DNA of 64,000 nucleotides from contig OZ249438.1 in assembly GCA_965235115.1 (NCBI GenBank), forward strand, positions 43,524,001 through 43,588,000, in the 5' to 3' direction. This stretch comes from Laetmonice hystrix. Taxonomy: Eukaryota. The translations under genes and the position numbers were made by a program. Positions 1-64,000 of the stretch are shown here, piece after piece; within the stretch, counting starts at the first letter, position 1; each line of letters opens with the position of its first letter. The notes below the pieces were generated by a model. It did not search any database, was not told where the DNA came from, and was given only the letters and a program-made list of their open reading frames with translations.

Positions 1-99
1 AATAGAAGGGTTTTCTGATCTCTTTCGATCGCTAAAGCAAGTGTGACTAGGCCTACATCTGGCAAAGCAGTAGGTCAAGGTCAGTTAATTGTTGCATTG

Positions 100-860
100 T
101 GCCTAATATCGCGCACTCATGTTGTTAGGCCTATATCGCGCAGTGACATGTTCTAATATCGCGCGCGCGGTATTACAACAAAGCTGCTACTGAAGATCCG
201 ACACTTGAATAACGAGGTTTGACTGTATGTCCACTAAAAAAGCCGGATTTTTACGTTATATAATTTAAATGTCCTTAACGAGGAAAATTTTGTGTAGGCC
301 TAAACAACACAACGATTTTTGGTCCAGAAGTAGAAACGATTTTTTTTGGTCCTACAAAAAAATATAAAAATAGGTAAATAACAGATTTTTTTGTGATAAA
401 AAATATAAAACTTATGTAAAACTAACTTGTTTTCGATAGTATTTAGACTAGCAGTACATATATGCTCGAATTCAATATCTTCTACCAAGCTGTTATTTTG
501 CGATGATATAGTAAAGATGTTGCTTAGAGCATAGCCATTTTATAATAGCTTTCTATGATGCGCGATATAAGGACATGCACGCGATATTAGGAACAATGGG
601 TGTCTTAATATCGCGCAGTCACCTTTTAAATTAAAAAATAGGACTTAATTACATAGGTATATCAAATGATCATAATAATTAAATATTAAATCAATTCACA
701 TAGGTGTTATACGTGAATCAGGGCGATGTCTTTTGATGCAAACCTGATATCCTCTCGTTGATTTTAAATATGCCAGCAATGGTCGAAATGACCATGTTTT
801 AAGCACCTAGTATTTACAACCTTGTCCTTATATCGCGCACTAAGTGCGCGATATAAGGCA
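100..860. repeat. Dispersed TATCGCGCA motif cluster (about 8 copies, both orientations), probable DNA-transposon subterminal repeats
   Basis: (t/a)ATATCGCGCA near 104, 131, 153, 606, 828 and its reverse complement near 558, 580, 846; perfect 15-bp stem ccttatatcgcgcac-taa-gtgcgcgatataagg at 826-858. No termini identified. Confidence 0.45.
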
Positions 861-945
861 CATTCCCCCTAGGCCTAGGCCTAGGCTATGCCGGTTTCAC
901 TAAAGTCTAAAGGTAGTTTCGCCGTGAATATGGCCCCGGATGCCG

Positions 946-1133
946 NNNNNNNNNNNNNNNNNNNNNNNNNNNNNNNNNNNNNNNNNNNNNNNNNNNNNNN
1001 NNNNNNNNNNNNNNNNNNNNNNNNNNNNNNNNNNNNNNNNNNNNNNNNNNNNNNNNNNNNNNNNNNNNNNNNNNNNNNNNNNNNNNNNNNNNNNNNNNNN
1101 NNNNNNNNNNNNNNNNNNNNNNNNNNNNNNNNN
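946..1133. other. Assembly gap (188 N)
   Basis: Run of N; ORFs 888..1316, 907..1488 and 940..1149 cross it and are not meaningful. Confidence 0.99.
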
Positions 1134-1274
1134 ACACTATATAGCCTAGAGAGGGCAACACTAACTCAGGCGGGCGTCTTGATCCAGAACGAGAAGGGGC
1201 CCAAGTTAGGGAATGGCCGTGAGGGAATGGCCATCTATTTAAAGCTGAAACTGAATTTGCGCTCTGGTTCACTA

Positions 1275-2133
1275 GGGGAAGGTGGGGTAAAATGGCCACC
1301 TTACGCTTCAGGGTGATTTTTACATAAGTTAATGCACTACGAAGAGGAGCTGACTCCCTGCAATTGAAACATGCGGCAACATAGATGAAGTGAACATGAA
1401 TCCTACAAGCCATTTCCAGGAAAATCTGCCAAGAAATATTTTGCCAAAGTGGGCCATTTTGTCCGATGGGTTGTACAAAATGGCCCACCTATATGGGGTA
1501 AAATTAATATTGCCCCACCTGCCAACTCACATGTTCTGTCAATGTCATACAAGAGGTACGCATGAGAGAGTTGGATTCTTTTATCCTATAAATTAGTTCA
1601 CTAACTGACTTAGGCCTATCAATGGGTACAATCACTCCAGGCTGTCTTGATTGCAAGTGATGACATCTATAGTCTGCAATACTTAGGCCTATCTTAGGTC
1701 AGAGACGTCACTTTTTGACTTCGATCATCTGTCGGGCACTGTATGAACTGACGTCGTCTGCATGGCTTGTTCCAAGACGTAGGGAGTCTACATCACATAG
1801 ACTAACAGTAGGGCCTACATACAGGCCTATAGTCTGTTCGCTCTAAGAAGAGCTCGACCTCGGCCTCATTAAAGCTGTTAGTTCATTTGGGGTAATACAG
1901 AACCACGTGAAATTTGGTCATGTTCTTGAATGACAGGCGGTGATGACTTGTGATAGCCTACACCAACTGTGGGTAGACGACAGAAGGGGGGCAGGTCAGA
2001 GCTTTAATGAGGCCGAGGACAAGCTCTTCTTAGAGCGAACAGACTATAGTCAACGCTAGATGGCAGCAGCTAACAGCTCAGATAATGGGGTGGGCCATAT
2101 GACCCGCATAGGCCATTTTACCCCACCTTCCCC
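1275..2133. mobile_element. Non-autonomous Tc1/mariner-pogo-like element (MITE)
   Basis: Perfect 23-bp TIR ggggaaggtggggtaaaatggcc (1275-1297) / ggccattttaccccaccttcccc (2111-2133), flanked by TA on both sides. Confidence 0.8.
1830..2046. mobile_element. MITE with TAG...CTA termini nested in the 1275-2133 element
   Basis: ~47-bp TIR tagtctgttcgctctaagaagagct...cattaaagct with 2 mismatches; TA on both flanks (1828-1829, 2047-2048). Confidence 0.85.
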
Positions 2134-2340
2134 TACTACTATAGACACTAGGCTATGCCACTGCCATAACCTGGTTTAGACCTATTTTATGCGCTACAGC
2201 TTCGAGGCATAAAGTACCATAAAATATAGACTACGGCAGGAGGTAAGAAAAAAGCTGGTTACGCCGATGCATGGACTTGACCGCCATATCCTTTTACCTC
2301 GATATCGAGCGACGAGCGGCCTCTAGCGGCATGCAGACTA

Positions 2341-2760
2341 CGGTGGCCCATTATGTAGTCGCATGCGTTATTTGCTACTTCAAATGAAATCACTATAGAT
2401 TATTCGGGGTTTCACTTTTAAATATCGACGATTTCGCATCCTTCCACCGTGATGGAAATATTTCAAATAGTTCCACCGCAGTAGAAATATTTCTTGCGTT
2501 TTCATTTCAGTTTCTTAGATTCTCATATAGGCCTAGGCCTAGGCCTAATTGTTCGTGTTTCGATCGTCAGGTAGCCTAATAATGATTTTGTCTTCATAGC
2601 AAGTTTTTCTTTCTTCTCAATTATTATTCATAGCTCGTTCTCCTGTATTTGCCATAAAGGAAAGCTAAAACGTCGATATCTAAAAGTACCCCCCGAATAA
2701 CCTATCGTGTGATTTCCTTGGAAATAGCAAATAATGCATCATATCCCGTATGGGCCACCG
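2341..2760. mobile_element. Tc1/mariner-like MITE, long degenerate TIR
   Basis: TA|cggtggcccat ... atgggccaccg|TA; inverted similarity extends ~90 bp (ttatttgcta, gaaatcac, ttattcgggg, tatcgacg). Confidence 0.75.
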
Positions 2761-3109
2761 TAGTGGACAGAGCGCGGGTATTCCCCGATTGTTTCGGTTT
2801 GCCAGCTGGTATATTATGATGAGCCTTTAGGGCACATAGTCCAGTCAGCAATTTAATCTCAATTATACGACATCATCGCACTGGTTCATAGACCAACAGA
2901 TCAGTCAGCGCGACGGTCGACGACTGCACTATGAAATTTGAGCCTGGTGAAACACAACTATATTTCATTTTACTGTAACTTTTTGAAGACAGAATGAGAT
3001 GCAGTGGCGGGGGTGGGGTGGGATCAAACACACTTGGGCTGCCCCCCCCCCCCCCAAAAAAAAAAACAACAAAAAAAACAAAAAAAAAACAACAACAACA
3101 ACTTTGAAA

Positions 3110-3345
3110 TACTGTGCCACAGGGGCATGCTTCCCTGCATGGCCACAGACGTCATGTTTCCATACTGGGCCACAGGGGCCATGCTTCCATATTGGGCCAC
3201 AGGGGCCATGCTTCCATACTGGGCCACAGGGGCCATGCTTCCATATTGGGCCACAGGGGCCATGCTTTCATACTGGGCCACAGGGGACATGATTCCATAC
3301 TGCACTACAGGGCCATGCTTTCATACTGGGCCACAGGGGACATGC
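3110..3345. repeat. 30-bp minisatellite, ~8 copies
   Basis: Unit actgggccacaggggccatgcttccat(act); explains ORFs 2999..3618. Confidence 0.9.
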
Positions 3346-4959
3346 TTTCACATTTGCACATTATATTCGGTTGTTATAATCCACCAGTATCGTTGCATTA
3401 GTAAAATATGTGTCGTAACTGACTGTTTGGATTGCCAAACTCCCGGAATTGATAAGCATGGCGGTACAAAGCTTTATTATCAGTTATATTATGCAAACTG
3501 TTGGAAATGCCGCGACACGGTGAGACCAACGAGTGAGACGGGCTTTCGACGCCGGCGGACCCACCCAGACATTGCTTGGACACACACAAGAAGGTGGGTA
3601 ACATCTTGTAGAAAATAGAAGGACGTTGACGTATTTATTATGTACATATCTTTATTGTAACATTTATTATTTATTCACCACTAATATTGATGTGTAGAGT
3701 TCCCAGACGCCGGGTGTAGGCTACTTCTTGCCAGGCTTAAGTCTGAGTTTCACGTTTCACTCAAATCTACTCAACTCAGGAATAGCGCCAGATTGGAATG
3801 AAGTGGAGGATTCACAATGGCTAAAAATGCTCTTTGGAACGCCTCTCTAAAAACTTAAGTTTTCTCAAACTTAAGACTACTTAAGTCTGTTCGAGAAACC
3901 CGCCCATGATCTCTGGAGAGGCGGTGTGGCAGATAACGCCAATTAAATTCTAAAACCGCCATCTGGAGAAGGGAGGAGCTGGCTGCCTTCGGGTCGACCA
4001 CTATACTTTATTATACTGTAAAATAAACGCTATAGCAGGCAGATCATAGCCACCTGCCGAACAAGCAGGATCTCACTCTGTTTTCTGGCTGTCGAAAGCC
4101 GCGCATTCAACGCTCCGAATGCACGGTTTTCTTCAATCTGTTAAGTGTATGCCGCTTTTGAATTCGGCCTATAGTAGGCATACTGTATACTGGACGTTTG
4201 AATTTGTGCTAGGCTTCTGTAGCCGCATCCATAATAGGCCTATAGCAGTGGGGGGGGGGGGGGGGTCCATGATTTTGATAAAGCAGGGGGAGGGGGCCAC
4301 CTAAACAACCTCGCTACGTTTGGCATAAGTTGAGTGTCACTGTATTACACACACAATACATGTGTTGTTGATTTATTTAGGCAGATATTTTTTAAAGGGA
4401 AGGCCATGTTAATGAAAGAATACTTATTCCTAGAAGTCATACTTTTAATTTTGTATTCTAGAGGATGGCTAGCCGGTATCCAGATAAGTCGAGACACGGG
4501 AGGAACAGGTATGCCGAAAACTGCTTTCTTACAAATCCAGAACACATTCAATTCTAAAGTCAGGATCTGTGTTTCTAAATAATACTGGGAAAATAATTTG
4601 GTGGTCTTATAGCAGAATGCTACTATCAAATCTGAAATGTAGAAACTAAAATTTAAAAGTGAAAATACATGTAGTTCTAACAGTGACCACTAGGTAACTC
4701 AATTCAACGTGCCACCCTGGCACTTCCACGTGTTATGACAGGAAACGTCGACAGAAATATAATGTATTTGCATGAAACCAATTTCAACTTTTATTTCATA
4801 ATTAAAAACCATTAACAAATTATCAACAGTGACATGAAATGAAGACAATTTAAAAGGCAATAGCAAGAAAGCAACAGAAACTGTAAATATTGACTGTCCC
4901 TCACAGGCTCGTGTCCGGGGGGGGGGAGGTCTGGACCCCCTGCTTCCCCAGAGTATAGT

Positions 4960-5185
4960 TTTCCCGTTACATTTAACAGATTTTACTGTAGTTTGCCATT
5001 CCAGAACGGTTTAATTACCCTTGGTAACACATTTCCCCCTAAAATCTTTTTCTGAATTGGCCCAGATGATGAAACCCTTTAGCAAAATTCCCTCAGTCAC
5101 AGCAGAGGCATTTTTTTCCTGACCATGACACCATATCCCCCTTGTAGCTTTCTTTCTTTTGCGACTATCACTCCTCGATTTCCAG
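4960..5185 (-). mobile_element. Possible decayed CR1-type LINE 3' fragment
   Basis: Minus strand reads E-R-K-L-Q-G, then after a 1-nt slip D-M-V (cf. CR1 EERRLRGDMI), with a later TGGAAT (WN) motif; heavily degenerate. Confidence 0.3.
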
Positions 5186-5242
5186 CACCAGCATGTATCT
5201 GTCATATTTCATAAAAAGTAAAATTTATCTATTACTTCATAG

Positions 5243-8200
5243 GGGGAGACAGTACTCACCAGGCAGAGCTAACAGAGGACAAATGGCAGAAAACCCACGC
5301 CTTGGATATCAACAACTCCAGGGACTGAAAGAGAAAGAGCCTTCGAATATTGCATTTACTCTGGCTAATAGCCGTAATGGTGTCAATGATCATTTCAACA
5401 ATCCTAGGCTGAGTTACGATTTGGTGGACACACTTGTCATTCTTCTTGCAAAAGCACTTCCATGCAAATCAATGCCAGACATACAAATACAACTAATCAA
5501 CACAGTGCGAATATCAGAGTTTGTCAAATTCAGATTACCTCAACGTCTGAGTGATCTAGCGATTCGTTGTGAGAGTGACACCAAGGTTCAGCAAATACTA
5601 AAGGGAACGATTCAGATAATAAAAAACATCCTTGAAATAATGCCGCATGCACTGCAGAATGTACAGCATTGTCTTCAAGTGCTGAACAGACCACGCTTCA
5701 GGATGTGCCCAAGCTCTCAGGATCTGGATCATTTACTTTACCAAGTAAATCATATCATCCATTCTGGAGAGCATAAAGCACGTCAGGATATTCCCACTAA
5801 TTTTCGTGACATGGACATTTTCCCAACCATGCATGATTTGGAGTTCGATGAGAGGCCCTTCCTTAGGGTTAACAAGACAAAGGGTAGGTATGTAAACTTG
5901 GATCACTACCTAGACGTACAGTTTCGTCTGCTACGAGAAGACTTCGTGCGACCTCTTCGTGAAGGTATTAACTGGTACAAGAACAAAGAAGCTGACCGAG
6001 GTCAACAGCAGAACATCAGATTGTACAGAGATGTCGAGATCCTCTACCCATGTTGTACTCGGCACGGGATTGCGCACGTCATACGCTTCAACACTAAACA
6101 CTTCCGTCATGTTGCATGGGAAGCCTCTCAGCGTCTGATCTATGGCTCACTAGTTTGCCTCTCAGATGATGGTTTCCAAACCATGATTCTGGGAACTGTG
6201 GTCGACAGAGATTTGAAGTCCTTGAAAAAGGGAGAAATTCAGATCTGCTTTCAGAATTTAGCCTGGTTTCAAACTGGCCAAAGGTTTGTCATGATTGAGA
6301 CTGAAGCTTACTTCGAGTCCTACCGTCATGTACTGAAGGGTCTCCAGAACACTAAAGCAGAAAGATTTCCCTTCCAAAGATACATAATTGAGTGTAAAAG
6401 ACAAGTGATGCCTCCACGGTATATGAAAGGAAAGACAATTGATTTCTCATGCCTTATCGAGAAGAAAACGCCGTCCTCTGTAGACGTTAAAGTACTCGAC
6501 AAGAGCAAATGGCCAAGTGCCCAAACAATGAAGGTAGACGAGTCACAACATGCAGCTTTACAAGCTGCACTGACACAGGAGGTGTCAATCATTCAAGGCC
6601 CTCCAGGAACCGGGAAAACGTATATAGGTCTCAAGATTGTCAAGTTGCTCCTTGAGAACGAAGTGTGGGACCCCATACTTGTTGTGTGTTACACGAACCA
6701 TGCACTTGATCAGTTTTTGGAAGGTATACATGCCATTCTGCCAGAAGAACCTGTACGTGTTGGGGGCAGAAGCAAAAGACAACTTGTACGTGATGGCCAC
6801 AGAGGCCGAAAAAAACTTGTACGTGTTGGGGGTAGAAGCAAAAGTGACATCTTGAGCAGTTGCACCTTGAAAGCAATTAAAGAGGGAAAGCGTTCCTGTC
6901 CAGTTCAAATAGCCGTTGCCGTAGGTGAAATTGAAGAGTTAAAAAAAATTCTTGAAAAAGACATGGCTCATCTGGCAGTGACGGGAAAACACATATTGAA
7001 GGAATCACTCCTTTCTCCCTTTATGTCGCTGCACCAGCGGCAGAGCCTCCGTTCTTATGGGGACCTGTACACCTGGCTGATGGAAGGAGATGGCTTCGAA
7101 GGGGAAGAGGAGCAAGGAGAAATTGAAGAACCAGATTATAGCATGGATGAAGATGATAAACGCATTCTTGAAGACGAATTGGAAGACAAGGAACGGCAGC
7201 GGAAAGAATGGAGTAGCTATGTCAATAGCATTGCAGCGAATGATGTAGAATTGCGTCTGCAATCTTGCAACGTACCAGACAATGATGGCTTTCAGGAGCC
7301 AAGAAGTTCACGCAGAAGTGTGGAGAAACATATAGAACATTGCCTACACCATTCCAGTGTAATGGACCAAGAGGTGGCAGAAAGGATCAGGGATGTATGG
7401 GCGCTTCCTATGGATTCACGTTGGGAACTTTATCGTTGGTGGATCTCCAAATACAAGCAACATCTCCTTGACACAATGGATGAAAACATGAGAGTATACG
7501 ACCGAGCAGCAGAACGTCTCAAGGAGGCACGGGAGGCAGAAGACCTTCGAATTATGAAAACCGCAAGAGTGGTGGGCATGACCACAACTGGAGCTGCCCG
7601 CTACCAGAAAATCATTGAGAAACTAAGCCCACGTGTTGTCATCGTGGAGGAGGCGGCAGAAGTTCTTGAAGCCCATATCATCACAACCCTGCCATCAGAT
7701 TGTCAACATCTGATTCTGATTGGCGATCACAAGCAGTTGCGACCAAGTCCATGCGTGTATGAACTTGCAAAGAAGTACCATCTTGATTGTTCGCTGTTTG
7801 AGCGAATGGTAAACAATGATATGCCGTGTGTATGCCTTCAAAATCAGCATAGGATGCGACCAGAGATCTCCGTGCTGATGAGACCTATCTATCCAGAGCT
7901 TCGCGATGACGTGTCGGTCATGGATTATGAGAACATCAGAGGAGTTCAAAAGAATGTGTTTTTTGTGAATCATAAATTCCATGAAAAGAGCATAAAGGAA
8001 GCAAAAAGTAAGACAAATTATCATGAAGCAGAGTATATCACTGCATTGGCCAAGCATTTCCTTCTTCAAGGTTATGATACATCACAGATCACCATCCTTA
8101 CAACATACACTGGGCAATTTCAGGTGATACGGAAAATGATGAAGAAGTCACCAGTGAAGGTATGCACGGTAGACAGCTACCAGGGCGAGGAAAACGATAT

Positions 8201-10340
8201 AATACTCTTGTCACTTGTCAGGAGCAATGAGGATGGAAAGATAGGCTTCTTAAAAGTGGCCAACCGGGTTTGTGTTGCACTTTCAAGGGCAAAGAAAGGC
8301 TTCTTTGTCATTGGAAACATGACGTTCCTGTCAGCTCATTCTGATCTCTGGCGTCAAATGATGACAATTCTTGAGGCGCAAGATTCCACTGGGGAGAGTC
8401 TCCCGTTGATCTGTGAGAATCATCCCAAAAAGGAAGGCATTAGAGCAGCTACTGCGGCTGACTTTCAAAAGGCGCCTGAGGGAGGCTGTCTGGTGCCGTG
8501 TGAGGCAAAGCTAGACTGTGGGCATGTTTGTCAGCTTCTCTGCCATGGATATGATCGGCAACACAAGGAATACAAATGCCAAAAAACATGTGAAAGTGTA
8601 TGCGAACTGAAGCACACATACCGATGGAAATGCTACATGAAAAGTGGCAACTGCATGACTCCTGTTGATAAGGAAATACCATCCTGTCATCACAAGCAAA
8701 TGATTCCATGTTCTGTTGATCCTCAAGAATGGCCATGCACGGAAAACTGTGAGCGGCCTTTGGAATGTGGGCATCAATGTCCCAAATTGTGTGTTCATGA
8801 CCACAATAAATACAAATGCCAAAAACCATGTGACAGAACGGTATGCGAATGGAAGCACAGGTGTCCAAAGAAATGCTACATGGAATGTGGCAACTGTATG
8901 ACAGGTGTAGAGAAGGAAATACCATCCTGTAACCACAAGCAAATGATTCCATGTTCCGTTGATCCCCAAGAATGGTCCCGCCGCTGCACGGTACTTGTAG
9001 AAAAGAAGATGCCATCTTGTAATCACAAGCAGATGGTTCCATGTTCTCTTGATCCCCAAGAATGGTCATGCATGGCAAACTGTGAGAAGCTGTTTCAATG
9101 TGGACATCAGTGTCCAAAATTGTGTGGTCAGGACCACGAACGACAATGCTCAGTCTTTGTTGACAAGGCCTTGCCGTGTGGTCATAAATTCAAAGTCAAA
9201 TGCCACCTGTCACTTGGTATCTGTAGGAAGAAATGCAGGGCAACCTTACATTGCAGTCACGAATGCCCAGGAAAATGTGGACTCTGCAGAGGAGGGCGTG
9301 TGCATGTGGCATGTAAACAACATTGTGGACGGTTTCTCGTTTGTGGCCACAAGTGTAGGGAACGCTGCTCAGATGTCTGCCCACCATGCCAGCACCCATG
9401 TGAGAATCGCTGCATCCACAGTAAGTGCAGGAAGACTTGTGGAGAACCCTGTGACCCCTGTAGAGAACCTTGCACGTGGTCGTGTCCACATTTTAAGTGC
9501 ACAAATATGTGCTTTCAACCGTGCAATAGACCCCCATGTTCAAAGCCATGCAAGAAAACGCTGGAAAAATGTGGCCATCCTTGTATTGGGCTCTGTGGGG
9601 AGCCCTGCCCAACTCTCTGCCGTCAATGTGATGAGGATAAAGTGACTGAGATTTTCTATGACAAAGCAGACGAACCAACCACAAGGTTTGTTCAGTTAGA
9701 GGACTGCAAACATGTGATCGAATCCAAAGCAATGGATAGATACATGGGCATGGTAGATGGAAAGCAACATCAGGACAATAGTATTCAGTTAAAAAAGTGT
9801 CCTAAGTGTAGCACGCCTATTCGTCGGAGCCAAAGGTACAGACAATCCGTCAACAACGCACTGCGGGACATTGAGGCAGTCAAGCGAAAAACAACTGTCA
9901 ATGTGCAAGAGCTGAAATCAAACACGAACAGTGAACTAAAAGAACTAGAGAAAGTTGATGCAGCTACTGCCCTTACCTTGAAAAGGAGTCTCCGTCAATA
10001 TCGGACCAGTAAGGAACTGGAAAACATCCGTTTCCTGTTAGGTTGTGCAAAGGCAATTGCAAACGTCCAGAAAGCAGGGAGAGTAAAAGAAGGGTCGTTA
10101 AAGAAATCTGAAACGGATCTGATGCATCGCCAACTTGAAACACTTGACGACCTGAAGTCTTGGATACTCCAGCAGAGTAGATTTTCTGAGCAACAGTCAA
10201 ATGAATGTGTTCAGGAAATATCCAGGATCCGTCTGATTGTTCAACTGCTCACCATGGTAGCCAAGATGAATGAAGCTCCAAATGATGTGAACTGTGTAAA
10301 ATATTTGTTATTGGCAAATGTTGTCCTCTTTCAAAATTAA
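5243..10340 (+). CDS. ZNFX1: ZNFX1-like NFX1-type zinc finger RNA helicase, main coding exon
   Basis: Open 1715-codon frame. Acceptor ttcatag at 5241-5242, first internal ATG 5283 (MAENPRLGYQQL). Motifs: YLDVQFRLLREDFVRPLREGI, RLIYGSLVCLS, Walker A QGPPGTGKT, Ia VCYTNHALDQF, Walker B VEEAAEV, III LIGDHKQLRP, IV QHRMRPEI, V TVDSYQGEEND, VI NRVCVALSRAK, then CGH-C NF-X1 repeats and DCKH...CPKC. The real 3' donor is uncertain (phase-0 GT at 10257, 10287 or 10296); the last ~13 codons and the TAA lie in an inverted-repeat element. Confidence 0.95.
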
Positions 10341-10402
10341 GCAAAAAAATGATACCTCACCGGGTTACTTCTTTTGTTAAGATGTTACTAATTACTGTTT
10401 AG

Positions 10403-10436
<34 letters not shown>

Positions 10437-10639
10437 ATTTCTATTTGTCATAACGGTCTCCAAGTTATAGAAGTGGTAAACAACAACAACAACAACAAAA
10501 GTTTGATTTTGAACATTTTCACTTTTTGCTCATTTACGCCAGTGAAAATGTTCAAAGTCAAAAATTTTTTTTTTCTCTTTTTATTATTTTTTTTTTATTT
10601 AACCACTTCTATTTGTCATAACACCGTTCTGACAAAAAA

Positions 10640-10671
<32 letters not shown>

Positions 10672-10784
10672 TTGCAAACTCTATTCATTAACATGAAGAA
10701 AATACCAACTTCAAACGCTCCTAACAAAAAAACTAAGCCGGTGAGGTATCATTTTTTTTGCTGAATTTTGAAAGAGGACAACAT
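10318..10784. mobile_element. Non-autonomous inverted-repeat element (MITE-like) at the 3' end of the ZNFX1 main exon
   Basis: atgttgtcctctttcaaaattaagcaaaaaaatgatacctcaccgg (10318-10363) is the near-perfect reverse complement of 10738-10784; interior has poly-T/poly-A and a duplicated accayttctatttgtcataac motif. True termini and TSD not resolved. Confidence 0.7.
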
Positions 10785-11047
10785 ACTCTGTTTATCTGCA
10801 AATTTTAAAAAAAAATCTGTCTCAAACAAATTTTTGGCCTCACACTAGCACTTGTCCTTAATAAGATAGGACATACGGTCTTCTTATTTTTGGTAGTGTG
10901 TTAATGTTGTTGGAATGGACCAAGTTATCTTCTTCAGCAAAAGTGAACTTGGATTATAATGAAAGAAGAAATATAGACTTAATGCCATTCCTAAGTGGAA
11001 ATATGGAGTAAAGATTTAAGTATTGTAAGGATCTTTTTCTTTAACAG

Positions 11048-11150
11048 ATCAAGGAACTCCTTCCAAGTCTAGAATCTACTGAACTAGAGCACCAAACGAT
11101 TGTTCCAGCCATGGGCATGAGAAAGGGAGCCTGGTACAAATGTCCAAAAG
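11048..11150 (+). CDS. ZNFX1: ZNFX1-like exon, first half of the RZ finger
   Basis: Strong acceptor tctttttctttaacag|, donor AAG|gtgagt; phase 0 to 1; IKELLPSLESTELEHQTIVPAMGMRKGAWYKCPK(G) matches the ZNFX1 tail pattern ...IVxAMGxxxGxWYKCPxG. Confidence 0.85.
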
Positions 11151-11434
11151 GTGAGTGAAGTGTGTGGGAGTGGCTCGGTGGAGACCAACCGGTTTGGGAT
11201 TGGTGTGTTACATCGCACTAACTTCTCAGTTGGCTCATATTGTTGATGCAGCCAGTGGCTTTGCAAAATCTAATAAAATATATCGACCTGTTGTTGTTTA
11301 CATCTATCATCTTGGACTTAAAATCTCGATACCTAACACTTACGCGGTTCAAATATACATGTATAGTCGAAGGAAGAAGTTTAGTTTTGCTAACAATGAA
11401 ATATGTCTAAACGATAATTTGAACAACGTTCTAG

Positions 11435-11930
11435 GGCATATCTACTGCATCGGCGAGTGTTGGGGAACAGTGGTGAAGTGCCCAGAGTGTTGCGGAGCAG
11501 AGATGTAGAATCGAAGTGCCCAGTGTGTTGTGGAGCAGAGATGTAGAATCGAAGTGCCCAGTGTGTTGCAGAGCAGAGATGTAGAATCGAAATGCCCAGT
11601 GTTGCGGAGCAGAGATGTAGAATCGAAGTGCCCAAAGTGTTGCGGAGCAGAGATGTAGAATCGAAGTGCCCAGAGTGTTGTGGAGCAGAGATGTAGAATC
11701 GAAGTGGCCAGAGTGTTGCGGAGCAGAGATGTAGAATCGAAGTGCCCAGTGTTGCGGAGCAGAGATGGAGAATCGAAGTGCCCAGAGTGTTGCGGAGCAG
11801 AGATGTAGAATCGAAGTGCCCAGTGTTGCGGAGCTGCGCGGGACAATGCTGTATCGTCCCAGAAATGGACGATTTGTCGCCTGGTTGAAGCAAGCAGGCA
11901 TGGAGATATGCAAACCGACCAACCAGAAAA
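11435..11930 (+). pseudogene. ZNFX1: Disrupted terminal ZNFX1 exon (second half of RZ finger and tail)
   Basis: ctag|gg cat atc tac tgc atc ggc gag tgt = (G)HIYCIGEC, in phase with the previous exon; reads WGTVVKCPECCGAEM then TAG (11506-11508). After the intervening array, remnants PEMD and (shifted frame) FVAWLKQAGME match the ZNFX1 tail PEMDGAxxAAWSxxA. Confidence 0.8.
11476..11833. repeat. 36-38-bp minisatellite derived from RZ-finger coding sequence, ~9.5 copies
   Basis: Unit aagtgcccagagtgttgcggagcagagatgtagaatcg. Confidence 0.92.
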
Positions 11931-11937
11931 CTTTTCA

Positions 11938-12500
11938 AGATGCATTCTTTACTGAATGCTGTACCGAGAACAGTAACATGTACAGTAAAATGCATTCTTT
12001 ACTGAATGCTGTACCGAGAACAGTAACACGTAGAGTAAGATGTACCGAGAACAGTAACACGTACAGTAAGATGCATTCATTACTGAATGCTGTACCGATA
12101 ACAGTAACATGTACAGTAAGATGCATTCATTACTGAATGCTGTACCGAGAACAGTAGCACGTACAGTAAGATGCATTCATTACTGAATGCTGTACCGAGA
12201 ACAGTAACACGTACAGTAAGATGTACCGAGAACAGTAACATGTACAGTAAAATGCATTCTGAATGCTGTGCTGAGAACAGTAACACTAGAGTAAGATGTA
12301 CCGAGAACAGTAACATGTACAGTAAGATGCATTCATTACTGAATGCTGTACCGAGAACAGTAACACGTACAGTAAGATGCATTCATTACTGAATGCTGTA
12401 CCGAGAACAGTAACATGTACAGTAAGATGCATTCATTACTGAATGCTGTACCGAGAACAGTAACATGTAAAGTAAGATGCATTCATTACTGAATGCTGTG
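11938..12500. repeat. ~50-bp minisatellite with internal-deletion variants
   Basis: Unit gatgcattcattactgaatgctgtaccgagaacagtaacatgtacagtaa. Confidence 0.9.
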
Positions 12501-13669
12501 TCATTAGTAGATGAATACATATAGAGTGTGATTTGTCCTGCTTGGTAAATACGATGAATGTGGCGGCGGTCACGGTGTAAGGTTTCATATAGTAACACTA
12601 CAAGTACTCCATTATGTACATGTACGTCCTTCCAGGCGATGGAGGTTGAAATTGAAGATCTGGTCAAACCACAGGAGCAAAGATCTTCTCAGGAAATGAT
12701 AATTCTGATGCTAGACTTAAAATGTTCAGTATCTTTTTCAATTGGATTTAGTTTTCTCGTCCTAAATCTTGTTCCCTGTTCATTTTGTCGGAATCTGTTT
12801 TTTTTTTAATGATGACTGTATATCTATAGGCCAAATAATGGCGTTTTCGCACGCGTACAAACATACGTGTGTTACCAGTCGTTACAAATATAAAGTATAG
12901 TAGTTGTGCATTCCTATATTATTATACCTGTATATTTCTCTATTAGTGGTTACGTTATTAGTAAGTTTTGATAAATATGCACCTTTTAATACTACCGTAA
13001 TCGGTATGTTTCATTATATAATTATCTCTTAGATCTGCATTTTTTAAGAGTTCATTATGTTGCACTTTTTACTTTGTGTATGTAACCAAACATTATAGTG
13101 ATGTCAATCACTGAAGACTTCAGTCTGACACCCCTTCTAGTTTCCTGATTTAAGACTATCGTTTTGGCCGATTAGTCATTATAATAGTTATGCTAGCGTT
13201 CTTTTAGTGTTCTTCCGCCCCTTGTAGTGTCATATTAGCAAAAGTAAACGAAACATTAAAGTAGATTGATGTGTTATAATTCCTTACCACTTTCTAACTC
13301 AGATCCCCGTAGCCATCCCCCCTAATTTATGAATTCAGAAGACCCCAGGGATCTTGGGAACTTTTGTTTCTTGTGGAAATTTTTAAAGCTCTAAGTACCA
13401 ACCCATACAACCCTGGCTGACCTGGATCCGGCGCTCAGACCGATGTAATATTTGAATAGCTACTTTTTCATTAGTTGAATAATAGTTGAACATTTCGGCG
13501 AGAAACCAAAGTCCCCACAGTCCGCAAGTAGGTTTAGTTTAAACTTCGACCGCCAGACGGCAGCAAATCGCCGCCTCTTGTCTATCTGTCATTGGCAGTT
13601 TGTCTGGATTTAATTATGGCAGGCTTAAAAGAGGGGACTGGACCCCCTCCCCCCGATCTGCTTGCTCAT

Positions 13670-13958
13670 CAGGGCCCGGTTTCAGAAAGGCTCTAAGCAG
13701 CAAGCTTTAAGCTAAGCAGAGCTAGGGCAGCCCATACGTTTAGTGTTTTTAAATTTCTAGATTCATTTTCATCGATATTTTGACAGTGATAATAATTTAA
13801 TCGTGGGGTAATATTTTTATCGCGGTGATATTTCAACTGCCGTGAAAATGTCCATGAAAATCAATGTAGAAAGTTAAAGTGTGTGTGTACTCATGGGCCA
13901 TCGTAGGCGTGCTTAGCTTCAAGCTTGCTGCTTAGAGCCTTTCTGAAACCGGGGCCTG
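13670..13958. mobile_element. PIF/Harbinger-like MITE
   Basis: 49-bp TIR cagggcccggtttcagaaaggctctaagcagcaagctttaagctaagca with 2 mismatches to the right end; superfamily inferred from the GGCCCGGTTTCA terminus. Confidence 0.8.
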
Positions 13959-13967
13959 GTCATACAG

Positions 13968-14167
13968 CAGGGGTGTAGCTAGGCAGAACTGAGATACGGG
14001 GGGGGGGGGGGGGGGAGTTCCAACTGAGATGGCGGGGGGGGGGGGGGGCTCCCAACCATAATATTAGTAATTTATTTAGATCTATTTAGTTATTTATTTA
14101 GCTATTAATTATCTTTTTTGGGAGGGGGGTTCCGGGCAACCCGGAAACCCCCCTGGCTACACCCTTG
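13968..14167. mobile_element. Short MITE of the CAGGGG(C/T)GTAGC...GCTAC(G/A)CCCCTG type
   Basis: caggggtgtagctagg ... cctggctacacccttg, poly-G interior, direct repeat atacag on both flanks. Confidence 0.7.
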
Positions 14168-14314
14168 ATACAGAACCACCAGAGATCTTTAATCCCTGAT
14201 GTGCTGGCAGGTATAGATCTAGGCCTACATATAGTGCGACTGAACCCCACCAGGCGGCGCACTGTGAGTCACTGCGCGTTTTCCGGCGTTTTCCGGCGTT
14301 TTCCCTGTCTGGGA

Positions 14315-14410
14315 CTAGCCTGGTTCCCCTGCCCGCCGCTACGTTCCTTGGCGCTGATGGTCGCTCATCAGCGCCAAGGAGCGTAGCGGCAGGCAGGGGA
14401 ACCAGGCTAG
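14315..14410. mobile_element. 96-bp hairpin element with TAGCCTG termini
   Basis: 45-bp arms with 2 mismatches and a 6-nt loop (gtcgct). Confidence 0.75.
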
Positions 14411-14948
14411 AACCAGTCCGGTTGGGAGCCGGGTCGTTCTACACGTGGAGCGTGGTCAGGGGTCCGGTAGGTAAAGAAGGATTTAACATAGACAACTGAA
14501 CTTTCGTTACGTGGGTTGGGAATTTAATGCCTAGATCTATACTTCCTGCCTTCCGGCTCAAACTTCAGCCTCGCTACTTAACGAAGATGGAGACTGCTGC
14601 CTTGAGCTAGCGCTCCATAAACCAAACGACTGCCTCCACTCCAGTCTAATATTCTACTTCTAAAATATTGAAAACATTAGACGAAAATAGGCCCAGGTCT
14701 TTTAGTCTTAGGCCTAGAACTTCGGTTCTTGCTGTTATGGCATAGCTATAGAGCATTCCACAGGTAAACAGAAAAATAGTGAATTAATTAATTAATTAAT
14801 TAGGCACTGGCCTCATAGGTTGCAGGCCTAAAGTCTAGACTAGATCTCGGCCTCCTGACCAGGAAATCCATGACTCCCGCATGAGGGCCTTTATTAGCAT
14901 GAATAGAGTAGGCATCCGTTCTAGCAGTAGACAAATCTCAATGACAAA

Positions 14949-15081
14949 ACTCAGTAGCGGATCCGGGGGGGGGGGGGGGTCGGTCAGGACCCCCTTTGTC
15001 CTTAATGTTTCTCTTTTTCCCAGCGGTTTCTGAATTAACCGCGTTGGGCCCCCCCCTTCCAAATTTCTGGATCCGGCCCTG
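14949..15081. mobile_element. Short GCGGATCC-type MITE
   Basis: cagtagcggatccg + poly-G ... ctggatccggccctg; related fragments near 4246-4320, 18187-18300 and 18420-18750. Confidence 0.55.
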
Positions 15082-15261
15082 GAACAACGGACGAATCGCC
15101 ATGGCCCGGCACAGACCTAGAAGATTGCCTATTTCTAATTTAAAAGGCCACGCGGTCACTGATTGGGCCTACTCTGCCCCCCCCCCCCCCACACACACAC
15201 ACCCACGCATAGGCATACGACCCTGGGGTGGGGTTCCACGCCCAAAGAGGGGGTCAGGAAA

Positions 15262-15320
15262 GTGAATGCAGCTGTCCTCGCACCCCTCACCGTGAGGGGT
15301 GCGAGGACAGCTGCATTCAC
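15262..15320. repeat. Perfect 59-bp palindrome
   Basis: gtgaatgcagctgtcctcgcacccctcac-c-gtgaggggtgcgaggacagctgcattcac; 29-bp arms, 1-nt spacer. Confidence 0.95.
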
Positions 15321-16757
15321 GGGGTGTGTTGGTGGACCTGCTTCGCGGTGTTGAACACTCAGCGTCCCCCGACGTGGACCTGTTTGTTTTAGTCTGCGAG
15401 TCGTTCTGCACGTTGTACCGGGCGTCTCCCGTTAGTCGCCCCATGCTGATGGAGTTTGACCTTACCCGCCCCACCTGTTGAGTAGTGGAGCCTTACATTT
15501 GAAGTAACGACGGGCTACTTCGAGGTCTACTTCATCCCTCACGGATTGGTGCCTGGAGGTAAGTGACGATCATCTCTACAGGATGGTGTCGCCGAGTCGC
15601 TGTACTCTGCCTGTCGCCTCCACTGTGAGTGTGTACCTAGCAGTCACGTTTCTCGGTCCTCCAGTCCGACCCCCAACATCTATCGCTGATTTATGATGCA
15701 GGCTGCTGTGCGTGGATGGAGGCCAACTCCCGGGGTCAGTTTTGTTGTATGCGCGAACCCCGTGAACCCAGTTGGAAGTCCAATAAAACGAATTTAACGG
15801 CTGCAGCCTAAGTATCAGTCCAAGTCAAACAAGGCCTAAGGCCTAAGCCAGGGCTGTAGGTCTGCCTGCTGCGGGACCTTGGCCTAGGCCAACTACCGGC
15901 ACATGTTCTTCTAAAAATCACAACCACCCCCCCCCCCCCCCGATCATTTTGGGGATGTGACGCGTGCCCCTTTATGGGTTTTCGCCCAGGCAGTGGCATC
16001 TAAGCTTGTCCCTTTAGACAGGAGCGATCTCCAAACAGATAGGCCTATGGTGGGGTGGGAAATCGTGGCCACGGTCTGTATTGCCGCCTGTTGGGAATGG
16101 GCAGATTGGTCCACGCTTCAAGCAAACCCTCTGCATGATCTTGGTCTTGGAAGACTAGATTGTCCTAGATTTAGATTTATTTTGACATTGTCAATATCAT
16201 TGTCAAATTTGGGGATGGGCGACAGTGGGGGCATGACCACTTCCCACCCATAAGCCCCTATTTAGGCAGACTAAGTAGGCCTACGTTAGCCATACGTAGG
16301 CCTGACTAGTAGTATACCGGAGTAGGCCTATAGCATCTAGGCCTCTTGTTGGTGTGACGGTCGTAGATGTAAAACATATGTCTCTGAACTGCAGTAAAAC
16401 GAAATGACTCATACCATGCACTGCTCCACTATTGTGTTCTGTGATGGCGTAAGCCTGGGCAGGTCAGAAGGTCATCACCCCTCCGGGTTGAAGGTCAGAA
16501 GGTCATCACCCTCCGGGTTGAAAGAGGGTCCTACATTACTAGGTACCCTTGCATGTGTCGGTTTGATTGCTTCAAACAGGTCCATGGCCAAAGCCCCCTC
16601 CGACTCTATAGAATGCTCGGAGACCTTCAGCGCAAGCTGAGTCATTCTGCCAGTCTAGTTCAATCAGACTAACAGATGGACTGGACTGGACCCCCATAAT
16701 AGTTATCTGCCCCCGTCTGAAACTGTAGCCGAGTTTAGGCAAATGGGCAAGTATATG

Positions 16758-17790
16758 TGGTCGGTGAGGGAATGTTTGAACCAGCAGGCACAGACCAGCA
16801 GCATGACCATGTCATCCGATGTGGTCAGTGAGGGAATATGTGAACCAGGCACAGACCAACAGCTGACCATGTCATCCGATGTGGTCAGTGATGGAATATT
16901 TGAACCAGGCACAGACCAACAGCTGACCATGTCATCCGATGTGGTCAGTGAGGGAATATTTGAACCAGGCACAGACCAACAGCTGACCATGTCATCCGAT
17001 GTGGTCAGTGAGGGAATATTTGAACCAGGCACAGACCAACAGCTGACCATGTCATCCGATGTGGTCAGTGAGGGAATATTTGAACCAGGCACAGACCACG
17101 CTGACCATGTCATCCGATGTGGTCAGTGAGGGAATATGTGAACCAGGCACACACCAACAGCTGACCATGTCATCCGATGTGGTCAGTGAGGGAATATATG
17201 AACCAGGCACAGACCAACAGCTGACCATGTCATCCGATGTGGTCAGTGATGGAATATTTGAACCAGGCACAGACCAACAGCTGACCATGTCATCCGATGT
17301 GGTCAGTGAGGGAATATTTGAACCAGCAGCCACAGACCAACAGCTGACCATGTCATCCGATGTGGTCAGTGAGGGAATATTTGAACCAGGCACAGACCAA
17401 CAGCTGACCATGTCATCCGATGTGGTCAGTGAGGGAATATTTGAACCAGGCACAGACCAACAGCTGACCATGTCATCCGATGTGGTCAGTGAGGGAATAT
17501 TTGAACTAGCAGGCACAGACCAACAGCTGACCATGTCATCCGATGTGGTTAGTGAGGGAATATTTGAACCAGGCACAGACCAGCAGCACGACCATGTCAT
17601 CCGATGTGGTCAGTGAGGGAATATTTGAACCAGGCACAGACCAACAGCTGACCATGTCATCCGATGTGGTCAGTGAGGGAATATTTGAACCAGGCACAGA
17701 CCAACAGCTGACCCTGTCATCCGATGTGGTCAGTGATGGAATATTTGAACCAGGCACAGACCAACAGCTGACCCTGTCATCCGATGCCCT
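16758..17790. repeat. 60-bp minisatellite, ~17 copies
   Basis: Unit gaccatgtcatccgatgtggtcagtgagggaatatttgaaccaggcacagaccaacagct; occasional indels shift the artefact ORFs. Confidence 0.95.
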
Positions 17791-19762
17791 GAGTACTGAC
17801 CTAATTAGCTCCACCAGGAGGAGATGGGGAACACGTGTTATCTTACCAGGGCGAAGCTTTATTTAGGTTAGACTAAATCACCGGTCATAACATTTCACTC
17901 CGAACAGTACTCCACGAATGTCTCTCTACAGTTCTCCAGGCATTTATTTACATTCTCAGTTTGAAACGACCAAATGTTGCAAAAACTACAAGGAATATTG
18001 CTCTAAAGAGGTCACCCATTAATTCTCCGTTTTCCTGACCCCCTGTGGGGTTAACACACTGGTTGACCCCACCCTCACCCTCACCCTCACCCTCACCCCC
18101 TCCCGTGTCTTCTAGGGTAAACCATCTACTGGCACTCGGTCCTCCAACCATTGTCTGTCCTATCTGTCCACTCATATTATATAAGTGGCACTGTGGCAGA
18201 TCGGGGGGGGGGGTAGCCCCTTTGGCAACTTTTACCCCATAGAACTCCCCCTTCCCCCCCCCCCCCCCCGTCCCTTGCCAAAATCCTGGGTCGGCCCCTG
18301 CATATCCAGTTCACAACCTGACCTGAAAATTTAAATAAACTATCATATCGTTCGCTACAGTAAAAAACAGTAATACATAGGCCTATTTCCGGTTAACAAA
18401 TTTATAATGAATGCGTGAACAGGGGAGGATCCAGGATTTTGATAAGGGAGGCCCACCAAAAAAGAATTTATCCTCGCTACGCTCGGCATGATTTTATTGT
18501 AATTATGGCCATTTTGGGCCCCTTTGGGTCTATTTCAATGCTGCATGGTCCAGATGTTGCTCCTGGATGACTAGGAGGCCCTTTTGCGCCTGATGTGGGC
18601 CTACTATCACGTACAATATTATAGGAGGGTTTTTTAAAGAATTTTGTTGGGATCCTGGTTTCAGGGTCCGAATAATGCATCTTCTTAAAAAAAGGGGGGA
18701 AAGGAAAATTTAAGGGGGGCGGCCCCTTGGGCCCCCCTGGACCCCCAAGTGGTGAACATGATTCAGGAACCGTAAACAGCAAGTTATTGTCGGCCAACCC
18801 CGCCAGATGTCGCTTGTAGAGGGTCAGACGGGCGCCCTCTACCGGTATTTCTTATCGTCGGCAGGCCAGACAGGTCAGTGCGCGACATGTATGCTGGTTG
18901 TTCTTTATCAGGCAAAATGAGATCACGATAAACAAAAAATAGTTGACATTGCTTTGATAAACAGTCTGCATGAGCCACTATACTGTACTGTACAAAGTCG
19001 GTCCCCCTATCAGACACTGAAAACTCTGAAATGAAGTGAGTCGCCCTAGGCCTACCTAACACTTAAAATGCTAAAATTAAGTGACCCCCCCCCCCCGCCA
19101 CTTTCTTTAAAAGTCTGAATTGAAGCCCCCCCCCCCCCAACCAGCCAACTACCTAGGCTAGGTCTACCTAGAAACACTGTTATATTACAAAACACCTTGT
19201 TCTAAAAAAATACACGTAAACTAAACTAGGCCTATCATTTAAGTCTAGCCTTACCCTGCCAGCAAAGAGCGTTTCATAAAGGTGTTAGAAAAGTTATTAT
19301 GGATTCATAAAAACAGCCGAGTGCTGTGTTGTAAAGGAAAACACATAGGAGTTTCGACATCAGGGCGGTGGAATTTTTCCCAAATGAGTCAGGACAGTCG
19401 GTAAAAAAGGGGAATGTCGGCGGTGGTGAGACTGCCATGGTCGTGGTTGGGATGGTGAGACCACTGCCATGGTCGTGGTTGGGATGGTGGTAGGCCTACT
19501 GGGGGTAGTTGTGGCAGGGAGCGGGGTGCGCAACAACGACACCTAGGGGCGGTATCTGGAGTTACACACCAAAACCCATATTACGTGTCTGAGAAATCAT
19601 TTCACCTTATTTTTGGGTCTGGCGTTAAAAGTAATGAACAGATAGCCTCACCGTCGATACAGGGATATTTATTCCACCAGTCAACAACCAGCCCATTAAT
19701 GTTACGTCATTAATTTTATTTAATGAGAGCTACGACAGACAAAAGAAGCATAGCGACGAGTC

Positions 19763-20303
19763 ATGGTTTACATAATAATTTGTTAGTGTTACCGTGACCC
19801 TGATTTAATAATTTGTTAGCGTTACCGTGACCCTGATTTAATAATTTGTTAGCATTACCGTGACCCTGATTTAATAATTTGTTAGCGTTACCGTGACCCT
19901 GATTTAATAATTTGTTAGCGTTACCGTGACCCTGATTTAATAATTTGTTAGCATTACCGTGACCATGATTTAATAATTTGTTAGCGTTACCGTGACCGTG
20001 ATTTAATAATTTGTTAGCGTTACCGTGACCCTGATTTAATAATTTGTTAGCGTTACCGTGACCCTGATTTAATAATTTGTTAGTGTTACCGTGACCCTGA
20101 TTTAATAATTTGTTAGCGTTACCGTGACCCTGATTTAATAATTTGTTAGTGTTACCGTGACCCTGATTTAATAATTTGTTAGTGTTACCGTGACCCTGAT
20201 TTAATAATTTGTTAGCGTTACCGTGACCCTGATTTAATAATTTGTTAGTGTTACCGTGACCCTGATTTAATAATTTGTTAGTGTTACCGTGACCCTGATT
20301 TAA
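19763..20303. repeat. 33-bp AT-rich minisatellite, ~16 copies
   Basis: Unit gttaccgtgaccctgatttaataatttgttag(c/t); source of the NQGHGNANKLL ORF. Confidence 0.93.
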
Positions 20304-20589
20304 TGAGGTTAACAGCACGCAAGGGTCGTCTATATAGGTCTGAATGATCAACTCCTCACTGGCTGATCGCAGTGTTGCTATAGTTACACACCGAGTTAAG
20401 GAATAGAAAGGTCTTCTTTTCTTACCTCTCATTCACAGTTGATATATCCCAGAGTGTTTAATGCTCTTCATTACATTAAAATTTTGTTATAAGAGCGACA
20501 GTTATACCGTGATTGTGTTAGAGCAAGATTTAGTTTGAATGATTTCAGGAAGAGGCGTTTATTGGATGGAAGTCTTCAGGCCTGTAGTA

Positions 20590-22372
20590 ACGAACAAACA
20601 CAATGGTGAGTAACGAACAACCACAATGGTGAGTGGAAGGGTACTAACGAACAAACACAATGGTGAGTGGAAGGGTACTAACGAACAACCACAATGGTGA
20701 GTGGAAGGGTACTAACGAACAAACACAATGGTGAGTGGAAGGGTACTAACGAACAACCACAATGGTGAGTGGAAGGGTACTAACGAACAAACACAATGGT
20801 GAGTAACGAACAACCACAATGGTGAGTGGAAGGGTACTAACGAACAAACACAATGGTGAGTGGAAGGGTACTAACGAACAACCACAATGGTGAGTGGAAG
20901 GGTACTAACGAACAACCACAATGGTGAGGGGAAGGGTACTAACGAACAAACACAATGGTGAGTGGAAGGGTACTAACGAACAACCACAATGGTGAGTAAC
21001 GAACAACCACAATGGTGAGTGGAAGGGTACTAACGAACAACCACAATAGTGAGTGGAAGGGTACTAACGAACAACCACAATGGTGAGTGGAAGGGTACTA
21101 ACGAACAACCACAATGGTGAGTGGAAGGGTACTAACGAACAACCACAATGGTGAGTGGAAGGGTACTAACGAACAACCGCAATGGTGAGTGGAAGGGTAC
21201 TAACGAACAACCACAATGGTGAGTGGAAGGGTACTAACGAACAACCGCAATGGTGAGTAAAAGGGTACTAACGAACAACCACAATGGTGAGTGGAAGGGT
21301 ACTAACGAACGAACACAATGGTGAGTGGAAGGGTACTAACGAACAACCACAATGGTGAGTGGAAGGGTACTAACGAACAACCACAATGGTGAGTGGAAGG
21401 GTACTAACGAACAACCACAATGGTGAGTGGAAGGGTACTAACGAACAACCACAATGGTGGGTGGAAGGGTACTAACGAACAACCACAATGGTGAGTGGAA
21501 GGGTACTAACGAACAACCACAATGGTGAGTGGAAGGGTACTAACGAACAACCACAATGGTGAGTGGAAGGGTACTAACGAACAACCACAATGGTGAGTGG
21601 AAGGGTACTAACGAACAACCGCAATGGTGAGTAAAAGGGTACTAACGAACAACCACAATGGTGAGTGGAAGGGTACTAACGAACGAACACAATGGTGAGT
21701 GGAAGGGTACTAACGAACAACCACAATGGTGAGTGGAAGGGTACTAACGAACAACCACAATGGTGGGTGGAAGGGTACTAACGAACAACCACAATGGTGA
21801 GTGGAAGGGTACTAACGAACAACCACAATGGTGAGTGGAAGGGTACTAACGAACAACCACAATGGTGAGTGGAAGGGTACTAACGAACAACCACAATGGT
21901 GAGTGGAAGGGTACTAACGAACAACCACAATGGTGAGTGGAAGGGTACTAACGAACAACCACAATGGTGAGTGGAAGGGTACTAACGAACGAACACAATG
22001 GTGAGTGGAGGGGTACTAACGAACAACCACATTGGTGAGTGGAAGGGTATTAACGAACAAACACAATGGTGAGTAACGAACAACCACAATGGTGAGTGGA
22101 AGGGTACTAACGAACAACCACAATGGTGAGTGGAAGGGTACTAACGAACGACCACAATGGTGAGTGGAAGGGTACTAACGAACAAACACAATGGTGAGTA
22201 ACGAACAACCACAATGGTGAGTGGAAGGGTACTAACGAACAACCACAATGGTGAGTGGAAGGGTACTAACGAACAAACACAATGGTGAGTGGAAGGGTAC
22301 TAACGAACAACCACAATAGTGAGTGGAAGGGTACTAACGAACAAACACAATGGTGAGTAACGAACAACCACA
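20590..22372. repeat. 34-bp minisatellite (~50 copies, with 23-bp deletion variants)
   Basis: Unit aacgaacaaccacaatggtgagtggaagggtact. Confidence 0.95.
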
Positions 22373-22550
22373 ATGGCCGTGCCCCATGGATTACTAACGG
22401 GCTGCCCTGTAGATTCCGTCCTGACAGTCCTAGTGTCCACGGGAATTCGAAATAATAAAGATATCTTTAAAATTGTCTCTAGCATTTCAACGGAAATCGA
22501 AAATAAAGAAGCCAGGACAGTATTCTTACTATTGTTTTCTGTATTTATAG

Positions 22551-22682
22551 CAGAAACATTTTCCTGTGATGGGGATTAGCCAGAAGTGGCGTGATTCGAC
22601 TGGTTCACGACAGGGGGAGCCACACTATTACTACAAGAGCCTGTCGGACACCATGCGACGAATGATCTGTGACCGGCCAGGG
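22551..22682 (+). CDS. Candidate coding exon of the PDZ-domain gene
   Basis: NAGNAG acceptor tttctgtatttatag/cag, donor GGG|gtaaga; 132 nt open (QKHFPVMGISQKWRDSTGSRQGEPHYYYKSLSDTMRRMICDRPG), phase 0, splices in frame to 23127 across a 444-nt intron. No homology recognised. Confidence 0.55.
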
Positions 22683-23126
22683 GTAAGAAACCATATCAAC
22701 GTTATGTGAATCTTTTAAACCAAAGTGAGTCTTCATCAACAGGAATTTCTAAAATAATTCTAGGGATTGGCTTCTTAATCTCTTCCCCCATGAAATCTTT
22801 GTAGCTACTGGACAGCGGCTGCCGTGCATTTTACAAGCAGGAGGGCGCTCATATTTTAGAATTTTCATATTTTTCATATAAGATATAATACATTGTTCAT
22901 GGAGGGGTAAAAAGTAGGTATACACAGCGTAATGTGGATTTAGTTTTGTTTTTGTTTTTGTAATAAAGCCACAAGGTGACGGAAACGGCCGACATTGAGA
23001 CATAGCTCGGGAAGACAACACGTCCTCTGTAATAGACTGTCGGTTTCAATAACAAGCTTCATCTGAAAAAATGGGGCGCTATTTTAATTAGCTCTTAGTC
23101 TATTTGGCCAGTTGATGTGTTTCTAG

Positions 23127-23250
23127 GAGGGCGAATATTACCTGATGTACGTTGTCATGGAGATGACCTCTGAGGATGATCGGTTTGGATTTTCTGTGAT
23201 TGGTGGAGGTGATGAAGGCTTCCCACCGCGGATTGACGATATAACAACAG
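23127..23250 (+). CDS. Exon encoding the N-terminal half of a PDZ domain (gene unidentified)
   Basis: Acceptor gtgtttctag|, donor CAG|gtacag; EGEYYLMYVVMEMTSEDDRFGFSVIGGGDEGFPPRIDDITT(G) has the PDZ GLGF-type loop (FGFSVIGG) and ends where G-S-P-A normally follows. Confidence 0.8.
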
Positions 23251-23292
23251 GTACAGTTAAAACTTCACATCTTCAGTCTTCTTCAACAAATA

Positions 23293-23636
23293 TCGGGTGT
23301 CCCAGAAAAAGTGAACCGCTTTTTGACAAGTATTTTCTCAGTGATAGGTAAACCGAATTCATTGAAAATTTTCACACAGTAACCTTAGGGTATCATAAAC
23401 AAGTCTGCAAAATATCTAAAAGATCTGACAGAACTTATGCGAGTATTGTCAAATTCAAAACAGCATGTCAAAAAATCCAATATCAAAGGAAAACCCTTAT
23501 TTCAGTTTATGCTCAATGTGGCCTCCATCGTCCTTCACGATTAAAGGAAGCCGTTTCTTGCAAACAGATAATTCGGTTTATCTATCACTGAGAAAATACT
23601 TGTCAAAAAGCGGTTCACTTTTTCTGGGACACCCGA
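23293..23636. mobile_element. Tc1/mariner-like MITE in the PDZ-gene intron
   Basis: 67-bp TIR (23293-23359 / 23570-23636), one mismatch, TA on both flanks. Confidence 0.88.
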
Positions 23637-24699
23637 TATATTCCACACGAACTGTACATATATGTTACTCCTGGCACATAAACAAAGAGGATGACTTGCT
23701 TGTATTTAAGATTATATTATTATGTCGCATAGCAGGCTTCATGAACGGAATCAGGAAATTGAGGCATATGTGCAAGGAGTAACAAATTGAAAATAATTTA
23801 GGTATCTCTTTACCTCAGTATCTCCCAAATAAATAAGTTTTAAATAAATATATCAACTCGGTTCATTGTCCTATTGTGCCTAAAGTTTGTCAGAGTAAAG
23901 TAGTCTTGTTTGTAACCCGCCTTGGGGTAAGTATGAGGGACTACAAACTCTAACTTCTTTGCTCCCCATATTGTTGTGAAGGAGGTAATGGAAAACCAAC
24001 GGAAATTTGAAAAGAGGATCACTAATCAAGAAAGGGATTTAAAATTTTATCCAATCAATGAAAGCACGTGGGTACAGTACTTTACAACTTCTTTGAAAAT
24101 TAATTATCTTGTTCCCTAGGTTTAGGAATCGTGGAGGATTGAAACTGCTTAGGTTTTATGAAATGAAAGGATTTCAAACAAAGCAGCTTACTTTGCTCTG
24201 ACGGCTGCAAATGATATTAGACCTGCTGGAAATTGGTTTGGACGAGATTACTTAGTCCACTCCGCCGTAATTCACATATGATTACACCAATGGGCGTTTC
24301 ACAATGAATGTTTGAAATTTAGCGAAATAGGATTTTAAGGTTGAATTCTCGTGTTACGCGAGGAACTAGCTGAGGATTTGAGTGAGGTTGGTGCAATGCC
24401 GGTTGGGTTTGGCCGTAATGAAGTGTTTTGGATGACCTTATATTGACGACTAGCCCAGCCTGTGTCACTTTAATGTCAGCGCGTGTCAACGTATGTGGAC
24501 CGCCCCAAGTTGTAACAGAGGGGGACAGTAGGTTGACCAACTGTCTGACAAACCTTTCACACATAATCCGTTTGTGGGATATACCAGTGTATAATATCTA
24601 TACAATTCTTGTGTAGAGAGATGTGCAATAAGATAGTAATTTAAAGAAACATCAAACTCACTTTTTTTTCAAAAAATATTAGTTACTAGCTATTTCCAT

Positions 24700-24867
24700 T
24701 TAAGGCCAGATTTGGGGTTTTACGCTTGCATTCGGGAAGGAACTAACTGAAAAACCTTTCAGACATGCTTCCCTGGCCGGGGATCGAACGCGGACCGCAG
24801 TGGTGTGAGGCCATGGTGCTGGGTGTCATGAGTAAAAACCTTAGACCGCTCGGCCACCTCTCCCCCC
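24700..24867 (-). mobile_element. tRNA-derived SINE (5' portion)
   Basis: Minus strand: A box tggccgagcgg (24846-24856), B box gttcgatccc (24780-24789), followed by a non-tRNA body; no acceptor stem closure. Confidence 0.75.
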
Positions 24868-26808
24868 TATCAGCTGGTGGTCCTTCCAACACAGGCCTAG
24901 CTGTCATCCCGGACTGGCTGACTGTGCCACTATCAGCTGGTGGTCCTTCCAACACAGACCTAGCTGTCATCTCGGACTAGCTGACTGTGCCACTATCAGC
25001 TGGTGGTCCTTCCAACACAGACCTAGCTGTCATCTCGGACTAGCTGACTGTGCCACTATCAGCTGGTGGTCCTTCCAACACAGGCCTAGCTGTCATCCCG
25101 GACTAGCTGACTGTGCCACTATCAGCTGGTGGTCCTTCCAACACAGGCCTAGCTGTCATCCCGGACTGGCTGACTGTGCCACTATCAGCTGGCGGTCCTT
25201 CCAACACAGGCCTAGCTGTCATCCCGGACTGGCTGACTGTGCCACTATCAGCTGGTCGTCCTTCCAACACAGGCCTAGCTTTCATCCCGGACTAGCTGAC
25301 TGTGCCACTATAAGCTCTCGCTGGTGGTCCTTCCAACACAGGCCTAGCTGTCATCCCGGACTAGCTGACTGTGCCACTATCAGCTGGTGGTCCTTCCAAC
25401 ACAGGCCTAGCTGTCATCCCGGACTAGCTGACTGTGCCACTATCAGCTGGTGGTCCTTCCAACACAGGCCTAGCTGTCATCCCGGACTAGCTGACTGTGC
25501 CACTATCAGCTGGCGGTCCTTCCAACACAGGCCTAGCTGTCATCCCGGACTGGCTGACTGTGCCACTATCAGCTGGTGGTCCTTCCAACACAGGCCTAGC
25601 TGTCATCCCGGACTAGCTGACTGTGCCACTATCAGCTGGTGGTCCTTCCAACACAGGCCTAGCTGTCATCCCGGACTAGCTGACTGTGCCACTATCAGCT
25701 GGTGGTCCTTCCAACACAGGCCTAGCTGTCATCCCGGACTAGCTGACTGTGCCACTATCAGCTGGTGGTCCTGCCAACACAGGCCTAGCTGTCATCCCGG
25801 ACTAGCTGACTGTGCCACTATCAGCTGGTGGTCCTTCCAACACAGGCCTAGCTGTCATCCCGGACTAGCTGACTGTGCCACTATCAGCTGGTGGTCCTGC
25901 CAACACAGGCCTAGCTGTCATCCCGGACTAGCTGACTGTGCCACTATCAGCTGGTGGTCCTTCCAACACAGGCCTAGCTGTCATCCCGGACTGGCTGACT
26001 GTGCCACTATCAGCTGGTGGTCCTTCCAACACAGGCCTAGCTGTCATCCCGGACTAGCTGACTGTGCCACTATCAGCTGGTGGTCCTTCCAACACAGGCC
26101 TAGCTGTCATCCCGGACTAGCTGACTGTGCCACTATCAGCTGGTGGTCCTTCCAACACAGGCCTAGCTGTCATCCCGGACTAGCTGACTGTGCCACTATC
26201 AGCTGGTGGTCCTTCCAACACAGGCCTAGCTGTCATCCCGGACTAGCTGACTGTGCCATTATCAGCTGGTGGTCCTTCCAACACAGGCCTAGCTGTCATC
26301 CCGGACTAGCTGACTGTGCCTCTATCAGCTGGTGGTCCTTCCAACACAGGCCTAGCTGTCATCCCGGACTGGCTGACTGTGCCTCTATCAGCTGGTGGTC
26401 CTTCCAACACAGGCCTAGCTGTCATCCCGGACTGGCTGACTGTGCCACTATCAGCTGGTGGTCCTTCCAACACAGGCCTAGCTGTCATCCCGGACTAGCT
26501 GACTGTGCCACTATCAGCTGGTGGTCCTTCCAACACAGGCCTAGCTGTCATCCCGGACTAGCTGACTGTGCCACTATCAGCTGGTGGTCCTTCCAACACA
26601 GGCCTAGCTGTCATCCCGGACTAGCTGACTGTGCCACTATCAGCTGGTGGTCCTTCCAACACAGGCCTAGCTGTCATCCCGGACTAGCTGACTGTGCCAC
26701 TATCAGCTGGCGGTCCTTCCAACACAGGCCTAGCTGTCATCCCGGACTAGCTGACTGTGCCACTATCAGCTGGTGGTCCTTCCAACACAGGCCTAGCTAT
26801 CATCCCGG
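24867..26808. repeat. 63-bp minisatellite, ~31 highly homogeneous copies
   Basis: Unit ctatcagctggtggtccttccaacacaggcctagctgtcatcccggactagctgactgtgcca. Confidence 0.95.
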
Positions 26809-27280
26809 TTGAAGACCAACCAACAGATGGGTTATACATGGCGCTGATATTATAGTGTAATATACTGGCGGTATTCTGAGGCAGGAGAGGCCATTCAGTG
26901 ACGCCTACAATGTTAACAGAGCTCTGATTGTGAATCTAGTTCTGAGTATTCAGAGGTGCACGCACAGTTGTATTTGTAAGGGCAGGAGTAAGGGATGTAT
27001 TGAACTACAGCCGGTGTAGAATAGGTTGGGTTATCTTGGAAACGATGCCACTTAGTAGCAGTATCCCAGGTCTTTTGGTACGGCTGAATACATCCCAGGT
27101 CCTATGGCTGAGCCGTCATTTTGCCACTTTGTCATCGGTTTAGAAAGCGCGCCCTCTTGTGGTGACATTTTACATTAAATGCCATTTAGGCAAACCCGTC
27201 TTATAGATTTTAATCTTTTTTTGGTTACTAAGATTTTTTTGAGAGCATTTAGTAAACATGACATCATTCTATAGAAGCTG

Positions 27281-27700
27281 CCCGGTTTGTGAAACGGGTG
27301 CCTATCCGGGGCCCCCTACACGGCCCGGTTTGTGAAACTGGCGCTTATCCGGGGGCCCCTACACGACTCGGTTTGTGAAACTGACGCCTGTCCAGGGCCC
27401 ACTACACGGCTCGGTTTGTGAAACTGACGCTTATCCAGGGCCCCCTACACGACTCGGTTTGTGAAACTGGCGCCTGTCCAGGGCCCACTACACGGCTCGG
27501 TTTGTGAAAGTGACGCTTGTCGAGGGCCCACTACACGGCTCGGTTTGTGAAACTGGCGCCTATCCGGGGCTCACTGGCGCCTGTCCGGGGCCCACTGGCG
27601 CCTATCCAGGGCCCCCTGGCGACTGTCCGGGGCCCACTGGCGCCTGTCCGGGGCCCACTGGCGCCTATCCAGGGCCCACTGGCGCCTGTCCAGGGCTCAC
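27281..27700. repeat. GC-rich ~43-bp then ~21-bp compound minisatellite
   Basis: cggtttgtgaaactggcgcctgtccagggcccactaca units collapse into actggcgcctgtccggggccc units. Confidence 0.85.
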
Positions 27701-30452
27701 GACACGATCCTGTTTGTGACACTGGCGCCATGTGTTTCTCAGTTTGCCGCCGACCCCGGAACCTAAGATTGCATCATTTAAACCCAGAGGGCATCTAACC
27801 AGACTCCATCACCTCCTAAAACTAGCAGAGGAGTGGCCATGTAACCATGGCAACCGCCAGCGTTTGTAGTGTCGTCAAGAGCTCAGTGATAAGAGAGGCG
27901 ACTGATAAACCGGTCACAGTAGAGGGAGGAGGTAGAACTCCGGGAATGGAGAACTCCGGGAATGGAGTTGACACTTTCTTTCATCTCGACATGACGGATG
28001 CTGAGGTCGTATTAATGTCCCCATGAACTGATTGGATTCATCATAATTTCCGGGACTCTCAGACCATGGCGTAAGTGACACGTATTAATCAATACTGGTA
28101 CTAGAATTTGAAAAACAATTTTAAATCAAAAGTAACTAGAAGTAGGCCTACTATTATATAGAGCTGAGGATAGCATGTCGACATGGCGAGTGTCCACCGT
28201 CCCGATCTTCGTCCCATGTCCCATCCGATAACTTTTTTAAATCTATCAGACCTCCTCAAAAACTTGTCCTGATCCCTGGCGCTGCGCCTAACTCTAGTCG
28301 CTACCTGCAAACTCGAGGCGAACTTACCGTAGGCAGTAACCCATAAAAGGGAAATGCTGACATGCTTTGCTTCGGGTGCTATTCAATTTTGTGTGTTTTT
28401 TAGTTTCTTTCGGTGGGCGGAAGGGGGCTATGATTTCCGCTGAAAAGGGGTGAAAAGGGAGGAGGGAAATATGTGTCAGGAAAGGATTAGTGGCATCTAG
28501 TTTACGTGCTGTCGAGTGGAATGAACGCCAGGGGGAGCTGAGTTTACCTCCAGGGCGTTTACCGTTATAATACATGTATCCCTATTCAGTGGTTGGTTCC
28601 CGAATGGCATTTATCCAGAGTATCTAATCACAGTGGAAGAAAGCCTAGCTGTCGACCTTCTAGAACGTACCAGGCCACACCATTTGTCCACGCCATCATT
28701 TCAAGAGGGTAAAATCAGATGGGAAGCTTATTTCGGAAATAGTCTGTTTCCTCAATTTCTGTGGTTCTCTTTGAAATTAGAGATTGGGTGCATTTAAATA
28801 GCTTTCATCATTTAAATAGCTTTCATCGAGAGAAATAAGACAATCGTTGTAAAAAGCCTCACTTCCGGTCGAGACTGGGTGAACTCCTAATGGACAGTAA
28901 TGGTATTGATTCGAAGCCCTTTGTAGCAGGTTTCTGATTCAACATATGACGATCCGGAATTTATTTTTCTCTTTGTCCGAGAATTGTGTGGTCCAACACT
29001 GTTAGACAGTTCGGAAATCCTTTGTGTTACTAAAGCTTCACATGTATACGACAGTGTGTTTTGTGGTGTGGTCGTGGGGTTCCTTCCTGGGCCAGGTGTT
29101 CCTAGATGCCCTTAAAGAAAATATCTCACGAATTTCAAGTCATACGTGGCGTTTCACAAAAATATGTCTACATTGCGGTTCTCTGATAGACCATGATCCA
29201 AAGCTCTCCGACCTTTCTATGTGGACTTTGTGGGTATTATGTCAAACAAATTCTAAAACTCGCCAAATCTTATTTCAGTAACGCAAAATGACCTACTTGG
29301 CTTCCGAGATCCCCGGAGTTGTTTTTCATATTCCTACGCACACGGCTACGCAAATTATGTCAGTATTTGCAATATAGATGTTGGAATATTGTCAGCATTA
29401 TTCTCGGGAAAATCACGGATATTTGTTCACGAATTCTGGAACTACATTCGTTGCGGACTGTTACTGAAGGTGTGCTCTACACCACAACAACACAACGTTC
29501 AAACGATTCTCGACGTGCCAAAATAGCGGCATTCATCGTGTTTACCTGCATTCGCGCTATAGTTTTTGTCATTTTTCCAGGGATAATTTCAAAGCTGTAT
29601 ACTCATATATGATGTGTTAACATTTCTTAACAAAAAAACAACAAATAATCTCCTATCGACGCAGTATACATAAAAACCCGTTTATTGCTCGGCCTCAGCA
29701 TTTTAGAAAAAAAACAGCCACGAGCATTAAAACCAAAGTCAAAATAGTTCAGAAAAATAACTAATGTCATTAACAGAGCGACCTGCTGAATGGTCTGGCG
29801 ACATTCATCGAGTTTTCACTTTGGGTCATGTCAATATCGTAACTTGTCGACATCTATAACTTCACTTTAAATGTCAAAGTGTAATAAAAATAGTGTTTGT
29901 AGTGATATAATCGAGTGGTCGGCAGTGGCTCGGAAAGTTTCCGACATCGTAACAAGTGGGACATTTAGTCATTACCGGTAATCACAATTTATTACAGCCT
30001 AGCAGAGGGCGGGGGGGGGGGGGGCAACGTTTTTAGACGACCTTAGGGGAGTATCTTTAGCAGGGCATGAGGTGTACAATTCATAGCAGGGGGTGTACAT
30101 GTAGATCTATGTTGTGTTCTGCCGGTAGGGTCAGTTTTCAAATTTCCAAAGTGTTACATTTCCCTCGAAATACGAGTCCCTCGTCGTTTTTAACCAAAAT
30201 GGCGACAGTAGGCGCAAAGTAAAATGTTACAAGGTCAGATCGGAGATAGAAAGATTATTGATACTAGGAGGAGGTTGGTATGGCTGGCTCACAGAATAGG
30301 TAGATATGTAGGGTACTCTGTGGCTGGCTCAGGACATTGCTGCCAGTACTTCCGAGAGCTGTGTATGATGGGACAATCGGGAACCGTCTTTAAGAAAAAT
30401 CGGGTCGCTCCACGATCTGAAGTCATTAAAAGTGAAGAGGTTTATGACTGTC

Positions 30453-30900
30453 AGTAGTAGCTCTGCTGTCAGTGCCACCAGTAGCCAGCAGAAGTAGGGG
30501 AGTAGTTGTAGGAGCCACTGCTGTCAGTGCCACCAATAGCCAGCAGAAGTAGGGGAGTAGTTGCAGGAGCCACTGCTGCCAGCGCCACCAATAGCCAGCA
30601 GAACTAGGGGAGTAGTTGCAGCAGCCACTGCTGTCAGTGCCACCAATAGCCAGCAGAAGTAGGGGAGTAGTTGTAGGAGCCACTGCTGTCAGTGCCACCA
30701 GTAGCCAGCAGAAGTAGGGGAGTAGTTGCAGGAGCCACTGCTGTCAGTGCCACCAGTAGCCAGCAGAAGTAGGGGAGTAGTTGTAGGAGCCACTGCTGTC
30801 AATGCCACCAGTAGCCAGCAGAAGTAGGGGAGTAGTTGTAGCGGCCACTGCTGTCCGTGCCACCAGTAGCCAGCAGAAGTAGGGGAGTAGTTGCAGGAGC
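30453..30900. repeat. 55-bp minisatellite, ~8 copies
   Basis: Unit cagtgccaccagtagccagcagaagtaggggagtagttgtaggagccactgctgt. Confidence 0.93.
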
Positions 30901-31049
30901 CGTAGTAGCCAACCCTGAAAGGCACTGATCAGTACGTGCATGTTCCATCATTGCCTAATTGCTTGTGAATCCTGCCTGATGACGGCAATGGAAAAATGGC
31001 TGCTAAAAATGGACAAGGCACCAGAGTGACGCTCTCTGGCCGTCTTTAG

Positions 31050-31600
31050 AGTTGTGCCAATAGCAGCCCGCTTCATTGGAAGTGTGTGTCAAATTGGTAG
31101 TTCTATTGGAGATGTAATTTGTGCTGTTCTATATGTCCATGTTGAGAATCCTGTGTGATATATTGCCTGCCGAGTGTTTAAGAGCATGTGCACATAGAAG
31201 TATGTTTTCTGGCGTTCTAGTTGTGTTTAATGAGGTGGTGACGAAATATGATGAAAGAGCTTGTAAATAGACAGGGGGAAATGAAGGATGTGTGGAAGCG
31301 AGCCAAGGGAAGGTAATAACGGACAAAATGGAGATGTTGGATCTGCCGAACAGATACATGTTTTAATTAAAACATAAGGAGATTATTGTAGGAGGGGTTC
31401 TTCCTTTCTTTCTTGCTATCTTTCTTTCTTCCTTTCTTCTTTTAAATTCGAATGTACTTGAACATGATTTTCTTGTCAGGAAAGTGTAAGAAACTTTGAA
31501 AAAGTTGCAGTGTTTAATCTCTGTGGTTTGATATTTTAAGAGGCATCAAACAACAATAGACATGTCAAGTTTTCTTTCAAGCACGTACATCCACAGGAGA
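31050..31600 (-). mobile_element. Decayed L2/CR1-group LINE ORF2 3' fragment
   Basis: Minus-strand PVYLQALSSYFVTTSLNTTRTPENILL resembles the PxYL...YNTR...L tail of L2/CR1 ORF2; upstream YCC-like remnant. Confidence 0.4.
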
Positions 31601-31612
31601 AGAGCGTTAACG

Positions 31613-31913
31613 TGTGACAAGTCTTAGACAGTTAATTCAGACCAAGTCCATAATCTGGACTTGTGACAAGTCTTAGACAGTTAATTCAGTCCAAGTCCAT
31701 AATCTGGACTTGTGACAAGTCTTAGACAGTTAATTCAGACCAAGTCCATAATCCAGACTTGTGACAAGTCTTAGACAGTTAATTCAGACCAAGTCCATAA
31801 TCTGGACTTGTGACAAGTCTTAGACAGTTAATTCAGACCAAGTCCATATTCCGGACTTGTGACAAGTCTTAGACAGTTAATTCAGACCAAGTCAATAATC
31901 CAGACTTGTGACA
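31613..31913. repeat. 49-bp minisatellite, 6 copies
   Basis: Unit gtgacaagtcttagacagttaattcagaccaagtccataatctggactt, with an internal 7-bp stem aagtcca/tggactt. Confidence 0.92.
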
Positions 31914-32198
31914 GGAGATGTCTTCTGATAATTAGGCGTCCGTATTGCGGATATTCCCGCAATCATTTTCTGTGGACAGCAAGGCCTGATTCAGACAGAA
32001 CACGTCAGTAGGCATCAGATCGGACTGCTAACATCTCTATTTGTGGACCAGGGAGGTGGTTGGGATATCACTAATACTGGGGGTTGGCGCCACAGAGCAA
32101 GACGGTAGCTAATTAAAACATGAGTCTGGATCTGAAATAACGACAGTGCAGAGAGATGTTGTCAAGTCTTTGACATTAATCAGGGACTCCACTGGAAC

Positions 32199-32615
32199 AG
32201 TGTTCGCTTCTCGCAGGATCTTGCCGATGGCAGCAAGCAGCACCAGTGTTCGCTCCTCGCAGGATCCTGCCGATGGCAGCAAGCAGCACCAGTGTTCGCT
32301 CCTCGCAGGATCCTGCCGATGGCAGCAAGCAGCACCAGTGTTCGCTCCTCGCAGGATCCTGCTAATGGCAGCAAGCAGCACCAGTGTTCGCTCCTCGCAG
32401 GATCCTGCCGATGTCAGCAAGCAGGACCAGTGTTAGCTCCTCGCAGGATCCTGCCGATGGCAGCAAGCAGCACCAGTGTTCGCTCCTCGCAGGATCCTGC
32501 TAATGGCAGCAAGCAGCACCAGTGTTCGCTCCTCGCAGGATCCTGCCGATGTCAGCAAGCAGGACCAGTGTTAGCTCCTCGCAGGATCCTGCCGATGTCA
32601 GCAAGCAAGCAGCAC
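32199..32615. repeat. 46-bp minisatellite, ~9 copies
   Basis: Unit gcaggatcctgccgatggcagcaagcagcaccagtgttcgctcctc. Confidence 0.93.
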
Positions 32616-33209
32616 CAGATAAAGGCTGCTTTGTGATACATTGCAATCTGGCATAGCTTTTATCTACCAGAATTTGAAGTAGAAAAAGAAAACCTGAAAG
32701 TTTAGCCTTAAATCAAGGACATTCACACAGCCAAGTAAACACCGTTGGTGAGAGTGACATGATTTCCTTTTAATTTTCCACCTTGATAAGCACGAGGTGT
32801 TTTTTTAAAGGATGAACTGAAGCGAGATAAAGCCACGAGAGACGCCCCATGAACAACATTACTGGACACATCAAGAAACCAATAAATAGTTTTGACAGAC
32901 TTTGGATTGTCAGTTGATATTGAAGTCTATTCTCCGGTTTTCTTCCTCCGTATCTAATTCGCAAGTCTCTACAACTGCTATGTATCTGAGCTTATTTGCT
33001 CGCTCCGGTCGGACACGTGGCACAACAAGTAACACGTGGCACTTTCACGAGGCTGTGGTGAGTTCAGAAACACGTACCAATACAAAACGTCACGCAATGT
33101 TAGCAAATTTTACAGGCTTCAGGCCGAACGTAAAGTTAACGTTTTTAACGTTATGTGGTGGTGAACGTACCCCCAAGTCCTACTGAAGGACATTGTCAGT
33201 GCGGCTTGG

Positions 33210-33460
33210 CGAGCTTCACTAACGAGCCAGATTGGTGGCAATCATCGCCACTGGGATTCCATATTGGCATTCACTCGGGTCCATATTGGCATTCAGCATG
33301 AACAATGGCAGTGCAGAACATGGCTTCAATGATGAATGGAGTTTTATCAGATCTTCCTCATACCATATCCTTACGTGCAGCCATGAACATGGAGCATGTC
33401 TGTCATAGAGGGTAGAACCGAGCGATCCATTACTTCCTGACCCATATCTTGTGGGCACCA
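33210..33460 (-). mobile_element. Possible decayed PIF/Harbinger transposase N-terminal fragment
   Basis: Minus strand IWVRK*WIAR ... EED ... MDP across frameshifts, resembling the WVRxWIxR...ED...RMxP start of Harbinger transposases. Confidence 0.3.
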
Positions 33461-35881
33461 CGCCACCGGGTCTATATTACCATCGGTAGGCGCGAAATAT
33501 TAATAATAATTACATCTAATAAAGTTAGACCTCGATTGTACTAAATATATAAGTAAGTTAGACCTCGATTATACTAAATATATAAGTAAGTTAGACCTGG
33601 ATTATCAGAACACTAAAATATGTTGGGAAGGTGATTTATAGAATAAGTTACTGGGAAATGGTTTAACGATATTAAATCAGCACGGATGTAGATCTCCTGT
33701 TCTTTTGCACATTTCATGAAGCTGTGAGAAGTTGCCCTCTGCAGACACGCTAATCTTAGACATAGACGAGGGAATATGCAAATTGTGCTGATCAAATGTA
33801 CGTGATTGACCTTGTAAAACACGAAGATAAGACGAGTTTGTTTGATATTAATAGACTGGGGGTGAAGGGGTATGAAGACATTATCAATAACCCCCTCCAC
33901 CCATACGAATATTAGTCTAACTGTCTTACAGTGGCCGCAAGCGGGGCAGAAACAGAATAGATCTATCAGACTATAATTATTTTGGTGCGAATTTTACTTG
34001 CAAAAAGGGTTAACTGAAAATAGAAATGAAAACAATTACATAATAGCAAACATTTCCAGCTTCATGCATGCATGAAGCCCCAATCCCATCGCCCACCGCC
34101 GCACACACCTCCCAGCCAACATTTCGCTACCCTCCACTCGTGCAAACCTGATGGTGAGGATTTACTTTGGATCAATATGGTTTGCGGTGAACGTGGGCTG
34201 TTGGCTTTGTGTTGGTTCCTTCCAACTGACCCTCTTGCATCTCATGCATTACGAGGTCTTCATCTGGTGAATTATCGTCAGCCCGTCCCAATGATCGCCA
34301 GTACATAGGCCGGCTGAATTCCTTTGGTACTGACATGCCCACGGGACAAATTGAATGGAAGCGCCGCTGTAGATGCATGCTAGCTACTAATGTGTCTTGC
34401 CCTGGCTGACATGCACTCTTGTCTTAAGAAGAAAATTTAATTTCTTGATTTATTGATCCCTGGCACAGTTGGATAAAAGAGATTCTTTCCTTAGCTGTAA
34501 GGGACTTCCCAATGCCAGCAGCATATTTTGGTCTCAGCCATTAGAGTTTTGTGATTTCTAAAAAGGAAAGAGAACTCTTAGGAATCATTCAGCCGGCAAT
34601 GATCGCGTGAAGCGAAGACGTCCATGCCTGCTGGGTAGCGTCTCTTGCCGTCTGAAAAGTTTCTTTGAATATGAATTCTTTTATGGAAACACATGCATTT
34701 GCGTAATTTTGCGTCCCCTCAGATGAGAAAGCTATGTGTAATTCACCATTTCCAAGTAGCACGGTACACATGGAGGATAGACACTCTATGTGGGACAGGC
34801 TGGCGACACAAAGCCAAATCGCTCATTCCGATTCGAGGCCAGTCGACCTTGAGGACGTAAGGTCGTATCCAGTCGACCTTGGGGACGTAAGGTCGTATCC
34901 TGTCGTCATCCGTCTTATTCAACCGGTCTCAAAAGTCGCCATCAGCAAGGAACGCTGGGAGCAGCGTCCTTGGTCGTGCCCCACAGTCGGATTTGTGAAA
35001 ATCCAAACGTGATTATATCCAGAGGCAATCCCATTTTGTGATTACAAGGCACACCCTGAACCGAGCACTGTTCAATCAGGAAACAATTAACGTGGTCTCC
35101 TCTCCATAATTGCTCACTTTCAGTAAACTAAATTGAACTGTGCTAGATTTGATTGGAATAATCTCTTTAGTCATAGTTTAGTGTTATAAGAAAATAAACA
35201 ATTATCTTGTTAAAAAGGGCCTCTTACAAAACACGACGTCAAGCCGCATTCGCTTGTTTCGAAGAGAAAAATGATTTGTATTTTTTGCTGGCGTAATGTG
35301 TCAGCCTTGGGTTTGGTAAATGATGCAAAGTTGACGGCCCTTGGAAAAGTAACCAGAGTAATTGCCGAGTATTGACTTGCTTCCTTTACCGCAAGAGATT
35401 ATTTGAATTTCCTTCAGGCAATTAAAAGCCACACAATGGCAGTTCTCCATTTCCATTGACGAAAAACGGTTGCTTCATAAGTTTGGCGAGATTATGAAAA
35501 TTCATTGCCTTTCGGAGAGGCCGATGGGTACACATTGGTTATTTATAAAGGTATGCTACGATTGGTTTAGAGAAAATGATGACCACATCGAATGGCTAGT
35601 AACAACATCAATGTTCAGTCCTTTTTTGCTGTATCTTGTGTCTGACTACATGCAATCCTCTCCACCATGATCTGTCAGCATTTGGCCAAATCCGCACAGA
35701 ACGTGATTTTCATTGATGAGCATGTTATGGGAAATGAACATGGCGCAGAAGAGAATCCGCAGAGGTCATGGAAGGTCATTGAAGAATATCGCAAGGTCAT
35801 GGTGCGGTGTAGGATTGATCTGAACTGAATGAAACTCAAGGCTCTACAGTTTATATTACCAACTTATCGGTGGAGCTTCTA

Positions 35882-36072
35882 GAGCCCTCTCTATAAACGT
35901 AACATTTCGGATCAGGCACGAGCCCTCTCTATAAACGTAACATTTCGGATCAGACAGGAGCCCTCTCTATAAACGTAACATTTCGGATCAGACAGGAGCC
36001 CTCTATATAAACGTAACATTTCGGATCAGACAGGAGCCCTCTCTATAAACGTAGCATTTCGGATCAGGCAGG
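35882..36072. repeat. 38-bp minisatellite, 5 copies
   Basis: Unit gagccctctctataaacgtaacatttcggatcagacag. Confidence 0.9.
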
Positions 36073-36194
36073 ACCCGTTTATCAGATTGAGGGGCCTGGT
36101 TTGCAGTTCCCCGTGAGATATGGTGCGTGGCAGCAGTTGTGTTCGCTCCGGCTGAGCTTCACTGGAACGGCTGGATGAAATAAAGGGGCTGTCA

Positions 36195-36430
36195 CCTAGC
36201 AGACTGATTCCCTGCCGTCACTGTCACGACGTATCACTAGTCGTCCTCGCGAGTAGCAACATCTCCAATAGTGCTGTAACAAAAATACTGATAGCAACTT
36301 CTGCAGTCCAGTCCAATTTCTTACATCAGACAGCTCTTCTTGGAGGAGATTAAGTAAGGGAGCGACCGGTGCAGATGAGAAAACATGACGGATTGCAGCA
36401 AGTTCTGGCAGACCGCAATCCCAGATAGTG
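36195..36430 (-). mobile_element. Possible decayed LINE (L2/Rex-group) RT fragment followed by a (GA)n tract
   Basis: YLGL, then KLLSVF and YSTI across frameshifts, cf. YLG...LLxxFYxSxIES. Confidence 0.3.
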
Positions 36431-37059
36431 AGTGAGAGAGACAGAGAGAGACAGAGAGACACACAGAGAGAGAGAGAGACAGAGATGCAGAGAATGTAGC
36501 GGTTAGAGAGAGCCATGACAATACAGTTTAGCTATATAATGTTAAAGATTCCAGCCTGGTTTGGGTTGAGGGTGTTGGGATGTAGACCAATCAGAAGGCT
36601 TCGCTATAGGTTCCGGTTAGTTACGGCTGACAGCGGTGTGTTCATTATTATTACACCTGAGGGGAGATGAGCAATAATTAATGACAACATGCACAGTGAT
36701 CTGTTATTATGACATTGTCCACGTTGGTGGATGCTCCACGGCAAGCAGCTAACATTATTTTAAATAAACTTGTTGTTATCACACTTTCACTCACCTGTTG
36801 TAATATTATGTTGTATTTTCAGGTAAGATTTTCCCACTTCCGTTACAATTACAGAGTGCTTGATTCACCAACATTCTTCATGATATGGTAAGTCAATTAA
36901 GGATTTAAAAAAATTATTTTAAAAATGGAGAAAAGTAGTAGTCCGTAATAAAGAACCAGATGAGGAGGGAGTCGTTGCCTTCGTTACATGAAAATGGTAG
37001 TGGTTGTGTGGAGGGATGGGGAGCGCAAGGGAGCGGAGAGGAGGAGTGGGGGAGCGCAG

Positions 37060-37330
37060 GGGGAGGGGGTGTCCTCTAAGTGGCATTGTTTCCCGGGCCT
37101 GTCAGGCTGTGGTGGTGGCGGCATGGGAAGGACCTTGCTGTCAGATGTACTACTCGCCCAAGATGTCCGCAGGGGCCGATCCCTGAGAACATCGATCATG
37201 TCTGGCTGCCATGTTTTACTGCACAAAGTGCGTCTTACTGGAGGACGCGCACACTGGAGGGGTCGCACACCTGTCCGGGTTCACCCGCTAGTTTCTCTCT
37301 GCTGGGGGCTGTCCATCCCACCCCTGCATG
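37060..37330 (+). mobile_element. Possible decayed L1/Tx1-type C-terminal zinc-binding segment
   Basis: LWWWRHG...RCPQGPIPENIDHVWLPC...YW resembles the CPxx..E(T)xxHxFxxC..W motif. Confidence 0.25.
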
Positions 37331-37769
37331 TCTTCATGTGAAGCCTTCCAACAGACGGCGACCTGACCGAAACCAAACCTCTGCAGAGACTGTCAGCATT
37401 TGCTTTCCTTATTTTATTATACAGGCACATTAACAGCGAAATATGAGTAGCCGGTTTATGTCATAAAGATTTCCTTCCATTAGAAATCAGAACTCAAGCC
37501 GACTGAGGACATGTCTGGATAGCATCCCCGTATATACGATATTGTTTGTGGACAAATACAACGTGTTGTCAGGATTTTGAATATTGATAAGATACAACAA
37601 TATACTATTGAATTTATATGTTCAAGAAAATATGATATATATCAATGTCACCCTGTGTACCGCTATCAGCGTCCCAATTGTTCTTACCCAACAGTAAGTG
37701 GAAACCATGAACACACAGAGTATATTTTATACAGATCCGTGCACTTGCCTGCCAAGATAAAACAGGCCT

Positions 37770-38120
37770 CAATGCCTTGTGCCATTTTAAAACAGGCCTC
37801 AATGCCTTGTGCCATTTTAAAAAGGGCTCAATGCCTTGTGCCATTTTAAAACAGGGCTCAATGCCTTGTGCCATTTTAAAACAGGGCTCAATGCCTTGTG
37901 CCATTTTAAAACAAGGCTCAATACCCTGTGCCATTTTAAAACAGGGCTCAATGCCCTGTGCCATTTTAAAACAGGGCTCGATGCCTTGTGCCATTTTAAA
38001 ACAGGGCTCAATGCCCTGTGCCATTTTAAACCAGGGCTCGATTCCCTGTGCCATTTTAAACCAGGGCCCGATTCCCTGTGCCATTTTAAAACAGGGCTCA
38101 ATGCCCTGTGCCATTTTAAA
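37770..38120. repeat. 30-bp minisatellite, ~12 copies
   Basis: Unit aaaacagggctcaatgcc(t/c)tgtgccatttt. Confidence 0.93.
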
Positions 38121-38413
38121 GATATTTTTCTCTAATAACGGTTGGGTTTAACCCTGTTGCAAGTGTGCCATAGTAACAGAGAGAATGATCACGAAGGGCT
38201 GTCCCTGGGGTACTGCTCAGACATCGTACCACCAAACGCCCCAAGCTGAGATTGTAGGGGATGGACTCCTTGACCTCTGTGACCCGCCTCCTGGCCAGTT
38301 TTATACCCGCTTCACCCTCGTCTGACGAGCCATGAGGGTGATTCGCTCTTTTGATTGATAACCTGTTAAAAATATCGCTTCAAACAAGTAGACGTTAAAG
38401 GATATTGTTTAAG

Positions 38414-38625
38414 TATTTAACCTTGGGAGTGTGATAAAGTATCATTATGGTGGTAGCCGTGCGGTTATTTAACCTTGGGAGTGTGATAAAGTATCATTAT
38501 GGTGGTAGCCGTGCGGTTATTTAACCTTGGGAGTGTGATAAAGTATCATTATGGTGATAGCCGTGCGGTTATTTAACCTTGGGAGTGTGATAAAGTATCA
38601 TTATGGTGGTAGCCGTGCGGTTATT
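38414..38625. repeat. 52-bp minisatellite, 4 copies
   Basis: Unit tatttaaccttgggagtgtgataaagtatcattatggtggtagccgtgcggt. Confidence 0.9.
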
Positions 38626-38689
38626 GCCTGGCGAGGAATTGTTGGTTGTATTGGAGTTTATGTGGTGTTTAAAGTCGGCCGTCCCAGCT

Positions 38690-38900
38690 CCCCCCCCCCC
38701 AGCCTGTCCCGGTCTCCCAGTCCCCCCCCCCCCAACCCGTCTCAGCCCCTCCCCCAGGCCGTCCCGGCCCCCCAGCTCGTCCCTGCCCCCCAGCCTGTCC
38801 CTGCCCCCCAGCCTGTCCCGGCCCCCCAGCTCGTCCCTGCCCCCCAGCCTGTCCCTGCCCCCCAGCCTGTCCCCCCCCAGCTCCAGCCCCCCAGCCAGGC
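38690..38900. repeat. C-rich 18-bp repeat
   Basis: cctgtccctgcccccag-type units. Confidence 0.85.
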
Positions 38901-38977
38901 ACCAACCCTCTCAGCATCATAACGAGGATGGAGATGATGACCTCCCACAGTTAGGTAATCGCCATGGCCACAGCGCG

Positions 38978-39575
38978 TGACTGATTGGTTGGCCGTCCGA
39001 ATAATTACCCACACACGGTAGCTGATTGGTTGGCCGTCCGAATAATTACCCACACACGAGATCTGATTGGTTGGTCCGAATAATTACCCACACACGGTAG
39101 CTGATTGGTTGGCCGTCCGAATAATTACCCACACACGAGATCTGATTGGTTGGTCCGAATAATCACCGACACACGATATCTGATTGGTTGGTCCGAATAA
39201 TCACCCACACACGGTATCTGATTGGTTGGTCCGAATAATCACCCACACACGAGATCTGATTGGTTGGTCGTCCGAATAATCACCCACACACGAGATCTGA
39301 TTGGTTGGTCCGAATAATCACCCACACACGAGATCTGATTGGTTGGTCCGAATAATCACCCACACACGAGATCTGATTGGTTGGTCCGAATAATCACCCA
39401 CACACGGTATCTGATTGGTTGGTCCGAATAATCACCCACACACGAGATCTGATTGGTTGGTCGTCCGAATAATCACCCACACACGGTATCTGATTGGTTG
39501 GCCGTCCGAATAATCACCCACACACGAGATCTGATTGGTTGGTCGTCCGAATAATCACCCACACACGGTATCTGA
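38978..39575. repeat. 38/41-bp minisatellite, ~15 copies
   Basis: Unit ctgattggttgg(tcg)tccgaataatcacccacacacgagat. Confidence 0.92.
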
Positions 39576-39685
39576 GGAAATAGGAGAAAGAAGCTGGTGT
39601 CTAGGTCAATATAAGAAGAAAATAAGAAGAAAATCTGCATAGTTTTGTGAATTGGTCGGATGTTTGTTAACAATATGATAGGTCT

Positions 39686-39990
39686 CCCCGACCTTTGATG
39701 GTTTTCATATAACTGGTTATCACATTTTGTGTTTCCTTTATATAAACACCCTGGTATAAAAACCAACCTCGTTCTGAGAGTAATACTCCCCGACCTTTGA
39801 TGGTTTTCATATAACTGGTTATCACATTTTGTGTTTCCTTTATATAAACACCCTGGTATAAAAACCAACCTCGTTCTGAGAGTAATACTCCCCGACCGTT
39901 GATGGTTTTCATATAACTGTTTATCACATTTTGTGTTTCCTTTATATAAACACCCTGGTATAAAAACCAACCTCGTTCTGAGTGTAATAC
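39686..39990. repeat. 102-bp tandem repeat, 3 copies
   Basis: Copies start at 39686, 39788, 39890. Confidence 0.9.
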
Positions 39991-40049
39991 AATGATTATG
40001 GACCAAAGAGGTGAGGTTATTCTGATCTCGGGAATAGAATAAACATGAG

Positions 40050-40410
40050 TGGGACGAATTCCCGACTCTCTCTGCTCTATCCGTGCACATTAAGAGGTCT
40101 ATACGTGCGTCAGTTGAGATTTATTCCTCGTGTCAGAGATAATGTAACGTATCTGGTCGTGATCGGGATGGCAGACTGGAGAACCGAGGCCATGCGCGAT
40201 GGTATCACCCCTCGCATAGCTGGCATCAGGCGGCGGAGGACAAGTGTAGAGCCAGGGATCCAATTTGTCATCGGCAGATATCGATCTCAGAGCCCGCTTG
40301 TTCTCGTGGTTCTCTCAAGTCACGGCAGGCGGCGCTGTCAATACGACATTCTCAGAGCGTCAGAGCGCGGATTCACAGCCTTCCTTGAGCACTGGTTGAT
40401 TTTAAAATAA
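40050..40410 (+). mobile_element. Possible decayed LINE ORF2 3' fragment
   Basis: LY...VExYSS...RLE...AR remnants across frameshifts, followed by a (GA)n tract at 40447-40600. Confidence 0.3.
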
Positions 40411-40769
40411 TCGAAAAGTGGGAAACTCGGATGGATCAGATCCAGATGGAGAGAGAGAGAGAGAGAAGAGAGGGAGAGACAGAGACGGGGAGAGAAAGAG
40501 AGCAGAGAGAGAGAGAGCGACAGAGAGAGATAGGAAAGAGAGACAGAGAGAGCGAGATAGAGATAGGGAGAGAGGGGAGAGAGAGACAGAGAGAGAGAGA
40601 GAATCAGAAATCACCATCCCCTGTAACTGTACCAAACTAACCAAGACGTTCAGGGTGAGCCCAAGGCCGTCTCTCCGCCCCCCTTGGGTAAGCGATGATG
40701 ATGGCGCAGTGGTGTAACATGTCACGGTGACGATAGAACTGTCAACATGACACTGCTGGCCGTTTCCGT

Positions 40770-41110
40770 ATACAGCGTGCCCTAATGCTGGACATGTCCG
40801 CCTTCTCTTACATACAGCGTGCCCTAATGCTGGACATGTCCGCCTTCTGTTACATACAGCGTGCCCTAATGCTGGACATGTCCGCCTTCTCTTACATACA
40901 GCGTGCCCTAATGCTGGACATGTCCGCCTTCTCTTACATACAGCGTGCCCTAATGCTGGACATGTCCACCTTCTGTTACATACAGCGTGCCCTAATGCTG
41001 GACATGTCCGCCTTCTGTTACATACAGCGTGCCCTAATGCTGGACATGTCCACCTTCTGTTACATACAGCGTGCCCTAATGCTGGACATGTCCGCCTTCT
41101 GTTACATACA
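40770..41110. repeat. 42-bp minisatellite, 8 copies
   Basis: Unit catacagcgtgccctaatgctggacatgtccgccttct(c/g)tta. Confidence 0.93.
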
Positions 41111-41835
41111 GGGATCCTCAAATGGACGTAATCTGTAAATGTCTCTCTAAAAATGGACGATCTATTATTTAGACCTAAAATTCTTTCTGACATTTATCAT
41201 GGAAATATAGATGTTACCGTGTTGTTTGTGCTCAACCAAGCTGTCCATATTTCTACAATTCCTTGGGAACGGGGGGGGGGGGAGTTATGGCGTAAGAAGG
41301 TAACAAACAGAAACAACACCACAATAAGACCGTGCTATATTGTATAAGTGTTATGCTAGGAAATGTGGGCGTCCTTGTGTTTCCTTGGCAACCGACTGTA
41401 ACGTTGGCGACAGAGGATAAAAGTTACCCTTGGACCGCCTGTTTACATCTAATATACAAAGGACTGTCGAGCGATCCCACCTTGAACGTCCCTTGTGTAC
41501 AGCGAGCTTGTTTCAATGTCGGCCTTGACATTTTAACGATTATGGTAACACAAAAATACTCGGAGATTTTACCAGCACAGATCCTGCTAGGCCCGACCTA
41601 CACTCCTCCCAACCGTATCTACGATATGGCACAGTCAGTGCAGCCTTCCACCTGTTAGTGTGGCGATGGGGGGGGGGGGGGGGGGTGCTGGCTACCTGCC
41701 AACCTAGGTACACTATCGCCAACAGCCGGGTGCCATCACCCAACCCAACTCATCAGAACATCGGTAACAAAAGGAAAGAAAGAAAATCCATTTGTGGTTG
41801 TGGTTTTGATGCTGGAGGCAGCATCGCGATTCACA

Positions 41836-42237
41836 GTGGATTGATCGACACCGCTACGTACGTGACGTCACAGTTGTTGCCGTGGATTGATCGACACCGC
41901 GACGTACGTGACGTCACAGTTGTTACCGTGGATTGATCGACACCGCGACGTACGTGACGTCACAGTTGTTGCCGTGGATTGATCGACACCGCGACGTACG
42001 TGACGTCACAGTTGTTGCCGTGGATTGATCGACACCGCTACGTACGTGACGTCACAGTTGTTGCCGCGGATTGATCGACACCGCTACGTACGTGACGTCA
42101 CAGTTGTTGCCGTGGATTGATCGACACCGCGACGTACGTGACGTCACAGTTGTTGCCGTGGATTGATCGATACCGCTACGTACGTGACGTCACAGTTGTT
42201 GCCGTGGATTGATCGACACCGCTACGTACGTGACGTC
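41836..42237. repeat. 46-bp CpG-rich minisatellite, ~9 copies
   Basis: Unit gtggattgatcgacaccgc(t/g)acgtacgtgacgtcacagttgttgcc. Confidence 0.93.
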
Positions 42238-42524
42238 TTATTATGTGTCACGTGACTTAGTCACGTGACGGAAATTAGTTATACATTTGTATATAGGCCT
42301 ACTTATTATATTACTCCTCTCAAAGTTAGATCTGCACGTTTAGCTGAAACCGATGGAGACTTCAGATGTCACAGACCAGAGAATGGAGTATGATGAATAG
42401 TATCTCTCTGGTACAGTTCTTATACATGCAAGCATTCTGCACGTGTACGATCACATAGAACCGTGCACTGAGTACTTCAGGTGGTGGGGTATCTGTATCC
42501 TCACTCCCTTAACACTTATCGGTA

Positions 42525-43310
42525 GAGAAGGTCACTTGTCGGTAGAGAAGGTCACTTGTCGGTAGAGAAGGTCACTTGTCGGTAGAGAAGGTCACTTGTC
42601 GGTAGAGAAGGTCACTTGTCGGTAGAGAAGGTCACTTGTCGGTAGAGAAGGTCACTTGTCGGTAGAGAAGGTCACTTGTCGATAGAGAAGGTCACTTGTC
42701 GATAGAGAAGGTCACTTGTCGATAGAGAAGGTCACTTGTCGGTAGAGAAGGTCACTTGTCGGTAGAGAAGGTCACTTGTCGGTAGAGAAGGTCACTTGTC
42801 GGTAGAGAAGGTCACTTGTCGGTAGAGAAGGTCACTTGTCGATAGAGAAGGTCACTTGTCGATAGAGAAGGTCACTTGTCGCTAGAGAAGGTCACTTGTC
42901 GCTAGAGAAGGTCACTTGTCGCTAGAGAAGGTCACTTGTCGCTAGAGAAGGTCACTTGTCGCTAGAGAAGGTCACTTGTCGATAGAGAAGGTCACTTGTC
43001 GGTAGAGAAGGTCACTTGTCGGTAGAGAAGGTCACTTGTCGGTAGAGAAGGTCGCCTATCGATAGAGAAGGTCGCATATCGATAGAGAAGGTCGCTTATC
43101 GATAGAGAAGGCCACATATCGATAGAGAAGGCCACTTATCGATAGAGAAGGCCACATATCGATAGAGAAGGTCACTTATCGGTAGAGAAGGTCACATATC
43201 GGTAGAGAAGGTCACATATCGATAGAGAAGGTCATATATCGATAGAGAAGGTCACTTATCGATAGAGAAGGTCACTTATCGATAGAGAAGGTCACTTGTT
43301 GACAGAGAAG
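42525..43310. repeat. 20-bp minisatellite, ~39 copies
   Basis: Unit cg(g/a/c)tagagaaggtcacttgt. Confidence 0.95.
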
Positions 43311-43416
43311 GGCGTTGTCCCGGTGTGCGGGTTTCTTCACGTGCATTATCATCACCGACCAAAGAAATAAAAAAAAATAAGAGAATTGGACTGTTCTGGA
43401 GACGGCCAACAGTTGC

Positions 43417-43491
43417 CGAAGAAGAAGAAGAAGAAGAAGAAGAAGAAGAAGAAGAAGAAGAAGAAGAAGAAGAAGAAGAAGAAGAAGAAGA
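43417..43491. repeat. (GAA)n microsatellite
   Basis: About 24 uninterrupted units; source of the poly-E/poly-L ORFs. Confidence 0.97.
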
Positions 43492-44104
43492 AAAAACAAC
43501 AATAACAACCCCGGTTATCTGATTGATTGAACTGATTTAATTGTATTATTTGAGCGATAGTTTTTCCGATGAAGGCACCTTAAATAATTGAATAGAATTA
43601 ATTGATCACTGAACCCTAGTAATAATTTAAAATGGTTTATCGGGACGGACGGGGATGGATATAAATGACAGATTGGCCGGTGTGGATTTGACGATAGAAA
43701 GTTGTGCCGACCGGGTTTGGTAGTCTATCATTGCTAGATCTATGGGCATGGTGTCGACTGGCTGTCCAGACAATGTTTTATTGGTGCAGTTGTACCGCAG
43801 GTCATATCAGTGGTCAGGAAATAGGTCCGGGCATATACCATTTTGCGATCTCGACACATTTTTAACTCCTTTTAGAAAACTTTTAGGTCTTAACTATTGA
43901 AATTGACGTTTTGCCCCGGATGAACGGTGTACGAACTTATGATATATTTATTGATTTTTATTGACCTTTTTATTGATTGAACGGCAGTGCGAGGGCAGTC
44001 CCTCACATCGGTCGGGTTAAGTGCGTTGTCAGCAGCTACATACAGCAGACGAGGGTCGACCGGACATTGGCTGTCTCCTTCCCATCGTCACCTTAGATCG
44101 TACA

Positions 44105-44635
44105 AGCCCGGACCGGCCGTCCGGACCGGCCGCCCTGACCGCCCGCCCGGACCGGCCGCCCGGACCGGCCGCCCGGACCGGCCGCCCGGACCGACCGCCC
44201 GGATCGCCCGGCCGCCCTGACCGGCCGCCCTGACCGGCCGCCCTGACCGGCCGCCCTGACCGGCCGCCCTGACCGGCCGCCCTCAGACCGGCCGCCCGGA
44301 CCTGACCGCCCGACCTGACTGGCCGCCCTGACCGGCCGTCCTGACCGCCCGCCCTCAGACCGGCCGCCCTCAGACCGGCCGCCCGGACCGGCCGCCCTGA
44401 CCGGCAGCCCGGACCGGCCGCCCGCACCGGCCGCCCTGACCGACCGCCCTGACCGGCCGCCCAGACCGCCCGCCCTGACCGGCCGCCCTGACCGGCCGCC
44501 CTGACCGGCCGCCCTGACCGGCCGCCCGCACCGGCCGCCCTGACCGGCAGCCCGGACCGGCCGCCCGCACCGGCCGCCCTGACCGACCGCCCTGACCGGC
44601 CGCCCGGACCGCCCGCCCTGACCGACCGCCCGGAC
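44105..44635. repeat. Very GC-rich 13-bp repeat, ~40 copies
   Basis: Unit ccggccgccc(t/g)ga. Confidence 0.92.
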
Positions 44636-45734
44636 AAGTCGACCTCCCGGGGACGGTCTAACAAACACCTCATCACCCCGCGCACCAACTGTCCGAACTC
44701 GGCGGACACCGGATGTCCTCGCTCCCACCCGGGCGTTCCTCCCACTCCTGCTGCCATCTGACGAGACGCTGACACACAGTTGACTGGTTGGTTAGGAGAC
44801 GGCCATCCGTCCGCTGGCCGTCAGGGAGACTTGGATCCCGCCACCAGCAGCGCACCCCGTCACACCCACCGCAACCAATCCTCACCACCACACGGTAACA
44901 TCGACTGTGGTGGTAACCACGTGGTATGTGCTCCTGGCGGACGCTGCCAGTACTACCGCGGTGCACGACTCGTCGTGGCCGTGGCGTCTGTATGAAGTTG
45001 GAGCAATCGCTTGAGCTCCAGCACTAGCAGCAGGAGCAGTGACTGCAGGAGAAGACGGAGATTGCTGGGAACGATTGTTACTGGGAATTGGCTCCCACAG
45101 CACCTAATAGATGTTCGCGTTATACGACTAGTCCAACTTAAGTCATCGTCCTGCAGTGCACGTTTCTCTATCCTCGAGTCTCGCCAAACACAGCCAGGTC
45201 AGGCGTTAAGTGGACTCGTTCTTCATCACCACAGCTTCTGCTCAGTCGTCACACAGGTAGAGCTTTCAGAGTTTTACATTTACAACAAAACGACTTACGG
45301 AAGGTTTTTGTGACCCGCCACCGCGAGTCGGGAGGATACACTGTGGATGGTCTACTGGAATGTTACACATGTCTACAGATTGGTTCCCAAGACGGTACAA
45401 ACACAGTGTGTACCCACTGCTATGCTAAACATTGGAATGCACGACGGGGTTGAAATACAGAGAGGATGCAAAGATAAGGTTAGAGGTTGTTTTCTTTTCC
45501 TGCCTGAAATTCTTTCTGTTGTTATTTGAAAAGGTTGGTTTATTAATCTAATCCAGACGGTATAGAATTAGCTTAGTAAATCTTTTATCAGAAATTAAAA
45601 AAAACTGACTGAGGTAGAAATATCGATGGAGTCATTTATAGTAAGGCTCTAATTCAGTTATGCGACTTGCGCTTGATAGAATTTAGCCAAAAGTTTGGCG
45701 TGGCTTAATCTAGAGGAAAGGACCGTCACAAGAC

Positions 45735-46176
45735 TTGTAGCAGTCACATGTATTAAAAACTATCTGGATATTGAATCTATAAAGACACTTGTCCTTCTGG
45801 CAATGGGGGAGGGGGCATAGTGGTTAGAGCTGTTATAGTGGTTGTAGCAGTCACATGTATTAAAAACCACCCGTCACAAGACTTGTAGCAGTCACATCTA
45901 GCATCTGGATATTGAATCTATAGAGACACTTGTCCTCCTGGCAATGGGGGAGGGGCAGAGTGGCTAGAGCTGTTATAGTGGTTGTAGCAGTCACATGTAT
46001 TTAAAACCATCATATTGAATCTATAGAGACACTTGTCCTCCTGGCAATGGGGGAAGGGCATAGTGGTTAGAGCTGTTATAGTGGTTGTAGCAGTCACATG
46101 TATTTAAAACCATCATATTGAATCTATAGAGACGCTTGTCCTCTTGGCGATGGGGGAGGGGCAGAGTGGTTAGAGC
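45735..46176. repeat. ~100-bp imperfect tandem repeat (4 copies) including a SINE head
   Basis: Each copy ends in ggcaatgggggagggg(c)a(t/g)agtggttagagc; the fourth continues into the SINE body. Confidence 0.8.
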
Positions 46177-46360
46177 GCGGGATCTTTTTCCAAACGTTCT
46201 GGGTTCTATCGAAAAGAGTAGGGGTTCGCCCCGGTGCGCGGGTTTCTTTCTATCATCTCATCATTATCACCCATGGATTTCACCGACTGAGTTAGTGAAA
46301 ACCTTGTTCTCGCCCTGATACTGGTTGGCTGGGCGTTAAACACCAACAACTCACTCAGCC
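46150..46360 (+). mobile_element. tRNA-derived SINE
   Basis: A-box-like ggcagagtgg (46160-46169), degenerate B box ggttctatc (46202-46210), 3' end gctgggcgttaaacaccaacaactcactc with a short simple-repeat tail. Confidence 0.55.
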
Positions 46361-46411
46361 ATTCCCGGGAACTGGTGCGATTCTTCCTGTCAGATAACGG
46401 AGTCCCAGACT

Positions 46412-47600
46412 GTCAGTTAACGGTCTGACGGCGTCCCAGACTGTGTGATAACGGTCTGACGGAGTCCCAGACTGTGTGATAACGGTCTGACGGAGTCCCA
46501 GACTGTGTGATAACGGTCTGACGGAGTCCCAGACTGTGTGATAACGGTCTGACGGAGTCCCAGACTGTGTGATAACGGTCTGACGGAGTCCCAGACTGTG
46601 TGATAACGGTCTGACGGAGTCCCAGACTGTGTGATAACGGTCTGACGGAGTCCAGACTGTCAGATAACGGTCTGACGGAGTCCCAGACTGTGTGATAACG
46701 GTCTGACGGAGTCCCAGACTGTGTGATAACGGTCTGACGGAGTCCCAGACTGTGTGATAACGGTCTGACGGAGTCCCAGACTGTCAGATAACGGTCTGAC
46801 GGAGTCCCAGACTGTGTGATAACGGTCTGACGGAGTCCCAGACTGTGTGATAACGGTCTGACGGAGTCCCAGACTGTGTGATAACGGTCTGACGGAGTCC
46901 CAGACTGTGTGATAACGGTCTGACGGAGTCCCAGACTGTGTGATAACGGTTTGACGGAGTCCCAGACTGTGTGATAACGGTCTGACGGAGTCCCAGACTG
47001 TGATAACGGTCTGACGGAGTCCCAGACTGTGTGATAACGGTCTGACGGAGTCCCAGACTGTGTGATAACGGTCTGACGGAGTCCCAGACTGTCAGATAAC
47101 GGTCTGACGGAGTCCCAGACTGTGTGATAACGGTCTGACGGAGTCCCAGACTGTGTGATAACGGTCTGACGGAGTCCCAGACTGTGTGATAACGGTCTGA
47201 CGGAGTCCCAGACTGTGTGATAACGGTTTGACGGAGTCCCAGACTGTGTGATAACGGTCTGACGGAGTCCCAGACTGTGTGATAACGGTCTGACGGAGTC
47301 CCAGACTGTCAGATAACGGTCTGACGGAGTCCCAGACTGTCAGGTAACGGTCTGACGGAGTCCCAGACTGTGTGATAACGGTCTGACGGAGTCCCAGACT
47401 GTGTGATAACGGTCTGACGGAGTCCCAGACTGTGTGATAACGGTCTGACTGAGTCCCAGACTGTGTGATAACGGTCTGACGGAGTCCCAGACTGTGTGAT
47501 AACGGTCTGACGGAGTCCCAGACTGTGTGATGACGGTCTGACGGAGTCCCAGACTGTCAGATAACGGTCTGACGGAGTCCCAGACTGTCAGTTGCCGGTC
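46412..47600. repeat. 31-bp minisatellite, ~38 copies
   Basis: Unit gataacggtctgacggagtcccagactgt(gt/ca). Confidence 0.95.
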
Positions 47601-48195
47601 TGACAGTAGTGACGTCTAACGAGCTGAGACGCCGAGGAGAAAGGGAGACGCTGCCTGAATTGGTTGCCAACGTCAATGGCAAGGGTTGTAATGTTAGCAG
47701 TGGCGTGAACCGCGGTGAGTTCTCAATGTCATTAGCACTGTCAAAACTGGGCAGACTCGCCTAAAGATTGCCAAGTCTGGTGGCAAGGGTTGTCAGCTCC
47801 AGTTGCCAGCGTCAGTTCTATCTCCTTGGATCGTTAGGGAGAGTTATGAACTAGCGGCTGGTACTCCTTGCAGTGGCCAGACCTCAGGGACAGCTACATT
47901 AAGTAAACAACAGACCCGGCTACACGTTCAGATGATTTAAAGGCCCCCTGAAATTGGTGACGCAAGCCGAACAATCTTACAGCATAGCGACCAGCGTGTA
48001 AACGTTAGTTTGAGAGACCTCTCTCTGCTCTTTGACCTGTGAATACATCTGGACGGAGAGTGACCAGTACACAGAGAATTGATCTCAGTGCTTAGCGGTG
48101 GCCAGCAAGAAATGGACGTCGCCTAGGCTGGTCTGCGCATATTATCTCTACTTACTGGTTTACCAATAATGAAGTTTACAGGACTGCAGTCTTAA

Positions 48196-48390
48196 GCCGC
48201 TTTCACATGCACACGGTTTGCGGTGTGAGGTGTGCGGCGTGCGTTTTTGCAAAAATGGAACAACTGAAAATAGATATAACCGTTCACATGTCTCCAGTTT
48301 GCGGCGTGCGGTGATTTACATTGGCTACATTATTAACAAAAACGCACGCCGCATGCCGCACGCCGCACACCGTATGCATGTGAAAGCGGC
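48196..48390. mobile_element. MITE flanked by TTAA
   Basis: ttaa|gccgctttcacatgca ... tgcatgtgaaagcggc|ttaa; imperfect TIR ~53 bp. Confidence 0.85.
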
Positions 48391-49437
48391 TTAAGCCAAG
48401 ATTTGTATATTTCTTTCTGGTCCGCCGTATAATTTGCGTCTGCAGCAGAGCAGTAGTGTTGTTCCAAATCTACAGTGATTTGGAAAAACCTAATAAGTCG
48501 AGTTTTTGTCCAATTTGAGTTAGTCTCATTTTTGGACTTATTAGGTTTTGCCCTATCATATATAGTCCTATACAAGTGATCAGAACTCTACGCGATTCAT
48601 AGTTATTGACCTGGAAAACCCTAGCGTTTGCATGCACCTCAATGGGAGGAACGGTTCGTTTGTCCCAGTTTTCTCAAATGAGGCAAAGTGGACTTGCTAG
48701 GTTTTTACAGATCACTGTAGAAATGCGAATCAAAGCGTTCTAACAAGTCAGCAATTCCATTTGAGTTTTGTTCATATGTTTGCCCAATTTATTCCGGCTC
48801 CCAGATGTGTTGAAATTGCTGAATAATGAGGCAGAAAGGATGAGATTGCCCCAAGTAACGTATGCCGGAGGAGCATAGTTTTACTATTATGTAGTTTATC
48901 CGGTGTATATATAGTCGGTCTCCGAGGTAACCGACCGGGCCAATTAGATAAACGTTAGGATTCGTGTGACAGCAGTATACCACGTCATCTCCACCATTCC
49001 AAGAAATCCGGCGATGACATTTGTCAAGGGGAGAGGAAGGACTAAACGAGCGGCAGACCTCTTACAGTCGTTTACAGGGCAACTACCCCCTAGACATCCA
49101 CCCACTGGACATTAACCCCCGGACATCCACCCCCTGGACATTAACCCCCTGGGCATCCACCCCCTGGACATCTACCCCCGAGGAAAATCGCCCCTATGAC
49201 AACCCCAAGGACATTCCCCACCACCCCCAAAGAAAAAAAGAAAACAATCTACGTAGGTTTCGAGCTCCGCAAATGTCCTAGAACCCGTGCCTCCACATCG
49301 TACCCATCGATAGCATGCAGTTGTTGACTTTAACCAATCACCATACAGTCAACTTGTCGCTTTAACGGTATCTGTACCGTGTGACAGACAATGCCCCACC
49401 CCGCCCCACCCATGCTGTCCATGGAATAAACCCTTCA

Positions 49438-49820
49438 ACGGCCAATCACAGGAGCGGATAAGACTCACCGGCCAATCATAGGAACGTTCACAAACCCACC
49501 GGCCAATCATAGGAACGTTCACAAACCCACCGGCCAATCATAGGAACGTTCACAAACCCACCGGCCAATCATAGGAACGTTCACAAACCCACCGGCCAAT
49601 CATAGGAACGTTCACAAACCCACCGGCCAATCATAGGAACGTTCACAAACCCAGCGGCCAATCATATGAACGTTCACAAACCCAGCGGCCAATCATAGGA
49701 ACGTTCACAAACCCACCGGCCAATCATAGGAACGTTCACAAACCCAGCGGCCAATCATAGGAACGTTCACAAACCCACCGGCCAATCATAGGAACGTTCA
49801 CAAACCCACCGGCCAATCGT
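49438..49820. repeat. 31-bp minisatellite, ~12 copies
   Basis: Unit accggccaatcataggaacgttcacaaaccc. Confidence 0.93.
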
Positions 49821-49943
49821 GATAAAGTTTACAACCAACCTACCTTCATAGAAGTGAAAGAAAGCTGGAGGGAAAATTAGACTCTTAACGCGACGGAATG
49901 GATAAATGATGAATCGCCAATTTTAGGAAGAAAGTATCATTCC

Positions 49944-50760
49944 GGACTGTATGGGGATAGTTGTGTGATTGACTGTTGCCAAAGTATGTGTAGTATAGTA
50001 CTGAAGTGCTAGGACTGTATGGGGATAGTTGTGTGATTGACTGTTGCCAAAGTATGTGTAGTATAGTACTGAGGTGCTAGGACTGTATGGGGATAGTTGT
50101 GTGATTGACTGTTGCCAAAGTCGGTGTAGTATAGTATTGAGGTGCTAGGACTGTATGGGGATAGTTGTGTGATTGACTGTTGCCAAAGTATGTGTAGTAT
50201 AGTACTGAAGTGCTAGGACTGTATGGGGATAGTTGTGTGATTGACTGTTGCCAAAGTGTGTGTAGTATAGTATTGAGGTGCTAGGACTGTATGGGGATAG
50301 GTGTGTGATTGACTGTTGCCAAAGTATGTGTAGTATAGTATTGAGGTGCTAGGACTGTATGGGGATAGTTGTGTGATTGACTGTTGCCAAAGTATGTGTA
50401 GTATAGTATTGAGGTGCTAGGACTGTATGGGGATAGGTGTGTGATTGACTGTTGCCAAAGTATGTGTAGTCTAGTATTGAGGTGCTAGGACTGTATGGGG
50501 ATAGTTGTGTGATTGACTGTTGCCAAAGTATGTGTAGTATAGTACTGAGGTGCTAGGACTGTATGGGGATAGTTGTGTGATTGACTGTTGCCAAAGTATG
50601 TGTAGTCTAGTATTGAGGTGCTAGGACTGTATGGGGATAGTTGTGTGATTGAATGTTGCCAAAGTATGTGTAGTATAGTATTGAGGTGCTAGGACTGTAT
50701 GGGGATAGGTGTGTGATTGACTGTTGCCAAAGTATGTGTAGTATAGTACTGAGGTGCTAG
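49944..50760. repeat. 68-bp minisatellite, 12 copies
   Basis: Unit ggactgtatggggatagttgtgtgattgactgttgccaaagtatgtgtagtatagtactgaggtgcta. Confidence 0.95.
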
Positions 50761-51162
50761 CATTCAATTCCGACATGATTTAGCATTAAGGCAAGTCTAT
50801 TACATTTAGCTGTCTGTAATTTCGATATTCCACAGACTTTATCCGAAGAGAGGGAAAGACACACTAAGCTGAGAATGTTGCCCACTTGAAGGCTTACATC
50901 GAACTGCAGATCGTTCCGTCTGTTCCCGATGGTATTACCAAAGATAATGTGAAGAGAACTATTTGCTTATTTTATCTTCTTGCTGCGAAATTCACAGCTT
51001 CAGTTTAGCGAACGTATCATTTACTATGATGTTTTATAAGCATAAACTCCGAGGGCGATCTTATCTGGAGTGGAGTTTTGGCCAAAGCCATTTCCCCGAT
51101 ATTGGCTTGACCGATGGGACATCATGTCTGATGCCTCCCAGGGGTAACTAAAAAGATCATGT

Positions 51163-52060
51163 ACCTCCGAACTATGGTCCTGCCCCTCAGTGCTTGCAGT
51201 GACCTCCGAACTATGGTCCTGCCCCTCAGTGCTTGCAGTGACCTCCGAACTATGGTCCTGCCCCTCAGTGCTCGCAGTGACCTCCGAACTATGGTCCTGC
51301 CCCTCAGTGCTAGCAGTGACCTCCGAACTATGGTCCTGCCCCTCAGTGCTTGCAGTGACCTCCGAACTATGGTCCTGCCCCTCAGTGCTTGCAGTGACCT
51401 CCGAACTATGGTCCTGCCCCTCAGTGCTAGCAGTGACCTCCGAACTATGGTCCTGCCCCTCAGTGCTAGCAGTGACCTCCGAACTATGGTCCTGCCCCTC
51501 AGTGCTTGCAGTGACCTCCGAACTATGGTCCTGCCCCTCAGTGCTTGCAGTGACCTCTGAACTATGGTCCTGCCCCTCAGTGCTAGCAGTGACCTCCGAA
51601 CTATGGTCCTGCCCCTCAGTGCTAGCAGTGACCTCCGAACTATGGTCCTGCCCCTCAGTGCTTGCAGTGACCTCCGAACTATGGTCCTGCCCCTCAGTGC
51701 TCGCAGTGACCTCCGAACTATGGTCCTGCCCCTCAGTGCTTGCAGTGACCTCCGAACTATGGTCCTGCCCCTCAGTGCTTGCAGTGACCTCCGAACCATG
51801 GTCCTGCCCCTCAGTGCTTGCAGTGACCTCTGAACTATGGTCCTGCCCCTCAGTGCTTGCAGTGACCTCCGAACTATGGTCCTGCCCCTCAGTGCTCGCA
51901 GTGACCTCCGAACTATGGTCCTGCCCCTCAGTGCTCGCAGTGACCTCCGAACTATGGTCCTGCCCCTCAGTGCTCGCAGTGACCTCCGAACTATGGTCCT
52001 GCCCCTCAGTGCTCGCAGTGACCTCCGAACTATGGTCCTGCCCCTCAGTGCTCGCAGTGA
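51163..52060. repeat. 39-bp minisatellite, ~23 copies
   Basis: Unit gacctccgaactatggtcctgcccctcagtgct(t/c/a)gcagt; stop-free in several frames, hence 318-367 aa artefact ORFs. Confidence 0.95.
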
Positions 52061-52282
52061 TAGGGCCCAGGATGAATGGCCTGATTTCCACGCCAAATCT
52101 TTGCTCCCCAAATTCCAGAAGAAACATTGATCATTGCAAATTCTAAGATAAAAACCCGACTCATGGGATATTGTTTCTGTCTGATTAAGAAACAAGTTGT
52201 CTTCTGCCTGTGCAGCACCAACATACAGAAAAAGAAAATGCCAACTGCCAAAGATGTCGACTGTGTAGGTCAGCTGCCGATT

Positions 52283-52520
52283 ATGGAGGTCAGGTGCTGG
52301 CTGTGGAGGTCAGGTGTTGGCTGTGGAGGTCAGATACTGGCTGTGGAGGTCAGATACTGGCTGTGGAGGTCAGATACTGGCTGTGGAGGTCAGATACTGG
52401 CTGTGGAGGTCAGGTACTGGCTGTGGAGGTCAGATACTGGCTGTGGAGGTCAGATACTGGCTGTGGAGGTCAGATACTGGCTGTGGAGGTCAGATACTGG
52501 CTGTGGAGGTCAGATGCTGG
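52283..52520. repeat. 20-bp minisatellite, ~12 copies
   Basis: Unit ggctgtggaggtcagatact. Confidence 0.93.
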
Positions 52521-52526
52521 CTCGCC

Positions 52527-53060
52527 CTCACCCAATGTTAGACCAACCTCATCTCGCCCTGCTCACCCAACGTTTGTACATCATCGTGTCACCTGCTCAC
52601 CCAACGTTACACCAACTTCATCTCACCCTGCTCACCCAACGTTACACCAACCTCATCTCGCCCTGCTCACCCAACGTTACACCAACCTCATCTCACCCTG
52701 CTCACCCAACGTTACACCAACCTCGTGTTACCCTGCTCACCCAACGTTACACCAACCTCGTGTCACCCTGCTCACCCAACGTTACACCAACCTCGTGTCA
52801 CCCTGCTCACCCAACGTTACACTAACCTCATCTCACCCTGCTCACCCAACGTTACACCAACCTCATCTCACCCTGCTCACCCAACGTTACACCAACCTCA
52901 TCTCACCCTGCTCACCCAACGTTACACCAACCTCGTGTCACCCTGCTCACCCAACGTTACACCAACCTCGTGTCACCCTGCTCACCCAACGTTACACCAA
53001 CCTCGTGTCACCCTGCTCACCCAACGTTACACCAACCTCATCTCCCCCTGCTCACCCATC
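52527..53060. repeat. 35-bp minisatellite, ~15 copies
   Basis: Unit ccctgctcacccaacgttacaccaacctc(atc/gtg)tca. Confidence 0.93.
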
Positions 53061-53321
53061 ATCGTGTGACCGCCTGGAATGCCACAAAACTCGGCCTGGC
53101 GAAGATTCACTGTGGGACCGCCACGGCTCTGGGTCTCACACAAACCAGGACATAACCCCCACCCTCACCCCATACCCTCGTCACTCTAAACCGCCACCCA
53201 CCCCCGCGTCACCGTCCTTCAGGGGGTCAGTACAGGAGGAGATTTGTGGAACGTGGAGGAACTTTGTTATTGGACTGGGAGAGAGTTGGCAATCTCCTAA
53301 CTCATATTGGTTGATTAGGAT

Positions 53322-55865
53322 GTGAGCGGGGCTGGGTGGTGTATAGGCTCCATGTCTGTGTCCTTGAGGGCGGGATGTGAGCGGTGCTGGGTGGTGTATA
53401 GGCTCCATGTCTGTGTCCTCGAGGGCAGGATGTGAGCGGTGCTGGGTGGTGTATCTAGGCTCCATGTCTGTGTCCTTGAGGGCGGGATGTGACCGGTGCT
53501 GGGTGGTGCATAGGCTCCATGTCTGTGTCCTTGAGGGCGGGATGTAACCGGTGCTGGGTGGTGTATAGGCTCCATGGCTGTGTCCTTGAGGGCGGGATGT
53601 GACCGGTGCTGGGTGGTGTATAGGCTCCATGTCTGTGTCCTTGAGGGCGGGGATGTGAGCGGTGCTGGGTGGTGTATAGGCTCCATGTCTGTGTCCTTGA
53701 GGGCGGGATGTGAGCGGTGCTGGGTGGTGTATAGGCTCCATGTCTGTGTCCTTGAGGGCGGGATGTGAGCGGTGCTGGGTGGTGTATAGGCTCCATGTCT
53801 GTGTCCTTGAGGGCGGGATGTGAGCGGTGCTGGGTGGTGTATAGGCTCCATGTCTGTGTCCTTGAGGGCGGGATGTGAGCGGTGCTGGGTGGTGTATAGG
53901 CTCCATGTCTGTGTCCTTGAGGGCGAGATGTGAGCGGTGCTGGGTGGTGTATAGGGTCCATGTCTGTGTTCTTGAGGGCGGGATGTGAGCGGTGCTGGAT
54001 GGTGTATAGGCTCCATGACTGTGTCCTTGAGGGCGGGGATGTGAGCGGTGGTGGGTGGTGTATAGGCTCCATGTCTGTGTCCTTGAGGGCGGGATGTGAG
54101 CGGTGCTGGGTGGTGTATAGGGTCCATGTCTGTGTCCTTGAGGGCGGGATGTGAGCGGTGCTGGGTGGTGTATAGGCTCCATGTCTGTGTCCTTGAGGGC
54201 GGGATGTGAGCGGTGCTGGGTGGTGTATAGGCTCCATGTCTGTGTCCTTGAGGGCGGGATGTGAGCGGTGCTGGGTGGTGTATAGGCTCCATGTCTGTGT
54301 CCTTGAGGGCGGGATGTGAGCGGTGCTGGGTGGTGTATAGGCTCCATGTCTGTGTCCTTGAGGGCGGGATGTGAGCGGTGCTGGGTGGTGTATAGGCTCC
54401 ATGTCTGTGTCCTTGAGGGCGGGATGTGAGCGGTGCTGGGTGGTGTATAGGCTCTATGTCTGTGTCCTTGAGGGCGGGATGTGAGCGGTGCTGGGTGTTG
54501 TATAGGCTCCATGTCTGTGTCCTTGAGGGCGGGATGTGAGCGGGGCTGGGTGGTGTACAGGCTCCATGTCTGTGTCCTTGAGGGCGGGATGTGAGCGGTG
54601 CTGGGTGGTGTATAGGCTCTATGTCTGTGTCCTTGAGGGCGGGATGTGAGCGGTGCTGGGTGGTGTATAGGCTCCATGTCTGTGTCCTTGAGGGCGGGAT
54701 GTGAGCGGTGCTGGGTGGTGTATAGGCTCCATGTCTGTGTCCTTGAGGGCGGGATGTGACCGGTGCTGGGTGGTGTATAGGCTCCATGTCCGTGTCCTTG
54801 AGGGCGGGATGTGAGCGGTGCTGGGTGGTGTATAGGCTCCATGTCTGTGTCCTTGAGGGCGGGATGTGAGCGGTGCTGGGTGGTGTATAGGCTCCATGTC
54901 TGTGTCCTTGAGGGTGGGGATGTGAGCGGTGCTGGGTGATGTATAGGCTCCATGTCTGTGTCCTTGAGGGCGGGATGTGAGCGGTGCTGGGTGGTGTATA
55001 GGCTCCATGTCTGTGTCCTTGAGGGTGGGATGTGAGCGGTGCTGGGTGGTGTATAGGCTCCATGTCTGTGTCCTTGAGGGCGGGATGTGAGCGGTGCTGG
55101 GTGGTGTATAGGCTCCATGTCTGTGTCCTTGAGGGCGGGATGTGAGCGGTGCTGGGTGGTGTATAGGCTCCATGTCTGTGTCCTTGAGGGCGGGATGTGA
55201 GCGGTGCTGGGTGGTGTATAGGCTCCATGTCTGTGTCCTTGAGGGCGGGGTGGAGCGGGTGCTGGGTGGTGTATAGGCTCCATGTCTGTGTCCTTGAGGG
55301 CGGGATGTGAGCGGTGCTGGGTGGTGTATAGGCTCCATGTCTGTGTCCTTGAGGGTGGGATGTGAGCGGTGCTGGGTGGTGTATAGGCTCCATGTCTGTG
55401 TCCTTGAGGGCGGGGATGTGAGCGGTGCTGGGTGGTGTATAGGCTCCATGTCTGTGTCCTTGAGGGCGGGATGTGAGCGGTGCTGGGTGGTGTATAGGCT
55501 CCATGTCTGTGTCCTTGAGGGCGGGATGTGAGCGGTGCTGGGTGGTGTATAGGCTCGATGTCTGTGTCCTTGAGGGCGGGATGTGAGCGGTGCTGGGTGG
55601 TGTATAGGCTCCATGTCTGTGTCCTTGAGGGCGGGATGTGAGCGGTGCTGGGTGGTGTATAGGCTCCATGTCTGTGTCCTTGAGGGCGGGATGTGAGCGG
55701 TGCTGGGTGGTGTATAGGCTCCATGTCTGTGTCCTTGAGGGTGGGATGTGAGCGGTGCTGGGTGGTGTATAGGCTCCATGTCTGTGTCCTTGAGGGTGGG
55801 GATGTGAGCGGTGCTGTGTGGTGTATAGGCTCTATGTCTGTGTCCTTGAGGGCGGGGTGGAGCGG
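53322..55865. repeat. 55-bp G-rich minisatellite, ~46 copies
   Basis: Unit gggtggtgtataggctccatgtctgtgtccttgagggcgggatgtgagcggtgct; source of the 922/784 aa minus-strand ORFs. Confidence 0.96.
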
Positions 55866-56704
55866 GTGGGGCGGGGTGAGGCGGGGTGGAGGTGATGCTA
55901 GGGTGGGGAGAGGTGCTCGCTGCATCCTTGTCCTGAGGTATGTTCTCACGGTCGTTTTAGTGCAGGTATTTCGCTTCCCCTGCAGTTTTTACGGTGAAAC
56001 TCTTCGCTTGTAACAGAAAGGCACGTCTTTTTTTATAAGGGAGCAAACATGGAGTGTAAGAAACGAGCGATAAGTCAGATAGGGCCTTTATTTCACCCAA
56101 AATTGTCCGAAGATATTAGAATTTCAGTAATATTTGAATTAAAGTGTCGCACGACGCATGGTGTCTGTTACGATTCTTTTCTATTTGTTATATTTTCGAC
56201 TTCTGGTACTCTAGGTAAATATCTTTCTTCCACTATAGGCCAGCTTTATAAGCCTGTTATGACTTGACCATGGTATGACGTAATTGATCAGTGTAAGGTT
56301 CCACAACCTCAGGATCTCGTTATGTGCAGGTAGTGAGTGTCTGGACTGGTGAAACCCATTACCTTCAATCCTTGGTCGGTTTATCACATTGCTGGCATTC
56401 ATTTACAACCCTTCGGAGGTTTGAGCATATTAAAAAAACACCCAAAAAAACGAAAAAAAGGACATGTTATTAATGTAGGCATCAATTTATATTGATTAAT
56501 TCATTGTTTATATTTTACATTGACTAATTCATTATTTATATTCATGATTAAACATTGTGTTAAAATTAAAAGACCAATGGACAGCGATGACGAGAGAGAG
56601 AGCTGAGAGTGTTGTGAAAAATGGTGGTTAGGATTTTAGTAAAGCGAGAAGATATCGTGGATTATCCTAATGACTGTGATTGTGCCATGATTCTGGGTGT
56701 GGGC

Positions 56705-57800
56705 AGTCTTTATAAATTAGCCACACTGACAGTATATGTGAATGTGGCAGTCTTTATAAATCAGCCACACTGACAATATATGTGAAACTGGTAGTCTTTA
56801 TAATTCAGCCACACTGACAGTATATGTGAATGTGGCAGTCTTTATAAATCAGCCACACTGACAGTATATGTGAATGTAGCAGTCTTTATAAATCAGCCAC
56901 ACTGACAGTATATGTGAATGTAGCAGTCTTTATAAATCAGCCACACTGACAATATATGTGAAACTGGTAGTCTTTATAAATCAGCCACACTGACAGTATA
57001 TGTGAATGTGGCAGTCTTTATAAATCAGCCACACTGACAATATATGTGAAACTGGTAGTCTTTATAAATCAGCCACACTGACAGTATATGTGAATGTGGA
57101 AGTCTTTATAAATCAGCCACACTGACAGTATATGTGAATGTGGCAGTCTTTATAAATCAGCCACACTGACAGTATAATATGTGAATGTGGCAGTCTTTAT
57201 AAATCAGCCACATTGACAGTATATGTGAATGTGGCAGTCTTTATAAATCAGCCACACTGACAGTATATGTGAATGTGGCAGTCTTTATAAATCAGCCACA
57301 CTGACAGTATATGTGAATGTGGCAGTCTTTATAAATCAGCCACACTGACAGTATATGTGAATGTGGAACTCTTTATAAATCAGCCACACTGACAGTATAA
57401 TATGTGACTGTGGCAGTCTTTATAAATCAGCCACACTGACAGTATATGTGAATGTGGCAGTCTTTATAAATCAGCCACACTGACAGTATATGTGAATGTG
57501 GCAGGCTTTATAAATCAGCCACACTGACAATATATGTGAAACTGGTAGTCTTTATAAATCAGCCACACTGACAGTATATGTGAATGTGGAACTCTTTATA
57601 AATCAGCCACACTGACAGTATAATATGTGACTGTGGCAGTCTTTATAAATCAGCCACACTGACAGTATATGTGAATGTGGCAGTCTTTATAAATCAGCCA
57701 CACTGACAGTATATGTGAATGTGGCAGTCTTTATAAATTAGCCACACTGACAGTATATGTGAATGTAGCAGTCTTTATAAATCAGCCACACTGACAGTAT
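56705..57800. repeat. 44-bp minisatellite, ~25 copies
   Basis: Unit gtatatgtgaatgtggcagtctttataaatcagccacactgaca, with a recurring aactggt variant. Confidence 0.95.
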
Positions 57801-57814
57801 TATGTGCAAGTTAC

Positions 57815-59055
57815 AGATGAGTTTGTAGGTGTGATTCCATCTCTGTGTCTGACACAGCCGCCGGTATACAGAGGATTGAGTTTGTAGGTGTGATTCCACC
57901 TCTGTGGCTGACACAGCCGCCGGTATACAGAGGATTGAGTTTGTAGGTGTGATTCCATCTCTGTGTCTGACACAGCCGCCGGTATACAGAGGATTAAGTT
58001 TGTAGGTGTGATTCCACCTCTGTGGCTGACACAGCCGCCGGTATACAGAGGATTGAGTTTGTAGGTGTGATTCCACCTCCGTGGCTGACACAGCCGCCGG
58101 TATACAGAGGATTGAGTTTGTAGGTGTGATTCCACCTCCGTGGCTGACACAGCCGCCGGTATACAGAGGATTGAGTTTGTAGGTGTGATTCCACCTCTGT
58201 GGCTGACACAGCCGCCGGTATACAGAGGATTGAGTTTGTAGGTGTGATTCCACCTCTGTGGCTGACACAGCCGCCGGTATACAGAGGATTGAGTTTGTAG
58301 GTGTGATTCCACCTCTGTGGCTGACACAGCCGCCGGTATACAGAGGATTGAGTTTGTAGGTGTGATTCCATCTCTGTGTCTGACACAGCCGCCGGTATAC
58401 AGAGGATTAAGTTTGTAGGTGTGATTCCACCTCTGTGTCTGACACAGCCGCCGGTATACAGAGGATTGAGTTTGTAGGTGTGATTCCACCTCCGTGGCTG
58501 ACACAGCCGCCGGTATACAGAGGATTGAGTTTGTAGGTGTGATTCCACCTCCGTGGCTGACACAGCCGCCGGTATACAGAGGATTGAGTTTGTAGGTGTG
58601 ATTCCATCTCTGTGTCTGACACAGCCGCCGGTATACAGAGGATTGAGTTTGTAGGTGTGATTCCAGCTCTGTGGCTGACACAGCCGCCGGTATACAGAGG
58701 ATTGAGTTTGTAGGTGTGATTCCAGCTCTGTGTCTGACACAGCCGCCGGTATACAGAGGATTGAGTTTGTAGGTGTGATTCCAGCTCTGTGTCTGACACA
58801 GCCGCCGGTATACAGAGGATTGAGTTTGTAGGTGTGATTCCAGCTCTGTGGCTGACACAGCCGCCGGTATACAGAGGATTGAGTTCGTAGACTGTGTGAT
58901 TCCACCTCTGTGTCTGATACAGCCACCGGTATACCGAGGATTGAGTTTGTAGGTGTGATTCCACCTCTGTGTCTGACACAGCCGCCGGTATACAGAGGAT
59001 TGAGTTCGTAGACTGTGTGATTCCACCTCTGTGTCTGATACAGCCACCGGTATAC
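57815..59055. repeat. 59-bp minisatellite, ~21 copies
   Basis: Unit gagtttgtaggtgtgattccacctctgtg(g/t)ctgacacagccgccggtatacagaggatt. Confidence 0.95.
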
Positions 59056-59311
59056 ACAGCGATTATAGAATGATCACCTCATAATGTCGGGCGAAGATAA
59101 TGGTCAGATATGATTGCCTTCAGTCCTGATTAAATTAGTTCCCAATGAGATGATAAATATGTCAGATCATGTCCTCCCCTTGGGCCCAGCTGGTTTATAT
59201 CTGCCATTGCTGGAGCTATTCATCAACTAGTAGGCAAAGATAAGGGCAATTAATGAAAGGAAGGTGCTGCGATCCATTTCTCCTTGGTACAATTACAGCA
59301 GGATATTGTAC

Positions 59312-59965
59312 GTGTGGGATCGTTGGGTATGAGTGTGGGATCGTTGGGTATGAGTGTGGGATCGTTGGTATGAGTGTGGGATCGTTGGGTATGAGTGTGG
59401 GATCGTTCGGTAAGGGTGTGGGATCGTTGGGTATAAGTGTGGGATCGTTGGGTAAGGGTGTGGGATCGTTGGGTAAGGGTGTGGGATCGTTGGGTATGAG
59501 TGTGGGATCGTTAGGTATGAGTGTGGGATCGTTGGGTATGAGTGTGGGATCGTTCGGTAAGGGTGTGGGATCGTTGGGTATAAGTGTGGGATCGTTGGGT
59601 AAGGGTGTGGGATCGTTGGGTAAGGGTGTGGGATGGTTGGGTATGAGTGTGGGATCGTTGGGTATGAGTGTGGGATCGTTGGTATGAGTGTGGGATCTTT
59701 GGGTATGAGTGTGGGATCGTTGGGTATGAGTGTGGGATCGTTGGTATGAGTGTGGGATCGTTGGGTATGAGTGTGGGATCGTTGGGTATGAGTGTGGGAT
59801 CGTTGGGTATATGGGTGTGGGATCGTTGGGTATGTGGGTGTGGGATCGTTGGGTATGAGTGTGGGATCGTTGGGTATGAGTGTGGGATCGTTGGGTATGA
59901 CTGTGGGATCGTTGGGTATGAGTGTGGGATCGTTGGGTATGACTGTGGGATCGTTGGGTATGGGT
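59312..59965. repeat. 21-bp minisatellite, ~31 copies
   Basis: Unit gtgggatcgttgggtatgagt. Confidence 0.95.
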
Positions 59966-60342
59966 GTATGAGTTCAAATAAGTACTATTTCCGGTTTTCG
60001 AAATTCCTTTTTAGAGGAGCAACTGGAAACAATTGTGACATTTATCATTAGAGGTTATCCGCTGGTACCGTTCAGGTATACGTCAATTGTTTGATCACAA
60101 GTTTCATTGGAGTATAATAATGTATATAATTAGAGGGATGTAAGAATATTGTTAATCGTAGACCCAATAACTCATGTAAGGGATGGGCGACCATACTGTC
60201 ACAACAATCTACGATTACCACTTACAACCGAGGATACAGCAGTATGGTAGGCCTAATGTATTCACAAGATGAACAATTATCGTGAGTCTTAACGCCAACC
60301 TTTATCATAACTCACTGTCCAGGTCCTCAGACCTCTACAACA

Positions 60343-60445
60343 CCTTATCCCTAACCCTATCCCTAACCCTATCCCTAACCCTATCCTTATCCCTAACCTT
60401 ATCCCTAACCCTAACTCTATCGCTATCCCTAACCCTATCCCTACC
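60343..60445. repeat. Telomere-like CCCTAA/CCCTAT hexamer tract
   Basis: ccttatccctaaccctatccctaaccctat..., about 17 hexamers. Confidence 0.85.
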
Positions 60446-60981
60446 GTGAATTTCGTGGGAATGTACCATGGTGGAGGACCCATATAAAGGATGCACGACC
60501 ATATTGTCGCAGCTCTCTGAGCAGGACTTCCGGTATGAACTAACTCTACAAACCTACTGTTTATTTTATTAATGGAGTTTCTCAGTTTGAGGCTCACGAA
60601 CCTTTGATGTCGGGTTTTATTGTCTCGTGATCCATCACTGGGACAAGATAGCCCGCCCAAGGTCACGCAATCACAGCCCAAGGTCACGCAATCACAGCCA
60701 CCGCTGGAGGCTGGTGCCCGGATATCATGGGGTTTTACAAGTTGACGGGTGCTAGAGTTTTACGGTGGTTTCGGTAGCCATCAATGGACTGGTTTCCTGG
60801 AGGAGAATCCACATCTGGTTTAGGGATGCAATGATCAGTATAGAGAAAATGCTATCATATGTTTAGAAAATAAGAGAAAGTTGAGCAATAAGTTTATAGA
60901 ACCTTTGTTAACTCCAGGGACTTGTTATAAATATGACAACGTCAAGGTAATATATAGAACCCAAGGTTAGATTGTGTACCG

Positions 60982-62227
60982 ATGAACTGATCAAGTGTAG
61001 AGCTTTGATTAGCCTCCATACAGCGCCATGAACCGATCAAGTGTAGAGCTTTGATTAGCCTCCATACAGCGCCATGAACTGATCAAGTGTAGAGCTTTGA
61101 TTAGCCTCCATACAGCGCCATGAACTGATCAAGTGTAGAGCTTTGATTAGCCTCCATACAGCGCCATGAACTGATCAAGTGTAGAGCTTTGATTAGCCTC
61201 CATACAGCGCCATGAACTGATCAAGTGTAGAGCTTTGATTAGCCTCCATACAGCGCCATGAACTGATCAAGTGTAGAGCTTTGATTAGCCTCCATACAGC
61301 GCCATGGAGTGATCAAGTGTAGAGCTTTGATTAGCCACCATACAGCGCCATGGAGTGATCAAGTGTAGAGCTTTGATTAGCCTCCATACAGCGCCATGAA
61401 CTGATCAAGTGTAGAGCTTTGATTAGCCTCCATACAGCGCCATGAACTGATCAAGTGTAGAGCTTTGATTAGCCTCCATACAGCGCCATGAACTGATCAA
61501 GTGTAGAGCTTTGATTAGCCTCCATACAGCGCCATAAACTGATCAAGTGTAGAGCTTTGATTAGCCTCCATACAGCGCCATGAACTGATCAAGTGTAGAG
61601 CTTTGAACAGCCTCCATACAACGCCATGAACTGATCAAGTGTAGAGCTTTGATTAGCCTCCATACAGCGCCATGAACTGATCAAGTGTAGAGCTTTGATT
61701 AGCCTCCATACAGCGCCATGAACTGATCAAGTGTAGAGCTTTGATTAGCCTCCATACAGCGCCATGAACTGATCAAGTGTAGAGCTTTGATTAGCCTCCA
61801 TACAGCGCCATGAACTGATCAAGTGTAGAGCTTTGATTAGCCTCCATACAGCGCCATGAACTGATCAAGTGTAGAGCTTTGATTAGCCTCCATACAGCGC
61901 CATGAACTGATCAAGTGTAGAGCTATGATTAGCCTCCATACAGCGCCATGAACTGATCAAGTGTAGAGCTATGATTAGCCTCCATACAGCGCCATGAACT
62001 GATCAAGTGTAGAGCTTTGATTAGCCTCCATACAGCGCCATGAACTGATCAAGTGTAGAGCTTTGATCAGCCTCCATACAGAGCCATGAACTGATCAAGT
62101 GTAGAGCTTTGATTAGCCTCCATACAGCGCCATGAACTGATCAAGTGTAGAGCTTTGATTAGCCTCCATACAGCGCCATGAACTGATCAAGTGTAGAGCT
62201 TTGATCAGCCTCCATACAGCGCCATGG
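60982..62227. repeat. 46-bp minisatellite, ~27 copies
   Basis: Unit gccatgaactgatcaagtgtagagctttgattagcctccatacagc. Confidence 0.95.
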
Positions 62228-62338
62228 AACATGCAATCACTGATTGTAGTCCCCAAAGATTTGTTTTTGAATTGTGCTCTCCTCTTACTTTCTAATAACA
62301 GTCCGATCCATTTTTGCGATTTGCCTTGCGATGCCTTG

Positions 62339-62795
62339 CTAAAGTGATTCCGGTGAGGATATAGCATACTAAAGTGATTCCGGGGAGGATATAGCATACT
62401 AAAGTGATTCCGGTGAGGATATAGCATACTAAAGTGATTCCGGTGAGGATATAGCATACTAAAGTGATTCAGGGGAGGATATAGCATACTGAAGTGATTC
62501 AGGTGAGGATATAGCATACTAAAGTGATTCAGGTGAGGATATAGCATACTAAAGTAATTCGGGTGAGGATATAGCATACTAAAGTAATTCAGGTGAGGAT
62601 ATAGCATACTAAAGTGATTCAGGTGAGGATATAGCATACTAAAGTAATTCAGGTGAGGATATAGCATACTAAAGTGATTCAGGTGAGGATATAGCATACT
62701 AAAGTGATTCAGGTGAGGACATAGCATACTAAAGTGATTCAGGTGAGGACATAGCATACTAAAGTAATTCAGGTGAGGATATAGCATACTAAAGT
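62339..62795. repeat. 30-bp minisatellite, ~15 copies
   Basis: Unit taaagtgattcaggtgaggatatagcatac. Confidence 0.95.
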
Positions 62796-63537
62796 GAAAT
62801 CACTAAGAAATGGATTCTCGCCAGATTTCTCGATGTTCACGATTTCGTCTCCATTTGACAATCGAGAAGACATGAATGATAATTCCTCAGTATCAGGTTT
62901 CACGTGTTGTCGTGTCAATATTTGTGTTTAATTCTCGCTCGGTATGGAGACTCTATGATTGTCAGCCTCCGCTGTCGAATCGTGATCTGAACCCAGTCAG
63001 GATAATTTCTAATGAATAATGTATTTTATAGATACGCGGTATTAGGGGATAACTCGCATTCATTTCATGTCCACCGACTGCGGCGGTGTCCATGAAAGAT
63101 TCATGTCAACCATAGTTATGACTATGCAAAGATTCATGTCGAAATTTCTGGTGAATAGATCATGTTAAACGCACCGAGTGGGGAGGTTCAACTCTTTATG
63201 GGAATCATCAAAAAATTTTGCGTTATTCTTGGCAAAATCGTGAAATAAAATTGAGAAGGAAGCTATCCTTTTGAACGTGTATATTCAACATTTACTGCAT
63301 ACATTGTATGATGGAATCGCTGGACGCTGTTATTCAATCCTTGACAACCCTGAAATATTTGTTCAGTTCTTAAAATGCGAAAACAGGGTTTGATACCAGG
63401 AAAGACACCTTTAATTCCCGAACGGTGCTACACGTCGCCTGCTGGGAAGGTCAATCTATATTCAAATACTGAGCTCTACTGAATAATCTCCCTGTCAACA
63501 GATAGAACGCCCAACTTGTACCGCATTAATCAGCATG

Positions 63538-64000
63538 TACGATGACTAATCCCACCACTAACCTAACACATACATTCATGTTTCCTTCCATGGCACGATG
63601 ACTAATCCCACCACTAACCTAACACATACATTCATGTTTCCGTCCAGGGATGGCACGATGACTAATCCCACCACTAACCTAACACATACATTCATGTTTC
63701 CTTCCAGAGATGGCACGATGACTAATCCCACCACTAACCTAACACATACATTCATGTTTCCTTCCATGGTACGATGACTAATCCCACCACTAACCTAACA
63801 CATACATTCATGTTTCCTTCCATGGCACGATGACTAATCCCACCACTAACCTAACACATACATTCATGTTTCCGTCCATGGCACGATGACTAATCCCACC
63901 ACTAACCTAACACATACATTCATGTTTCCTTCCATGGTACGATGACTAATCCCACCACTAACCTAACACATACATTCATGTTTCCTTCCATGGCACGATG
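63538..64000. repeat. 56/60-bp minisatellite running off the window end
   Basis: Unit gatgactaatcccaccactaacctaacacatacattcatgtttccttccatggcac. Confidence 0.93.

What the first reader, a model, noticed from the sequence alone, without database searches (positions are those of the whole stretch)
11435..11930. A minisatellite made from the ZNFX1 RZ-finger codons has broken the finger it came from
Seen: the last exon begins in phase as (G)HIYCIGEC and enters a 36-38 bp array whose unit, rotated, reads gta gaa tcg aag tgc cca gag tgt tgc gga gca gag at = V-E-S-K-C-P-E-C-C-G-A-E. This is the xxxCPxCGxx half of the RZ finger, repeated ~9.5 times. The 38-nt junction creates ATG TAG, stopping the protein at 11508. 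The old tail (PEMD, FVAWLKQAGME) survives past the array, frameshifted. Known: the RZ (RNF213/ZNFX1) finger continues IGGxxH...EMDG and is an E3 ubiquitin-ligase module. Inference: a de novo minisatellite was seeded in coding DNA and removed the distal RZ residues, giving an unusually traceable birth of a minisatellite.
Basis: partly seen in the sequence, partly recalled or inferred. Interest (0 to 1): 0.78.

Follow-up and report, generated by a model that had tools for sequence, protein, structure and literature searches.

The report
Minisatellite born inside ZNFX1 RZ finger
A 38-base stretch of the codons for a zinc-finger ubiquitin-ligase module at the end of an invertebrate ZNFX1 immune-helicase gene has been copied about ten times in place, so the expressed message now stops inside the finger; it is a clear example of a repeat born from coding DNA, but an ordinary event for this repeat-riddled genome.

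Summary
A 38-bp x 9.6 tandem array lies at 11475-11834, inside the last exon of a ZNFX1-like gene, and the reading frame stops at TAG 11506-11508.

- **Origin of the unit.** In the nearest intact relative I could fetch (L001), the unit's best match over 15 kb is the VESKCPEC codons of that gene's RZ exon. Both flanks of the array continue the RZ coding sequence.
- **Decayed tail.** The old tail survives in three frames. It has a +2 shift, a 7-nt loss, and the IGGxxH codons are gone altogether.
- **Expression.** A spliced contig from a probable RNA run joins 11150 to 11435 and runs through the stop.
- **What the protein keeps.** It retains all four zinc ligands and the nucleophile cysteine of the RZ finger. 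It lacks the general-base histidine.
- **Gene body.** The 1,701-codon body stays open and keeps about 91% of family-conserved residues.
- **Genome context.** 35 minisatellites cover 38% of this window. Earlier notes of this scan list other exon-derived arrays in the same genome (SKOR, PTK7, TSG101).

This is therefore a tidy instance of a common local process, not a singular event. Three things remain unverified: the copy number, the order of the lesions, and the exon 1/2 junction.

The parts
5193..10295 (+). Large exon of a ZNFX1-like gene (helicase core, NFX1-type zinc fingers, Miz-like domain). The true start may be the Met at 5283. The 3' donor at 10295|10296 (TGT|GTAAAA) is inferred, not verified.
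   Evidence: The ORF is 5193-10340. Pfam hits: ZNFX1 4.7e-33, AAA_12 6.6e-41, AAA_11 1.1e-24. It keeps 393 of 433 family-conserved columns. The Miz-like region aligns well.
10296..11047 (+). Presumed intron 1. It holds a high-copy MITE (about 10318-10786) plus an adjacent repeat reaching about 10861. The other haplotype lacks 10319-10856.
   Evidence: Terminal inverted repeats at 10318-10349/10753-10784 (97%) and 10343-10382/10719-10758. K-mer depth is 10^4-10^5, and a joint 10318->10857 appears in three DNA runs. The acceptor tttaacag|at is shared with L001.
11048..11150 (+). Exon 2. It encodes the N-terminal helix of the RZ domain and the first zinc ligand (Cys codon 11141-11143), and ends in phase 1 after CPK-G.
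   Evidence: Translation IKELLPS...GAWYKCPK(G). L001 and the gene models P0055 and P0101 have an intron at the same position. Two haplotypes differ here at 4 exonic sites, 3 of them non-synonymous.
11151..11434 (+). Intron 2 (GT..AG), removed in the transcript.
   Evidence: A 178-nt contig of run X4 joins 11148/11150 to 11433/11435 with no mismatches. X4 has no depth over 11204-11320.
11435..11508 (+). Translated part of the last exon. It carries His ligand 11437-11439, nucleophile Cys 11458-11460, Cys ligands 11479-11481 and 11488-11490, and the stop TAG at 11506-11508.
   Evidence: Residue roles are mapped from human ZNFX1 C1849/H1853/C1860/C1869/C1872/H1881.
11455..11484 (+). 'Unit 0': a 30-nt diverged copy of the unit (E-C-W-G-T-V-V-K-C-P). 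Its first 16 nt match the rotated unit at 14 of 16 positions. It keeps the ACA GTG (Thr-Val) seen in L001 and lacks the +2 change and the TAG.
   Evidence: Sequence; comparison with L001.
11475..11834 (+). Minisatellite of 38-nt units (two are 36-nt variants), 9.6 copies, with a 150-nt higher-order period. Every full unit carries the TAG, or GAG in one unit, in the same place.
   Evidence: Best match in L001 is the VESKCPEC codons.
11835..11908 (+). Relic of the distal RZ coding sequence in three frames (RDNAVS / PEMDD / RFVAWLKQAGMEI). It lacks about 27-30 nt for xIGGxxHxL, carries +2 nt before PEMD, and has lost 7 nt after EMD.
   Evidence: Alignment to the intact L001 exon, protein comparison, and an X3 contig at 11805-11966 identical to the window.
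11937..12499 (+). Second, unrelated minisatellite (50/31-nt units). It starts where the ancestral 3' UTR would begin and is shorter by 274 nt in the other haplotype.
   Evidence: joint 12248->12523 in three DNA runs.

Best explanation
This is a ZNFX1-family gene whose C-terminal RZ finger, a zinc-stabilised E3 ubiquitin-ligase module, was disrupted by a tandem duplication of its own codons.

**Likely origin (inferred).** The RZ finger carries a built-in direct repeat: Glu/Asp-Cys-Gly codons (GAGTGTG-like) 36 nt apart, once before and once after the stretch GGAxVESKCP. I think slippage or unequal exchange between these two repeats duplicated that 36-nt segment. One copy then acquired a +2 change (ACA to GAGAT) that put TAG in frame. 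That 38-nt version was amplified, partly as a 150-nt four-unit block, to about ten copies.

**The boundary copy (unit 0).** It escaped homogenisation and stays in frame, so translation ends in the next unit at 11506-11508.

**Resulting protein (mapping shown, function inferred).** It keeps the four zinc ligands and the nucleophile Cys. It lacks the general-base His and everything after it.

**Downstream DNA (shown).** Now untranslated, it lost the IGGxxH codons and picked up two frameshifts.

**Gene body (shown).** The helicase, the zinc-finger stalk and the Miz-type E3 domain remain open and conserved, and the message is spliced and present in a probable RNA run.

**Probable function (inferred).** The gene most likely works as an RZ-dead ZNFX1 paralog, comparable to C. 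elegans ZNFX-1.
For: - **Array and stop.**
- **Origin of the unit.** Its best match in the whole 15.3-kb L001 locus, on either strand, is the orthologous VESKCPEC codons: 20/24, score 28, against a shuffle maximum of 26.
- **Flanks.** Both flanks are colinear with the intact L001 RZ exon.
- **Built-in repeat.** GA(T/G)TGTG occurs 36 nt apart in L001 as well.
- **Unit 0.** It keeps Thr-Val as in L001 and lacks the +2 change.
- **Pfam.** The RZ hit covers only profile positions 5-37 of 54, at 35.9 bits. An intact relative scores 82.6 bits over positions 8-53.
- **Residue roles.**, mapped.
- **Spliced contig through the stop, and contigs over both array edges.**
- **Conservation.** The body keeps 393/433 conserved columns; the translated RZ part keeps about 19/26.
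- **Array-free body.** No tandem array lies in 3348-11474, while 35 arrays cover 37.6% of the window.
- **Not a dispersed satellite.** K-mer depth over the array is only about 2-3x that of the unique flanks.
- **Published model.** Slippage between short direct repeats is an established model for minisatellite origin.
Against: - No paralog or ortholog closer than about 45% identity was available. The ancestral sequence, and so the choice between the two unit rotations, is inferred.
- The copy number rests on the assembly alone.
- All four runs come from one sample, which is probably the assembled one.
- Run X4 is not recorded as RNA. That it is RNA is inferred from the intron-skipping contig and from the empty intron.
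- The exon 1/exon 2 junction has no read support. About 32 codons that relatives carry before the RZ helix have no counterpart here. If no in-frame splice exists, the protein ends near 10338 and the RZ remnant is untranslated.
- The retained RZ part carries changes at conserved sites (GHW to GAW, CGG to CWG, K to P in the helix, a loop shorter by 2). RZ function may therefore have been lost before the array arose.
Confidence: 0.72

Rival explanations
1. Order reversed: the RZ finger was already dead, through the IGGxxH deletion, a frameshift or loss of selection. The array then expanded in sequence that had already become 3' UTR, so the minisatellite marks the wreck and did not cause it.
For: All nine full units share the +2 change and the TAG position, so most of the growth happened after a stop existed. 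The retained RZ part is less conserved than the body. The tail carries three further lesions. Minisatellites are everywhere in non-coding DNA here.
Against: Unit 0 lacks the +2 change and the TAG, so a duplication preceded that stop. No older stop lies upstream of the array in the terminal exon. The unit boundaries coincide with the finger's internal direct repeat.
Confidence: 0.25
2. The whole gene is a recently dead pseudogene, and the array is just one of its lesions.
For: Three of four allelic differences in exon 2 are non-synonymous. The linker before the RZ helix is missing, and the ORF closes at a transposon insertion.
Against: A 1,701-codon frame stays open, with 91% of family-conserved columns kept. 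5 of 8 variants in 9800-10296 are synonymous and the other 3 are conservative. The gene is spliced and seen in a probable RNA run. Its body is the longest array-free stretch of the window.
Confidence: 0.15
3. The RZ remnant is not translated at all. Translation ends at the end of exon 1, around 10338 in the transposon-bearing haplotype, and exons 2-3 are 3' UTR.
For: Homology to L001 exon 1 runs past the presumed donor to about 10318. The donor TGT|GTAAAA is weak and has no read support. Run X4 has no depth over 10034-10267.
Against: A phase-0 donor at 10296 pairs with the conserved phase-0 acceptor at 11047. Exons 2-3 are still spliced precisely. A stop that far upstream of two introns would normally trigger nonsense-mediated decay.
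Confidence: 0.2
4. Assembly artefact: the array or its length was created by mis-assembly.
For: Copy number could not be checked. A 12-13-nt indel at 11256 separates the window from all read contigs.
Against: Independent short-read contigs enter the array from the left in three runs, and one leaves it on the right. A spliced contig contains the first 41 nt of the array, including the stop.
Confidence: 0.05
5. A foreign, transposon-borne satellite inserted here and resembles RZ codons only by chance.
For: The genome is rich in repeats, and a MITE sits 700 nt upstream.
Against: The unit matches the orthologous codons of L001 best. The zinc ligands expected at that point of the finger are supplied by the first unit. 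Both flanks are contiguous RZ sequence. K-mer depth is low. The unit has no other copy in the window or in the metagenome collection.
Confidence: 0.03

Closest known systems
'Mirage' minisatellites of amphioxus (Adh3 and globin genes; PMC3087553)
   Same: The tandem arrays have units copied in place from a gene's own exon sequence, in an invertebrate genome full of minisatellites. The boundary copies escape homogenisation, and haplotypes differ in length.
   Different: Mirages span an exon-intron boundary and reportedly leave the mRNA unaffected. Here the unit is wholly inside the last coding exon (it starts 20-40 nt after the acceptor), is transcribed, and ends the reading frame.
C. elegans ZNFX-1, a natural ZNFX1 without an RZ domain (bioRxiv 10.1101/2025.10.14.682297)
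   Same: A family member that keeps the helicase, the zinc-finger stalk and the Miz-type E3 domain but has no working RZ finger.
   Different: Here the loss is caught in progress. Two thirds of the finger is still encoded and its remains are still readable in the DNA.
Human ZNFX1 / RNF213 RZ finger
   Same: The same motif order: C-x3-H, nucleophile Cys, C-x2-C. There is a Pfam PF20173 hit above threshold, and the phase-1 intron after CPxG is as in relatives.
   Different: The general-base His and the distal third are missing. The loop between the nucleophile Cys and the third ligand has 6 residues instead of 8, and several invariant residues are changed.
Internal tandem duplications and coding VNTRs (for example FLT3-ITD, MUC1 VNTR frameshifts; from general knowledge, not tested here)
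   Same: Head-to-tail duplication of exon sequence that alters or truncates the product.
   Different: Those are somatic or disease alleles, or long-standing in-frame repeat domains. This is a germline, out-of-frame array fixed at least in the assembled haplotype.

Membership tests
ZNFX1 (NFX1-type zinc finger-containing protein 1) | SF1 (Upf1-like) helicase core | tested here: met
   AAA_11 1.1e-24 and AAA_12 6.6e-41; a GPPGTGKT Walker A is present.
ZNFX1 (NFX1-type zinc finger-containing protein 1) | ZNFX1 domain (PF25396) and a Cys-rich NFX1-type finger stalk | tested here: met
   PF25396 4.7e-33. 95 of 99 conserved columns are kept in residues 1061-1440.
ZNFX1 (NFX1-type zinc finger-containing protein 1) | Miz/U-box-like E3 domain upstream of the RZ finger | tested here: inconclusive
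   The region aligns well with relatives and keeps LEDC.H, CP.C and RY, but IFFG is changed to IFYD. There is no profile or structural test, and the E2-binding Phe was not mapped with certainty.
RZ finger (PF20173) | Profile match above the curated cut-off | tested here: met
   35.9 bits against a cut-off of 27, but only profile positions 5-37 of 54.
RZ finger (PF20173) | Four zinc ligands, Cys-His-Cys-Cys (human C1849, H1853, C1869, C1872) | tested here: met
   All four align. The spacing from the nucleophile Cys to the third ligand is 6 residues instead of 8.
RZ finger (PF20173) | Nucleophile Cys (human C1860) | tested here: met
   The Cys of GEC at 11458-11460 aligns.
RZ finger (PF20173) | General-base His in IGGxxH (human H1881) | tested here: not met
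   The protein stops 5 residues after the fourth ligand. The IGGxxH codons are also absent from the relic DNA.
RZ finger (PF20173) | E3 ligase activity | not testable with these tools
   This needs an in vitro ubiquitylation assay.
Minisatellite | Head-to-tail array of 10-100-bp units | tested here: met
   38 bp x 9.6 copies, 92% matches.
Minisatellite | Length polymorphism between alleles | not testable with these tools
   K-mer contigs cannot cross the array. The neighbouring array does differ between haplotypes.
'Mirage' minisatellite | The unit spans an exon-intron boundary, splice site included | tested here: not met
   The unit lies wholly within the exon, and the acceptor at 11433-11434 is not part of it.

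The most novel reading that the evidence does not exclude
In this lineage a genome-wide, mirage-like process that turns exon fragments into minisatellites acts as a regular source of domain loss. Here it has produced an expressed, selectively maintained ZNFX1 paralog without RZ catalysis. Such a paralog would act either as a one-step Miz-type ligase or as a regulatory, dominant-negative subunit in ZNFX1 polymers. On this reading, minisatellite birth is a mechanism of functional diversification of immune paralogs rather than simple decay.
Probability: 0.15. Interest if true: 0.6.

Novelty: new member of a known kind. Interest (0 to 1): 0.4.

Why it matters
Four things are readable at once: the seed, the diverged boundary copy, the amplified units and the decayed downstream remainder. 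An intact relative is available for comparison. The locus therefore documents how a minisatellite can start from a short direct repeat that a protein motif imposes on its own codons, here the two Glu-Cys-Gly stretches of the RZ finger.

It also gives a natural separation-of-function allele of ZNFX1. The helicase, the stalk and the Miz domain are kept, the zinc site and the nucleophile of the RZ finger are kept, and the general base is lost. This could inform work on the two-step E3 mechanism.

Taken alone it is one more exon-derived array in a genome that makes many. The genome-wide pattern is the more interesting subject.

Tried and rejected
1. **Another RZ exon that could serve as an intact terminal exon.** I searched all 64 kb with a motif scan and with tblastn using 34 RZ domains. 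Nothing turned up beyond this locus.
2. **Paralogs in the window.** tblastn with the 1,715-aa product of the large ORF found none.
3. **Close relatives in the protein collection.** The best are about 45% identical, so no same-species paralog was available. DNA for the best hit, P0004, could not be fetched.
4. **A small coding exon at 10931-11008 to explain the roughly 32 missing codons.** Its phases do not fit exon 2, so I rejected it.
5. **10857-11047 as a relic of the 3' end of exon 1.** A tblastn extension suggested this, but DNA alignment to L001 scores at or below the shuffle level. The acceptor is also shared with L001, so I rejected it.
6. **Exact-match scan of the metagenome collection with 29 nt of the unit.** No hit. 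This says little.
7. **Earlier notes of the scan.** They hold no other ZNFX1 locus of this genome.
8. **Allelic variants as a test of selection.** There are too few sites to be significant.
9. **Literature search for ZNFX1 family expansions in invertebrates.** Nothing usable.

Full report
**What is there.** The window holds one ZNFX1-like gene on the + strand.
- A single large open frame (5193-10340) carries the Pfam ZNFX1 domain and the SF1 helicase halves AAA_11 and AAA_12.
- Downstream lie a 103-nt exon (11048-11150: IKELLPS...GAWYKCPK, ending in phase 1) and a last exon that begins at 11435.
- The spliced tail reads ...WYKCPKGHIYCIGECWGTVVKCPECCGAEM and stops at TAG 11506-11508.
- It matches the Pfam RZ-type finger at 35.9 bits (cut-off 27), but only over profile positions 5-37 of 54. 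An intact relative gives 82.6 bits over positions 8-53.

**The array.**
- Tandem Repeats Finder reports 11475-11834, period 38, 9.6 copies, 92% matches. It also reports a 150-nt period with 94% matches and no indels.
- The units measure 38,38,38,36,38,38,38,36,38 and then a 22-nt partial unit. This is a four-unit block repeated about 2.4 times.
- Units differ at 0-4 positions, and the first and ninth are identical.
- The unit has no other copy in the window. An exact scan of the metagenome collection found nothing.

**Read support.** Only four runs hold this stretch. All come from one sample, probably the assembled one, and all are kept as k-mer contigs.
- In three DNA runs a contig runs from intron 2 into the first unit, ending at 11492, 11503 or 11504. 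That is where unique k-mers end.
- One contig covers 11805-11966 without a difference, bridging the last unit, the relic tail and the start of the next array.
- Depth over the array is about 2-3 times that of the unique flanks, whereas the transposon in intron 1 reaches 10^4-10^5. The unit is therefore not a dispersed satellite.
- The number of copies cannot be checked this way.
- The fourth run (X4) has only a tenth of the contig volume and no depth over intron 2. It gives a 178-nt contig that joins 11148/11150 to 11433/11435 with no mismatch and continues to 11515, past the stop. I take X4 for RNA. This is an inference, because the record does not say so.

**Where the unit comes from.** The protein search found no relative closer than about 45% identity.
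- The locus of one of the two best hits, L001 from an ENA assembly, could be fetched.
- It has an intact RZ finger, split by a phase-1 intron at the same place (CPKG|H). Its terminal exon encodes GHYYCIGDCGGATVESKCPECDSRIGGGGHRLRADNSLAPEMDGARYAAWSERANMANYQI.
- Over all 15.3 kb of L001 and both strands, the best local match of the unit is the VESKCPEC codons of that exon. The match is 20 of 24, score 28, against a shuffle mean of 21 +/- 1.7 and a shuffle maximum of 26.
- The stretch before the array and the stretch after it align with the same exon on either side.
- The third and fourth zinc ligands, which the finger needs at that point, are supplied by the first unit.
- The array was therefore made in place from the finger's own codons.

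**The old tail.** Against L001, the sequence after the array has four features.
- It lacks some 27-30 nt, the codons for xIGGxxHxL.
- It has 2 extra nt before PEMD.
- It has lost 7 nt after EMD.
- As a result RDNAVS (11839-11856), PEMDD (11859-11873) and RFVAWLKQAGMEI (11870-11908) sit in three frames.

**What the truncation removes.**
- In human ZNFX1, C1849, H1853, C1869 and C1872 bind zinc, while C1860 and H1881 are the nucleophile and the general base (bioRxiv 10.1101/2025.10.14.682297). RNF213 has the equivalent residues (PMC11549300).
- In the alignment the window protein keeps all four ligands and the nucleophile Cys, and it lacks the general-base His.
- The part still translated is also altered. 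The invariant GHW reads GAW and CGG reads CWG. A Pro sits in the ubiquitin-binding helix, GLGIS reads SLEST, and the loop between the nucleophile and the third ligand has 6 residues instead of 8.
- At columns that are at least 90% conserved in 30 intact relatives, the body keeps 393 of 433. The translated RZ part keeps about 19 of 26.
- The Miz-like E3 region aligns well.
- The same preprint notes that C. elegans ZNFX-1 lacks the RZ domain altogether and probably relies on its Miz domain. A family member without a working RZ finger therefore has precedent.

**How the array probably began.** Two rotations of the unit fit the data.
This needs one extra codon after CPEC, which none of 34 relatives has.
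- *My preferred rotation.* The unit starts at GAGTGT (Glu-Cys). It reads E-C-C-G-A-E-(+2)-V-E-S-K-C-P and matches L001's D-C-G-G-A-T-V-E-S-K-C-P position for position, with 2 extra nt.
- *Support for my rotation.* The finger carries GA(T/G)TGTG twice, exactly 36 nt apart, in L001 as well. The 30 nt before the array (11455-11484) begin with 14 of 16 nt identical to the unit, including the unusual T after TGT. They keep ACA GTG (Thr-Val) as in L001, without the +2 change.
- *Sequence of events under my rotation.* A 36-nt in-frame duplication between short direct repeats came first, as in a published model of minisatellite origin (cited in PMC2820488). Then came the +2/TAG change in a downstream copy, and then amplification of that copy. 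The boundary copy was left out of homogenisation, as described for amphioxus arrays.
Only closer paralogs can settle it.

**Is the gene alive?** Points for:
- The frame is open over 1,701 codons.
- It keeps 91% of family-conserved columns.
- 5 of 8 variants in 9800-10296 are synonymous and the other 3 are conservative.
- A precisely spliced contig is present in the probable RNA run.
- 3348-11474 is free of tandem arrays, although 35 arrays cover 37.6% of the window.

Points against, or open:
- Three of four allelic differences in exon 2 change the residue.
- The exon 1/exon 2 junction is unverified.
- Homology to L001's exon 1 runs past the presumed donor (10295|10296) to about 10318. A heterozygous MITE is inserted there.
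- About 32 codons that L001 and other relatives have before the RZ helix have no counterpart.
- If no in-frame splice is used, the RZ stub is not translated at all.

**Context and verdict.** Earlier notes of this scan list other arrays in this genome made from exon ends and splice sites (SKOR, PTK7, TSG101 and others). Two follow-ups compare them with amphioxus 'mirages'. I did not check those loci. The array density in this window fits that picture.

The present case differs from a mirage in that the unit is entirely exonic and is read by the ribosome. It is a well-documented member of a known kind: a coding-sequence-derived minisatellite, giving an RZ-defective ZNFX1 paralog. The order of the lesions, the copy number and the upstream junction remain open.

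Noticed in passing
window 10318-10861: A MITE with roughly 65-nt terminal inverted repeats (10318-10382 / 10719-10784) plus an adjacent repeat. K-mer depth in the DNA runs is 10^4-10^5. The other haplotype lacks 10319-10856. The insertion sits where homology to the relative's exon 1 ends, and it supplies the stop at 10338.
   Followed up: partly
window 11937-12499: A second, unrelated minisatellite (50- and 31-nt units) begins where the ancestral 3' UTR would start. Contigs of three DNA runs show a form shorter by 274 nt with 23 other letters in between, so its length differs between haplotypes.
   Followed up: partly
window 20611-22376: A 34-nt unit repeated about 52 times contains AATG|GTGAGTGG, a good 5' splice-site motif. 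It may be a 'mirage'-type array made from an exon end and its donor.
   Followed up: no
window 1-64000: 35 separate minisatellite arrays (units 13-140 nt, TRF score 200 or more) cover 37.6% of the window. The longest array-free stretch (3348-11474) coincides with the ZNFX1 gene body.
   Followed up: partly
window 11256: The contigs of all three DNA runs carry a 12-13-nt insertion (TTAATACATAGA-like) in intron 2 that the window lacks. No contig without it was laid. The cause could be a haplotype difference or a small assembly error.
   Followed up: no
window 11041-11183: Two haplotypes are present at equal depth and differ at 5 sites: 11071 synonymous, 11092 His>Gln, 11117 Met>Val, 11147 Lys>Glu (in CPKG), and 11153 at intron position +3. 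The probable RNA contig carries the window's allele.
   Followed up: partly
L001 9817-9928 and 10526-10710: The closest available relative (ENA assembly ERZ26222911) has the same two-exon layout of the RZ domain, with an almost identical acceptor (tttaacag|at) before the helix exon. Its published gene call (P0006) stops in the intron and misses the RZ finger.
   Followed up: yes
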